64,000 bases of DNA from Trichoplax adhaerens (taxonomy: Eukaryota > Animalia > Placozoa): contig NW_002060951.1 in the NCBI RefSeq assembly GCF_000150275.1, forward strand, positions 2,384,323 to 2,448,322. The letters run 5' to 3'. The position numbers were made by a program, and so were the translations under genes. The notes beneath the pieces are model-generated. The model was given only the letters and a program-made list of their open reading frames with translations, did no database searches and was not told the DNA's origin. Below are positions 1 through 64,000 of this stretch, one piece after another. How positions within the stretch are numbered: position 1 is the first letter of the stretch; each line of letters begins with the position of its first letter.

Positions 1-73
1 TTATTAAAGGAAAATTCTTGGGCTTCTTTAAAACAATCAGGCAAAATTCGTCCGTCCTCGGAACATATATTGC
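1..73 (-). CDS. RGS-domain sorting nexin (SNX13/14/25-like), exon downstream of the RGS core (runs off window)
   Basis: Acceptor ...tctccag|gcaatat. Translation GNICSEDGRILPDCFKEAQEFSFN is open to the window edge. Frame is consistent with the upstream exon at 220..318. Confidence 0.45.
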
Positions 74-219
74 CTGGAGAATGATAATCAAATGTATATT
101 CAATAATGAAATTAACAAGTCCATTTATGTTTTTAAACCTCTAATTGAATGCAGGCATAATTTTGTTAATAAGTAGATCTTAATATCGAACTATAATCTT
201 TTAAAAAGTTTGTATTCAC

Positions 220-318
220 CTTCTATTCTTACTCTTATATCTTCACTTAATCGAATTTTCTCAGTAGCCTCAAGGGAAATATATTTATCGTATAAGCTTA
301 TAGCATCGTTTTGGATGG
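220..318 (-). CDS. RGS-domain sorting nexin, RGS exon 2
   Basis: Acceptor ttcatag|cc; donor gaag|gtgaat. Translation IQNDAISLYDKYISLEATEKIRLSEDIRVRIE aligns to SNX13 RGS segment ...GIYEQYLSEKASPRVTVDDYLVAKL. Confidence 0.6.
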
Positions 319-422
319 CTATGAATGAGAAATTATGAATAGAAGATCTTCTAATGATACCATCATAAATATATATACGACTAATCGTATTAAATCTGAA
401 AAGAGATAAAGATTTGTCTTAC

Positions 423-656
423 ACTTGAATATCGAATTTTTGTCGACTTGTTCATGGTTATTACAATCTTCATCTATTGCTTGACTATTAACCAGAGGAT
501 GGGAAGAAACAAAGCTCTCGACAGCAAGCCAAAAACGTAGTAAACTAACAGCTCTTATACTATCCATAAATTCAATAAAATACGGTAGAGAATTTTTATC
601 ATGAAGTACTTCGGTTAGAGTTTTGTTCAGGCGAGAAAAAGTAACCCAAGCTGTGT
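423..656 (-). CDS. RGS-domain sorting nexin, RGS exon 1
   Basis: Translation ...TLTEVLHDKNSLPYFIEFMDSIRAVSLLRFWLAVESFVSS... matches the SNX13 RGS box (LKDILSDSVALSYFIDYMQ...FFWMTVEGY). Donor AAGT|GTAAGA; acceptor atag|ac. Confidence 0.7.
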
Positions 657-781
657 CTATTTTGCCACTGTTATCCTATTTGACAACGAAAAATTTTAAT
701 ATTCAGACATAACTATAATATACCTCAGTTAAAAGTATTTTATTACAGATATATGCTAATTATGGTATAATTAAGCACATT

Positions 782-1267
782 TTAGTAGGCTGAAGTGGAA
801 TGGAAACATAAACAGACCTCTCTGGAAATAGCAGACATCAAAGAACGCGTTACAGTCTGCGTAATGCTTTCGTCTTCATTCTGGTCAAGTAATTTAACAT
901 CTGGCTCAAAACTTGTCGATTTGCTTCTCATAATTGGAGATTTCTTGTCATTAACGTTCAATAATTGGGATCCAGTGTTGTCAAAGACCGCACTGTCATT
1001 GCTAATAGCGGACGCGGATACGTTACTGTGGTTGGCGCGGTTATCCTTTTTGGGAGACTTACTATTATGATCCTTAGGTCTATTTCTACTTTTACTTTTA
1101 CCATTTCTCCTTAAATCATCTTGTTTACTAATTCTAACTACTTCCGCTGACGGGCTACCTTCGAGCCAGTCGAAGCTATGCCCTTCACTATTTCGCCTTC
1201 TATGTCCTGTATTAACGCCATCGGTAGTTTTGTCTAAAACAATTAGATAATCCGAGCATTTAAACAA
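782..1267 (-). CDS. 161-codon open frame, Ser/Lys/Arg-rich low-complexity; probably a linker exon of the same sorting-nexin gene
   Basis: An unusually long ORF for 30% GC DNA, immediately upstream (on the minus strand) of the RGS exons. No recognisable domain. Boundaries not resolved. Confidence 0.3.
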   Translation of the reverse strand: MFKCSDYLIVLDKTTDGVNTGHRRRNSEGHSFDWLEGSPSAEVVRISKQDDLRRNGKSKSRNRPKDHNSKSPKKDNRANHSNVSASAISNDSAVFDNTGSQLLNVNDKKSPIMRSKSTSFEPDVKLLDQNEDESITQTVTRSLMSAISREVCLCFHSTSAY

Positions 1268-2814
1268 GACTTATTTTAAGACAGTAAATGAAACTGATCA
1301 TATAGGTAAACCTATCAAGGATAAGATAGCTAATATTTCATGAAGTAAATACGATTTATCAATAGCAACTACAGTATTCCATAAACAGGTCACATTGTAG
1401 AACAGTTTGGTAACAAATCTAATAAGGCATTTAATAATTCTTTCAAAGTACCGATTTATGACATACGAGACCGTAGCATCAACACGGTGAAATCTGTCAT
1501 ATCAATGCATGATGACATGATTATGACATTAACGAGAAGGTTAAGGTTATGTTACTGTACCTGTACAGTGTACATGTGGCCACTTAAACTATTGACTAAA
1601 GTTACGTTACCGAATCAATCACTCAGGCACTGAGGCAAATTCGCAGTACAGCATACTGCAGTTAACAGTAAGTAGAAATTACAGTAGCAATCGTAATTGC
1701 AATACTCGCACAATATATTCTATTTTATTTTATAGTAGCTTCGCGCTGCATTGCTTCTATTATTGGATAACTAATTTTTTCTTTGATTATATAATCTGTT
1801 AGTCTGTTAGCCATTTGTTATGACTATAGCACTCTTTCAATACCTGAAGATAATAATCATTATTTATAATTACTGTAAATAAATATATATAAAAAGCATT
1901 TAAAAGCCTCGATAATAAACTGATTGGTTTACTAAGTAAAAAGTCCACAGTAAGAGTAATCCTGTATTAGTCCTTTGCTAAATGAATTTAGATTAACTGA
2001 GAGAACTCTTCACCATTAAAAGCATGATATGAATTCATGACTACGAAATCAGAACGTAGTTTACATCGTAGATAAAGAGGGACGAAGCACAAATACGAAC
2101 AGCTGTAAGACAAAACTTCTGGGTACATTCTTCCTGCACACGATCAATTTTTGGTGAAGGCAAGTACAGAGTGAATAAGAAGGAAGTTCACAAACAGTAA
2201 AAATACTGCCGTAGACTATCGTGTACAGTATTGTGCTGTAGTGCATAATCTGTTTACCGCTTGCAGCACAGCACTGCAACGACGCCAAGCATTGCAAATG
2301 ATAAGTAACATTAAACGTGATCATAATCTCATGCTAACCTAACAACAGATATTCTTAGAACTGTTCCTACCTGCCTTACTTTTAAATAATCTCTTCATTG
2401 TGAATTAACAATAAATGTGATATGCCATACAGCCTCCAATAATGCGTATGTAAGTTTTCATTAAATACGATACTAGGATTTCTTGAAATGTATTCTCAGC
2501 TTGGCTCGCCTCGTTTAGCCAATACCTTTTATCTTACAATTAATTCACCCCTTTTTTTAACACTTTATCACAAAGTAGAGAATACTATACAGTGTAATCA
2601 ATCATTAAAGGGATGGGATAATCAGTTTAGTTCACTTAACCTAAATTAAAGGACGAGGATATTGTAAAGGCTTGACTGATAATACAATCATCGGATTACA
2701 AATCATTGCAGTGATTCTACTGTATATGACTATATACAGTATACACAAGCCGAGATGCGTCTTTTACTACCATCTGTCTAATGTCGCGAAGGACTTGCCA
2801 AAAGAAAGTCCCGG

Positions 2815-3060
2815 TACGTACGTACAGTACGTACTGTACAGAGTACAGTATGATGGACTGTATCGCGTTCTATCAAGACCATTTGAAGAAACTCATCCTG
2901 TACTGTACAGTACTGTACTGTACTGTACTGTACTGTACTGTACGTACTGTACAGTGTGGATAATGTACTGTACACTGTACACTGTAAAGTCATACAGTAC
3001 TATACAGTACAGTACAGTACAGTATTGTACTGTACAGTATTGGGAGTAGAACTCTCGCTC
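2815..3060. repeat. (TACTG)n/(CAGTA)n pentanucleotide array cluster
   Basis: e.g. tactgtactgtactgtactgtactgtactg at 2911-2945, with opposite-orientation runs adjacent forming palindromes. Confidence 0.9.
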
Positions 3061-3186
3061 GTTCTATTTTATCGCCTATCGTTGTGTAAAATGTTTATTT
3101 CATTGAATTGAATCTAATTTAACCCTGATTATGTACAAGGGCTGCAAATCAATAGTTCACAACTACTGTATTCAAGAGAGTACTAC

Positions 3187-3410
3187 ATAGGATGATAAGA
3201 GTAGATGTACAGTACTAATGAATTAATGATATAACAGCTATATATTATTATGTAGTGTATGTTTTAGCATCAAATTACAAGCTAATTTTACATAGGACGA
3301 TAAGAGTAGATGTACAGTACAGTACAGTACTAATGATACAACAGCTATATATTATTATGTAGTGTACTGTATGTTTTAGCATCATTACAAGCTAATTTCA
3401 TTGGCCATGG
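3187..3410. repeat. tandem duplication of a ~107-bp unit
   Basis: Unit cataggaYgataagagtagatgtacagtac...taatga...acagctatatattattatgtagtgta..gtatgttttagcatca(aa)ttacaagctaattt is present twice in tandem with a few indels. Confidence 0.8.
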
Positions 3411-3597
3411 GAAGGGTATTCGATGAAAACTGTAACAAATGCTGGATTACTTGTCCCTGACTTTTGAGTAGCTCGCCTATCCCCACGCCTTGACTCGAAG
3501 TTGACTCCGGGTATCATGCCTTTATAAACACCTGTACGGTAACATCGATATTATTAAATTTTGAAAAGTAATACCGTACTGTACTATCGTTATTATG

Positions 3598-3768
3598 TCG
3601 GAACATTACAAGGAAACTGGAAACGTTTGCTCATTGGCCTGACATTCATGACGAGGCATCATTACAAGAAAGCAAGAAAACGCTTGTTCAATGGCTTAAT
3701 CCCCACGATTTTCCTAGCTATGCCAATGAGGAAGCGTTTCTTGTTTTCTTGTAATGATGCCCCGACAT
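3598..3768. repeat. direct + inverted copies of a ~35-bp 'cattacaag...gcttg/cattggcc' element
   Basis: ggcatcattacaagaaagcaagaaaacgcttg (3655-3686) is mirrored as caagcgtttcttgttttcttgtaatgatgcc (3733-3766). A direct copy lies at 3605-3640 and another at 3390-3410. The 69-aa ORF track entry 3561..3770 is an artefact of this structure. Confidence 0.75.
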
Positions 3769-4915
3769 AATCGTTACACGTTGCTATTTTAGGATCAAAA
3801 TTGTAGTCTAAATTACTGTATTACTCCCACAGTACAATACGAATACACTAAATTCGTAACATGGTTTTTAATATAGGACGTTGAGAGGTTGTTATGCGAT
3901 TGTTACTGAACGTTAAGTTTTTACCCGATGGGTGACAGGTACTGTATTTGTACAGATGAACGGCAACGGCTTTACCGGCGGCCAAGCCATACCGTAGATC
4001 AGTGTTCTACAGAGCTCGATGACATGGATGAGGTCATTAACGAGCATTGAAAGCTAATTGAACTGGCCATTTAATCAAGGCATTGGACAGAATGTATTTT
4101 GGACTAGTCGGCTCGATGGTTAATTGATCTAAACTTGAAATCGTCTGACCTTATAAATTCGAACAATATCAACAGTACTTGTGTGTACAGCATTTAAGAT
4201 AACTTTGCAATAATGTTCACAGCGCTACAAGTGGTCTTAGTGTCATTTATTCGAATGCTGTTCGTTGTCGTACCAAACAAAACTAGTACACAAACACAAT
4301 TTTACTCCCATATATGTACAATATAAGAAGACCGTGTATCATGACCGAAGCAAACGAACTACTGTATAATATTCACAAATAATAAAATGAAGTATAATTT
4401 CTGCTGCATTTTCTCATTTTCAAACAGCCCAAAAAGGAGAATATCTAAATTTTTTCATTCATAGTAGTACACATACATCAAACATAGTATGTATATAGAC
4501 CATGCTCTAGGACACAGCTCTTAAATAAATACATACTACAGTAAGGTTTATAAAATAAAACAAAATAATAGCATATACGCTCTGAACTTGTATCAATTGT
4601 ACAATATCTATTTCATGGTAACACAATTTGGTAACCTCAACTTAAGGCTTTTATATCAATGTGCAAAGGTAGCCCTAGGATGTTTACTGGGACGACTTGA
4701 AAGAAAGTCTAGCTAACATCACAATATAAGCTACATTTTTAGAAAATAATACTTTCGATTTTAACAATCTGCTACTGTATATACTGTATACAAACTTTAA
4801 AGAATTACATATTAGATGAATGACAGTCAATACTTGCAGCTGGGCACCATTATACACGTATGCACATATAAATATTTGCAGATCTGCAAATACATCTGCA
4901 TGAAAGACTTTTAAA

Positions 4916-20420
<15,505 letters not shown>

Positions 20421-23400
20421 CTAAAAAATATCATAGCCATTAAATTAGTTCAGAAAGATAAATCAATACATTTTATATGAATGTGTATGCGTTCACTGTA
20501 TACGGATCCTATGCATTAGTGAAAAGTAGCAAATCGGAATTTGAATGTATAGTGACGTATTTTATACCATTTCTGAGTGAACTACCCATAAATTGAATCG
20601 TTGCATTCTTAAGATATAATATACCATGGATTATAGCTATCGCTTCGGAATAACACCCATTGCAATTGACCGACACACTAACATGTATGTATAGCAATTT
20701 TGCACTTAATAAAGACAGAAACATATATCCTAAATTTGATCAAATCGGTCTTGTAATACGTATTTATTATAAATATGTTTGTAAATACTACGTACCAGAG
20801 ACCTACAGTAATTAATAAACATATACGTATATTACTTGAATAGCAAGTTCTTTATGATAATGCTGGTCAAAATGCTTCGCAGCTAGTGTTCGTGAATTAG
20901 ATATTGCAATATTTGCTTTGAGATGTGTTTGTATTGTAATCCTTTGTTGCATAATGTAACGGGGGAAAATGAGTCAATTTTAGGATCTAGACAACATCAA
21001 GACCGAGCAATACGCGTATTTGATTGATAGAGGTACTGTTTTGTCTCTAGGGTTTCACCCAACTAATACGACTTACATAAATAAAAATTATTATAGTTAT
21101 ACAATCCCGTGGGATAGATATATATTATCATACAAAGGATATTCACCTGTGCCGGATGCTCAAATGACTGATGTACGTACTCTACTGGACATTGGTAGTC
21201 CGCTGAATGTTAATACACATACGCAATGATTCCTGTAGCGCGTAGTCATGCAATCGTTAAGCGTAATAGACGAGTACAGTACATTGATGACTGTACTGTG
21301 CTGTACTTTGTCATCGACAACGAGATGCACAATGAACTAAATGAGAATGATAAAACACCTAAGAATCAATATTACATATTACTCATAATCGTAAATATCT
21401 ACTATACACTATACAGTACTGTACGCTATACGCGTATTTCTTCAATCGACATAGTGTCAGGAAAGCACATTATTAAATAAAGTCTAAACGTGTAACACTA
21501 AATAATAGCTCTTAAATAAATTGATTATAAAAGTTAACTATCTTATAGGGTCTTTAGTTAAGCCCAATGAAATAATAACGTACGTAGAAATAATGTACTG
21601 CACTATTATTGATGAGTAAGGGTAATTCATTTATTGTTACTTAACAATAGTATGGATATAAAAATATACTCGTATTACCGACACAGATTTAAGCAACTCT
21701 GCTACTCTATTCGGAAACAGATTAAAAAAAAATAATTAAATAAAGAATATTTTTGGTTGATTTAGTAACATGACAATGATGATAGAATAGTTTTATGCCT
21801 TTATAGTTAAAGGTACAAACGCACATTAGAATATGGATGAGTCAACGTGCCAGTAGTTACAATAGATAAATTATGATGACAAAAACTTGCTTCTAAAACT
21901 GATTGTCTGATCTGATTTGGCAACGTTAAACGGCACTTGAATAGCGTCACCGTACAGAATATTACTTACCTATGCACTTATACATAGTATTTCAATCGTA
22001 CTTTATAATGAGTTCACCAGCACCCCAATGTCAAAATGTAGAAGTGCAAAGTGAATGAAAACTTAAATTTCTAGTAATTGAAATTAATCTTGTAACCGTA
22101 ATATTAAACAGATCCTGCACACCAAGTTGAGCATTGTCAGTGAAAGTACATTGAACATGAATTCGAGTTTTTCTTAAAATTTTTATTGTTAGTATTAGTC
22201 GATTTGTGTGCAACCGTAAACTAGGCATAACTGCTCACAATAAAACCTATTTATCAACACTGCGGTATCTAGAGGCCAATCTACTGCAGCAAGTTGGCGA
22301 CACTATTACAAGACCATGCGTCAATGGTGTATCACTTACGAAAGCATAAAATTGAGTAGTTTTGCTCTTTGAACAAAGTAGAAGAAAGTACGTGCATTAC
22401 AAAAACGTAATACAGTATAGCGAAAATTCTCTCGACACTCCAAAGACATCATCTGATTTATTATAATATTACATATTGTGAGAGTTTTAGCATCGTAAAG
22501 TAGTAGTAGTACAGGCTATAAGGGGTACTAATAAATTTTTTTTTCTTAAAAGCTAAGTTTGTACATTCACTTGCGGCATAAGGTACTGCAACACACTCAC
22601 TCATTTACCTCATAACTATAACATCATATACAGTAACTAAAAAATGAGGATTGACACTCACATCCCTTATGTACACATTTGTAAACGAATTTAATTTTTA
22701 TAACAGAAACGGCATGCAGAGCACGATGTTATTCTATCAAACACTGTACTGTACGGTAGACAATAATACCGTAATTACAACATAATAATAGCCAGCAAGT
22801 TCGTAATCCTGCAACTCTACTTTGTCAGTGGATGTTCGATATCTTTTTAGATGAAGTAAATTCAGCCAATCACACATTCACTCTGTAAGCAATTCAAAGC
22901 TTCACAGTTTGTGAGGTAATAATTATATTATTGTTGTTGTACGATGCATAGTAACATGCACACCGAAATATACAAGCACAAAGTGAATCTAGAGTTCCAT
23001 ACGGTATCAAAGTTTAAATTAATTAAATGTAAGTTTATCACCTCTAAAACTAACAGGGAAGACCACTTTACCTCGGATGAGGGAAAAACAAACTAATTAT
23101 CTTGCAGTAATAGTAAATTAACTGTGATAATGTAAATTATCCAATCTTAATCTGTTAATTAATCTGTTATTTCTGCAAAACCCAACCATAGGTAGCTTAA
23201 GTTAGTTAAAATCCTGAATGTCTGATTATAATAAAATAATAATTAATGCTTAATATCGGTCATACATGAACAAGAACGGTTAGTGTACAGTAGTAGTGTA
23301 CCTTTTGGGGATTGTTTTGATAAGCTAGATTTAAGGATTAGGCAAAATTGTAGGAATAGATAAACATAGGATACTGTTTCGAATATTCGTAATGATATAC

Positions 23401-24179
23401 AGTATATGTTATATATATATATATATCTATAATATATACGTATATAACAAAACTTTCTTAGTCAGCAGAATTGAACTGATTAAATCATCCAGTAACTGTA
23501 ACTGTATTGAATAGCATTTCATTTAACTATGCCATACAGTGCAAAATATGACTTTCTACACCGTAATTCATCAATTATTACTGATAAAATATGATAGTAT
23601 CATTAATCAATAAAAATATTCCGAAATAAATGCACAATCCAGTCTTTACCTGTTTATCAAATCGGTCGATTATTGCCTGAACCCATTCGTTACACTGAGG
23701 TATGATCGCCATGGATGTCCGATGACATGAAATGGTAATCTCTCTCTTATGTTAGGCAGATATCGTAGTACGTACAGTAGTAGATATATCCTCTACTTTA
23801 TAGTTTCATCCACTTAATCATAAGAGTTGATGGCTTCTAGAACGCCGGATATAAGGCGATTTCAGTCTAATTTACTCGTATACGTAAAGTATCTGCCCTC
23901 TAAACCATTCACTAAATTATTACTCAGTAAAGCAAGGTATCGTACAGTACTACGTAGAATGATTGGTTAGTTAATTAAGTTACCGTAAGACCAAAGCATC
24001 TTTTACAATGTATTTGAAGGGTACAGCAATTGTCCAAAATTACTCATTACTTTCTTATATTAATACTGTCAAACTGTTATTCCACCATTCACCAGTAACG
24101 GCAGCAAGTCACACAACATACAACACAATATCCTGATTATAATTATCATTAATGATTTGCAAGCTGCTTATTTCGACAC

Positions 24180-24530
24180 GGTTTTGTTTTTACTGTATCA
24201 ATTATACAATATACAGTACTGTCTGTGCTAATACGGTACAGTACTTACTATAATTATTACAGTACGATACCGCGGACTAACAACCATTCGAAAGACGTCA
24301 TACTCAGTTGATATACAGTAGGTATTGTACTGAACAGTACACTACTGTACACTGTACAGTATAATAAAAAAAGAAAGAAAAAACTTTTATCTTTTTACCA
24401 GATCAAAGACTACTGTACAGTACAGCATGCTCCTTGCACGATCTCTACAGTACTGTACTGTACATCATAATACAATACAGTAGTACTATACACAGTACAG
24501 TATAGCGCACAGTACTGTACTGTACATTGG
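24180..24530. repeat. (TACTG)n/(CAGTA)n array cluster
   Basis: Repeated tactgtac / gtacagta runs, e.g. 24340-24360, 24410-24520. Confidence 0.9.
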
Positions 24531-24699
24531 GATCCGATTTCTTCAATGCGTTTGAATAGTAAAAACTAAAAACTATAGGTAAAACGCTTAAAAACGATTA
24601 ATCGTTATGAACCTTCCTATACAGATAGATCTCTTATTATATATTAAAATCATACATTTGCGATCATTTTTGTACAAATTGATGCAGAAATTGTAATAT

Positions 24700-24800
24700 C
24701 GAATCCATCGGATCACGTCGTGCATACAGTACAGTATTACGACACAGTGCAATAACCAAATCCATACTGTACTGTACTGTACTGTACACTGTACAGCATT
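24700..24800. repeat. (TACTG)n array
   Basis: catactgtactgtactgtactgtacactgtacag at 24762-24800. Confidence 0.9.
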
Positions 24801-24999
24801 CAGTGTCGTCAATCTTTCTTTTCAGCTTAAACAGTAATTCTCCAGAATTTACTGAAAAATTTTTTAAATTGGACATTTTACTGGACAGTGGCCCGGCAGG
24901 GCATTATCTTTTTCTGATTTATTAACAGATTATTTCTATTATTGAGGAATTTTTACTTCTGTACTAACTCAAATCGTTTAACATTAAACCGGAACCTGA

Positions 25000-25750
25000 T
25001 CCAGTGATGCATTACATACGGTACTGTAGTAATTGTAATAGTGTGTACTATACTGTACACTTGAAATATCTTTTACCGTGCGACTGTACTCTACTGTACC
25101 GTCTGTACGGTAAGAGTATGATTGCAGCTGGTTCGTCTGTGGTTACGAATTTACTGTACGTAATTGCTAGCGAATCTGACATGGAGGAATACGAATTCTT
25201 CCACCCCACTATCTTTAAACCGCAAGGAACAGTTTTTAGCGGAAAAATACAGATAATTATTCACATATCTCTTGATTTTAAGAGTTGGGGGCATATTACT
25301 GACCACACGCCCAGAAATCTATAAATAGCCATACACGCTACAGTATACAGTGTACAGTTCGTCGTACAAAATTTTAAAATACTGTAATCTTCGTACTGTA
25401 CTGTACTGTACTGTACTGTAGTGCTCAATAGAGACCCTACAGTACTGTACAGTACAGTGCTGTACTTTATACTGTACTGTACAGTACTGTACAGTATTCA
25501 CTATTCAGTACCGTTCCGTAGTACTGTACAGTACTGTACTGTACTGTACTGTAAAAGAAATCTCGATACAGCACAGTACTGTACATTAAAGCGTATAGCA
25601 GAGTTCTGACTAGTGAGCATTAGTGTTAGGATTGCTTTCATTTTGTCTGCATGTCTACAGTACTGTACAGTACTGTACATCCCTCTGTAATACTGTACTG
25701 TACTGTATAGTACTATACAGTCTATACTATACAGTGTACAAATGTGTTTT
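25000..25750. repeat. dense (TACTG)n/(CAGTA)n array field
   Basis: Many runs, e.g. 25393-25430 tactgtactgtactgtactgtactgtag and 25520-25552. The ORF-track entries 25004..25324, 25319..25501 and 25501..25773 are repeat-frame artefacts. Confidence 0.9.
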
Positions 25751-28391
25751 GCTGGTGTAACAAATGCAACCAATCAACGATCGATATTTCCAGAGTGGGG
25801 GTGGCAACGTAAAGAATGTGTGAAAAATTTCTTTAATTTTTATAGTAATATAAAAGTTATGTTATTATCGGTTGCAGCTCACATAACTTCGGTTCTGAAA
25901 ACGTTCCAAGATTTGACATAACGGCTAAAAAAGTGCTCCAAACGTTCGTGTGTCCACCTGAATGTACGTACTTATCACTTGTCTCTTCTATTTTCCTAGA
26001 TGAATTCAAAATTTCGTATACGTACTGTAAGTACAGTGTTATTAACCTTAACCTGGTCTTCTAAAACTAGATCCTGCTATCATATCAGAATAACTCTTAC
26101 AGCCTCGATTTGCTAGAACTTGCAGATTGAACCCTTGGTTAGCAAGACCTACGAATACAGTACGCAATTATTGTAAATAACACGTAACTAATGATAATTG
26201 TTAATCGCCATAGTTGCAGCGACTTCACCTTTCAGATCAACTCGATCCCACATTTCTTACCGTAACACCAAAAGTACAGTACAGTATTCGTAATCATGAT
26301 TTACACCAATTTTCAACCATGTTAGGGTAGCTTTTAGTATACTAAAGTAATGCTGTAGCACAACTTTATTAGGATCGTATATAATAGCTATTCTGCCGTT
26401 TTCTACTTCTACTTACCTTAAAATTTTGAAATTATGAAACTTAGATCAATTCTATCCAAAGTTAACAGGATCCACAATGGGTCGAAAACTACTTAAATCT
26501 GGTAGGTTGAAAGTCTCCTAATGACGATGTATCTTATTATAATTATAATTGTAATCAATAATCCGCTGTAACAATTACTAATCATAAGTATCGATCATTG
26601 CGCTAATACTTCTGTAGTTCTATGGCTTATTCAGTTAAATTATTTCGAAGCATCTACGTAGATCTTTCGATGTATAAATCTAGGATATTTTTATTACTTG
26701 TGTTACATTGCAATTTGCACGGTATATGAACTGTTAACAGCACACATCTCAGTATCGCTAAGAACTGTAGCTCGCTCGGGCTTGATGCCTTCGTATCAAA
26801 TCATTATACTGTATCAAAAAGTGGTTAAAAGTTTAAAGTAGTACCATGGTAGTTTGTCTGCGAAGCGACTGGAAGTTAAGCCACCGATCGATTAATTTGT
26901 ATTATAAACGCGTGTTGAAGTGTACAATGTCAATGTACAGACCGCTTAAATCTATTATGTTAGGATAATTTTGTCCGTGTGTGTGTATACTTTTCAGTAC
27001 ATAATAACGCGAGTAGTAACTACTTAAAAGGTCTTCTTTTAAACGAAGACTGTAATGTAGTACGCTTGCATAGTACTAGGAAGTTACAGTCATCTGAAGT
27101 GATCCCAAATTTAAGATGCTAAAGAAATACGAAATTCTTGACGCAGTAACTTTAATGCTGGTAGTTACTAACAGTAGTTAAGTAATTGATTAATATTCTA
27201 CTATATTGCAGTTCTGGATATCTATAAATCAAAACGTAAATAGTGGCTACGCAGATCTTGTATTCTCTAAAAGTGTACCGATGGTTATTGTACTGCAATT
27301 TTGCTTATGTAACTTAGAAATTTTTATAAGTATCTGCAGTAACAATTATAATTGCTCATACTCATTTAGAAAATAAAAAACTGCCTTTAAAAGCCAACGG
27401 AGAAGCCCTTAAAAGGTACAATATTTGTTCGTGACGCATACGGAAGTAGATTTTCAGTAACGAGTATGCATCAGTTCTGCACTTTAGACGTGTTGTATAC
27501 AGCAGCTGATTCCCTACATTCACCACTGTAAAGGTACCGAGATATTTTATACGCATCTCTGCAGATTTACTGTTGACACTAAACTAGCTTTAAATAGTTT
27601 CTTGAATAACGTTGTGCTATCTCTTCAATGGAAATTTTTATTCTACAATATACTGATAGATAGAATAAGATCATTGAGAACATTCTCTGTATTAATTAGT
27701 AATCCACTGCTATATATTGTCAATACCACTCAAGCAAGGCGCGTACGTAAATTCTCCCTTTAGAATAATGGTAAAAAACATTAGATTTCAAGAAATTGTT
27801 ACCTCTATTCGACAGTGCCATAATATCTGCGATTTAGAGTACTGTACCTATCATAACTAACTAACATGATCTTGCAATGCTATATCACTCTGAAAATAAT
27901 TAATCACATCAAGTCAAATATTATTGTATTATTAATTCGGTTATGCGAGTATATGAGCGATCGACGTGGATATTAAATCATACGCTGCATAAATGACAAG
28001 AATCTTCTAATCTGTTTATGCTTCTACTGTACTATTGTGTTCTCACGCTGTCATCGATTTATCTTTCATACTTGCAATATGTACGTGTCTTATCGTTTTA
28101 ATAAATCCTCTCTTTGTCATAGTACTCTTTAATAGATTACAGTACACTAGGTTCTCGTATCTTATGGCAGGTATACTAATAAAATTTACGTAAACAAATA
28201 TAAAAGAATGCTACCGACACGAGCAGGACTAAATAAACTATAAACCTACAGTACTTGAAGAACAGATTTTAAAAGCTTACTGTACTTTCATTAAGCTATG
28301 TAGGAAACCTTTCGCACTTGCAATCTTTAAATCATAACGTACTGCTTCTTTCAAAATGAATTTAAAGACACTGTTATTGTCAATTTTGCAG

Positions 28392-28542
28392 AAGTCACCC
28401 ATCAGTTCCACCACTACAAACAAAAATCACAGATTTATTTCCTGTACGACGTAGTACAAGAAAATGCAAATCGGATTTAAAGAACGCAGAAGAAGCTTTC
28501 ATGATACAATACATTCTCACTAATAAAGAAGATGGAATACAG
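28392..28542 (+). CDS. KMT5A: KMT5A/PR-Set7 (SETD8) exon, pre-SET region
   Basis: Acceptor ttttgcag|a; donor cag|gtacat. Translation ...KITDLFPVRRSTRKCKSDLKNAEEAF... aligns to human KLTDFYPVRRSSRKSKAELQSEE. Confidence 0.7.
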
Positions 28543-28690
28543 GTACATTAAATTGATTACATACTTAAAGCAATTTAAAAGTAGCGTTTCATCGATGCAG
28601 GCGTCATCTAGTCGCACGATGCGACAAATTTTCTATTTAAATTATTTCAAATTTAGTAATAATAGATCAAATCACGTTTACAATATATAG

Positions 28691-28881
28691 ATGATTTATA
28701 CTGAAGGCAAAGGTAGGGGTATTGTAACGACAAAACCCTTCAAGAAAGGTGATTTCCTATGTGAGTATGCAGGAGAATTAATCTCTCGAAAAGAAGCTTT
28801 ACAACGCGAAGTTAGCTATGGTAAAGATCCAAACATTGGAAATTATATGTACTTTTTCTCATATAAAGGTTCTGATTTTTG
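28691..28881 (+). CDS. KMT5A: KMT5A SET-domain exon
   Basis: Translation MIYTEGKGRGIVTTKPFKKGDFLCEYAGELISRKEALQREVSYGKDPNIGNYMYFFSYKGSDF aligns to human IDGKGRGVIATKQFSRGDFVVEYHGDLIEITDAKKREALYAQDPSTGCYMYYFQY. Donor tg|gtaaga. Confidence 0.9.
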
Positions 28882-29009
28882 GTAAGAAACGAAAGCTACC
28901 TAACTAATTAATAAATATGCTATTTCTGAGATAATACTATTTTGTGTAAGTTTACAATAGAAACATTCGAAAACGTACGTATATTAATCATTACGGTAAA
29001 TTTCTCTAG

Positions 29010-29223
29010 TGTCGACGCAACGAAAGAAACTGATCGACTAGGGCGCCTTGTTAACCACAGCAGGAAGAACTATAATTCTATCAGCAGGCTCATACCTATA
29101 AACGGTAACCCTCACCTTGTATTGATAGCGTATAGGGATATTGGAATAGGTGAAGAATTATTATATGATTATGGTGATCATAGCAAAAAATCTATTGAAG
29201 CTCATCCATGGTTGGAATTATAA
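29010..29223 (+). CDS. KMT5A: KMT5A SET-domain terminal exon
   Basis: Acceptor ttctctag|t. Translation CVDATKETDRLGRLVNHS...HLVLIAYRDIGIGEELLYDYGDHSKKSIEAHPWLEL* aligns to human CVDATRETNRLGRLINHS...LILIASRDIAAGEELLYDYGDRSKASIEAHPWLKH*. Confidence 0.9.
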
Positions 29224-29999
29224 ATTTAGAATTGTATTTGTATAGAATATTCAGAGTATCTTCTTTTATCTTACAGTGCAACGAACACTGAAAATCCTCT
29301 GTAAATTTTCTTATATACTATAATTATACTAAGTTATTAATTCTAAATAGCGCTCAAATAGTCCGTCTATCCGTAATAATTTTACTTAAAATGTAACGGT
29401 ATATATATATGTCATATACAAACTATAGATTGTGACACGAAACTCTAATGAGAATCGTTACAAGTTATAAGCTGTATTATTTCATGAGTAAAGTGTTTTA
29501 ATATTATTCTGTACAGTAAGTAGCAATCGCATATGTAAATTGTACAGTATGCTTTAGAATCTGTTTGATATACAGTACTATACTTCTTTCTGAATATGCT
29601 ATGCACTCTGTGCAGCATATGGCACAAGGAATAAATAACTCCTTGTATTGCTATAGTCTACAATTATGTTACTGTACATTTCTTTTTAATATTCTACTAC
29701 TATACAGTTTATATAATTTTTCTGCATATGTGTTAATATGCTATTTAAAGCGACTGTTCATAAATTCTTGAACATTAAATTTTGACGCAATAAATTAAAA
29801 TTTTTTTAATGCACACCACTATTTTCATTAGATCTTATTTATCGCATGAGGTATAGTATGATGTAAAGTAAAAAAGGACATAAAACTATAGATATTTCTC
29901 TCTTTCATCTACGGATAAAATCTTAGAACTCACTAGATATTGCAAAAGTAAAAAAATTTAGTAAAAATTTTTCCCAATAATTTAAGTTCACAGACTCAC

Positions 30000-30140
30000 T
30001 GTACTGTACAATACAGTACAGTAAGCTACAACGAACAATAGGATTGTATGGAGCACTGCGTATGATGCAAGTAACGTGCTGTACAGTACTATAGTGTACA
30101 GTACAGAAAAGTAGTGTCTTGTACTGTACACTGTACAGTA
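30000..30140. repeat. (TACTG)n/(CAGTA)n arrays flanking tRNA
   Basis: actgtactgtacaatacagtacagta... and ...gtactgtacactgtacagta. Confidence 0.9.
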
Positions 30141-30156
30141 TGTAATTGAAAAATTG

Positions 30157-30163
30157 AAAAAAA
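30157..30163 (-). terminator. pol III T-run terminator (T7 on minus strand)
   Basis: Minus strand reads tRNA...CCA-GTCATAAA-TTTTTTT-CAATTTTTC; the T7 run lies 8 nt downstream of the tRNA 3' end. Confidence 0.7.
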
Positions 30164-30171
30164 TTTATGAC

Positions 30172-30244
30172 TGGTCCGCATGGGGCTCGAACCCACGACC
30201 TTCGCGTTATCAGCACGACGCTCTGCCGACTGAGCTAACGGACC
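30172..30244 (-). tRNA. tRNA-Ile-type, anticodon GAU
   Basis: Reverse complement GGTCCGTTAGCTCAGTCGGCAGAGCGTCGTGCTGATAACGCGAAGGTCGTGGGTTCGAGCCCCATGCGGACCA folds as a cloverleaf: 7-bp acceptor stem, GCTC/GAGC D-stem, anticodon stem TCGTG/CGCGA, loop CTGATAA (U33, G34 A35 U36, A37), T-loop GTTCGAGC. About 80% identical to metazoan tRNA-Ile(AAU). Confidence 0.85.
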
Positions 30245-30409
30245 ACTCCGACAATGTACATTCTACAATACCATTAAAAACAAGATGTAGCGCTCAAACC
30301 TCACAAATTTCACCGGGATCGTAAAGACACGATTCATTCAATGAGTCACAGTATCGTACTGTAACTGTAAAACATTTAGCAACACTTAATATTTTTACGT
30401 ATTACATCA

Positions 30410-30540
30410 TAATGTACAGTATAGTACCGTGCAGTACTATACTGTAGTGTGCTGTACTGTACAGTATGGACCGTGACATACTGTACAATACAGTACTGTA
30501 TACTGTATATTTATTTATAAACATTACTGTACTGTATAAT
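30410..30540. repeat. (TACTG)n/(CAGTA)n arrays
   Basis: gtacagtatagtaccgtgcagtactatactgtagtgtgctgtactgtacagta... Confidence 0.85.
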
Positions 30541-30885
30541 ATGGACGGTTTGTATTATATGCTGTATAATAACTTCTATATTTGCTGACTGTAATTGATT
30601 CAGCAAAACATAGACCTTAAAGACATTAAAGCATCGAAGCTTCAAATCCTAGAGCAGATACGTATATGTATATTTCTAAAGCGTTTGTTCTTTCCGCTGA
30701 CTGTCGTTGATTCAGCGAAATCTCCACTGTCCAGAACTTTCTAGAATATCGGGCGAAGTGCTTATATACTGAACTCTCGGCGCTGACATTTACACTTACG
30801 ATTTTACTCCGTTTCCTGTTTGGTCTCTGGAAAGACTTTCATTCATCAAATTTAAGCTTTTCAAGTATCCCCGTGTTCATCCGCA

Positions 30886-31036
30886 ATGTCTCTTATCGTT
30901 AAAGCTTATAGTGACGACGAAATCCGTCGATTCGCATTGGACCAGAACGTAACAACTAGTTACAACTATCTTTATCAAAAGATTGGCACTCTTTTTCCAA
31001 ATTTACTAAGAGATTCCTATGTACTAAAGTGGTGTG
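30886..31036 (+). CDS. SQSTM1: p62/SQSTM1-like autophagy receptor, exon 1 (PB1 domain start)
   Basis: ATG at 30886. Translation MSLIVKAYSDDEIRRFALDQ... aligns to human [25 protein letters not shown]. Donor tgtg|gtaagc. Confidence 0.8.
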
Positions 31037-31510
31037 GTAAGCACTTATAGCGTATTTAGCCTGATTAAGCATAGCTTTACAATATTTTTAATCATTCGAT
31101 TAATCAAACTCAGGATATGAAATTTAAAATTTTTGCTACTTCATGTATTGTATTGTGCTACATGCTCTGCGTATACCTTTACGCTCTTCATTGATACGGA
31201 ACCGATAGTTGAAAATTGAAAATGATGTTAAGAATTTTTCTTGACAAGGATACAGTCCTTAATCCTTCACATATTTAGGTTCTAGACACAGTAAAGATTG
31301 CTTGACTATCTTATCTCACTTTGTGTGGACTCTACTGTACTTACAAAATATATCCGCTTAAAAGAGTTATAATGTAAAAGCAACATCTACTTTGCTATGC
31401 TGCATCGTGCAGTAATTGGCTCTTAAGGACCATATACATTGTATAGGTGATAATCACTTCCATCGGTCACTTATCGTAATTTCGTTTCAAAATCGTATTT
31501 ACAATTGCAG

Positions 31511-31606
31511 ATACCGATGGCGACCTTATCACTTTTTCGTCTGATGATGAATTGATTGATGCTCTAAGTAACAGGAATGATGAAATCTTCCGCGTATACA
31601 TCAAAG
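31511..31606 (+). CDS. SQSTM1: p62-like exon 2 (PB1 domain end)
   Basis: Translation DTDGDLITFSSDDELIDALSNRNDEIFRVYIK aligns to human [34 protein letters not shown]. Acceptor ttgcag|at; donor aaag|gtaaac. Confidence 0.85.
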
Positions 31607-31850
31607 GTAAACCTAAGTGTGACACTTCTTGTTTTATAGTAATTATATGATAAGTCATAGACACAATGGATGGAAATTTCGGATATGTTAGTCTGGTCCG
31701 AAATTCCTTCGTCATTGTCAGTAAACACTGAAGGCACTTGGCTTATTTATTATCTTATACAAGTGATTAAAGATCGGCCGTAACAGTAACGATTCAGCGG
31801 TTATAAATCTTTTTAAAATTAATTAATATCATATTAAATTTAATATATAG

Positions 31851-32539
31851 ACAGGCCGAAAGCTCCTTTCCCTCAAGCAGAATATCCACCTCATTGCAAG
31901 GCTTGGTGGTGGGGATACCCTGGTCAGAAACCACGCTGTGGTGGAAGGCCGGAAGGGTCTTGTAGATGGCGTAATGGCTCTCGTAGATGGCAATCATGGA
32001 TGGAGGAAGCCCAACGTTGGAAAGATCACAAAGAACAGAATTCGTCATTAAATGAAAACACTAACGAATCTTCTGAGAATGAAAATTCTGGAAACGTTTT
32101 CAATGCGTTTTGTCCTCAACAAATCAACCCCGAATTTATTAACTCTTTTGCTGCTAATATGCTAAGATCATTTGGCGTTGATCTGTCAGGATTTTGTCAC
32201 ACATCAAACGAGAGTAAGCCGGATCAACAAAATAGAGAAAGTGATAAGGGTTGTGACAGAAAGGACGAAGAGACGAATTCTAAATTAGCCGATGGTGCTT
32301 GCGCAAGCGCTACAACTGCTGAATCTTCTGCAAATTCTAAACCATCACAGCAAATCAATCAAGATCATAATCCTGATATAAATGAGAACATCCAACAAGC
32401 CATAACTCAAATGGAAGCCATGGGATTCGACAATCAAGGAGGATGGCTTACTCGATTACTTGAGGCTAAAAACGGTAATATAAGCCGAGCATTGGAAGCT
32501 ATTTATCCCAACAGATCTAAAGATTCGGGTCTTCAATAA
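31851..32539 (+). CDS. SQSTM1: p62-like terminal exon (Trp-rich segment, low-complexity linker, C-terminal UBA)
   Basis: Acceptor atatag|ac. Trp-rich segment ...[16 protein letters not shown]... resembles human HFGWPGWEMGPPGNW. C-terminus [36 protein letters not shown] aligns to the human [41 protein letters not shown]. No CxxC ZZ finger is seen anywhere between PB1 and UBA. Confidence 0.85.
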
Positions 32540-34795
32540 TAGCTCTGTAGAGTATGCTTTATAACAATTTGGCATTATTAAATCATTTTAACCTATCATA
32601 TTCGTCTCCATAACCTGGCTTGTACATTTATGATTATTGATCCTACATAATATTAAGCAATCTAATTTATTCCTAAACTAAATGTATGTAAAATGCATTT
32701 TGTGGAAAAAAATTACGTAATTTATCGAAAATCCATAGCATTATTGATTAGAAGCTTTTAATTGTGTCCTCACTATTTGTTTCGGGTGTTTATATAATCT
32801 TTTCCATAATAGCTTTAATTCTAAGTGTTGAGAGTTTTATCTTTCTAGATATAATAAGATTATTCACGTATCTATTGCACCCTATTGATGCTAATTACAA
32901 GAAACCCTACATGTTATGGATACTAACTATATCGTTGTATAGAATTTACTGCTATTAGTTAGATAATAAATAATTATGTCAATGCATAAACAACTGTTAC
33001 ATATCAATTACTATCGAAATTTAGAGATTTTCATAAAATAAACTTTTAATATCAAGACTTTGGCAGTTTTAAAGTCGATGGCAAACTTCTCGCATGGGAA
33101 TCTACTTATATTAAAGCAATTTTTTGCTGATGATTCCTTTCAGCTTTGATTCTATAGCCGTCATATACACAAACCTTCTCTTTTTGGTTATTTTACAAAG
33201 TAACCAATTACTTTGTAAAAGCCCTATATTTCTTAAAGTAACCGTGACATACATAAAGGATATGGACATTCCAGTAGTAGATCAGTTTTTTTTTCAGTTT
33301 TATAGAATATTACGGTATCATTGTTACTCCCGTACTTATGATCACGGACTCCTATTTTGGATAATATTTCCTAATATTGTATACTTTCCGCAATTACACT
33401 GAGTCTGAGAAAGAAGGCTATAAAATAAGATATGCTATCTGATTCACTGTAAAGCACAGTATGCAAATTCGCCTGACTATTATACATGAAATATTCGGTT
33501 CTTCACTAAGTATAATAAAACTAAGAATCATTTCTTTGTAGGTATTTACTATAGAATAACTACTCATGTTAAAAATGCATCATACAGTATACAGTATTCA
33601 TAGTGTGTATTATGTATAATATATATACTATAATCAGTCGATCTAATATCTACCATTAACAGCAATTACTGAAACCCTTCTTAAGTCGTAAATACGTATT
33701 CGTATATATGATCGAAAATTTATCGGTATCGTCTCTGGTATCGGCTAAATGTTCTCCATGCATAAAACTTATTATTCTGTTACAATCAATAGGTGTCTAA
33801 CAGTAAACAAATTAATTAATTAAATATTATTCAGTGCGAATAGCTGACTATGAAACAGCGACCTTCTAAATACATGCCATCATACGAAATTAAAATTAGA
33901 TACGCAGAGATCAATTATATCCATTCTTATTTTTAAGCCCCATCATACCAGTAAAGAATTAGATATGATTTACTGAATAAAAAATGCCTTAGCACTGCAA
34001 TTTGACCAAAATATAACACGAAATATTAGTGAATGCATGATCTTTTAAGTAAGCGTACTACAAATACCCTTTAGTTTAAATTTTAGTCCCTAAATGGTCC
34101 CATACTATCTACTAGACATACCTTTAGTAATCCATGACATTACTGTAAGTAAATTCACTCTCTCCAGTACCGTACAGATGTAATTCGACAACGACGCTTT
34201 TGTCTTAGTTTTCGTCTTAGACTACAATTTTACTCGTTATTATTTGATTGCGAATCATACTCTAGGCTCCGTGATTATGCAATATCATTGTAAAAATTAA
34301 TTTATTAACGAAATCACATTTACTGATGGACACAACCTTACTATCAACAGTTCCAGTAAACCTTTGCAGCTTAAAATTTAAGAGTTCTAATTTAAATTTT
34401 TACAGTATACTGTACTGCACAAAGACCAAGATCTGGTGTGTTCTTGAAAGTGAGATCAAATTAATGTTAATGACGAAACCTGATATTATCATTACGAATA
34501 ATTGCATGATTGTTCGGCATTGAATAAGCTCAACTTCAAATAGCCAAGTATTTCTCAAATAAGCTGTTATGAAGCACGGTATTTCATAAGCCATTATCGC
34601 TACTTCCATAAAGTCCTTAAGAAACATTAAATTAAATTAATAGTATCAATATCGCACCTATAAGAAACCAAGTGCAAGTAAAAAGTAATTTCAGCCATTA
34701 AATCTACTCTTTCTCAAGCATTTTTAATCCGTGATCTTAATTTCAACAAATCAGGTTTGCGTTTTAGAGCATTAACTTAATGGCTCAATAGTCTA

Positions 34796-34934
34796 TCAGG
34801 GACACTTCGCTCTCGTATCTTTTTCATTGCTCTTGTCTTTCTTATCCTTATCCAATAATTTATATAATGAAATATCTTCCTCATCTTCTCTGATATCATG
34901 CATGTTCAACGTACTATATTCATTATTAGATCCT
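34796..34934 (-). CDS. multi-pass membrane protein gene, putative terminal exon (acidic/Lys-rich tail)
   Basis: Acceptor tattag|a. Translation GSNNEYSTLNMHDIREDEEDISLYKLLDKDKKDKSNEKDTRAKCP*. Phase-compatible with the exon 35510..35634. Confidence 0.4.
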
Positions 34935-35509
34935 CTAATATAATGAAAATAGAGCATATACAAATATTACGAGAATACCGTGATATCAGTTACATTATAG
35001 AACAAAGTGCTGAAGCATTAATCAACTCATTCTAACAGTAAACTTTTCGATATGCCTTACAGCAAGCAGTTTCTTTTCGACTACGGTATATTAAATAAAT
35101 AATTAGGAGCAGAGCCTATTAAATCGTAAGTCAAGAGTTCGACTTTAGAACATAATGATATTATCAATCGCAAACTCGAAAATGATAATGACCCGTATTA
35201 AGTTCCTTACAATTGTATTTAAATGAAATTGATAACTCACATGTGAAATAGCTATAAATCCTAAAAATCTATTAAAATTGTAATAAAAAAAGATTAATAT
35301 CGTTGTACATTTAATTTCCTTAAAAGTATTTAGCACCAATAAAATAATTCCTTAACAAGAATAATAAAGGACCATAAAAGGTAGCACCGATTCAAGCACT
35401 TTGACATCGATTAAAGTAACAGAATATACTTGTAGGTCTTAATGTATTATTTTAGATCGGTAATTGCAAACAGCTTCAATGGATCAATTATTTCAAGTAC
35501 GGTACCTAC

Positions 35510-35634
35510 CGATGATCCCAACAAAAGTTAAGAGATGACAAAGAAGCTAAGAAACTGCCGAATGTAGGTCCAGTAATTAATACTAGGCAACTTTGGTAAA
35601 ATCCGAGCCAAATAATAAGACGACAAATCAGATA
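35510..35634 (-). CDS. membrane protein exon (TM segment)
   Basis: Translation YLICRLIIWLGFYQSCLVLITGPTFGSFLASLSSLNFCWDHR is strongly hydrophobic; donor cg|gtaggt. Acceptor uncertain. Confidence 0.4.
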
Positions 35635-35714
35635 CTGTACTAGTGCAATTTAATGTCTCATACTAACTAATAAATAGCATTCTCATTACAAATAGCGTGT
35701 AACAAGTAACTTAC

Positions 35715-35789
35715 CCGATGCAACGTGATAAGGTAAGCAAAGAAGATGCAACCGAGTAGACAGCTATATTATCACCAACATTTTCGTCT
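35715..35789 (-). CDS. membrane protein exon (TM segment)
   Basis: Acceptor tcag|a; donor gg|gtaagt. Translation DENVGDNIAVYSVASSLLTLSRCI. Confidence 0.4.
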
Positions 35790-36167
35790 CTGAATCAGTT
35801 TTAAAAAATTTTAAATCAACGATACAACAATGTATAACGAACTCATGAACTAATGTGTTTTATTCATTTTTAACTATATGGCAAATTATGTCTTAAGTCA
35901 ACCTTAACCATTAGCGGCTATATTAGCAGTGATGATTTCCTCGTCTACTATACCACGATTATCACGTATTACTGTACTCAATAGCTAGAAAAAAAATGAC
36001 GGAAAATAGTAACGATATAAGCAATGACCTATAGTATTGTAAGAAAATTTTAGTATACCCACATCCATATCTTATATTTTCAGTGATATCATATCAATTC
36101 AAGATTGAATTACAATTAAATAATCTTATAATCTTTCACATCTTCTTTTAGGTAAACAATGCTGTAC

Positions 36168-36263
36168 CTGGCTGAAGAAAGTAAATCCGCAAAAACTGGA
36201 ATATAAACGAAATTCATAGCTGTACCAAGAATAATCATTGAGACTATAATGATCGACAGTTTC
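36168..36263 (-). CDS. membrane protein exon (TM segment)
   Basis: Acceptor aatttag|g; donor ccag|gtacag. Translation KLSIIIVSMIILGTAMNFVYIPVFADLLSSA. Confidence 0.45.
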
Positions 36264-36691
36264 CTAAATTAAAATACCATAGCAGGTACCATAATAAGGT
36301 ATAAATATACGCTTACCAAATAATAAATGAATACATAAAATCATGGTATTGCATTTAATTAATTAATGGATCTATTTAGGAACACTTCAAATAGTAAATC
36401 TTACTCCCTTTTATAACTGTAATCTAAGTAAAGCTAAAGAATAATCTGTTATATGCTATATCTGATAAACTTTCTAGGCCATTAGAGACAAATTCCTTAC
36501 AATTTTAAGTGAAAATATGGGGATGGAGCGATTAGTTGCAATGATATCCCTAGTAATATTAATCCTATAATTATAAATGGTTTATGTCCCTATAAAAATA
36601 GCAAACAATTTCAATTTTCCTTTAGGGTTTGATTTCAATTCAATCGCAATAATTTTCAAATTAGATAAATATCAAAAGAGTATTTACAGAC

Positions 36692-36784
36692 CAATTTATC
36701 GGCTAAAACACCAACTACAACTCCTAAAATCACATATACGCCAACCGGAATCGAAATAACGCTGGCAATCTGAACTGCATTCAT
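36692..36784 (-). CDS. membrane protein exon (TM segment ending in MFS motif-A-like G-x-L-A-D-K-L)
   Basis: Translation MNAVQIASVISIPVGVYVILGVVVGVLADKL. The 5' extent is unknown, and the phase relation to the next exon is unresolved (a further small exon is likely near 36480-36560). Confidence 0.35.
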
Positions 36785-39750
36785 ATGAAGCTATTTGATT
36801 TGATTTGTGAGGAAGAAATATAGGCAGATCTTTATTTAAAACATACAGTATTTAATATCCTCTAGTTGACTCTTTGCGGTATATTAGTGTTATGCTATAA
36901 CGTATGACAATATGTACTATTATAGGTACCTATATTGTGTTAAGAAAATAAACTAAAAAATGCAAATGTGCACTATTCTACGCATCCTATTAATAATTAG
37001 AAAGCACTAAAATTTAAAACTATTAAAGTACTGGTATAATTTGAAACAACTCAATTCATTTCTGCGCGCAGTGTAGTCTATTGCCTTGAATAGTACGTAA
37101 ATTTTATATCCGTAAGACTCGTTTCAATCAATAATGAATAACGTAACTAATATGTCTTTAGCTGCTGAATAAGATGACTAAGTACATTTACTAACAATCT
37201 AATATCACTTATCATATCAACTTTATGCTACTTGTTTGTATAACGTTAATTGATTGCTAATTTACCATATCTGATGCAATGCATTTAGATATTCAGACAT
37301 CCTACTGAAAGGGTATTATCATGTAAATAATTTATCGAATTCTTTAAAATTGTGACGATCAAAAACATTTGATTAACAATCAGTGTCAATAAGTGGTGTG
37401 ATACGAACAATGATTACATTCACAGACCTCGATTGTTTAAAACCAATGGCTAAAATCTCGAAAAGAATAATATGTAATAAAATTCATGATCAAATGATAG
37501 AATAGTTGAAATCAGGAGCTAATTTGAATTGGTAATTTCGGAAGATCGTAGCTGATATTTTAATTGGTTCGCTTTAATATTAATGATCGTACAAAAATTT
37601 TATAGATAATAAGTTATTCATCCCTACCATTTCATGATATTATATTAATGGCCAGTTATTTCTATCTTGTGAAAGATAAGTAATTTTTAAAGTTTTAATT
37701 AATATTATCACTTGTACACTATATATTTTTATACGTGTCACCTTCGCTATTTAATGTATAAAATATTAAGGTGGCAATCATGCGACATTTAAATGTAAAC
37801 GTTATAACTACGCTAATGCTAATTAATATTCTCCTTATGCAGCCCTACCTCGATATGTTAATCGAGTAGATTTATACTTGACAACATACGGTATAATACA
37901 AGATTATTATTTGTACATGAAAATTACAGCAACAGGTAAGGTTAAAGGTGTGAGTTATTTTTAGTGGTCTGTAGTACTTGTAATCTAATTCGCTGGTATA
38001 AAATCAAGAATATCAACTATGTTTCGTCTATTACTTGCCTTTTATTAAGTACATCAAAATATAAACTAGTATGCAAAGATACAGTAGGATCATTCGTAAT
38101 ATTATGGATTTATATAAAATAGATTTTGTGGTGAATTCCCAAGACTCCTTAAATACAATTTCTAATTAAGTTAAAGTATAAAGGATATCCTTAATCGGTT
38201 GTGTTCTCAAATGTTTATAGTGCGTATGCACCTACGAACGCATAATTATAGCTGGTCGATTTTATAACGTAAAGCTAGAGTATAACATGTTAATAATTTA
38301 CGACACTACCTCTTCACGTAGTAAAATTTTTTATTTTACTTATCACTTCCCTACAAATGTGTCTCTATCAGTCCATACGAAATATTATATTAGCATTACT
38401 ATATTCTGCTGCAATGAAACCATAACTAAACGAAACAGCTTAGTTTTTTCACGGTACTCGATAAATCTTAATAAACAATCGATCTGTTTAGGTAGATAAA
38501 TTTTAACTGGCTATCTTTGCACATATTATATTGAGAATTGGACTTGAAAGAAAATTATTATGATATCATTTCCCTAGATTTGAAATTCCATTCTGAAATT
38601 TATAAAAATTACAATTTACAGAAACATATATTATACGTGAAGTGAGGGGCAAGAGTTATCGTCTGCAATAACTTAAATTGCATCTATACATACTAACATA
38701 TGCAAAATTTCTGATTCTAATTTAGGTATCAACTCTATGTAAGCCTACTTTTTGCACATGATACTCTCAACTATGAACGAAAGGATGCCGCTGAATTAAG
38801 GGACGTATAAAGCAAGCAATAAAATTTATCAAATTAAATTTAATATAGCTTATACATTAAATGAAGTCTTAAAATAAGTACTAATAATTATCCATTGTGT
38901 TGTTAGTTATGCATTTATAATTGCAGATAGAATATGAGTATTAAGGAAAGATCTTACTACAATCTCGTGATTATGTAATAATGCTATGACGCGAGAGGTA
39001 TCTTTGAATCACAGTTAAATTTCTTAAAATATTCACTTCTAAAGGTGCTAGCACTTTAATCGGCATAGAATTAATTAGGGCATACGTGAATTGAATAGGC
39101 ATATAGGGTACGGTTAAGAAGTTACGAACAATGATTTTTATATTATTATTACAATTTAATTTAATAAATTTATCCTTTTAAAGTTGCCTTTTGCATGTAT
39201 AAGGAAATAGCTTAACGATTTTGTTGAGGTAAAACGTGGCACCGTATATCGGTGAAGCTGTGTTATGCATAAACCTAATTAAGTAGCATGTATACGAATA
39301 TAAGTATATGGCCGGTCAGTCGCGAAAGGTGCAAGCGCATCAGAATGATATAGGTATACCTAATGACAGCTACCAGAGTAAATATACTAGAATGAATTAG
39401 CCGCAGTAGTATAAAAAATATGAACGTATTTATTTTGTATGTTTTACATTCACATGATAACCATGTATTAGTAGGACTATAGGCCTATGATCATTTTAAT
39501 TAGTAAAATTATTTATTTACTTCAGATCACCTACGGATTATCCTTTATCACTGTTAAGATGAATTTTATATTTGCAAATTATCACCAACTCAGTATCCTA
39601 CGCGATTATATGCTATAAAAATATACATCTTGTTAATATTTAAAAGTGTGACAATGTTGTTCCTGTGGCTAGCTGTATCAAGTAGGCACAATTATATTTA
39701 TTAGTTAGTTTTGTCATAGCGCCTTTATTAATTCTTTTAGCTATAACTGT

Positions 39751-39964
39751 TCATTCAGCATCATTAGCTGAACAAGTTGTGGAAGCAAAGGCACAACCAT
39801 CATACTCTTTAAGTAGATGATAGTCTAAATCTCCATTGTTGCTATTTTTACTAGACTCGAAACTTGAAGGGCCTTTGGTTCGAATACAGGCACATCGTTT
39901 AAATTTGCCATTCTCGTAAAACAGTTTTCGCGGAACACCAACCCAATCTCTTTCAATGCCCCCA
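39751..39964 (-). CDS. CYB5D2: neuferricin/CYB5D2 exon 4 (terminal)
   Basis: Acceptor aatatag|t. Translation ...GGIERDWVGVPRKLFYENGKFKRCACIRTKGPSS...GDLDYHLLKEYDGCAFASTTCSANDAE* aligns to human [32 protein letters not shown]...[25 protein letters not shown]. Confidence 0.85.
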
Positions 39965-40177
39965 CTATATTAAGAAATGAAATTGCCATAATGAGAGGGT
40001 AACGATAATTTAAGAATCCATATCACACAGAAAGTTAATATAAGCATTTTTAATAAATGACTATAATTATGTACTTTTGTATACCTGGATGAGATATAAT
40101 GAATATATACGTAACTGTATCATGGCTATCCTGAATGTTAGTATAGTTTTACTAAATAGATACAACTTTGTCTATAC

Positions 40178-40379
40178 CTCTTTTTTTCGCACCAATAAAC
40201 TGTCCCCTCTTCTTTAGTCCAATGTGTATTACATCCTGGCATTTTAAAATTCTCATTTTCGGCTTCTTTCCGTAATGCGTATGCTTTACTTAGCCTGGTT
40301 TTGATTTTAGACAAAATTGGAGCAGGTTCGCCTTTTGCATTATAAAATCTCCCTATCAATTTGCCGACATAAGAATAAT
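40178..40379 (-). CDS. CYB5D2: CYB5D2 exon 3
   Basis: Translation DYSYVGKLIGRFYNAKGEPAPILSKIKTRLSKAYALRKEAENENFKMPGCNTHWTKEEGTVYWCEKK aligns to human [67 protein letters not shown]. Acceptor tcatag|at; donor gag|gtatag. Confidence 0.85.
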
Positions 40380-40555
40380 CTATGAAAAGTAAACATAATT
40401 CTTAGTTGAAATCAGGCCTTTAATAATTAATTTAATTACGGCTTTTCATTTTAAGATACTAGGACGACGCCTAGGACATGTGCTGCCCAGGACTTTGTAT
40501 CAGGTTAATGACAAACTAAATGCAATGCATCAATAAATAAGTTGCTACATATTAC

Positions 40556-40633
40556 CTTTGTGATAGAAATCGATCCATTCTTTAATACCTATGAAGTTCT
40601 CATGAGATAACCCTTTAATTTCATCATTTAGAC
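40556..40633 (-). CDS. CYB5D2: CYB5D2 exon 2
   Basis: Acceptor ttttag|gt; donor aaag|gtaata. Translation GLNDEIKGLSHENFIGIKEWIDFYHK aligns to human [26 protein letters not shown]. Confidence 0.85.
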
Positions 40634-40923
40634 CTAAAATAATTATATAACTTAAATATAAGAAAAAACAAATACTATTTTACCCGCATTCTAGATTAAT
40701 CTGGTACAGCACTGCATTTCCTTTGAATTGTAGCCAATACAATATCGACATTTAGCCAACTTAGCCGTAGATCGTGATAATATATCGCACTGTTAGCTGG
40801 TATTGAGTGTTTATTGATGAAATAATTACGATTATTACTCTACTAAATATATAATTAATAAATAGTAAGGTATTCATACTGTTATGACTGCGATAGGAGA
40901 TGGAATAGGTTTATGAGTTTTAC

Positions 40924-41410
40924 CTTTCTCACTAAAATCTCCAGTTACGAAAGCTCTTGTGCCATCACGACCGGAAAAAAAATTATATCCACCACCTTTA
41001 CCGTAATGTTCCTTTCCTTTGGTTACATCAAATACTTGGCCCAAAACAGCTAAATAGATTGGCTTCTGTGGATCATCACCGTTATATTGTTTTAGATCAG
41101 AAGCTGTAAATATCTGACCATCGGGCGCAATGACATTGCTGAGATCTGTACTAGATCCAGAACCAGTTCCGACAGCCGGTCGTTTAGATTCATCCTTATA
41201 TTTATTTTGATAGCTTTCGGCTGTATTCGCTAGTAAATCAACATCTTGTTTATAAGCGAATACACCTGCAGCAATCGCTGCTGCTAAGATAAAGATAGGA
41301 ACTAATTTTGATCCTTTGGAATTACTTTCTTGGTTAGTTTCTTCTGGTTTCTCTATCTTATCAGTTTTGGAGTCATCTGATTTGGCTGCTTTTCGTCTAG
41401 TTACAGCCAT
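40924..41410 (-). CDS. CYB5D2: CYB5D2 exon 1 (signal/TM region plus cytochrome b5-like haem-binding core)
   Basis: ATG at 41410. Translation ...FTASDLKQYNGDDPQKPIYLAVLGQVFDVTKGKEHYGKGGGYNFFSGRDGTRAFVTGDFSEK aligns to human [62 protein letters not shown]. Donor aaag|gtaaaa. Confidence 0.9.
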
Positions 41411-41569
41411 TTCTATAATTCTTTACAGATCAAAATTTAGTAATCCAATTATGGTAAGGGCCCCTCTGCAACTAGGTATGACTGTGATCAAGCATAAAAA
41501 GATATTTGATTTGTTAGTTGCTCGTTCCTTTTTGCGATCGAAATGCACCGGTAGAGTGAAACACTGTCC

Positions 41570-41720
41570 AAGTACAGTACAGTACTGTACTGTACTGTAC
41601 AGTTACGATACTGTACTGTACTGTACTGTAGGTTTACTGTACTGTACACTGTACTGTACAGTGCTGCTTTACAGTACGCCCATAGGCCACAGTCCAATGG
41701 TACAGTTTATGGACTACAGT
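41570..41720. repeat. (TACTG)n/(CAGTA)n arrays between CYB5D2 and HNF1 start sites
   Basis: agtacagtacagtactgtactgtactgtacagttacgatactgtactgtactgtactgtaggtttactgtactgtacactgtactgtacagtg. ORF-track entries 41316..41804, 41488..41697 and 41634..41924 are artefacts. Confidence 0.9.
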
Positions 41721-41990
41721 ACTAAAGTTTACAGTACTGCAACAGCAACCAGAAGAGCCAGAAGGGACTACGTAGATTACACTTGCGCAGATAATTTCAT
41801 TTAGCGCTTTAGACTTATTAAACAAGGAGTGAGTTGTGGTGCTGACCATTTTTTGTTCGTTTACACTGCATTGTACAGCTACACAAACCTTTCTTTTGTT
41901 CTCATTTGGGTTCTTTTCGTTCATGTTTTATTTATATTGCAGTTTTCCACTGCTTTTAAAACTGATATCGTAAGAAGAAATTCCAAGATC

Positions 41991-42162
41991 ATGGCACTGA
42001 CAGAGCTACAGCATGAATTGCTCACTGCGTTGCTCGACAGTGGTGTCAGTAAAGCAACGTTGATACAGGTTCTGACTATGCCAGAGCATTCGAATAGCAT
42101 CTCACGGGATTATTCATATATTGGAAATGGTGATGTTGCCTTTGGGACCTTTCATCAAGTTG
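41991..42162 (+). CDS. HNF1: HNF1-class homeobox factor, exon 1 (N-terminal dimerisation domain); 3' boundary uncertain
   Basis: ATG at 41991. Translation MALTELQHELLTALLDSGVSKATLIQVL... aligns to human HNF1A [30 protein letters not shown]. No donor gives a clean phase match to the next recognised exon, so an extra small exon or a different donor is possible. Confidence 0.6.
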
Positions 42163-43599
42163 GTTAATAATTGTAATTATATATGTATAACATATACAAT
42201 ATATTATAAATAATTATTCGTTTCGCAAATTAGCATTGAACCATACTGACCTATTATTTACTTGCGTTTTTTTAAATTTTCATGCGCTTAAGTGCTGGTC
42301 TTGCTGTATTACATGATACATAAGGTGCACTATAGTACTACACTACGTATAATTAATTAATACAACATCACTATAGAAATGATCATGATCACATTTCACA
42401 GCCGTCAACGACACAGTAGAAATATTCGTGTGGTATATATTTGTTTTCACGACTATATTAGTTGATAACATACAAAGTATATACAGTAGTACTGGTATCA
42501 TTTATTTAATATGCTACTATGGATTCCATTTTTACTTCCAGTCAATATTTATGGCTAGTCTACTTGATCTTATTACAGTACTGTAACTATAAACAGCACA
42601 TCGGCTCGGCGGGAAAGTGTTTTACATGGTTGTAATACGGATAAAATCCATAGTAAAGGAACGGGGTCGATATATTGGTTACTAATATCAATATTAGTAG
42701 GGTCAAGGCAGAATTGTGCGATAATGCATTTGAATGTGATTGCTAGCTCTCGAAGCTGCAAAGGAATACTTCATCTATTTCAATATACTGTAAAGTATAG
42801 CACGGACAGTATAACACAGAAATACCAATCCAAGCAGAGAAGTCGAACACAGCCAATGTACGTACATACTGTACAATAGTGTGCAATACTTAACCGTAGG
42901 CTGCTGCTTGTGTCAGGTAACGAGTATTAATCTGTGGCTGCACATTTTGAAGAGCGCGCTGGAATCGTTTCAACGTGTTTTAAATAGTTCGTAACCCATA
43001 TAGTAATCCCTACAACGTTTATTGCATTTATATTCCTAATAACTCACGCAGTATTTTAAAAATTTATCAATACATAATACTAGATCAGTCTATTAAATAT
43101 CTTTCAAGTTCTTCAAATAAAATTAGAGTCAGTTGAACATATATTTATATACAAAATTGAATGCGTCAACAGCTGTGAAATGTCTCTAGTATAGGGTCGT
43201 AAACGCTTGCAAGGCACATGGTAATATATAAACGTGCACAATCGTAATACGAAACAAAAGCGTAGTATAGGGCGGTAGCAACCCTTGCATAGGAGATCCG
43301 CCTTATCCGCAATATGCAATGGCAGATAGTGGCAAAAGCGAACAAAATCGTAAGGAGTACCGGTACTACGAGACGACTGTGAGTCTATAGTACTGTTTAT
43401 GCAGGAGACTGGTACATACTGTACAGCACACTGTAGGGTGTATCGCTATCTACAGATTTCTTGGCCGAGTGATCAGTAATACCTATGCCCCAACTCTTGA
43501 AACCAAGAGATATGTAAATAATTATAATCATCTGTATCTTTCCGCTAAAAGCTGTCCCTTGCGGTTTAAAATAAAGATGGTATGCAAATCGTTAATTTG

Positions 43600-43680
43600 C
43601 GATACACCCTACAGTGTACACTGTACAGTACAGTACTGTAAACATCGCGACTTGCTCTACTGTACAGTACTGTATTTCTG
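43600..43680. repeat. (TACTG)n/(CAGTA)n array inside HNF1 intron 1
   Basis: cagtgtacactgtacagtacagtactgtaaac...tactgtacagtactgta. Confidence 0.85.
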
Positions 43681-46114
43681 AGATATTTGAACAAGAAAAA
43701 TCAATGATTCTTTCTTTTTATCCTGCTTAAATTATACATCAATCGGTAGAGAAAGAGCTAAACAACCGTAGTTCATCAATTAAAATTTGCGTGCGACGTC
43801 GATTGTACATCACAGAGCATACTGTCATTAGAGAACACATACAGTACAGTACAGTACGGTAACACAGCTAAACTTGACCGTGCTAGAGAATGAAAATACT
43901 ACACATTTAATAATTATATATAAGTATATACGCCTATAATAATTATTCCATAACGAACAATTAATTAATGGTTATAAAGCTGCTTAAATAGCCGATCTTA
44001 AAACTAGTTACCTTAAATGTTGTTCTCGTTCATATCCAGAATATATTAGCTTATTTTAATGTTGACAAAATAATAGTTCGATACGAAAGGCTATTACAAA
44101 GCGGCTGGGATGTAACCATAATTAGCCAGTTAATTTACACAGATATACGTGTAGATGGAGGTCTGTGTTGACTGCCGAGACATGGATGCGACCAGGAATT
44201 CAGGAGACCAGGATTACTTAAAATACGCGTAGACCCTAATCATGCTGTTTGGAGTAATGCAATACTGTACAATTCCTTATTACGAAATCTACCGTTATGG
44301 TTCTTAAGCGGAGCTTATGACTAAGATTGCCATCTTTGAGTTTTATATAATTACTGTTATTTATTATTTAATTATATTATATAACTATTGATACCTAATA
44401 TCATCATTCGTAATTTATTAAATGTAAATACAATAATTTTCTTGGTTCATTATACTCATTTCGATCATGCGATAAACGTTATTAAAATATTATAATATAT
44501 ACAACGTTATGATGTCGATTATATGGCGATATTATACAATGTGACGATTAATATTCTGTACACGAGCGCATCTACATAAATACTGAAGGAATAGAATTTT
44601 ATTAACATGAATGACTTCGACATTGTCTTTCATAAATAAAGTTCTGTAGTTATATATCAAATGAAGGTTTGCATGCGTTGAACTGTTTAAGACCCGATTA
44701 ATCTATTTAATGTACAGTATTTGCGGTTTATAGGGTGTTCGCAGTGTTGTAATTGTTTTATATCCATATTAAGCATGCTTTAATTTAAAATTGCGGTACT
44801 GGTGATACTGTATTTACTCTTTACTCTATGATATTGTAGAGTTCGCGTACAATGCAGACAGCACAGACGGCTTGATTGCTAACGTGTGGATCTCGAATAA
44901 AGCAGAAATGCTTGATATCTTCTCTTATATAAAAGCCCAATCGCTTTATAATTTTCATTACTGGATGTATTTAGCGTTAATCCATCTCTTACCTTTTATA
45001 TTACAGTTAGATTCAACGTATCCGACTAATAATGATGCCATAGATCTTATAACTGATGCGAACGTGACTGATATTGTAAAAGTTCTAAAGGATAGAGGAC
45101 CTCTGGCAGCTGTTGAACGTTTACTAAGGTAAAGCGATATAATATTTTTATGCTCCAAGCTGATAATGAAACACCTTTTTCCGGTATAGGCACGGCAGAA
45201 CGTACAGTAATTCGACTTATGTAATCGTGAGATAATTTGTAAGCTCTCTAATTTAAATGCGCGTTCTATTATGTACAATAATACTATTGTAATCACCCCG
45301 ACCGTTTCGATTGTAATTATCGCTCTGTCCCTAACCATTGCACCACTTCAATATTTTGCACAGTGTTGTTCTAGTCAGCTCTCAAGTTTTTATTCGGTAT
45401 CGAAAATTATACGGTACAGTTATGCGGTATTCCGAACGCTTGTTGATGAAGTTGTATTGCTTCAATTATCAGTTATAACGAAGAGCATACTTAATAACAG
45501 CTATTGTCTTATTAGATATGCCAGAAACTACATTTCTAGTTAAATCTTACTTTTTTAGGGAATCTACATTTTTAAAATCATTGTACATATTAAATTGGAA
45601 CAAATATCTTTCTGTTATGACATTTAAATAATGGAGAGTTATTAAATACGAAAGTGCACAACTATAACCAAAATTAACCTGTATTATATAGCTGCTTTCT
45701 ATCTTCTGATAGCTAGTAAGGCATTACATAGAGATAAATCCTTAAAAGTTTTGATTCTTCATATCAACGAAATTTAACCATTCATATCAGTATTTATTGC
45801 ACTCAGCTAAAAATTTAGTTGAAACTCAGGTTACTGTGTATCAGTTATCCTGTAATGATCTAAATTTTATGCTATCTGCCCACTGCCTAATTTCGATTGT
45901 AAGTAAATATGATAACGGTATTATTTGAGTGTGCTTTGGTGTTGTTGTTTATTAGTTATACTGTACTTACTTCTGTGATAGTATTAGCATGTCATTTTCA
46001 ATAATCTGCTCTACATTAGCTGTTAAGGCTAAAAGCCAATTTTTATACTGACTTAAAATATATCATACTTCAGCAGGGATTGACAAAAATACAATGTTTA
46101 ATTACAATTTACAG

Positions 46115-46314
46115 TAGTGACCCATACAAAGTTGCCAAAATGATCAAGACTTTTATGCAGCAGCATAGCGTATCTCAGCGTGAAGTCGTTGAATCTACAT
46201 CGCTGAATCAAAGTCATTTATCACAACATCTAAACAGAGGTACAGCAATGAAAACACGTAAAAGATCTGCGCTTTACTTGTGGTATGTGAAGAGAATTAT
46301 GTTACTACAAAGAC
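46115..46314 (+). CDS. HNF1: HNF1 POU-specific domain exon
   Basis: Translation [61 protein letters not shown] aligns to human [60 protein letters not shown]. Donor agac|gtaagt. Confidence 0.9.
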
Positions 46315-46440
46315 GTAAGTTACTATTACACTTTACTTTTTGATATTCTCTCATTTTGGCTTCTATTTCTATTCATATAGTTTAGTTTTGTATATATCTG
46401 TATGGTAATGAATTGTCTATCTTTATAAAATCGTTAATAG

Positions 46441-46776
46441 ACGAAAGCGATATAGAAGATGATACTACAGTAAACTTAACTATAGATGATCTACCGAGTA
46501 GCCCTCCTTCCCCCAAGCGACAACGCCGTAGTCGATTTAAATGGGGTTCAGCTAGCAAACGTATTTTATATGATTCCTATGCTAACAATACAAATCCTTC
46601 AAAGGAGGAACGTGATATGTTAGTTGATGCTTGCAATCATGCTGAGTGTGTTCAACGCGGCTTGCTGCCAAATCATGAGAGTGCTTTAGGTTCTAGCTTG
46701 GTTACTGAAGTTCGGGTATACAATTGGTTTGCCAACCGCCGCAAGGAGGATACTTTCAAGATAAAATATCGTAATA
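46441..46776 (+). CDS. HNF1: HNF1 atypical (extended) homeodomain exon
   Basis: Acceptor taatag|ac. Translation ...[78 protein letters not shown] aligns to human [78 protein letters not shown]. Donor aata|gtaagt. Confidence 0.9.
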
Positions 46777-46888
46777 GTAAGTATGAAGAATATAATAATA
46801 ATTCTCCAAACCATACTTTCAAATAGAAATACTAGCGAACATGATTTATTTGACGTTACTAAATATTTTACTTTGTGTGATTAATTAG

Positions 46889-47484
46889 ACCCAACTAGTC
46901 TTAACCCTTCGATGGAATCGACTCATCTAGATAACAACACTACCGACGGTTCTACGCTTTTAGAGTGTAACGGAGGTAGTGCATTTACCCAGCAATTACA
47001 GGGGTTGACTGGTTCTCCTACTGGTACTTCTTGCGCGCTTTCAATGAGTCGTATTCCTCCAAGGGGTAGAAATTTAGTCAGTATGAGCATACCAGAACAA
47101 AATCTTGCAACTTCCGATTTTATGCAAGTTTCTCAGAATAACACGAAAAGGAACGATACTGATATACAGCCTAACAGCTCAAATATGCAGCAAGTAATGC
47201 TGCCTGGAATATCACATTTTAGATTAAATATAAGGAAGAACGACTTATCAATTAATCAAACTGAAGGATCTGAAGCTATTATTACTGCTTCTAATCTTGC
47301 CACCGCAATTAATAATCGCCAATTGAATACATTATCGAGTATTAAATCACAAGTTAACAACGAACAGTTACGGCAAGGATGTTTACCTGAAGAAAGTCAG
47401 CCTTTGTTCGAAACTAGTAACAACCCTAGTTTACCAGTGTTATCTCAGTCTCAAATGCCACATTTAAATAGTATTTCTCATTGA
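46889..47484 (+). CDS. HNF1: HNF1 terminal exon (S/T/Q/N-rich putative transactivation tail)
   Basis: Acceptor aattag|ac, in phase with the homeodomain exon. Low-complexity translation ending ...LNSISH*. Confidence 0.7.
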
Positions 47485-50075
47485 ATAGTCCAGCTACCGT
47501 ATTGACTTAATTATAACATAACGGTCACGTGCATCATAATTTTTATTTAAATTAACTTTGTCAAGATAGTTTACTTAAAGGAAACAAATCTGGCAAAATT
47601 TCTGCATATCTGTATGATGCATCATTTTTTTTAAGTTTAATTTACTATTTGTGAATGATTTAAGCAGAAACTGATCAAACCGAATTTTAATACTTTAATG
47701 CTGGTGTTATTGTACTGTTAGATATAATATTATTAAATTTTTGAAAGAAAATTTGTTATACTTGTATCATGACCACAGAAATTTTATGCAAACTATTCAT
47801 CAGAGAAATATAGATTTTACTATCATAAATATGGAAATACAACGTTAAAAATCTGATTAGTAATTAATACTATTTGTCAGATTATATTCTGCCTCTATGT
47901 CAATGTTGTACACTGTTATAAATCAAATATGTTGCCTGTTTTTAAGAAGGAAACAATAGAGATAAATTTTGCTTAAGTTCACCTTCAAATATTTTCTATT
48001 GCAACTCTAAAAATTTAGTCAAGAAATTCTTTCTTTTTACTATGTTCTCTATCACAGTGTTATCTGTCTGATTAAAATCTTTGAGCTGTTACAGTTTTTT
48101 TTAATTAGGCGCATTACCAGGAGATTCTGATGTATGATTTGATTCTTGCGATGAAATTTGACAATTGCCCCTAAAGCTTAATTTTTATCTTACATATTGA
48201 AGCAATGGTCAGTAAGATGATACGTTTAACTGATTAATTCAACAATTGGTTTGTAGACATAATAGCATTTTTGATGAACTAAAGGATGGCTCTGTTGTGG
48301 CATCCATTGGCAATATTGAATCCTGTCACAATTGTATATGTATTACAATCTTTCTATAATTTATAGTATCAATTTCGAACTTTATTAAGTCATATTCAGT
48401 AATAATAATAATTGATCCGAAAAGTACTTTGAAATTATTTATGCTTTGATCAGTAGCGCATATTTACAAAATAATTTTTAATATTTTATTATCAATATTT
48501 GAATTGTATAATATAAGAAAACATAGATCATATGCGAAGACATTGATCCACCTGGGTCCGCAGTTATCCCTTCCTGTATACCTTCCGGTATTTTATACTC
48601 TACGCTATCGGTTATAAATTACCGACCTTGACGTTGCATTGGCCATAAGCAGAAAGATTATACTGTAGTTATGAGTATAAAAATATATAGTGCTACGTTT
48701 ATGGCATCCTGTATTCAACTGCGACGCAATTAGGGTACTGCCCATCGCATTCGTTGTGATTGATGCATAATAATATGTGGTTATGTTTGAATTAAGATTT
48801 CTATCGTCTTTTACCGTCGTATAAAACAATATTGTCGATACGATTTGTTCTCTATACTTTTAATTTCAGCAAAGAAAACAAGCTTGATTTAGTCCATGTT
48901 ATTTATTACAACCGACCTATTTGTAATTTCTACTAAGTTACAAATGTAGCTTCTTATTTAATTATTCTATGCAATGATTAGCACTGAGCTATTAGTAAAG
49001 CATAAATGAGTAAGTTGTACTGTATTACATTGGTATTAAACTGTCAAAAAATGTATAGTTATGTTTTTTTATTGTACAGAACTGTTTTATGAAGTATTAA
49101 AAAGTATATTCAAGAAATTTCCATTAAAAATAATTTACCCTATCGTGAATTGCAGATGATAATACGCTAATTAAATGTCGATAAGTACAGTACTTAGTAC
49201 TATTTATGAGTGGTTTAGTTATTGTACGTAACTGTTGTAGTATAAATCATCCGGAAGCCTATGGAGGCCCTACATCTATAATAAAAAAATAATTTTAAGA
49301 CTCATACTGTGGCAGCATTCATTACGGGGTATAGCACGACATAAAATTCAAGTACGACGAGCAAATACATAAATGATTATGAATACAGTACATAGAGTAC
49401 GTTCACGCTGTATTTTATAGTTCATCTGCGGGACAGCTATCAGATTGGGATATGAAATTTAGATTCGAAAATTTACATTAATTTATAGCCTAAACTGTGT
49501 CTTTGTATTATACCGTTTATAATTTAATCTTAGAATATCGAGCTTTAAATCGAGTCACACGGAACTAAAAATTATAAAGAAGTCAAACGTAAGTTTAGTG
49601 CTTAGCATCACCGTATGATCGCTATCGTTTTAAAAATGTATAACACAGATTACAGTATAAGAGATACGTTACAACATTCATCAGCAATCGAGATTTAAAC
49701 ATCTATTGCGATAATACTTTAATGGAGAGGTATGCTTTAAGCAATATAACTTACTTTATTTCAATGATTTACTAAATAGTTCAAAGAACATTAATTTTAC
49801 AGTCCGTTCACATAGATCTCATTTAAATATTTTAATTTAGTGTGAATAATATTACTGTTCGAATATTGATTATCACATAGCTAAATAATGCCTTGTAGAC
49901 AGCTCTAGCACTATCTCATCCACCCTGATTTATCTATTAAATTTACATTATTAAATATTAAAATGAAGTGCATGTATGAGTAGTTTTCTGGAACAACCTT
50001 TAAATACGTAACGTAACCTGCAATTACATAAGCATCCGAGACGAATCAGTTAAAATCCTTAACTGTCTCGTCTTT

Positions 50076-50319
50076 ACTTAGAGATCACTTTTCTAATAAA
50101 GATAGTTCTAACGCAACACGCAATTCCTCTTCCTCTTTAATACGTCTACTACTATCTTCATTAGCTACTTGAGTAGATAGCTGCATAGCCATTTTCAATT
50201 GATCGTCGAAATTGTTAGCTGTGACAAAAGTATCCATTACTGGGTCAGCCATTTCTGGATCTTGAACATTAACATTAGCATCGTTGGTTCGAGTAGCTCG
50301 AAGACTCTCTTCAATTGCC
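50076..50319 (-). CDS. ANKRD13: ANKRD13-family protein, terminal exon (C-terminal UIMs)
   Basis: Acceptor taacag|g. Translation (R)AIEESLRATRTNDANVNVQDPEMADPVMDTFVTANNFDDQLKMAMQLSTQVANEDSSRRIKEEEELRVALELSLLEK* aligns to human ANKRD13A ...TMERALALSMKTAEDEKRKKEEEEKDLRRVLELSLTEH*. Confidence 0.8.
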
Positions 50320-50571
50320 CTGTTATCAATACATTACAACGGTAATTAAGTTAGATATAGGTGTCTAACAGGTATCTTTCATCAAGATTAAAAAGAATAG
50401 AATATTACCATGATAATTCAGCATCATTGTTTTCGTTCATTTCATACCGATACGGTCTATATACAAACTCATCTCCTATTGCCTATTATAAGTCCGGATA
50501 AAATGACTACTGAGGAAATACTAATTGGATCAGACGAGTAGCTACATAGTAGATTTATTGATAGTAAGTTA

Positions 50572-50894
50572 TTTATAAATACGGTAGTTGTTTACACTAA
50601 CTGTAGTTTCTGAGCTTTCTTCTAATTGCCGATCGCTTAAGCTTTTCTGCAAAGCATATTGCAATAGCATATCTTCCTCATCAGCTCCGAAGTTATTGCT
50701 TTCTCTTTGCAGTACTTTAGAGTAACTGCTCGGAATGTCAAAGCAAGAATCATCAATTAAATAGTTCTTTTGCTTAACGTCATCGGTAGTGTCTAGCTTA
50801 GCTTCCAACGGAGATAGTCCTTGGACGGCCTCGTTTTCGCCGTTCAGGTTCGCGAAAGTTATGCGCGCATTAAGGATATGATACAGAGGGATTT
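50572..50894 (-). CDS. ANKRD13: ANKRD13-family exon (first UIM: EEDMLLQYALQKSL); 3' boundary unresolved
   Basis: Acceptor aaacag|aa. Translation EIPLYHILNARITFANLNG...DIPSSYSKVLQRE...EEDMLLQYALQKSL aligns to human EIPLFHVLNARITFGNVNG...EIPESYYVQ...DEDYEIMQFAIQQSL. An in-frame stop at 50569-50571 would end the protein unless a donor, not found with the right phase, joins it to 50076..50319. Confidence 0.7.
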
Positions 50895-51030
50895 CTGTTT
50901 TAAATATCAATAACATGAAGAGTTAACTTTCAGAAACATTCCACTTTGTTGTTCTAGGAAAATGGACTTTTAAACTAATTAATATTACATATTAACTATA
51001 ATTGGGATATGTAAGAATTCTTATAATTAC

Positions 51031-51109
51031 CAATCTTGATAGGAAATCCAGATGGAAGTTGCATAGAGATAAAATCGCGTAATTTTTGAAAGTGAGGATT
51101 ACTGATTGC
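51031..51109 (-). CDS. ANKRD13: ANKRD13-family exon
   Basis: Acceptor ataacag|gc; donor attg|gtaatt. Translation AISNPHFQKLRDFISMQLPSGFPIKI aligns to human [26 protein letters not shown]. Confidence 0.85.
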
Positions 51110-51249
51110 CTGTTATAATTAATCGAAATGGACATGATAATCCATAGTTGAAGATCTTAAAGGAATTTCATATGAAGGTAGTATTTAATTTTATGTTAAA
51201 GATTTTAAAGATTACAGGCTGTCAGAATTGTAATAAATGTTAGGTTTAC

Positions 51250-51368
51250 CATCAAATTTATAATTGGTAACACTTGCTCTTGTAATGATAAATAATAGTC
51301 ATCACAAAGCCATAAAGATGCTTTAAGTCGCTGTTCTTTTACAGACATCTCCTTTGGACGACCAATAT
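51250..51368 (-). CDS. ANKRD13: ANKRD13-family exon
   Basis: Acceptor cctag|at; donor gatg|gtaaac. Translation [40 protein letters not shown] aligns to human [40 protein letters not shown]. Confidence 0.9.
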
Positions 51369-52249
51369 CTAGGGAGAAATTGACCAAGATTTTTACGTAC
51401 TAATACATTGACAAGAAGTGCGGTTACAGTGAATCAACGAGTAACGATATTTACATAAGACTTTCTATATAGGGTGGACATGGGAATAAAATGAGATTTA
51501 AGCTAATGAACCTTGCTTTTTAGTTTCTTCTGTAGGGTAAAAATAATCTTGAGATGATAACGATTTCAGATCCGCCTGTTCGATTTCAGAACTATCCTCT
51601 CGTTTATCTTGCTGACAGATATCAGCATTAGACAATTACTGTTACTAAGTGTATGGTCTATATACATTGTGTATGCGTATGCAGCACATATTTTGAATAG
51701 AAATCATGATTCAATTAAATTAGCTTATTCTAAACCTGAATCGTTTCCGGAACTGCATCAGTCTTATCTTTCTCGTTCGAGTGTTGTTCAATGGCACCCA
51801 TCAAGGAATGAAAAAACGATCGACCTTATACAACCAGAATTAATAAAACATTCGAGTTTACCTTTCCTTGCGACTTGACGAATATCTATTATTGCCTTGA
51901 CAAGTAATAAGAAGCAAACCTTCAGTTTTATTGCGTTCTTTATCTTCTTCAGAAAGGTGTTCATATCGGGTCCTAGCGATAACGACTACGTTTGAAACAT
52001 TGTATACCTATCAAATGATACAAAAATTAACTTTGTATTTATGCAATCCAATATCTTGATGCTAAAATATACTAATAAGAGACAATACTCGTATGATAAA
52101 ACAATTAAAATATTAGGCTAATATTAGAAATCAGTATCACTACATTATGCATAGCGATAACTTTTATTGAATTTACACGAAAAACATCTTACTTTAATTG
52201 TGTCATGCCTGGCGTATGTATACTTTATTCTATAGCAACAGATACTTAC

Positions 52250-52341
52250 TTTTGCTTCATAATTGTTAACAGCTTCAGTTCTGTCCGTTCTCCATCCCCA
52301 AATTCCACTTTTTTGCCTATTGAATGTGTTTTTCAGATATG
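52250..52341 (-). CDS. ANKRD13: ANKRD13-family exon
   Basis: Acceptor tatag|ca; donor aaa|gtaagt. Translation [30 protein letters not shown] aligns to human [32 protein letters not shown]. Confidence 0.85.
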
Positions 52342-53629
52342 CTATAATATTCCATGACAGATTCAACATACAGTAATAGCCTAGTTACCTTGAGAATTCA
52401 ATGTTATCAATATTGATGATAGTAGATGTGACAGGCATCCTCAATCGTTCAAATACTAGCTCCGATGAGGGTTCCGATCCTAAACGTCTACCAATTTCGC
52501 TATAATTGAAATAATTCCAAAATTTTAAAATTCAGATTATTATATTTAGGAAAATCAAAAACATCCTAAAAGGCATACGTACTCAAGACTGATTGTTTCC
52601 GAACAAGCTTTACGCTTTTCATGATCTACTTCTATGATTTCAGCACCATTATCTGTCAAAAATGCATTATTATTATCTGAGATAATACTATCGATTAGTA
52701 TTCGTGATTTACTGTAAATAATTCTCTCCAACTGGTCACAGTTCCTTTATAAAATGATGATACACTTCTGTAAGATAATATCAAACAAACTCACCAGCGG
52801 CTTTAAAAATAATACTTCTATTTCCTGTTTTACCAATATTTTCGTCTAGGCTTAGCAACGTTGTATCTACTCGAAGAAACGCACCTGGAAAGAATACAAT
52901 TAGGTACTATTGTTACATTATTAAGGAAAAACTGATAAACCAGATACTAATTAGATCTTTAGATCTGTTACAAACACAAAAACATGATCAATTTGTAATC
53001 AGAGTCTGCGCATGAATAGTACGAATATAAGAACAACTTTCGCGGTCTAACGTATCAGTAACAAGTGACCATTTGTTTTAGGTAGATCGCTGTCTTTGCA
53101 TGATAGTACCTTTTTTCCAAATCTTGCATACATCGTTTGGAAAGGCTCTAGAAATCAGGGGAACTAAAATTAATAGATACTGTTAAGTATCAGTATAATA
53201 CTTGTTTGCATAACTTTTATCTACTATATAAATAAAGATCATATTCAACTGACTCCAACTTGTAAATTCCCATTTCATCTCAATATAAAAATCTCTGGTC
53301 TAATTTAAATTAAAAGCAACTGTAAATATAATGATTAATTCGGTCTAATATAGTATGAAAGTAGATAAAACTATAAACATAATACTTACAGTCTGCAACA
53401 TATCTAGTAACTCTGGGATTGCAGCTACCCTACTAGAAATTTGTTGTCGATCACGGTACTTAAGCACCATTTTCAAGATATTGGGTTTACCCAGACAAAC
53501 CGCTTCTTGTAGTGCTAACGTAAAGAAACGATAATTGTGCTGAATTACTGGTCCTTTTAAATAGTCAATTAAGACTAGATAATATCTGTTTCTGTGCTAT
53601 TATATTATGACTGCAATATTACATATTAC

Positions 53630-53765
53630 CCGTCCATTTCATAGCATTGAGGGCACTGGCGCTACAATTAGCTTCGAGTAATACGCGCACGCAATCTTCA
53701 TGACCTAATGCAATTGCAAGATGTAATGGTGTTCGCCCATGTTTGTCGAGTTTTTCATGTTCATG
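53630..53765 (-). CDS. ANKRD13: ANKRD13-family ankyrin-repeat exon
   Basis: Acceptor cattag|c; donor acgg|gtaata. Translation HEHEKLDKHGRTPLHLAIALGHEDCVRVLLEANCSASALNAMKWT aligns to human ...[29 protein letters not shown]. Confidence 0.85.
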
Positions 53766-54619
53766 CTAATGACCAAAACAAATAAGAAAAACGTTGACTT
53801 AATTAAATATTCTTATGCACGTACAATACTGTACTGTATAGTATACATTACATATATACTTATACAGCATGTCAATTTTGTAAAATTAATTGATTACAAT
53901 ACAAATTCTGCATGGTGCAGACTGCTGAGTGACTTTAGCACCAAGTCTGCACGCCATTACGTCATTCCTTGAAAATACAAGCATACGTACAGTATAATAT
54001 TTTCACATTTTTACAATACTGTACAGTACAGTACAGTACGGCTCAGTTCAGCACCAAAAAATGGCAGCAAACACTGCCTAAAATTTTTATGTAGAGAAGC
54101 AGAAATTGCGGCTTACAGTAGGTTTATCATGTAATATAATGATAGACTTCTTTCTGAACTTAAGTAATATAATAATGTTAGTTCATCTTTCTTACAATTT
54201 AAAAATTATATCATAAGGACTGATTGTACTGTACTAGTGTATAGAATTATTAACTAGAAATTAAATTGGACTACACTAATCGTACAGTCAAAATTTAGAC
54301 ATGTTTTTACTTTGCAAATTTACATAGAAATGAACTCGGATGAAAATCATACTGTAATAAAATCAGTTTAGCAGTATAAAAAATGCTAGATCCAAGGAAG
54401 GAGGATCCTTAATAAAAGTTTATGGTTGTGCTACAGCTGTGTATATTAGTAGCAAATAGAACAGTCAGTAGCTGTGAACGTATCATTTATCAGCTAACGA
54501 TAAAGATAAATGTAGTACTGTCCAGTACTGTAAAGCGTACTGTCCCGTACTACTCGTACGTCTACTAAGGGTATTTGAATATTGTGTACTATATTTACTG
54601 TACTGTATTAACTACTAAC

Positions 54620-54721
54620 CTCTCCTTTGCATAACATTTCTTGTAATTCAGCTACACGATTATTCCAAATGAGCCAATGTAATGGGAATTCCTTACTGGC
54701 CTTTTCACAGTTTTGAGCCAT
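54620..54721 (-). CDS. ANKRD13: ANKRD13-family exon 1 (start codon)
   Basis: ATG at 54721. Translation MAQNCEKASKEFPLHWLIWNNRVAELQEMLCKGE aligns to human [33 protein letters not shown]. Donor gag|gttagt. Confidence 0.8.
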
Positions 54722-55039
54722 CAGTGATGACGCCGGTGGGTCAGATTCTGGAGATGTACACACACTAATACGCTATTACTATATACTATAAATAATAATA
54801 AACACTCTAATATTTGGGCTCGTATCTTTACAGGATAGTACTGATTTACAATAAACGATCATAATCTTAATTATCAGTTAATAATGTCATTCTACAGATA
54901 CATAATGATATCCATGCTGTCTGCTATAGCGTAACTGGATGATATTTGGAGTGTTTAAGGAGAAATCTCTAACATCAGAGCAAGGGATGAACTTGAAAAA
55001 AATTTGTGAATGTCAAACTGCGGAATACTTTGTGAATGG

Positions 55040-55560
55040 TCAAACTGCGGAATACTGTACAGTGTACAGTACAATACTAACTACAGTACATACTGTACAC
55101 TGTACAGTACAGTACTGAAAAAAGCATTCGCTATTATCGTCATCGACGGTAGCCACGATACGACAGTCTCACTCGTTGCAGTTTGTATGAGTCACAGTAT
55201 GCCTTTTGCCTACCCGTTACGGTACTCTTGTTCGGCGTGCAGATTACTACGGTGGCCCATTACTGTACAGATTGCTGTACAGTACAGTGTACAGTACAAC
55301 AAGTACAATACTGTACTGTAAGCTGTACAGTACAGTACAATAAGTACAATACAATGTACTGTACAATGTACAGTGTACAGTACAGCACTCGATATGGCTA
55401 CCTGATCCTTGCTTGGATCATCATAGCGTAAAAAACCTACAGTACTGTACTGTACTGTACTGTACTGTACTGTACTGTACTGTACACCTGAAATTTCCAT
55501 TAGCGTGATTAATTATTGTACTGTACAGTGTACACTGTAGAAGAGCACCGGTGGTAAAGT
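55040..55560. repeat. (TACTG)n/(CAGTA)n array field filling the ANKRD13-POLR1C divergent intergenic region
   Basis: Includes (tactg)x8 at 55441-55485 and many palindromic junctions such as tgtacagtacagtgtacagtaca. ORF-track entries 55010..55321, 55183..55431 and 55210..55500 are artefacts. Confidence 0.9.
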
Positions 55561-56141
55561 AAGATCCATAAAATTACAATTTCATCAATACAAGTTCTAA
55601 TGATAATACGGTGACTTTTATCTGATAGACTTGAAATCATCGAAGTCTAAGATTTTAAAACTGTTTCAGCTGCATACTGCAGTAAATAAACCTGGTCCAG
55701 TCGAACTGTGCAGAACACATACTGTACTGTATAAAGGCACAATTTTTGTTAATAAACTGGCCAGTACGGATGCCGAATCAACTTTAAGTTCATAGTCTTT
55801 ACTTACTATATACTGCATGTGGTATGGCTACGCAAACAGCTCAGCTCCGGACTCGTGTTCAATTGGAAGAATACCAAGTTAAAAATGTTAGATACTGAAC
55901 TTATATATCAAAGTGTTAATTAAGATCATCTTTGTATCTGGAACTACGTGTATTAATAGATTTCCTGTAATTTATTACGCCTCTCATTACTTGTTACCGT
56001 TATTTCACTTTCTACTTATAACGTGTATAGTTCTTGTAACACATACATTATATGCGAATGTAGTAATGGCAATGCATACCAGAATGCAATGATTTCTAGT
56101 TTACAAATGCTCAATAATAATTTACAGATAGCAAGAAATAA

Positions 56142-56165
56142 ATGGTAGATGTCAATGAATTCAGA
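56142..56165 (+). CDS. POLR1C: POLR1C/RPAC1 exon 1 (tentative start, MVDVNEFR)
   Basis: The first ATG upstream of exon 2 that joins in phase through donor aga|gtagtt. Weak similarity to the human N-terminus (...EEMRSRVVLGEFG...). Confidence 0.4.
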
Positions 56166-56286
56166 GTAGTTTACATCTTGTTCCGACGAACCTTATCATT
56201 CGATTGTAGTGGTTAGCTTACACATTTAGAGTATTATATAAATTAAATAATCTACTTATTTGATTTAACGGATGCCAATTTTCTAG

Positions 56287-56358
56287 ACACACACCGTTGA
56301 TTTTCCCGGTGCATTTCACGGTTATGACGATGCCTGGAGTCTCAATAGCTTTAGAAAG
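56287..56358 (+). CDS. POLR1C: POLR1C exon 2
   Basis: Acceptor ttctag|ac; donor aaag|gtccgt. Translation THTVDFPGAFHGYDDAWSLNSFRK aligns to human [23 protein letters not shown]. Confidence 0.85.
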
Positions 56359-56573
56359 GTCCGTATCAATAAATAATTTTGATGAAAACTTCTAGCCAAA
56401 TCGTATGCATATGCGTTCTACAAACTAATAAGAATCCTATTTACGTTACTTTACTGAAATTATTATTTCAGATAGCTTGTCAGTTAAAGTTCTCATCAGT
56501 TATATACAGTGTAACTATGAATATATATATGTGTATATAATTACGTATTATTATTAACTATTATTATAATTAG

Positions 56574-56681
56574 AACTTCAAGATTGAAATCATAAAGGTA
56601 GACAATGAAGAAATGGAATTTGACATGATAGGCATTGATGCATCGATTGCCAATGCTTATAGAAGAATTATGCTTTCTGAG
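56574..56681 (+). CDS. POLR1C: POLR1C exon 3
   Basis: Translation NFKIEIIKVDNEEMEFDMIGIDASIANAYRRIMLSE aligns to human [36 protein letters not shown]. Donor gag|gtagtt. Confidence 0.9.
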
Positions 56682-56808
56682 GTAGTTACATACGTACATG
56701 TTTCAAAAGTAACTTAATCTCACTGTACCCCAAGATAATCTTAAAATCTAACTTTTATACTGAACAAAATAAATTGCTTTAGAGCTCTAAATCATACCTT
56801 TATATTAG

Positions 56809-56871
56809 GTTCCCGCAATGGCAATAGAAAAGGTCGTTATCCATAATAATACATCAATTATACAAGATGAG
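56809..56871 (+). CDS. POLR1C: POLR1C exon 4
   Basis: Translation VPAMAIEKVVIHNNTSIIQDE aligns to human [21 protein letters not shown]. Confidence 0.9.
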
Positions 56872-57089
56872 GTATAACGCTCTCAATTCTTCATTTTTGG
56901 CATGTTCTGTGATTAGATGAAATGTGTTTACAAAAAAGCGATTCGTGTCACAAAAGTGTAATAATAAAATTTTGTAAAATTTACATCTAATATAATTCGT
57001 CATCACATGGCATTGTATGCAGCGAATTTATAATGTTTATAAACATCATGTTGTATAACAATTTCTGAATATTTGTTTCAATCTTTAAG

Positions 57090-57159
57090 GTATTAGCCCA
57101 TAGATTAGGTCTGATTCCTATCGCAGCTGATCCAAAGCTATTTGATAACTTTAATCCAG
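57090..57159 (+). CDS. POLR1C: POLR1C exon 5
   Basis: Translation [23 protein letters not shown] aligns to human [23 protein letters not shown]. Confidence 0.9.
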
Positions 57160-57564
57160 GTACAATAAATTAGTAAAAATAAATTCTACAGTTCAGATTA
57201 TTTCTATTTAGGTTAAAATATATTAATTAACTAATCAATATCAACGGCAGTCCTTCATACTGCACCCATTATCGTATTGGGCGCGATAGTAATTCAAATT
57301 GAAACTTTAATTATTGTTCTAAGACACGAATTGGATATTGATATCTATTTGATATTCTTTTTTGGCAAGTCTTACATATGAAAATCTATCAATTAATACC
57401 TATACCATCCTTTCAGTGAAAATAACAAAAATTATTACTTGAATGTATTCAATGCCTATGCACTTAGTTACTACCATATAGAGCATTCATAGGTTAATAG
57501 CATACTTTGTAATATGGCTTCTGAGTAATGATTAAGGTTTATTAATAGTGTTTATATATTTCAG

Positions 57565-57681
57565 GGGATACGCCGACGAACAAGAACAGTATAACTTTCA
57601 CATTACAAATTAAGTGTATCAGAAATCGCTCGGCACATTCAGATGCAACTGATCCAGAAGAATTATATATTAATTCTAAAG
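57565..57681 (+). CDS. POLR1C: POLR1C exon 6
   Basis: Translation GDTPTNKNSITFTLQIKCIRNRSAHSDATDPEELYINSK aligns to human [40 protein letters not shown]. Confidence 0.85.
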
Positions 57682-57853
57682 GTATACTAGTATTAGCAAT
57701 CACGTAGTCTATATCCTATGATGAATAAGTCTACATCGTTTTCGGTTGACCTTACTATACAGAATATGTTCTTATAGCACACAGTTAAAATGTGCATACT
57801 AGCTACTTTAAATTTCTATTACTTTACTTAACTGCTATTCTTACTACAATAAG

Positions 57854-57903
57854 TAACCACCAAGGATTTAAAATTGAAATACAATGAAGATCAAGACAAT
57901 GCG
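57854..57903 (+). CDS. POLR1C: POLR1C exon 7
   Basis: Acceptor aag|ta; donor gcg|gtaagt. Translation VTTKDLKLKYNEDQDNA. Needed to restore phase between exons 6 and 8. Confidence 0.7.
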
Positions 57904-57998
57904 GTAAGTCAAAATATTGAGGACGTTATTATATTACTAGCTACGTTACAGATAGATGTTACATCTATTCACACAAATTTTGTTTTTTTGTATGACAG

Positions 57999-58064
57999 AT
58001 TCCTAACAAGGACATACGTCCCGTCCATGAGGATATCCTCATAGCAAAATTACGACCTGGTCAG
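57999..58064 (+). CDS. POLR1C: POLR1C exon 8
   Basis: Translation IPNKDIRPVHEDILIAKLRPGQ aligns to human TIRPVHDDILIAQLRPGQ. Confidence 0.9.
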
Positions 58065-58139
58065 GTAATAGAAATTGGTTGTGCCTAGATCATATGCTGC
58101 ATTTCATCAGTAATTTTAATGACTCGTGATTCAATGTAG

Positions 58140-58206
58140 GAAATTGACTTGGAGATGATATGTGTTAAAGGAACTGGTGCCGATCATGCTAAATTTTCTC
58201 CAGTTG
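58140..58206 (+). CDS. POLR1C: POLR1C exon 9
   Basis: Translation [22 protein letters not shown] aligns to human [22 protein letters not shown]. Confidence 0.9.
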
Positions 58207-58321
58207 GTAATAATTTATATCTATTAGTATGGTGATCAAGTTATTCACTTTTATCGTATGCAATGCATGTATAATAGTATCCAAGCACTGCAGGACCTCA
58301 TCTAGAATTATCTCTTTTCAG

Positions 58322-58441
58322 CTACGGCCTCATATAGGTTAATGCCAGAGATTATCCTAAAACAAGCAGTTACTGGTAAGCGAGCTAAAAGACTAGCAAA
58401 ATGTTTTCCTGAAGGTGTTATTGGAATTAAAGAAATCAAAG
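58322..58441 (+). CDS. POLR1C: POLR1C exon 10
   Basis: Translation ATASYRLMPEIILKQAVTGKRAKRLAKCFPEGVIGIKEIK aligns to human [40 protein letters not shown]. Confidence 0.85.
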
Positions 58442-58542
58442 GTAACATATGTATTTATAGTTATCGTATTTTAAATCCATATAAGTATTTTGGATTGTCT
58501 GCATCGTAACAGCCATTATTTCTTCTCTACTTCAAACAAAAG

Positions 58543-58659
58543 GTATAAAGACTGCCTACATAGATAAACCTCGTCTCGATACTTGCAGTAGGCAGGTATT
58601 ACGTGATCCGGAATTAAAAGAACATGTAATATTGAATAAAATTCGTGATCATTTCATAT
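58543..58659 (+). CDS. POLR1C: POLR1C exon 11
   Basis: Translation GIKTAYIDKPRLDTCSRQVLRDPELKEHVILNKIRDHFI aligns to human [39 protein letters not shown]. Confidence 0.9.
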
Positions 58660-58744
58660 GTAAGCTACAATGACATTCGAATTGATAAATTGAACGATGT
58701 TAAATTGCGCGCTTTGCTAATTTTCATGATTTATTATTTCTTAG

Positions 58745-58872
58745 TTTGTATTGAATCTACGGGCTCCATCCCTCCTGCTGATATCTTTCGTGAATCTGTG
58801 AAAATCTTAAGGCAAAAATGCCATAAATTTTTAGAAGAAGTAAACCGTAATGCTATCTCGGATGACACCTAA
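58745..58872 (+). CDS. POLR1C: POLR1C terminal exon
   Basis: Translation FCIESTGSIPPADIFRESVKILRQKCHKFLEEVNRNAISDDT* aligns to human [39 protein letters not shown]. Confidence 0.9.
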
Positions 58873-59439
58873 ACTGAACGGTATTTGATGGCGGTATTTG
58901 TAATGTATTGTTCTAAATACATACTAACTGTATACACTGCTTTCTGTTAACTCATTCATTTGACAAGACACCCTTCGGACATGCACTGCAAAGAGTTTCA
59001 TAATTATTAGATATTTCTATGTTACATCCTTCAGATATAGTGTACATTGTATACAAATAGCTATCACTATGTGTATACATATGCCGGTATACTGTATAAA
59101 TCGCTTTACAAGAATACTCGGTAGGGTGTGATATACCGATTTTACCTGATATTAAATATTTGATTGCAATGATCGCTTATATGACACCATCCGCCGTGCC
59201 AACAAAGGTTTATTACTGTACTTTATATGGCTAGTTTTTTGTATGAACTTATAACATATTTCTTGATTGTGTTATGTTTATGAGCGAAAATAAATGAAGT
59301 AAATGTATAAACACCGCACGATGTACGGTATTAAATTGACAACGTCTCTGATTCAAGGAGTCAAATGATAGAACGCCTGACCATATCGAAGTAGAGAATA
59401 CTCGTCTACGTACAATACATAGTATCACCTTTAAGTTAG

Positions 59440-59520
59440 CCTATTCTACTGTACTGTACAGTACTGTACATCAAATGTACAGAATGTACAGAACACATTG
59501 TACGGTACAGTAGGGATAGT
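59440..59520. repeat. (TACTG)n/(CAGTA)n arrays
   Basis: tactgtactgtacagtactgtacatcaaatgtacagaatgtacag... Confidence 0.85.
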
Positions 59521-60067
59521 ATGGACTGTCATTGCTGTCATGGCTTGCCAGAAAATGATTTTTGAAGTTTTTAATAGTCCGTGATACTATCTACTTTACG
59601 TACAGTAAACCAGTGAAACTTAACTGGTCTATTGTACAGTATTTGTACTATATAGCCAGCAGAGTATGACATCAAAGATGAAGATACAGTACACTACAGT
59701 ACAGTATGTGTAAACTTGATATTAATGATATGAAAACTAGTACTGTAGCATTTATTTTCGAGAAGATATCCTGATTTACTTTGTAGCGATCAAAATGATT
59801 GCTAAATAGTCAGATATCCATATTAAGTTAAGATAATATAGTATTCATTTATCATTAGTGATTGATATTACATGGACTTTGCAAGTTGATCAACTAAAAC
59901 AAGCCAGGGACCTCTAGCCATTTACGCATACTGATAATTTAAAATTTTTTTACTTGAGAGGTCACTGTACTGTACACATAGTGACAGCGCTGTACAGTAC
60001 TGTATGAAGCCTGGCCTGGAGTACCGTACTATCAGTAGAACACTAACTAGTTTTAAGTTTTACTAGT

Positions 60068-60600
60068 ACAAACTCCCGTCGCTATGCTGACGGATTACTT
60101 TGTTATAATATTACAAACTCCCGTCGCTTTGCTGACGGATTATGTTCTTATAATATTATACTTCTAGAATATTATTTTACAATAATACTTCAAAAGTGGC
60201 TCGGCCTTGCATCGCTATGCTGGCGGATTACGTTGTTATAATATTACAAACTCCCGTCGCTTTGCTGACGGATTATGTTCTTATAATATTATACTTCTAG
60301 AATATTATTTTACAATAATACTTCAAAAGTGACTCGGCCTTGCATCGCTATGCTGGCGGATTACGTTGTTATAATATTACAAACTCCCGTCGCTTTGCTG
60401 ACGGATTATGTTCTTATAATATTATACTTCTAGAATATTATTTTACAATAATACTTCAAAAGTGACTCGGCCTTGCATCGCTATGCTGGCGGATTACGTT
60501 GTTATAATATTACAAACTTCCGTCGCTTTGCTAACGGATTATGTTCTTATAATATTATACTGTACTTCTAGAATATTATTTTAAAATAATACTTCAGGCG
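60068..60600. repeat. 133-bp tandem satellite, about 4 copies, with internal ~45-bp sub-repeat
   Basis: acaaactcccgtcgctttgctgacggattatgttcttataatatt recurs at 60068, 60113, 60246, 60379 and 60512 (period 133). Each sub-unit contains the inverted repeat ccgtc-gctNtgct-gacgg (hairpin-capable) and ends in ttataatatt. Confidence 0.9.
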
Positions 60601-60629
60601 TGACTCGGTCTTGTCCTCATTTACTATAC

Positions 60630-60890
60630 AGTACAGTACGTAGCTAACATGTGATACAGTATCACTTACCGGCGTTTTTTTATCATTTGTACAGTACAGT
60701 ACTGTACTGTAGATACTGTAGATAAAAAAAAATGTTATGCTCTTGATTTTTAATAAAGTGGCAGTTAGCGCGCACGCGTAGGGCGGAAAATTTAAAAATA
60801 TGCTGTGGTCACTCAACATGCACAGTACAGTAATTTCAATTTGAAATTTAATTTCTGTTACAGTGTACAGTACAGTACAGCATGTTACAT
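60630..60890. repeat. (TACTG)n/(CAGTA)n arrays flanking the satellite
   Basis: tacagtacagtacgtag...tgtacagtacagtactgtactgtagatactgtag...gtgtacagtacagtacagcatg. Confidence 0.85.
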
Positions 60891-61818
60891 TTATGATGAC
60901 AGACTAGTCTCTGTCGTTAAGTAGCTGGTGACGACTGTCGAAGCCATAGCGAATCTGGAATCGTGAAGAACGACCGTTAATAGTTTACGCTACATTTTCT
61001 ATCATTCACAGTAAAATTGACGGTCTGAAAAGCGATCTAAAAGGTAAGTTAAATGTCAAACTCTATCATGTATGATCCTCCAACCTATAAACATGAGTAA
61101 TAGCTGATTTTTAAGCTTAATCCTTAAATTTAAAAAATTTTGAATGCAATACATACAGTATAGTAGACAGTAATATGGATTTACAGTAAATATCAGTCGT
61201 CAGTTGAAAACAGCAACCTACGCAAGCAAGCAAAATAGGCTGTAATTAGGCTAGCTTTCTCGTCTACATTACTGACAACATTAGAACTGGACAAACTAAA
61301 TAATTTACTTATTGCTCTATCGTATCCTCTCCCACTATACATACACTACATTAGACGTGTACAGTACTGTACAGTATATCTATCCTCTTCTGTGTAACGT
61401 TATTTAGATGCATATACTGTACGTATATGGTGTTGAAAATTAATAATTCTCGAATTAATTCCTAACACTCATATACTCAAATACGGTACAGTACTTTTAG
61501 TAAAACTGCACAAAGAATATAAGTGAATGTACTTATTAGGTCTCAGCGCACCGATATCTTAATCATTAACAACATGGTGTTTAGTTTAGTGTTAGTGAAA
61601 CTTCTGTCTAGAGTTTTCCAGGGGTAGCATGCATGTTAAAAAAAATTGAATCGTAACCTTAGGATTCATTTAATAATTTTTTAAAAGGGAACTTTGCAAT
61701 CGTCTATTATAGGTATAATTCATCGTACGAATTTTAGCTGGAGGTGACAGACCAAACTAAAAAATCAATCCTTATTGATTGTTGATATTATAGCCGAGGG
61801 ATAAAAAGCTGTCTAGAG

Positions 61819-61982
61819 ATGAGTTCAAGTGCTTCGCCGAAGGAAAATAGTGAAAATAACGAGTGGGAGGTTTGTAAGGAGAACATTCAGCCCTTAAAGC
61901 AAGGGAGAATCATGTCCAATCTCCAAGCTGCCTTATCAACGGAATCATCTACAGAACGAAAGAAGTTGCTTGATGAAAAAGA
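61819..61982 (+). CDS. BUB1B: BUB1/BUBR1 (Mad3-type) checkpoint kinase exon 1, with KEN box
   Basis: ATG at 61819. Translation [40 protein letters not shown]... aligns to human BUBR1 ...[30 protein letters not shown]. Donor ga|gtgagt. Confidence 0.85.
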
Positions 61983-62117
61983 GTGAGTCTTTTCTTACAT
62001 AAGCTTCATAAAAATCTTCTAATCTTTAAAATGATCTAGTAAGGTTTTCGCTCATTATTACGTTAGACAGGGTAATTGGCCTAATCATGGTATTATTAAT
62101 ATTCAAACAAAATATAG

Positions 62118-62186
62118 ATTATTCGAAAAAAAGATCATTGCCATCGATTATGACAACGATGATGATCCTTTTGATATATGGTTCCG
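62118..62186 (+). CDS. BUB1B: BUB1/BUBR1 exon 2
   Basis: Translation (E)LFEKKIIAIDYDNDDDPFDIWF aligns to human [22 protein letters not shown]. Donor cg|gtatgt. Confidence 0.8.
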
Positions 62187-62697
62187 GTATGTAAGGAGTA
62201 TCTTTAGATCCATATACATACACTCTGCTAAAGAATTATATTTCCGTAAACTCTAGTATATTTATGCAACTTACTTACACTGTATCACTCTTGTCGCTAT
62301 ACCGTGGTACAACTACAGTGTACGATGTAATCGTATTTGTAAGAGATCAAGCATTAACGCACTGTTTAATTAGGCTAATCAATACAGTATACTGTATTCC
62401 CGGTAACAGAGCAATATGGCTAATACATATTTATGTAGATCTGCTGATATTTTACAATTTTCTATTCTCCTGTTTAAAATGATGATGAAATACGACAAGA
62501 GACAATCCTGCAACAACATTTTCACGAAAGTGTCTCAATTTAGAATTCACTTGCATTAATTCTATTAAACTAAAATTTACTTAGCTGATCTTAATATTGG
62601 CTAAATCGTTATCGTTATTTGTCTCACCCAATATAAGATTCACTTATTTTATTCGTCATAATATCAGTGCTCTAATCTGCAGTTGTTGTTATTGTAG

Positions 62698-62839
62698 GTA
62701 TATTGTTTGGGCTGAACAAAGTTTCAGAAACGCTGGAGAAGCCGGATTTTCCACTTTACTCAAGCGATGTTTAAGAAAATTTAAAGATGAACCTCGATAT
62801 TATAACGACATACGATTTCTGTCCATTTGGATTAAAGCT
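62698..62839 (+). CDS. BUB1B: BUB1/BUBR1 exon 3 (TPR-like Mad3-BUB1 region)
   Basis: Translation RYIVWAEQSFRNAGEAGFSTLLKRCLRKFKDEPRYYNDIRFLSIWIKA aligns to human [49 protein letters not shown]. Donor gct|gtatgt. Confidence 0.9.
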
Positions 62840-63129
62840 GTATGTTATCATTCTTAGTTGCACGAGAATATAATTTCGCCTAAAGTATCTGTTCTCTAGT
62901 ACATTATTCAGTAGCATAAAATTGCGTACTGCAGATAAATAAAAATACTGTATACAGATAAAATTATCAATGTGGATAGATACAGCATAGTGATACTTTT
63001 TGTAACATCGGTTAGTTTTCAACATCAAATAATTTGTATGAACAATTCAGCTTCATCTAGTTAAGTTCTAAATCGAAGTAGAAGTTAACTGTACCCATAA
63101 ACCATTAACATGATACATTGTAATAATAG

Positions 63130-63326
63130 GCTAATGCCTGTAAAGATCCTCGAGATATTTACAATTTTCTCCATGATCGAGGAATTGGTAAATATGACGC
63201 ATTGTTATACGAATGTTGGGCAAAGGTGCTCGATACGATGGGTTCATATAAAAAGGCTGACTGGGTCTATAGAATCGGTTTAGAGAATAAAGCCCAACCT
63301 TTGAAGAGATTGCAAAGACATTACCA
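63130..63326 (+). CDS. BUB1B: BUB1/BUBR1 exon 4
   Basis: Translation ANACKDPRDIYNFLHDRGIGKYDALLYECWAKVLDTMGSYKKADWVYRIGLENKAQPLKRLQRHY aligns to human [65 protein letters not shown]. Donor ca|gtaagt. Confidence 0.9.
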
Positions 63327-63559
63327 GTAAGTCGACATGATTTCTTGGTCAATAACTAAAATCTGAAGTGCTATAGATTGCTTTATATAAATGCAGTATT
63401 TTGTGACTGTGCTCGGTGCTTAGGTAAGCAGTTATTAGTATATTTAAAGTGGTTTAGGTAGTACTCCTATGCTACATATGTATATATTGATCATTGAAAG
63501 GGATTGTCGATTACTGTACTAATACATATTTAAACTATACAAAGGGAATTCTTAGCAAG

Positions 63560-63696
63560 ATCAGCTAATCGACCAAAGGAAGGCGGTACAAACACGGGAA
63601 TATCATCAAATCCTCGTGCTCCTTTAGGTCAGTTACAAAATGCAGATCGAGTGACGGGAAAGGTGAATATTGTTCGTAAAAGCAAAGTCCCTGAAG
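63560..63696 (+). CDS. BUB1B: BUB1/BUBR1 exon 5 (linker)
   Basis: Acceptor gcaag|a; donor gaag|gtatgt. In phase with exon 4. Low-complexity translation QSANRPKEGGTNTGISSNPRAPLGQLQNADRVTGKVNIVRKSKVPE. Confidence 0.6.
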
Positions 63697-63817
63697 GTAT
63701 GTTACCTATATATACATAGCGGTAATGTAACCTTATCTTGCGAGTTATACCTATCATTTCATTTTGGCTGACAATAAGGTAGGTTAATTTAATAAAAGCA
63801 CCATTTTGACGTTACAG

Positions 63818-64000
63818 CTTTGGATGAGGCGGATTCCTTGAAGGCCACTAATTCAACCAGTCAATCATTCAAGATTTTTGTAGATGAAAACCCTAGCAAG
63901 TTGTCATCTGCATCTAAACAAATGCAAGAATGGAAGAGTTTGCCCAACAGTAACAAAGCTGTAAAAGAGAATTCAAAAGGTCTTTCAAAGTGGAATCAGC
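63818..64000 (+). CDS. BUB1B: BUB1/BUBR1 exon 6 (second KEN box), truncated by the window end
   Basis: Acceptor ttacag|c. Translation ...SFKIFVDENPSKL...NSNKAVKENSKGLSKWNQ aligns to the human BUBR1 region ...RITVFDENADEAS...RAKENELQAGPWNTG. Confidence 0.7.

Follow-up and report, generated by a model that had tools for sequence, protein, structure and literature searches.

The locus described here raises the question of what a tRNA-Ile gene with a GAU anticodon is doing in the genome of an animal. Reviews describe GAU as missing in Eukarya, where AAU becomes IAU through ADAT, and placozoans were not among the clades sampled; the sole exception named is the Leu-GAG of Saccharomyces and Candida glabrata (PMC8007984). 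The stretch that we analysed, referred to below as the window, comprises 64,000 nucleotides of the Trichoplax adhaerens genome, and an initial annotation made from its letters alone had pointed to such a tRNA on the minus strand. We asked whether the gene is genuine, whether it belongs to the animal, and what it would mean for isoleucine decoding.

ARAGORN called a single tRNA in the 64-kb window, a tRNA-Ile with the anticodon gat at 30171-30245 on the minus strand, and assigned no other anticodon. Rfam RF00005 matched 30172-30244 of the same strand with 62 bits, against a gathering score of 29 (E = 4.8e-11); the match spans model positions 1-71 of 71, without truncation, and no non-canonical pair was flagged. 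Both programs thus bear out the cloverleaf with a GAU anticodon that the initial annotation had placed at these positions. The gene is 73 nt long and has neither an intron nor an encoded CCA, the discriminator A73 (30172) being followed by GTC. The RNA as read from the window sequence is GGUCCGUUAGCUCAGUCGGCAGAGCGUCGUGCUGAUAACGCGAAGGUCGUGGGUUCGAGCCCCAUGCGGACCA. Its anticodon loop is C32 U33 G34 A35 U36 A37 A38, with the anticodon at plus-strand coordinates 30211-30209, and direct reading of the sequence confirms the loop CU-GAU-AA that had been reported for it. ADAT2/3 acts on A34, and the genomic base here is a G at 30211 (the complement of c), in the window and in the four other loci described below.

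The signals expected of a gene transcribed by RNA polymerase III (pol III) could be read directly from the sequence. An internal A box lies at 30226-30237 on the minus strand (tRNA positions 8-19, TAGCTCAGTCGG) and fits the TRGCNNAGTGG-type consensus of eukaryotic tRNA genes, and an internal B box at 30183-30193 on the same strand (tRNA positions 52-62, GGTTCGAGCCC) fits the eukaryotic consensus GGTTCGANNCC. On the 3' side, A73 is followed by the 8 nt GTCATAAA, then by a T7 terminator on the minus strand at 30157-30163, which begins 9 nt past A73, and then by a second run, T5, at 30149-30153; the T7 terminator had been claimed at a distance of 8 nt, and it is found there. The A and B boxes, the nearby oligo-T and the lack of CCA are together those of a eukaryotic nuclear type 2 pol III tRNA gene. 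Upstream, a five-locus alignment revealed a conserved, AT-rich block of 26 nt at 30262-30287 on the minus strand (-43 to -18 of the tRNA, CATCTTGTTTTTAATGGTATTGTAGA). Because this block sits where TFIIIB binds, a TATA-like reading is reasonable, and from its composition and position we consider it possibly a TATA-like TFIIIB site or pol III element.

The body of the tRNA agrees with its anticodon in pointing to isoleucine. When numbered through the RF00005 alignment, the tRNA bears U30-G40 and G15-C48; in a survey of tRNAs from Metazoa, the first of these pairs proved specific to Ile and the second was a mark of Ile-RAU (PMC9023262). A35, U36, A37 and A73 are present too, along with the normal U54/A58; A73 and A37 are among the listed Ile identity elements (PMC9976931). 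By its anticodon, A73, U30-G40 and G15-C48, features of sequence all, the window tRNA would be classed as a cytosolic RAU-type tRNA-Ile and is predicted to be isoleucylated. The consensus fold of seven GAU-type sequences is a cloverleaf of 21 pairs, 10 of them with compensatory changes on both sides, and none of the seven departs from the U-G pair (U30-G40). Folding the single RNA by energy alone gave no cloverleaf (z = -1.8), a failure that is common for tRNAs, and the cloverleaf therefore rests on the covariance model and on covariation. In overall sequence the window tRNA is about 82% identical to human Ile-AAT and 81% identical to an Ile-AAT gene on contig L112, so that the roughly 80% identity to metazoan Ile-AAU given initially was about right; identity to the Ile-GAU of E. 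coli is 62%.

We next consider where the gene lies. The window is about 33% G+C and has few long ORFs. It contains an HNF1 homeobox exon (46413-46826) that agrees throughout with T. adhaerens TRIADDRAFT_28952, and contig NOWV01000083.1 of Trichoplax sp. H2 matches the window at 99.1% identity across 21.7 kb. According to the H2 annotation, the tRNA sits in a 1.66-kb spacer between a SET-domain gene, the last exon of which ends at 29223, and the gene for sequestosome-1 (p62), of which the PB1 exon begins at 30886 and the UBA exon occupies 32000-32539. Transcription of the tRNA is divergent from that of p62, with 640 bp between the tRNA and the p62 start codon. The window tRNA is a nuclear animal gene and not contamination.

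To reach orthologous loci we used homologues of the p62 UBA exon, and these led to four further loci: one in Trichoplax sp. H2, two on ENA metagenome contigs and one on a Logan contig. The p62 exon protein is 52% identical to that of the window in the two ENA contigs and 56% identical in the Logan contig. In these three distant contigs the p62 exon DNA is 78-84% identical to the window and most of the non-coding DNA is unalignable, and the contigs are collinear with the window; the G+C content of the further-locus contigs is 33-35%. The three contigs carry no taxonomic label, and from their synteny and GC content, and since no relative is closer, we infer that they come from other placozoan lineages. 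Each of the four loci carries a tRNA-Ile(gat) upstream of p62 and on the opposite strand, in the orientation seen in the window, and the tRNA is identical at 73 of 73 nt in all five placozoan or placozoan-like loci. A run of T6-T7 is kept at an unchanged distance in five of five as the surrounding trailer diverges, and the 26-nt block at -43 to -18 likewise aligns in every locus amid otherwise diverging flanks. We take the tRNA to be under strict purifying selection. Sequencing error, strain polymorphism and a decaying copy are ruled out by the 73/73 identity together with the T-run kept across the five loci. The intact pol III signals, the single copy and the complete syntenic conservation also uphold the earlier judgement that this is a functional tRNA and not a SINE relic.

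The initial annotation had further described the tRNA as bracketed by palindromic arrays. Repeat mapping indeed placed TACTG/CAGTA pentamer arrays on both sides, at 29997-30140 on the 3' side and at 30349-30540 on the 5' side, neither being part of the gene, but the arrays are not specific to the tRNA. Their pentamers make 463 hits in the window, in 27 clusters that cover about 3.1 kb or some 5% of it (for example 2825-3039, 24191-25705, 41575-41739, 55053-55815 and 59447-60877), and TACTGTACTG occurs 63 times where 0.26 occurrences would be expected. The arrays are imperfect, of mixed orientation and often palindromic (TACTGTACAGTA); within the H2-annotated part (window 20.9-42.5 kb), all clusters fall outside gene bodies. 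Trichoplax sp. H2 has them in abundance and the distant placozoan-like contigs more sparsely, and around the orthologous tRNA the repeat is weak in L002 and absent in L004. Since the array is weak or absent beside these distant orthologues, the bracketing is an accident of location. We dropped the idea that arrays and tRNA form one element, given the number of clusters across the window and their state at the L002 and L004 tRNAs. The arrays are a genome-wide intergenic repeat, and the tRNA merely lies in a short spacer where that repeat accumulates. They may represent a placozoan intergenic or promoter-associated repeat; a search for literature on a TACTG repeat found none. Adjoining TACTG clusters, we also observed a tandem repeat at 60079-60613 with 4.0 copies of a 133-bp unit (96% matches, TRF score 955) and an internal periodicity of about 45 bp.

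For the place of this gene among the isoleucine tRNAs of the species, we took advantage of the catalogue of Hertel et al. 2009, whose Table 1, from tRNAscan-SE, gives 49 canonical tRNA genes for T. adhaerens, together with one for SeC and a single pseudogene (PMC2655684). In its N-A-T row the AAT cell is empty, CAT holds two Met genes, GAT one Ile gene and TAT one Ile gene with an intron; the other seven ADAT families have A34 only, with no G34 (Val AAC, Leu AAG, Arg ACG, Ser AGA, Ala AGC, Pro AGG and Thr AGT) (PMC2655684). We re-added the table, and because this reading totals exactly 49 genes, its column order is secure. As the table lists one GAT (PMC2655684), the window gene is the single Ile-GAT gene of T. 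adhaerens, and because the catalogue is without Ile-AAT, it is probably the only decoder of AUU and AUC in Trichoplax, on the published catalogue. A normal AAU set elsewhere in the genome, with this copy unexpressed, had been named initially as a finding that would refute the interpretation, and the catalogue shows one GAT, no AAT and one TAT (PMC2655684). This absence of Ile-AAT is that of a 2009 tRNAscan-SE run on the 2008 draft assembly (PMC2655684). The catalogue has one gene per anticodon for almost every family (PMC2655684), and duplicated tRNA genes are scarce in Trichoplax (Bermudez-Santana et al.). As a separate observation on the same table, the GAA (Phe) cell holds only the single tRNAscan pseudogene, without which the 49 canonical genes sum (PMC2655684); the sole Trichoplax tRNA-Phe gene, scored as a pseudogene, may be unusual in structure.

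The gene is therefore already known, having been tabulated in 2009, and the Ile-GAU anticodon is itself known in eukaryotes. It had been noted at the outset that eukaryotic isoleucine decoding normally uses AAU and UAU. This stands insofar as GAU is unusual, but Ile-GAU was already on record as a minor isodecoder in D. willistoni, in S. mansoni, and in human and other primates, whose copies have an odd C54 (PMC9023262, PMC2770079). A synteny-based survey reported no Ile isoacceptor shifts among closely related eukaryotes (PMC3923123), and our literature search found no link of Trichoplax with I34, A34 or ADAT decoding. The use of GAU as the only AUY decoder in an otherwise inosine-using metazoan seems to have gone unremarked.

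Comparison with known systems helps to place the Trichoplax tRNA. It is like the eukaryotic tRNA-Ile(AAU) in U30-G40, G15-C48, A73, C32/A38, A37, the A and B boxes and the T-run, and differs from it in G34, so that deamination is neither possible nor needed; moreover, I34 weakly reads AUA, which G34 cannot. With the minor tRNA-Ile(GAU) of primates, D. willistoni and S. mansoni it shares a nuclear, eukaryote-type G34 gene. Those genes, however, accompany a large AAU set, and in primates their T-loop has an odd C54-A58, whereas the Trichoplax gene is canonical, strictly conserved and the only listed AUY decoder. In the tRNA-Leu(GAG) that Saccharomyces and C. glabrata use for Leu(AAG), one ADAT family has likewise passed from A34 to G34 while the others keep A34 (PMC8007984). 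The amino acid and the lineage are different, and the yeast G34 tRNA is dispensable, since tRNA-Leu(UAG) reads the whole box, whereas in Trichoplax no other reader of AUU and AUC is listed. Finally, the bacterial and archaeal tRNA-Ile(GAU) has the same anticodon and the same logic of AUC and AUU decoding, but its body (62% identity for the E. coli sequence), gene organisation and mode of synthetase recognition are different, and AUA is read with a modified C34 tRNA rather than with the UAU tRNA of Trichoplax. The prokaryote-type body and context (rRNA operon, organelle genome, often an encoded CCA) are absent from the Trichoplax gene.

We weighed four other accounts of the locus against this evidence. 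The gene could be a minor extra isodecoder, as is human Ile-GAU, working alongside a normal set of Ile-AAU (I34) genes that had escaped the 2009 catalogue. Low-copy Ile-GAU additions are documented in human, other primates, D. willistoni and S. mansoni (PMC9023262, PMC2770079), and the absence of AAT rests on that one catalogue (PMC2655684). Nevertheless we consider this account unlikely: the catalogue has about one gene per anticodon and none for AAT, few Trichoplax tRNA genes are duplicated, and the primate GAU genes have the aberrant C54 where the Trichoplax gene is canonical. In addition, identity at 73 of 73 nt where neighbouring exons differ by about 20% is what would be expected of an indispensable gene. 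Such conservation could also be ascribed to binding of TFIIIC, if the gene served, in addition to decoding or in place of it, to separate the SET-domain gene from the divergent p62 as a chromatin boundary. tRNA genes are known as insulators in yeast and mammals, and the position beside p62, 640 bp from its start codon, is conserved. A boundary would constrain the A and B boxes and not all 73 nt including the anticodon, however, and we regard this role as very unlikely.

Two further accounts would deny that the sequence is an ordinary animal gene, and both appear to us extremely improbable. According to one, the tRNA is a tRNA-derived repeat or pseudogene borne by the element that makes the TACTG arrays. 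Just 0.5% of window positions are bracketed by arrays as strongly as the tRNA is, and inverted arms at 30070-30129 and 30410-30467 flank it. Yet the 27 array clusters are unrelated to tRNAs, the repeat is weak in L002 and absent around the orthologous L004 tRNA, and the tRNA gene shows no degeneration; it occurs once in 64 kb and is identical at the syntenic site in five assemblies. According to the other, the sequence is of bacterial or organellar origin, through contamination, transfer from an endosymbiont or a nuclear copy of a mitochondrial tRNA-Ile(GAU). Bacteria, archaea and mitochondria use GAU as their standard anticodon for Ile (PMC8007984), and a tRNA-Ile(GAU) on the bacterial contig L021 is 84% identical to the placozoan one, with nearly the same D and anticodon arms. 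Against such an origin, the locus lies between animal genes and is syntenic across five assemblies; it has a pol III T-run, A and B boxes and the metazoan Ile-specific U30-G40, with no encoded CCA; and its closest relatives are coral nuclear genes (92%), the E. coli Ile-GAU being 62% identical.

We thus consider it very likely that the window feature is a single-copy nuclear gene for the cytosolic tRNA-Ile(GAU) of T. adhaerens, which is independent of ADAT and is likely the sole decoder of AUU and AUC. For this reading we infer the expression, charging and decoding range of the tRNA and the role of the upstream block. As proposed, RNA polymerase III would transcribe the gene from its internal A and B boxes, perhaps aided by the conserved TATA-like block around -30, and the T7 run would stop transcription. 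After end-processing and CCA addition, the tRNA would be charged by the cytosolic isoleucyl-tRNA synthetase (IleRS), which would read A73 and the anticodon, G34 presenting the same 6-carbonyl as inosine. In yeast, IleRS binds G34 via Arg999 to the 6-carbonyl, and I34 likewise; unmodified A34 makes a poor substrate, and the I34 modification raises charging 16-fold (PMC11685878). The Trichoplax enzyme would accordingly be expected to charge the GAU tRNA without any editing step. In decoding, G34 would read AUC by Watson-Crick pairing and AUU by G-U wobble, and AUA would be read by the separate, intron-containing tRNA-Ile(UAU). Isoleucine decoding would then need no A34-to-I34 editing by ADAT2/3, although the seven other ADAT-dependent families retain A34.

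Codon usage accords with this proposal. Among the roughly 1,150 codons of window exons, isoleucine is encoded by ATT 28 times, by ATA 19 times and by ATC 13 times. The preference for U over C is also seen in the Phe, Tyr, Asn, Asp, His and Cys boxes of the same exons, two-codon boxes that are read by G34 tRNAs in all eukaryotes. Because the Ile bias matches that of the G34-read boxes, we see no obvious difficulty for decoding by G34 in a genome so rich in A+T.

If the reading is right, Trichoplax would be a natural counter-example to the rule that eukaryotes lack GAU, using inosine for seven families and plain G34 for Ile. By its case, I34 in tRNA-Ile would be dispensable for metazoan life, and the animal would make it possible to ask what advantage inosine brings to the Ile box. 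On the practical side, placozoan tRNA adaptation indices and gene recoding should treat Ile as a G34 box.

We also looked for relatives of this tRNA beyond the placozoans, scanning metagenome contigs from JGI for an anticodon arm of the eukaryotic type that carries G34 (AGAGCGTNGTGCTGATAACGCNAAGGTC). The pattern was found in 108 contigs bearing 124 Ile-gat genes (ARAGORN), which fall into several families, and relatives with 86-92% identity to the placozoan tRNA and with pol III terminators are present in coral and sponge-holobiont contigs. The closest, family A, is identical at 67 of 73 positions, and two compensatory pairs account for four of the six differences. It predominates in metagenomes Ga0126336-43, one of which, Ga0126343, was obtained from the coral Cyphastrea (bioRxiv 10.1101/391565). 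One family-A contig carries an exon of an ammonium transporter that shares 91% identity with Oculina patagonica and 81-85% with other anthozoans, and a T-run lies within 25 nt downstream in 35 of the 39 exact copies. Family A tRNAs are coral nuclear genes.

Family-A Ile-GAT genes occur in mixed clusters with Ala-AGC, Pro-AGG, Thr-AGT and Val-AAC, and the coral clusters thereby repeat the Trichoplax pattern of A34 everywhere except Ile. The 72 coral-type contigs contain 93 Ile-gat genes and one degenerate Ile-aat, a count that is biased, since it was for their GAT genes that these contigs were selected and the copies stand in tandem. The Cyphastrea GAU genes differ from the one isolated gene of Trichoplax in their tens of copies, their tandem mixed clusters and the degeneracy of many of them. 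Particularly dense clusters, with up to 16 tRNAs in 15 kb, were observed at L038 1-14986 and also on L014, L022, L008 and L070; in these, Ile-GAT is interleaved with Ala-AGC/TGC/CGC, Pro-AGG/TGG, Thr, Val and Asn, and many copies are slightly degenerate. ARAGORN calls of "Pro-ggg" on coral contigs proved to be degenerate TGG-type copies, and we rejected them as G34 proline tRNAs.

Among the remaining families, D is 86% identical to the placozoan tRNA and lies on contigs of the demosponge holobiont metagenome JAAGOD01; judged by the description of that metagenome (PMC8518922), it perhaps comes from the sponge. Family B is 89% identical and was found in JAAUYG01 and Ga0099809, and two GC-rich families, C and E, are also among the GAU matches; families B, C and E are eukaryotic. 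In a control scan of IMG/VR the AAT pattern was present in 11 contigs and the GAT pattern in none, which agrees with AAT as the usual eukaryote-type form.

These relatives raise the possibility, which we put forward only tentatively and judge to be on the less probable side, that G34 in the main tRNA-Ile is shared by early-branching animals (Placozoa, some corals and perhaps sponges), with seven families edited and AUU and AUC read via GAU. The mixed coral clusters, the biased 93:1 ratio of gat to aat and the GAU gene of the sponge holobiont are hints in this direction. A search of the literature for per-anticodon tRNA tables of cnidarians, including the supplements of PMC2888827, found none. 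A GAU pattern across early-branching animals appears to be undescribed, and the coral arrangement, which may be like that of Trichoplax, is likewise unremarked. Should the pattern extend to corals and sponges, it would date the point at which tRNA-Ile became an ADAT substrate: tRNA-Ile would have joined the ADAT set later (e.g., in Bilateria), or would have left it once in a common ancestor. It would then also be a rare genomic character for the relationship of Placozoa and Cnidaria and for the expansion of the inosine system.

Several other contigs from these searches deserve mention. On L112 (1343-1999), a eukaryotic Ga0315905 contig of 70% G+C, an Ile-AAT gene and an Ile-GAT gene with a common body are separated by 583 bp. 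In the GAT copy the acceptor stem and the T-loop are weakened and the T-run is missing, so that this copy looks like a decaying duplicate; duplication of this type is the ordinary route by which GAU copies arise beside an AAU set. L021, a 92-kb Ga0272441 contig and the one bacterial match of the JGI scan, carries its tRNA-Ile(GAU) at 4042-4118, with an encoded CCA and with genes for ribosomal protein S1 and TyrRS nearby, and its likeness to the placozoan tRNA probably reflects convergence within a highly conserved tRNA type. Lastly, the eleven IMG/VR contigs (L113-L123) are viral, giant-virus bins among them, and carry the eukaryote-type tRNA-Ile AAT arm.

Follow-up and report, generated by a model that had tools for sequence, protein, structure and literature searches.

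The window analysed here, a stretch of 64,000 nt of Trichoplax adhaerens DNA, carries a three-exon gene for p62/SQSTM1 on the forward strand (Table 1). The gene model spanning positions 30886-32539 had been proposed in a first-pass annotation made from the letters of the DNA alone. We found that its exon joins are canonical GT-AG joins and that joining of the three exons, across two phase 1 introns, produces an ORF of 936 nt encoding 311 aa; all the peptide strings quoted in that annotation occur in this product. The predicted protein is 100% identical to the public T. adhaerens protein XP_002114993.1/EDV22449.1 (UniProt B3S4E9), labeled 'expressed hypothetical protein' under XP_002114993.1 and 'Sequestosome-1' under B3S4E9, while the 'Sequestosome-1' of Trichoplax sp. 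H2 (RDD41119.1) has a single difference, A239T. The same 311-aa product was therefore obtained in independent annotations of two Trichoplax genomes. The JGI label 'expressed' we take to mean EST support; support for the splicing pattern comes from the public annotations and from cross-species conservation. Both the gene and the name Sequestosome-1 are already public, and what we describe is no new kind of system but a known family in reduced form.

Table 1. Features of the p62 locus; positions are those of the window
Feature	Position	Strand	Description
Exon 1	30886..31036	+	Start codon and first half of PB1, aa 1-50 plus 1 nt; donor G|gtaagc
Intron 1	31037..31510	+	474 nt, GT-AG, phase 1; stops in all frames
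Exon 2	31511..31606	+	96 nt; second half of PB1, acidic OPCA D51-x-D53-G-D55...SSDDEL, ends FRVYIK
Intron 2	31607..31850	+	244 nt, GT-AG, phase 1; no CxxC module; stops in all frames
Exon 3	31851..32539	+	From the end of PB1 through the stop codon: linker, UBA and tail in one exon
Conserved Trp/Cys-rich block, aa 84-118	31853..31957	+	Counterpart of the post-ZZ region in other p62
Conserved block, aa 172-195	32117..32188	+	QQINPExINSFxxNMLxSFGxDLS
p62-type UBA, aa 262-301	32387..32506	+	Pfam UBA_5, PDB p62 UBA, AlphaFold2
Putative promoter module	30584..30746	+	Two GCTGACTGTnnTTGATTCAG copies and HSE-like GAAnnTTCnnGAA, 140-300 bp upstream of ATG
GCTGACTGTnnTTGATTCAG copies	30584-30603, 30696-30715	+	Repeated motif
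HSE-like GAAnnTTCnnGAA	30734-30746	+	Sequence resemblance

The same structure was observed in three further placozoan genomes or contigs. In a second placozoan lineage (metagenome contig, L001/L002) a 96-nt exon 2 is followed by a closed intron 2 of 254 nt and by one last exon. The three exons recur in a third lineage (L004/L005), where exon 2 again measures 96 nt, in unchanged phases, and the closed intron 2 is 290 nt long; exon 3 of this lineage shows 72% identity to the second lineage and 53% to T. adhaerens. For exon 1, the identity of T. adhaerens to other placozoans is 90% at the amino acid level. In all three lineages a tRNA-Ile(GAU) is located on the opposite strand ∼0.6 kb upstream of p62; given this shared upstream tRNA, the placozoan p62 loci are syntenic orthologues. 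DNA-level alignment with the second placozoan was confined to the tRNA gene, exons 1-3 and short motifs in the promoter. As the introns were unalignable, no conserved exon is concealed in them.

Upstream of the start codon we noted a putative promoter module. Elsewhere in the 64-kb window the motif GCTGACTGTnnTTGATTCAG does not occur (chance expectation, 0); the upstream region of p62 in the second placozoan contains three GCTGACTGTnnTTGATTCAG copies, of which two are followed by HSE-like sequences, and in the third lineage one GCTGACTGTnnTTGATTCAG copy aligns.

Domains and linker of placozoan p62

The protein consists of an N-terminal PB1 domain, a mostly disordered linker of ∼175 residues with two conserved short blocks, and a C-terminal UBA. 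In Pfam searches PB1 was identified at residues 5-80 (E 1.5e-8) and UBA_5, a p62-specific model, at residues 262-301 (E 5.5e-11). The best PDB matches of both ends were to human p62 (PB1 E 1e-9, UBA E 6e-8). The PB1 domain is of type AB, i.e. both the basic Lys/Arg cluster (K6, R14 and R15, encoded by exon 1) and the acidic OPCA are present; in the MAFFT alignment residues K6, R14, D51, D55, S60, S61, D62 and E64 are invariant among the p62 homologues, and the UBA retains the MGF ubiquitin-binding loop. AlphaFold2, run with a shallow alignment of 12 sequences, predicted a beta-grasp fold for PB1 (pLDDT 81-90) and three helices for the UBA (pLDDT 84-87). Residues 88-256 were predicted with pLDDT <50, and no cryptic zinc-finger fold appeared among them; within the second linker block the model has a low-confidence short helix (176-188).

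Sequence conservation among placozoans follows this layout: the identity is 87-89% in PB1 and 84-86% in the UBA plus tail, 60% in the block of aa 84-118, 79% in the block of aa 172-195 and 26-38% in the remaining linker. The second block corresponds to E(Y/F)LxN(V/I)GxxVAxxLxP(F/L)GIDV, a block present in all p62 proteins, for which, to our knowledge, no well-defined function has been described. The segment of aa 196-261, where a LIR would be expected, is the least conserved one (26-38% among placozoans).

The canonical LIR is absent from placozoan p62, a further loss that the first-pass annotation had overlooked. Outside PB1 we found no [WFY]xx[LIV] motif in the three placozoan p62 proteins, the sole matches being located inside PB1. 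The motif was present in all nine non-placozoan matches scanned, and in human p62, Hydra and Oculina. In every non-placozoan homologue inspected except Ciona intestinalis an acidic LIR is situated 40-70 residues before the UBA, e.g. GDGWTLL, DGEWTMI, DSEWTVV, DDFIFV and DDDWTHL, as well as NDFIFV in Hydra and EEFVLV in Oculina. Among 74 PB1+UBA proteins recognised by regular expression the core motif was missing from the linker only in placozoans and C. intestinalis; as the PB1/UBA regular expression was crude, recognising 42-74 proteins, this LIR survey is used qualitatively only. In shuffled placozoan linkers [WFY]xx[LIV] was missing with P = 0.34-0.50, and its lack is thus not statistically unusual for the composition; it should be read as an absence, with no evidence of selection against the motif.

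The Keap1-interacting region (KIR, DPSTGE) is a vertebrate-type feature that is not universal in p62, and we found no STGE in Trichoplax p62. This absence is expected since, according to a review, Keap1 is missing from placozoans (PMC12285602).

Either of the conserved blocks, aa 84-118 or aa 172-195, could harbour a non-canonical motif that binds ATG8 or FIP200. If such an element, in the EYPPxCxWW...RCGGRPEG stretch of the first block or in the second block, had replaced the LIR, placozoan p62 would be a direct autophagy receptor after all. Both blocks are indeed constrained in comparison with the rest of the linker, and the second one is conserved in p62 across animals. Still, we found no resemblance to known classes of ATG8-binding motifs, and in other animals a canonical LIR is present alongside the second block, so that this block is not obviously a substitute for it. 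We regard a direct receptor of this kind as unlikely, while it is the best surviving of the alternatives that we considered.

Absence of the ZZ zinc finger

The central claim of the first-pass annotation was that this p62 orthologue has PB1 and UBA and no ZZ, and it had pointed to Pfam and to the p62 proteins of related species as a check. Pfam reports PB1 and UBA_5 only: there was no match of ZZ (PF00569) to Trichoplax p62 even at E≤10, and the custom ZZ HMM was negative on this protein too. The first-pass annotation had also described the region between PB1 and the Trp-rich segment as having no CxxC...CxxC module. The p62 proteins of the two further diverged placozoan lineages are also ZZ-less; the second and third lineage proteins yielded PB1 and UBA_5 only, with no ZZ at E≤1, in the same Pfam run in which the ZZ of Haliotis, a positive control, was detected with E 6.7e-14.

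One may suppose that the ZZ has eroded in place, the block of aa 96-120 (H97/C98/C112/C120) being a degenerate remnant that may bind metal or a ligand. MAFFT aligns C98 with the first and C112 with the third cysteine of the ZZ, and in T. adhaerens their spacing, 14 residues, equals that in the ZZ; neither cysteine varies among the three placozoans, and the sequence around the block is less conserved than the block itself. However, the spacing between the cysteines is 11-14 residues across placozoan lineages, no CxxC pairs are present, and in one lineage H97 is changed to F and C120 to S. The negative outcome of the Pfam searches and the low AlphaFold2 scores in this region also speak against a remnant. 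Furthermore, the gene structure of Haliotis rubra p62 (L003) offers another origin for this segment. The gene has six exons, with the ZZ on exon 3, and its exon 4 opens with PFMVPPHCHQW; the PPHCxxW motif recurs close to the beginning of exon 3 in Trichoplax. This match bears out the earlier assignment of the Trp-rich segment to the post-ZZ region, and Trp-rich and RCGGR-like stretches follow the ZZ in other p62 proteins as well. On account of the variable spacing and residues, the negative Pfam and AlphaFold2 results and the position of PPHCxxW in the post-ZZ exon of Haliotis, we rejected the in-place relic, which appears quite improbable.

It is even less probable that the gene model is at fault, with a ZZ exon overlooked because an alternative isoform, a gap in the assembly or a wrongly called intron obscured it, and with a true protein of PB1-ZZ-UBA type. 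It is true that ZZ-less models elsewhere can be products of isoform choice or annotation (P0011 and P0069, see below). But no N bases interrupt the window, and neither p62 intron contains a Cys-rich ORF, stop codons being present in every frame. A tblastn search of the whole 64-kb window with five ZZ domains (from human p62, three invertebrate p62 and human NBR1) gave chance matches only, the best with E 0.23. Exon 3 corresponds to Haliotis exons 4-6 and has no internal intron, so it offers no place for a hidden ZZ or LIR exon. The agreement of two genome annotations on the same product, the three exons shared with two other placozoan lineages and the introns that conserve nothing point in the same direction. 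The artefact reading is largely refuted already; judged from the genomic sequences, the absence of ZZ is not an artefact of the gene model.

How rare such an architecture is was assessed in a set of 160 p62-like proteins, most of them the 150 top-ranking representatives among 1.84 billion proteins. The custom ZZ HMM detected ZZ in 148 of the 160. The exceptions were placozoan proteins and fragments, a synthetic 4xUBA construct, the unnamed P0063 and P0133, an 'unnamed protein product' of hake (Merluccius; P0011) and a 246-aa marine transcript (P0069); the latter two are likely to be isoform or annotation products. Besides, sequestosome-1 of Ciona intestinalis (isoforms X1-X4) and of C. savignyi (H2YT48) has PB1 and UBA_5 and no ZZ. 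Ciona represents a distant chordate lineage, and its loss of ZZ is therefore convergent with that of placozoans. The architecture had been called unusual: it is rare, as the counts indicate, but not unique, given the Ciona proteins, and a ZZ-less p62 is best described as rare but recurrent. In the full-text literature, with the phylogeny of Svenning et al. 2011 outside this scope, we found no discussion of the p62 architecture of placozoans or Ciona.

Orthology and the origin of the loss

The best 150 matches from 1.84 billion representative proteins were all p62-like; the named matches are sequestosome-1, Ref(2)P or unnamed/uncharacterised models, with the exception of P0016, a synthetic human p62 4xUBA. 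The Haliotis gene has introns 1 and 2 at positions identical to those of the Trichoplax introns, also in phase 1, and the 96-nt length of exon 2 is shared as well. A protein counts as NBR1 if it combines the FW domain with PB1, ZZ or both (PMC9582228). In Trichoplax p62 there was no Pfam match to the NBR1 FW domain (PF16158), while genuine NBR1-like sequences in the profile search carry it; the only NBR1-like sequences retrieved, P0211 and P0212, look distant and have three ZZ domains plus FW. That the gene encodes some other PB1-UBA protein, such as a shortened derivative of NBR1 or a fusion that arose convergently, might be suggested by the lack of two of the four p62 hallmark modules and by the derivation of p62 itself from NBR1 in the literature, but we consider the chance of this negligible in view of the uniformly p62-like best matches, the p62-specific UBA_5, the poor match to the NBR1 PB1 structure in the PDB comparison (E 0.16 vs 1e-9), the missing FW domain, the two intron positions and phases shared with mollusc p62 and the p62-specific linker blocks that were kept. 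Two database searches revealed no ZZ-bearing p62 paralogue elsewhere in Trichoplax; placozoan p62/SQSTM1 appears to be a single-copy orthologue.

In the profile search the combination of PB1, ZZ and UBA_5 was found in cnidarian p62 (Hydra, Hydractinia, Oculina) and, among the named matches, in every p62 of molluscs, echinoderms, hemichordates, myriapods and fish. The literature traces p62 to a duplication, early in metazoans, of a ZZ-containing NBR1 (PMC9582228). With ZZ present in cnidarian and bilaterian p62 and in NBR1, its absence in placozoans is a secondary loss; as far as the compared sequences tell, the loss dates to the placozoan stem lineage.

The body of the ZZ-coding sequence and introns 3-5 have been lost from placozoan p62. 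We considered and rejected the possibility that a single symmetric ZZ exon was cleanly removed or is skipped: the ZZ exon of Haliotis is 221 nt long and runs from phase 1 to phase 0, so its simple removal would shift the frame. There must have been either a deletion reaching from within the ZZ exon into the next exon or a different ancestral gene structure.

Taking the evidence together, we assign a probability of about 85% to the reading of this gene as a genuine, conserved p62 orthologue that is secondarily ZZ-less and LIR-less.

Proposed mode of action and significance

In human p62 the basic and acidic faces of PB1 drive head-to-tail polymerisation. The PB1 of placozoan p62 keeps both faces, the basic one with K6/R14/R15 and the acidic one with D51/D53/D55/D62-E64, so that head-to-tail polymerisation would be expected of this protein too. 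The ubiquitin-binding surface of the UBA is kept as well, and for this reason placozoan p62 should still collect ubiquitinated proteins, which would be gathered into polymers or condensates. Most likely, then, it acts as a PB1-polymerising, ubiquitin-binding scaffold.

With no ZZ, activation by N-terminal arginine degrons would not be expected, nor would interaction with ZZ-dependent partners such as RIP1 of mammals; that binding of RIP1 and of N-degrons is lost, as the first-pass annotation had put it, would follow from current knowledge of the ZZ in mammals. With no LIR, direct docking to ATG8 is probably impossible. The route to autophagosomes or to the proteasome may then lead through a partner, with NBR1, bound via PB1, as the obvious candidate, or through one of the conserved linker blocks. 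We give somewhat better than even odds to this mechanism as a whole, i.e. to a polymeric ubiquitin scaffold with neither N-degron sensing nor direct ATG8 docking.

A stronger version, a 'minimal p62' in which a PB1-UBA scaffold of ubiquitin condensates does its work without direct ATG8 docking or N-degron sensing, is offered tentatively, as a possibility that we hold to be rather improbable. If true, the ability to polymerise and to bind ubiquitin would be the indispensable core of the family. ZZ and LIR would then be additions that p62 can do without, or a new docking motif in one of the two conserved linker blocks would have taken their place. The p62 of C. intestinalis, in which ZZ and any recognisable LIR are both missing, would be a hint that the two modules are dispensable together.

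Comparison with known systems helps to delimit what is retained. With human and vertebrate p62 (PB1-ZZ-TB-LIR-KIR-UBA) the Trichoplax protein shares the type AB PB1, the p62 UBA, the Trp-rich segment and the E(Y/F)LxNVG...GIDV block; it differs in having no ZZ, LIR or KIR and in being encoded by three exons rather than many. It is also much shorter, 311 aa as compared with the 440 aa of human p62. Its closest named relatives are mollusc and cnidarian sequestosome-1 proteins (Haliotis rubra P0003, Hydra vulgaris P0191 and Oculina patagonica P0188), with which it has linker motifs in common, but these proteins keep the ZZ (on its own exon in Haliotis) and an acidic LIR (GDGWTLL, NDFIFV and EEFVLV, respectively). 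The Ciona sequestosome-1, ∼35-40% identical to the Trichoplax protein, likewise combines PB1 and UBA_5 with no ZZ; C. savignyi retains a LIR, EDMEWTFV, whereas the linker of C. intestinalis, like that of placozoans, has no [WFY]xx[LIV]. NBR1 (PB1-ZZ-CC-FW-LIR-UBA) has in common with Trichoplax p62 the N-terminal PB1, the C-terminal UBA and the role of a ubiquitin-binding adaptor; it possesses FW, ZZ and coiled coils, while Trichoplax p62 has neither FW nor ZZ.

The practical value of these observations is modest: the gene was annotated, domain loss is common in evolution, a parallel loss has occurred in ascidians, and the function is a predicted one. The reduction of placozoan p62 is real and conserved, and mildly surprising to a specialist. 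Few selective-autophagy receptors have been studied as much as p62, whose ZZ (for N-degrons and RIP1) and LIR (for ATG8) are treated as core modules. A non-bilaterian lineage that keeps p62 under purifying selection with neither of them provides a natural separation-of-function allele. Placozoan p62 shows what PB1 polymerisation and UBA can do alone, and it sharpens the reconstruction of how labour was divided between p62 and NBR1.

Structure of the p62 gene and its surroundings

The p62 gene of the abalone Haliotis rubra (QXJH01000221.1) consists of six exons, and the ZZ domain has an exon to itself (exon 3). Only introns 1 and 2 are common to the placozoan and Haliotis genes. As introns 3–5 were lost in placozoans while introns 1 and 2 were kept, intron loss was biased to the 3′-end of the gene.

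Judging from their translations, the open reading frames around p62 resemble normal animal genes: a candidate C-terminal fragment of a SET-domain protein (..GEELLYDYG..), a candidate cytochrome-b5/neuferricin-like heme-binding protein, and a third frame that may encode an HNF1-like N-terminal dimerisation segment (LTELQHELLTALLDSGVSKATLIQVL).

We observed 13 copies of a palindromic 12-mer, TACTGTACAGTA, in the window, with 0 expected from shuffled sequences. The copies lie in AT-rich clusters of the repeat ‘actgtac’, and the 12-mer was also found in intron 1 of p62 in a second, diverged placozoan contig (L001). Most likely this 12-mer is repeated throughout placozoan genomes.

Coordinates of features in the window and in the comparison sequences (L001 and L004, second and third placozoan lineages; L003, Haliotis rubra)
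Feature	Sequence	Position	Strand	Remark
Neighbouring ORF	window	28942-29223	+	translation read by eye only
Neighbouring ORF	window	40874-41410	-	translation read by eye only
Neighbouring ORF	window	41829-42167	+	translation read by eye only
tRNA-Ile, anticodon GAU	window	30171-30245	-	ARAGORN; Rfam tRNA, 62 bits
tRNA-Ile	L001	638-712	-
tRNA-Ile	L004	about 144-285	-
GCTGACTGTnnTTGATTCAG	window	30584-30603, 30696-30715
GCTGACTGTnnTTGATTCAG	L001	846-866, 1006-1026, 1141-1161
HSE-like element	window	30734-30746		upstream of p62
TACTGTACAGTA	window	2901, 3028, 24411, 25443-25672 (5 copies), 30455, 43658, 54017, 59452, 61365
TACTGTACAGTA	L001	about 1593-1622		intron 1
Linker without LIR	window	31851-32386		exon 3
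Linker without LIR	L001	2116-2600
Linker without LIR	L004	1606-2100
p62 gene	L003	3001-7610
ZZ exon (exon 3)	L003	5057-5277		phase 1 to 0

Region upstream of p62

The p62 start lies ∼640 bp downstream of a tRNA-Ile gene. Both other placozoan lineages have this tRNA gene too, with unchanged strand and spacing; therefore, micro-synteny is conserved among the three. A 20-nt motif, GCTGACTGTnnTTGATTCAG, with a TGAYnnnGC-like (ARE/MARE-half-like) core, has two copies in the window, both of them upstream of p62, and is conserved in the second placozoan with three copies. The HSE-like GAAnnTTCnnGAA follows the second copy in the window and two of the three copies in L001; after the first window copy there is only a partial GAAGCTTC. 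This arrangement suggests that the motif and the HSE-like element form a putative stress-responsive promoter module.

LIR and ZZ in placozoan and Ciona p62

In all three placozoan p62 proteins, the stretch that separates PB1 from UBA lacks a canonical LIR ([WFY]xx[LIV] in acidic context), whereas the motif is present in all of the cnidarian, mollusc, echinoderm and vertebrate p62. The representative library includes artificial sequences, e.g. the ‘homologue’ P0016 (MetaClust UPI0001BFCE53), a His-tagged synthetic construct composed of four tandem human p62 UBA domains.

Pfam did not detect ZZ in p62 of Ciona intestinalis (P0049, P0161–P0163) or C. savignyi (P0018); two unnamed sequences, P0133 and P0063, were grouped with them as ZZ-less entries. 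The C. intestinalis linker has no [WFY]xx[LIV] match, and that of C. savignyi retains EDMEWTFV. ZZ and LIR may have undergone a parallel co-loss in this lineage, which is unrelated to placozoans.

What the first reader, a model, noticed from the sequence alone, without database searches (positions are those of the whole stretch)
60068..60600. 133-bp x 4 satellite with nested hairpin-forming 45-bp sub-repeat
Period-133 tandem copies sit at 60068, 60113, 60246, 60379 and 60512. The first unit is a partial 45-bp copy, and copies diverge by only a few substitutions. Each unit contains two 45-bp sub-units of the form acaaactcCCGTCgctttgctGACGGattaYgttNttataatatt. The CCGTC...GACGG inverted repeat can form a stem-loop. 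The array sits in the POLR1C-BUB1B intergenic region, flanked on both sides by (TACTG)n arrays.
Basis: seen in the sequence. Interest (0 to 1): 0.5.

Follow-up and report, generated by a model that had tools for sequence, protein, structure and literature searches.

The report
Ordinary 133-bp minisatellite upstream of BUB1
This is a real but ordinary four-copy, 133-bp tandem repeat in the DNA between two genes of what is almost certainly a placozoan (Trichoplax) genome, a genome already known to hold thousands of such short arrays; nothing indicates that it is a gene, a mobile element or a true satellite.

Summary
Tandem Repeats Finder reports period 133, 4.0 copies, 96% matches at 60079-60613.

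Corrections:
- Each period has one full 45-mer, an unrelated 54-bp spacer, and a 34-bp 5'-truncated copy that lacks one stem arm. So there is one hairpin per period, not two.
- The hairpin is small: a 5+2-bp stem, DNA -5.8 kcal/mol for the whole 45-mer, z about -3.4. It is weakened without compensation in the last copy.
- The two inner periods are identical, and the edge periods differ by 3 and by 9 substitutions plus a 5-bp insertion. This fits stepwise slippage or unequal exchange.

No other copy exists in the 64-kb window. There are no terminal inverted repeats, no Rfam match, and no relatives in the searchable collections, which hold essentially no eukaryotic genomes.

The flanking genes are confirmed as RPAC1/POLR1C and a BUB1-family gene.

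The (ACAGT)n microsatellites that fill the window are the published signature of Trichoplax adhaerens. Its genome is reported to contain 9,208 low-copy minisatellites and very few transposons.

Verdict: a young, local, probably neutral promoter-upstream minisatellite. Whether it is dispersed genome-wide could not be tested. Low interest.

The parts
60068..60112 (.). Leading 45-mer (u0), ACAAACTCCCGTCGCTATGCTGACGGATTACTTTGTTATAATATT. Its last 34 nt are the first segment of period 1.
   Evidence: 41/45 identical to the A-type 45-mer
60079..60211 (.). Period 1 (TRF phase): 34-bp tail of u0, full 45-mer A (60113-60157), and 54-bp spacer S (60158-60211).
   Evidence: 3 mismatches to periods 2 and 3
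60212..60344 (.). Period 2: truncated 34-mer B (60212-60245), 45-mer A (60246-60290), spacer S (60291-60344).
   Evidence: identical to period 3
60345..60477 (.). Period 3: B (60345-60378), A (60379-60423), S (60424-60477).
   Evidence: identical to period 2
60478..60613 (.). Period 4: B (60478-60511, identical to the other B copies), then a diverged A (60512-60556) and a diverged S with a 5-bp insertion. The array ends at ...GGTCTTG.
   Evidence: 9 mismatches plus 5 gap columns against periods 2 and 3
60121..60138 (.). Small hairpin core CCGTCGCTTTGCTGACGG. Further copies lie at 60076-60093, 60254-60271 and 60387-60404. The copy at 60520-60537 is weakened (GACGG to AACGG).
60160..60197 (.). 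AT-rich imperfect palindrome inside spacer S (ACTTCTAGAATATTATT-TTAC-AATAATACTTCAAAAGT). Repeated at 60293-60330, 60426-60463 and 60564-60601.
   Evidence: (I3-I5). Its fold is not better than shuffles as RNA (z -0.6).
60558..60566 (.). TACTGTACT, made by a 5-bp insertion in the last unit. This is a newly born ACTGT (ACAGT-type) repeat unit.
59967..60004 (.). Left flanking imperfect ACAGT-type microsatellite (GTACTGTACA, 3.8 copies).
60619..60724 (.). Right flanking ACAGT-type tracts (perfect runs at 60627-60639 and 60689-60702; TRF rows at 60688-60724).
58645..58872 (+). ORF containing the last coding exon of the upstream gene, RPAC1/POLR1C. The stop codon is at 58870-58872.
   Evidence: RNA_pol_L; human RPAC1, 7a6h_C, E 3e-10
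61819..61986 (+). First coding exon of the downstream BUB1/BUBR1-family gene (KEN box, then Mad3_BUB1_I domain in later exons). A putative non-coding first exon ends at the donor site AAAAG|GTAAGT at 61045 (inferred).
   Evidence: PF08311, E 3.6e-18

Best explanation
This is a young, locus-specific minisatellite in the non-coding DNA between POLR1C and a BUB1-family gene of a placozoan genome, most probably Trichoplax.

Proposed history (inferred from the copy differences):
1. An older 45-bp tandem duplication produced u0 and A, which now differ at 4 of 45 positions.
2. A 133-bp segment, made of the last 34 nt of u0, then A, then the 54-bp neighbour S, was duplicated head-to-tail. The mechanism was probably replication slippage or unequal sister-chromatid exchange.
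3. This happened in several steps. The right-hand A+S copy is about 9% diverged, period 1 about 2%, and the two inner periods are identical.

The array encodes nothing. The small CCGTC...GACGG hairpin and the AT-rich palindrome are carried along by duplication rather than maintained by selection. At most they help polymerase stalling and slippage. Any effect on the BUB1 promoter about 170-300 bp downstream would be incidental, through spacing or AT-rich and TATA-like sequence.

Shown: the anatomy, the copy relationships, uniqueness within the window, and the absence of TE or RNA hallmarks. Inferred: the mutational mechanism and neutrality.
For: - Tandem structure and identity gradient: P2 equals P3, P1 has 3 mismatches, P4 has 9 mismatches plus a 5-bp indel.
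- The array edges are sharp, and the flanks have no homology to the unit.
- No other copy of the 45-mer, the spacer or the whole unit occurs in the other 63 kb (blastn; nhmmer, all E>1).
- No terminal inverted repeats beyond chance.
- No Rfam family in the array, even at E<=10.
- The hairpin is absent from the three truncated copies and is weakened without compensation in the last copy.
- Only short 40-41-aa ORFs lie within the repeats, and one 83-aa ORF reaches in from the right flank; none of them was searched against any protein or family database.
- Organism context: 25 of the 30 perfect period-5 runs longer than 12 bp are ACAGT-type. That is the published signature of Trichoplax adhaerens. 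The same paper reports 9,208 TRF minisatellites (2.4% of the genome) with fewer than 4 copies for 94% of repeat types, a TE content of 0.13%, and a single MITE family of about 20 copies (PMC2871265). An array like this is therefore the expected kind of repeat, at roughly one per 11 kb.
Against: - Genome-wide copy number of the 133-mer and 45-mer could not be measured, because no placozoan genome is reachable with these tools. 'Local' is shown only for this 64-kb window.
- A 7-nt direct repeat, TTTACTA, lies just outside both array ends (p about 0.007 against random placements). It could be a target-site duplication of an old insertion. However, both flanks are degenerate ACAGT microsatellite, so that null is too generous.
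- The array sits in a promoter-upstream zone rich in ACAGT and ACGG motifs. The literature links these motifs to insulation and loop anchors in Trichoplax. A regulatory role is therefore not excluded.
- The species assignment rests on a compositional signature, not on a sequence match.
Confidence: 0.75

Rival explanations
1. The array is derived from a transposable element. The ancestral ~150-bp segment (u0+A+S) would be a non-autonomous DNA transposon (MITE, MULE or Helitron fragment) that inserted into an ACAGT tract, and its interior then amplified in tandem, as happens with MITE- and Helitron-associated satellites in other invertebrates. The 45-mer would then be dispersed in the genome.
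For: - A 7-nt direct repeat TTTACTA (extended: TTTACTA(G)TAC / TTTACTATAC) lies just outside both ends. Only 0.7% of random placements do as well.
- The GC-containing hairpin followed by AT-rich sequence is loosely reminiscent of subterminal TE structures.
- Kim et al. 2025 report Mutator-type elements enriched in placozoan promoters.
Against: - No terminal inverted repeats: 33-99% of random segments score as well or better.
- No second copy in 64 kb.
- No Helitron CTRR end placed correctly after the hairpin (read).
- TEs make up 0.13% of the T. adhaerens genome, and MITEs are reported as one family of about 20 copies.
- The flanking direct repeat lies in degenerate ACAGT microsatellite on both sides, so it is expected more often than the null suggests.
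Confidence: 0.12
2. The array is a functional cis-element. It would be a recently amplified cluster of binding sites upstream of the BUB1 promoter, for example the CCGT/ACGG palindrome or GGATTA. It would act as an enhancer module or as an insulator or loop-anchor site for the still unknown placozoan architectural factor.
For: - The array ends about 170 bp upstream of an E2F-like GC-rich box (60768-60790) and about 300 bp upstream of the putative BUB1 first exon.
- It carries 10 ACGG/CCGT tetramers and 8 GGATTA sites (read).
- The Chimaera preprint names repeating ACGG and ACAGT as insulation-associated motifs in Trichoplax.
- Kim et al. find a motif at loop anchors in about a third of promoters.
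- TACGGTAC is 8-fold enriched in the window, and three copies surround the array.
Against: - All sites are copies of one another through very recent duplication, so they give no independent evidence of selection.
- The actual loop-anchor motif is shown only as a figure and could not be compared.
- A 4-mer match is weak.
- The stem is lost in the truncated copies and decays in the last copy without compensation.
- No chromatin or conservation data are available here.
Confidence: 0.08
3. The units are tandem genes for a small structured RNA (an snoRNA, SL-RNA or other ncRNA array).
For: Each unit folds somewhat better than shuffles (133 nt as DNA: z -3.05 on the + strand, -2.69 on the - strand). 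Tandem organisation is typical of some small RNA genes.
Against: - No Rfam family matches at gathering score, and the only hits at E<=10 are two noise matches (mir-4703 at 15.8 bits against 88 needed; STnc470 at 10.8 against 80).
- No C/D or H/ACA boxes and no Pol III A/B boxes were seen by eye.
- Fold significance comes from one 5+2-bp stem. The spacer and the truncated copy fold no better than shuffles.
Confidence: 0.02
4. The copy number, and the identity of periods 2 and 3, are partly an assembly artefact from collapse or expansion of a repeat. The true array would be longer or shorter.
For: Two perfectly identical 133-bp periods are the kind of structure short-read assemblers can mis-count.
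Against: A 546-bp array is within the reach of Sanger or long reads. The edge copies carry private substitutions, which anchors the array. Nothing in the sequence (no N runs, no abrupt break) suggests a join.
Confidence: 0.03

Closest known systems
Low-copy minisatellites of the Trichoplax adhaerens genome (Wang et al. 2010, PMC2871265)
   Same: Detected by TRF, unit within their 7-1204 bp range, about 4 copies, non-coding, in a compact AT-rich genome with very few transposons. The same genome-wide class of 9,208 arrays.
   Different: The unit is longer than the abundant 7-25-bp classes, and it has an internal older 45-bp duplication. This particular locus is not described individually in that paper's main text; its additional files were not opened.
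(ACAGT)n promoter-associated microsatellite of Trichoplax
   Same: It surrounds the array on both sides, and a new ACTGT unit has even arisen inside the last repeat unit. Both lie in the gene-upstream zone where 54% of ACAGT loci are reported.
   Different: The 133-bp unit has no sequence relationship to the pentamer. It is a separate repeat embedded in the ACAGT-rich zone.
Promoter-proximal VNTRs/minisatellites of other eukaryotes (for example the human INS VNTR; from general knowledge)
   Same: A head-to-tail array a few hundred bp upstream of a gene, formed by slippage or unequal exchange, with homogenised inner copies and diverged edge copies.
   Different: No evidence here of polymorphism or of any effect on expression. 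The copy number is very small.
MITE- or Helitron-derived tandem arrays and satellite DNAs (for example in bivalves; from general knowledge)
   Same: Short units containing small hairpins, and a possible flanking direct repeat.
   Different: No TIRs, no Helitron termini, and no dispersed copies in the window. The host genome is extremely TE-poor.
Mutator-TIR motif at placozoan chromatin-loop anchors (Kim et al. 2025, PMC12221973) and the ACGG insulation motif (Chimaera preprint)
   Same: Promoter-upstream position. ACGG/CCGT tetramers are present in each 45-mer, and TACGGTAC copies lie nearby.
   Different: The published motif could not be retrieved as letters. The only similarity is a tetramer, and the array has no TIR structure.

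Membership tests
Minisatellite (tandem repeat, unit 7-2000 bp, as used by Wang et al. 2010) | Head-to-tail copies detected by Tandem Repeats Finder | tested here: met
   period 133, 4.0 copies, 96% matches, score 955
Minisatellite (tandem repeat, unit 7-2000 bp, as used by Wang et al. 2010) | Unit length in the minisatellite range and a short array (hundreds of bp) | tested here: met
   unit 133 bp, array 546 bp
Minisatellite (tandem repeat, unit 7-2000 bp, as used by Wang et al. 2010) | Locus-specific, not a dispersed family | tested here: inconclusive
   No second copy in the 64-kb window.
Satellite DNA (centromeric or heterochromatic) | Long arrays (kb to Mb) of many monomers | tested here: not met
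   Four copies and 546 bp, with sharp unique flanks and genes 1.2 kb away on each side
Satellite DNA (centromeric or heterochromatic) | The same monomer present at several chromosomal sites | not testable with these tools
   No placozoan assembly is available. Scans of the metagenome, prokaryote and viral collections gave only chance matches of 23 bp or less.
MITE / non-autonomous DNA transposon (including MULE) | Terminal inverted repeats | tested here: not met
   the terminal inverted-repeat score is matched or exceeded by 33-99% of random segments
MITE / non-autonomous DNA transposon (including MULE) | Target-site duplication flanking the element | tested here: inconclusive
   TTTACTA lies on both sides (0.7% of random placements), but both flanks are ACAGT-type low complexity
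MITE / non-autonomous DNA transposon (including MULE) | Multiple dispersed copies | tested here: inconclusive
   None in the window. The genome was not searchable.
Known structured RNA families (Rfam 15) | Covariance-model match at or near the gathering score | tested here: not met
   nothing in the array. The best noise hits score 10.8-15.8 bits against thresholds of 80-88.
Conserved functional hairpin | Stem kept in all copies, with compensatory changes where it varies | tested here: not met
   the stem is missing from the 3 truncated copies. In the last copy a G-to-A change breaks a pair without compensation, and z falls from -3.4 to -1.2.
Placozoan loop-anchor / Mutator-TIR motif (Kim et al. 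2025) | Match to the published motif matrix, and overlap with a loop anchor or ATAC peak | not testable with these tools
   The motif is given only as a figure, and the TIR data are not among the held supplementary files

The most novel reading that the evidence does not exclude
The CCGTC...GACGG-containing 45-mer is a binding module, or a Mutator-TIR-derived sequence, for the still unidentified architectural protein that builds promoter hubs in placozoans. The array would then be a very recent tandem amplification of such sites at the promoter of a cell-cycle gene. It would be a natural example of loop-anchor or insulator strength evolving by minisatellite expansion.
Probability: 0.06. Interest if true: 0.55.

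Novelty: new member of a known kind. Interest (0 to 1): 0.12.

Why it matters
As it stands it matters little. It is one more low-copy minisatellite in a genome where such arrays make up 2.4% of the DNA.

It has three modest uses:
- It could serve as a VNTR marker for distinguishing Trichoplax clones or haplotypes.
- It is a clean small example of stepwise array growth, with an old 45-bp duplication, then 133-bp duplications, identical inner copies and decayed edges.
- It shows an ACAGT-type unit being born by a 5-bp duplication.

It would become interesting only if chromatin data showed that the array is an accessible or looping element of the BUB1 promoter.

Tried and rejected
- **Collection scans.** I scanned metagenome contigs, genome contigs and viral contigs with TCGCTWTGCTGRCGGATTA. 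There were 65, 17 and 78 single hits. Re-alignment showed that none extends beyond 21-23 bp, and the 17 genome hits match my own estimate of about 17 chance matches. These are chance hits or an unrelated bacterial gene, so I rejected them.
- **Protein searches to identify the species or fetch orthologous loci.**
  - The BUB1 N-terminus gave no hits.
  - The HNF1 homeodomain gave only one 57-aa metagenome fragment at 89% identity. Its 1.3-kb contigs are about 70% identical in DNA, which is too distant and too short to compare intergenic DNA.
  - Exact look-ups of two window ORFs found nothing on record.
- **Rfam.** Searches at gathering score and at E<=10 found nothing in the array.
- **MITE idea.** A hand-seen 9/14 terminal complementarity disappeared in an empirical test.
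- **Decayed older copies in the flanks.** Similarities seen by eye were not supported by nhmmer.
- **Possible solitary 45-mer at 33326-33368.** It is 74% identical over 43 bp, but nhmmer gives E=3.6, so it is chance.
- **Spacer S as a diverged third 45-mer.** About 10 of 43 positions match, which is chance level (by eye).
- **Letters of the Kim et al. loop-anchor motif.** They are not in the text or in the held supplements.
- **Bacterial promoter/terminator scan.** Not run, because the window is eukaryotic.

Full report
**1. The observation**

The sequence at 60068-60613 is a genuine tandem repeat. Tandem Repeats Finder reports period 133, 4.0 copies, 96% matches and score 955 at 60079-60613. 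This is the strongest tandem array in the whole 64-kb window. Base self-match inside the array is 0.89 at lag 133 and 0.84 at lag 266, against 0.40-0.47 at the next-best lags.

The core CCGTCGCTTTGCTGACGGATTA occurs five times with at most one mismatch, at 60076, 60121, 60254, 60387 and 60520. It occurs in none of 100 shuffles. The array ends at 60613 rather than 60600.

**2. Anatomy**

The alignment of the units and direct comparison give this layout:
- A leading 45-mer, u0 (60068-60112).
- Three units of A + S + B, followed by a final A + S.
  - A is a full 45-mer, ACAAACTCCCGTCGCTTTGCTGACGGATTATGTTCTTATAATATT.
  - S is a 54-bp spacer unrelated to the 45-mer.
  - B is a 34-bp 5'-truncated copy of u0, TCGCTATGCTGGCGGATTACGTTGTTATAATATT.

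In TRF phase the four periods are 60079-60211, 60212-60344, 60345-60477 and 60478-60613.

The second sub-unit lacks the 11-nt head that contains the CCGTC arm, and it reads GGCGG instead of GACGG. Only one hairpin-capable sub-unit exists per period. TRF's period-45 row has only 55% matches.

**3. History read from the copies**

Periods 2 and 3 are identical. Period 1 differs from them by 3 substitutions. Period 4 differs by 9 substitutions plus a 5-bp insertion, all within its A+S part. u0 and A differ at 4 of 45 positions.

This is the usual minisatellite pattern, with an old small duplication, stepwise duplication of a larger unit, freshly duplicated or homogenised inner copies, and decaying edges. 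The flanks show no homology to the unit (nhmmer finds nothing even at E<=100), so the array has sharp borders.

**4. The hairpin**

As DNA the free energy is -5.8 kcal/mol with z -3.5. As RNA it is -9.8 kcal/mol with z -3.4.

This is a small structure. Cruciform extrusion in duplex DNA normally needs longer perfect arms (general knowledge). The stem does not exist in the three truncated copies. In the last copy a G-to-A change removes a pair without compensation, and z falls to -1.2. The spacer contains a 38-bp AT-rich imperfect palindrome, but its fold is no better than shuffles. Nothing indicates that any of these structures is maintained by selection.

**5. What it is not**

- No Rfam family matches the array at gathering score or at E<=10.
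- Only repeated 40-41-aa ORFs lie within it, and one 83-aa ORF reaches in from the right flank; none was checked against a protein database.
- No other copy of the 45-mer, the spacer or the unit occurs in the remaining 63 kb by pattern search, blastn or nhmmer, all with E>1.
- It has no terminal inverted repeats. Its terminal complementarity is matched or exceeded by 33-99% of random window segments.
- The only TE-like hint is a 7-nt direct repeat, TTTACTA, just outside both ends. Only 0.7% of random placements do as well. Both flanks are degenerate ACAGT-type microsatellite, which makes such a match much likelier than that null implies.

**6. Context and organism**

The upstream gene ends at 58872. 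It is RPAC1/POLR1C, supported by Pfam RNA_pol_L and by human RPAC1 (7a6h_C, E 3e-10). The downstream gene starts coding at 61819 with a KEN-box N-terminus and a Mad3_BUB1_I domain (E 3.6e-18). Whether the gene is BUB1, BUBR1 or an unduplicated ancestor was not tested.

A likely non-coding first exon ends at the donor site AAAAG|GTAAGT at 61045. A GC-rich E2F-like box lies at 60768-60790. If both readings are right, the array ends about 170-300 bp upstream of the BUB1 core promoter. This is inferred.

The window is eukaryotic, about 32% GC, compact, and saturated with ACAGT/ACTGT pentamer repeats. Of 30 perfect period-5 runs longer than 12 bp, 25 are of this type. A literature search on this motif led to Wang et al. 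2010 (PMC2871265), which reports for Trichoplax adhaerens:
- ACAGT is the dominant microsatellite, described there as a first for a eukaryote.
- 54% of ACAGT loci lie within 1 kb upstream of genes.
- There are 9,208 TRF minisatellites, making up 2.4% of the genome, with fewer than 4 copies for 94% of repeat types.
- TE content is 0.13%, with one MITE family of about 20 copies.

The window is therefore almost certainly placozoan. This rests on a signature, not on a sequence match. The array is the kind of repeat expected about once per 11 kb in that genome.

**7. Possible link to placozoan 3D genome work**

Kim et al. 2025 (PMC12221973) report that about a third of placozoan promoters form loop-mediated hubs, whose anchors carry a motif also found in Mutator TIRs. 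The Chimaera preprint names repeating ACGG and ACAGT as insulation-associated motifs in Trichoplax.

The array sits in just such an ACAGT-rich upstream zone. TACGGTAC is 8-fold enriched in the window, and three copies lie around the array. Each full 45-mer carries CCGT and ACGG.

That is only a tetramer resemblance among copies that are not independent. The published motif is not available as text. I treat this as the most novel reading not excluded (probability about 0.06), not as a finding.

**8. Limits**

No placozoan genome is reachable with these tools.
- The DNA scans of the metagenome, prokaryote and viral collections returned only chance matches of 23 bp or less.
- The protein index lacks this species.
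- The only relative found, L161/L162, is about 70% identical in coding DNA and sits on 1.3-kb contigs.

**9. Verdict**

This is a real, correctly located, but ordinary young minisatellite. It was most likely generated by slippage or unequal exchange and is most likely neutral (confidence 0.75). The rivals are a TE-derived array (0.12), a functional binding-site cluster (0.08), a copy-number artefact (0.03) and an RNA gene array (0.02). Novelty: a new member of a known kind. Interest: 0.12.

Noticed in passing
window 2910-3330, 24450-26286, 41571-41647, 43623-43857, 54021-55485, 59447-60880: Twenty-five perfect ACAGT/ACTGT pentamer runs longer than 12 bp (of 30 period-5 runs) cluster in a few zones, which appear to be mostly 5' intergenic regions (a rough gene map read by eye from the ORF list, not verified). 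One example lies between a divergent cytochrome-b5/neudesin-like gene (40874-41410, minus strand) and the start of HNF1 (about 41829, plus strand). This matches the published Trichoplax signature (PMC2871265) and is how the organism was inferred.
   Followed up: partly
window 59501, 60021 (-), 61482, and 7 other sites: TACGGTAC, an 'ACGG' variant of the pentamer repeat, occurs 10 times against 1.25 expected. Three copies surround the array. It may relate to the ACGG insulation motif or Mutator-TIR motif reported for Trichoplax. EDTA-style structural 'Mutator' calls might even be seeded by inverted ACAGT/ACGGT tracts (my speculation).
   Followed up: partly
window 60558-60566: The last repeat unit carries a 5-bp insertion that turns ATACTTCTAG into ATACTGTACTTCTAG. 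This is a new ACTGT unit created by a local 5-bp duplication, an apparent snapshot of ACAGT-microsatellite birth.
   Followed up: no
window 60058-60064 and 60620-60626: A 7-nt direct repeat, TTTACTA, lies just outside both ends of the array (0.7% of random placements do as well). It could be a target-site duplication or simply the microsatellite context. Unexplained.
   Followed up: partly
window 60768-60790: GCGCGCACGCGT followed by GGGCGGAAAA is an E2F-like, cell-cycle-type promoter box about 170 bp downstream of the array and upstream of the putative BUB1 non-coding first exon (donor at 61045). This is a plausible BUB1 core promoter, judged by eye only.
   Followed up: no
window 30171-30245 (-): A single tRNA-Ile (anticodon GAT) gene (Rfam 62 bits; ARAGORN) lies close to an ORF with SET-domain-like sequence (28942-29223, judged by eye, not searched).
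   Followed up: no
window 55003-55056: A 27-bp x 2 direct repeat (96% matches, TTTGTGAATGGTCAAACTGCGGAATAC) lies next to a large ACAGT cluster upstream of POLR1C. It is another small minisatellite.
   Followed up: no
L161 and L162 (ENA metagenome contigs) vs window 46230-47486: Two 1.3-kb contigs from unrelated metagenome assemblies carry HNF1 exons about 70% identical in DNA (89% in the homeodomain protein) to the window. A related placozoan-like animal therefore appears to be present in those samples.
   Followed up: partly
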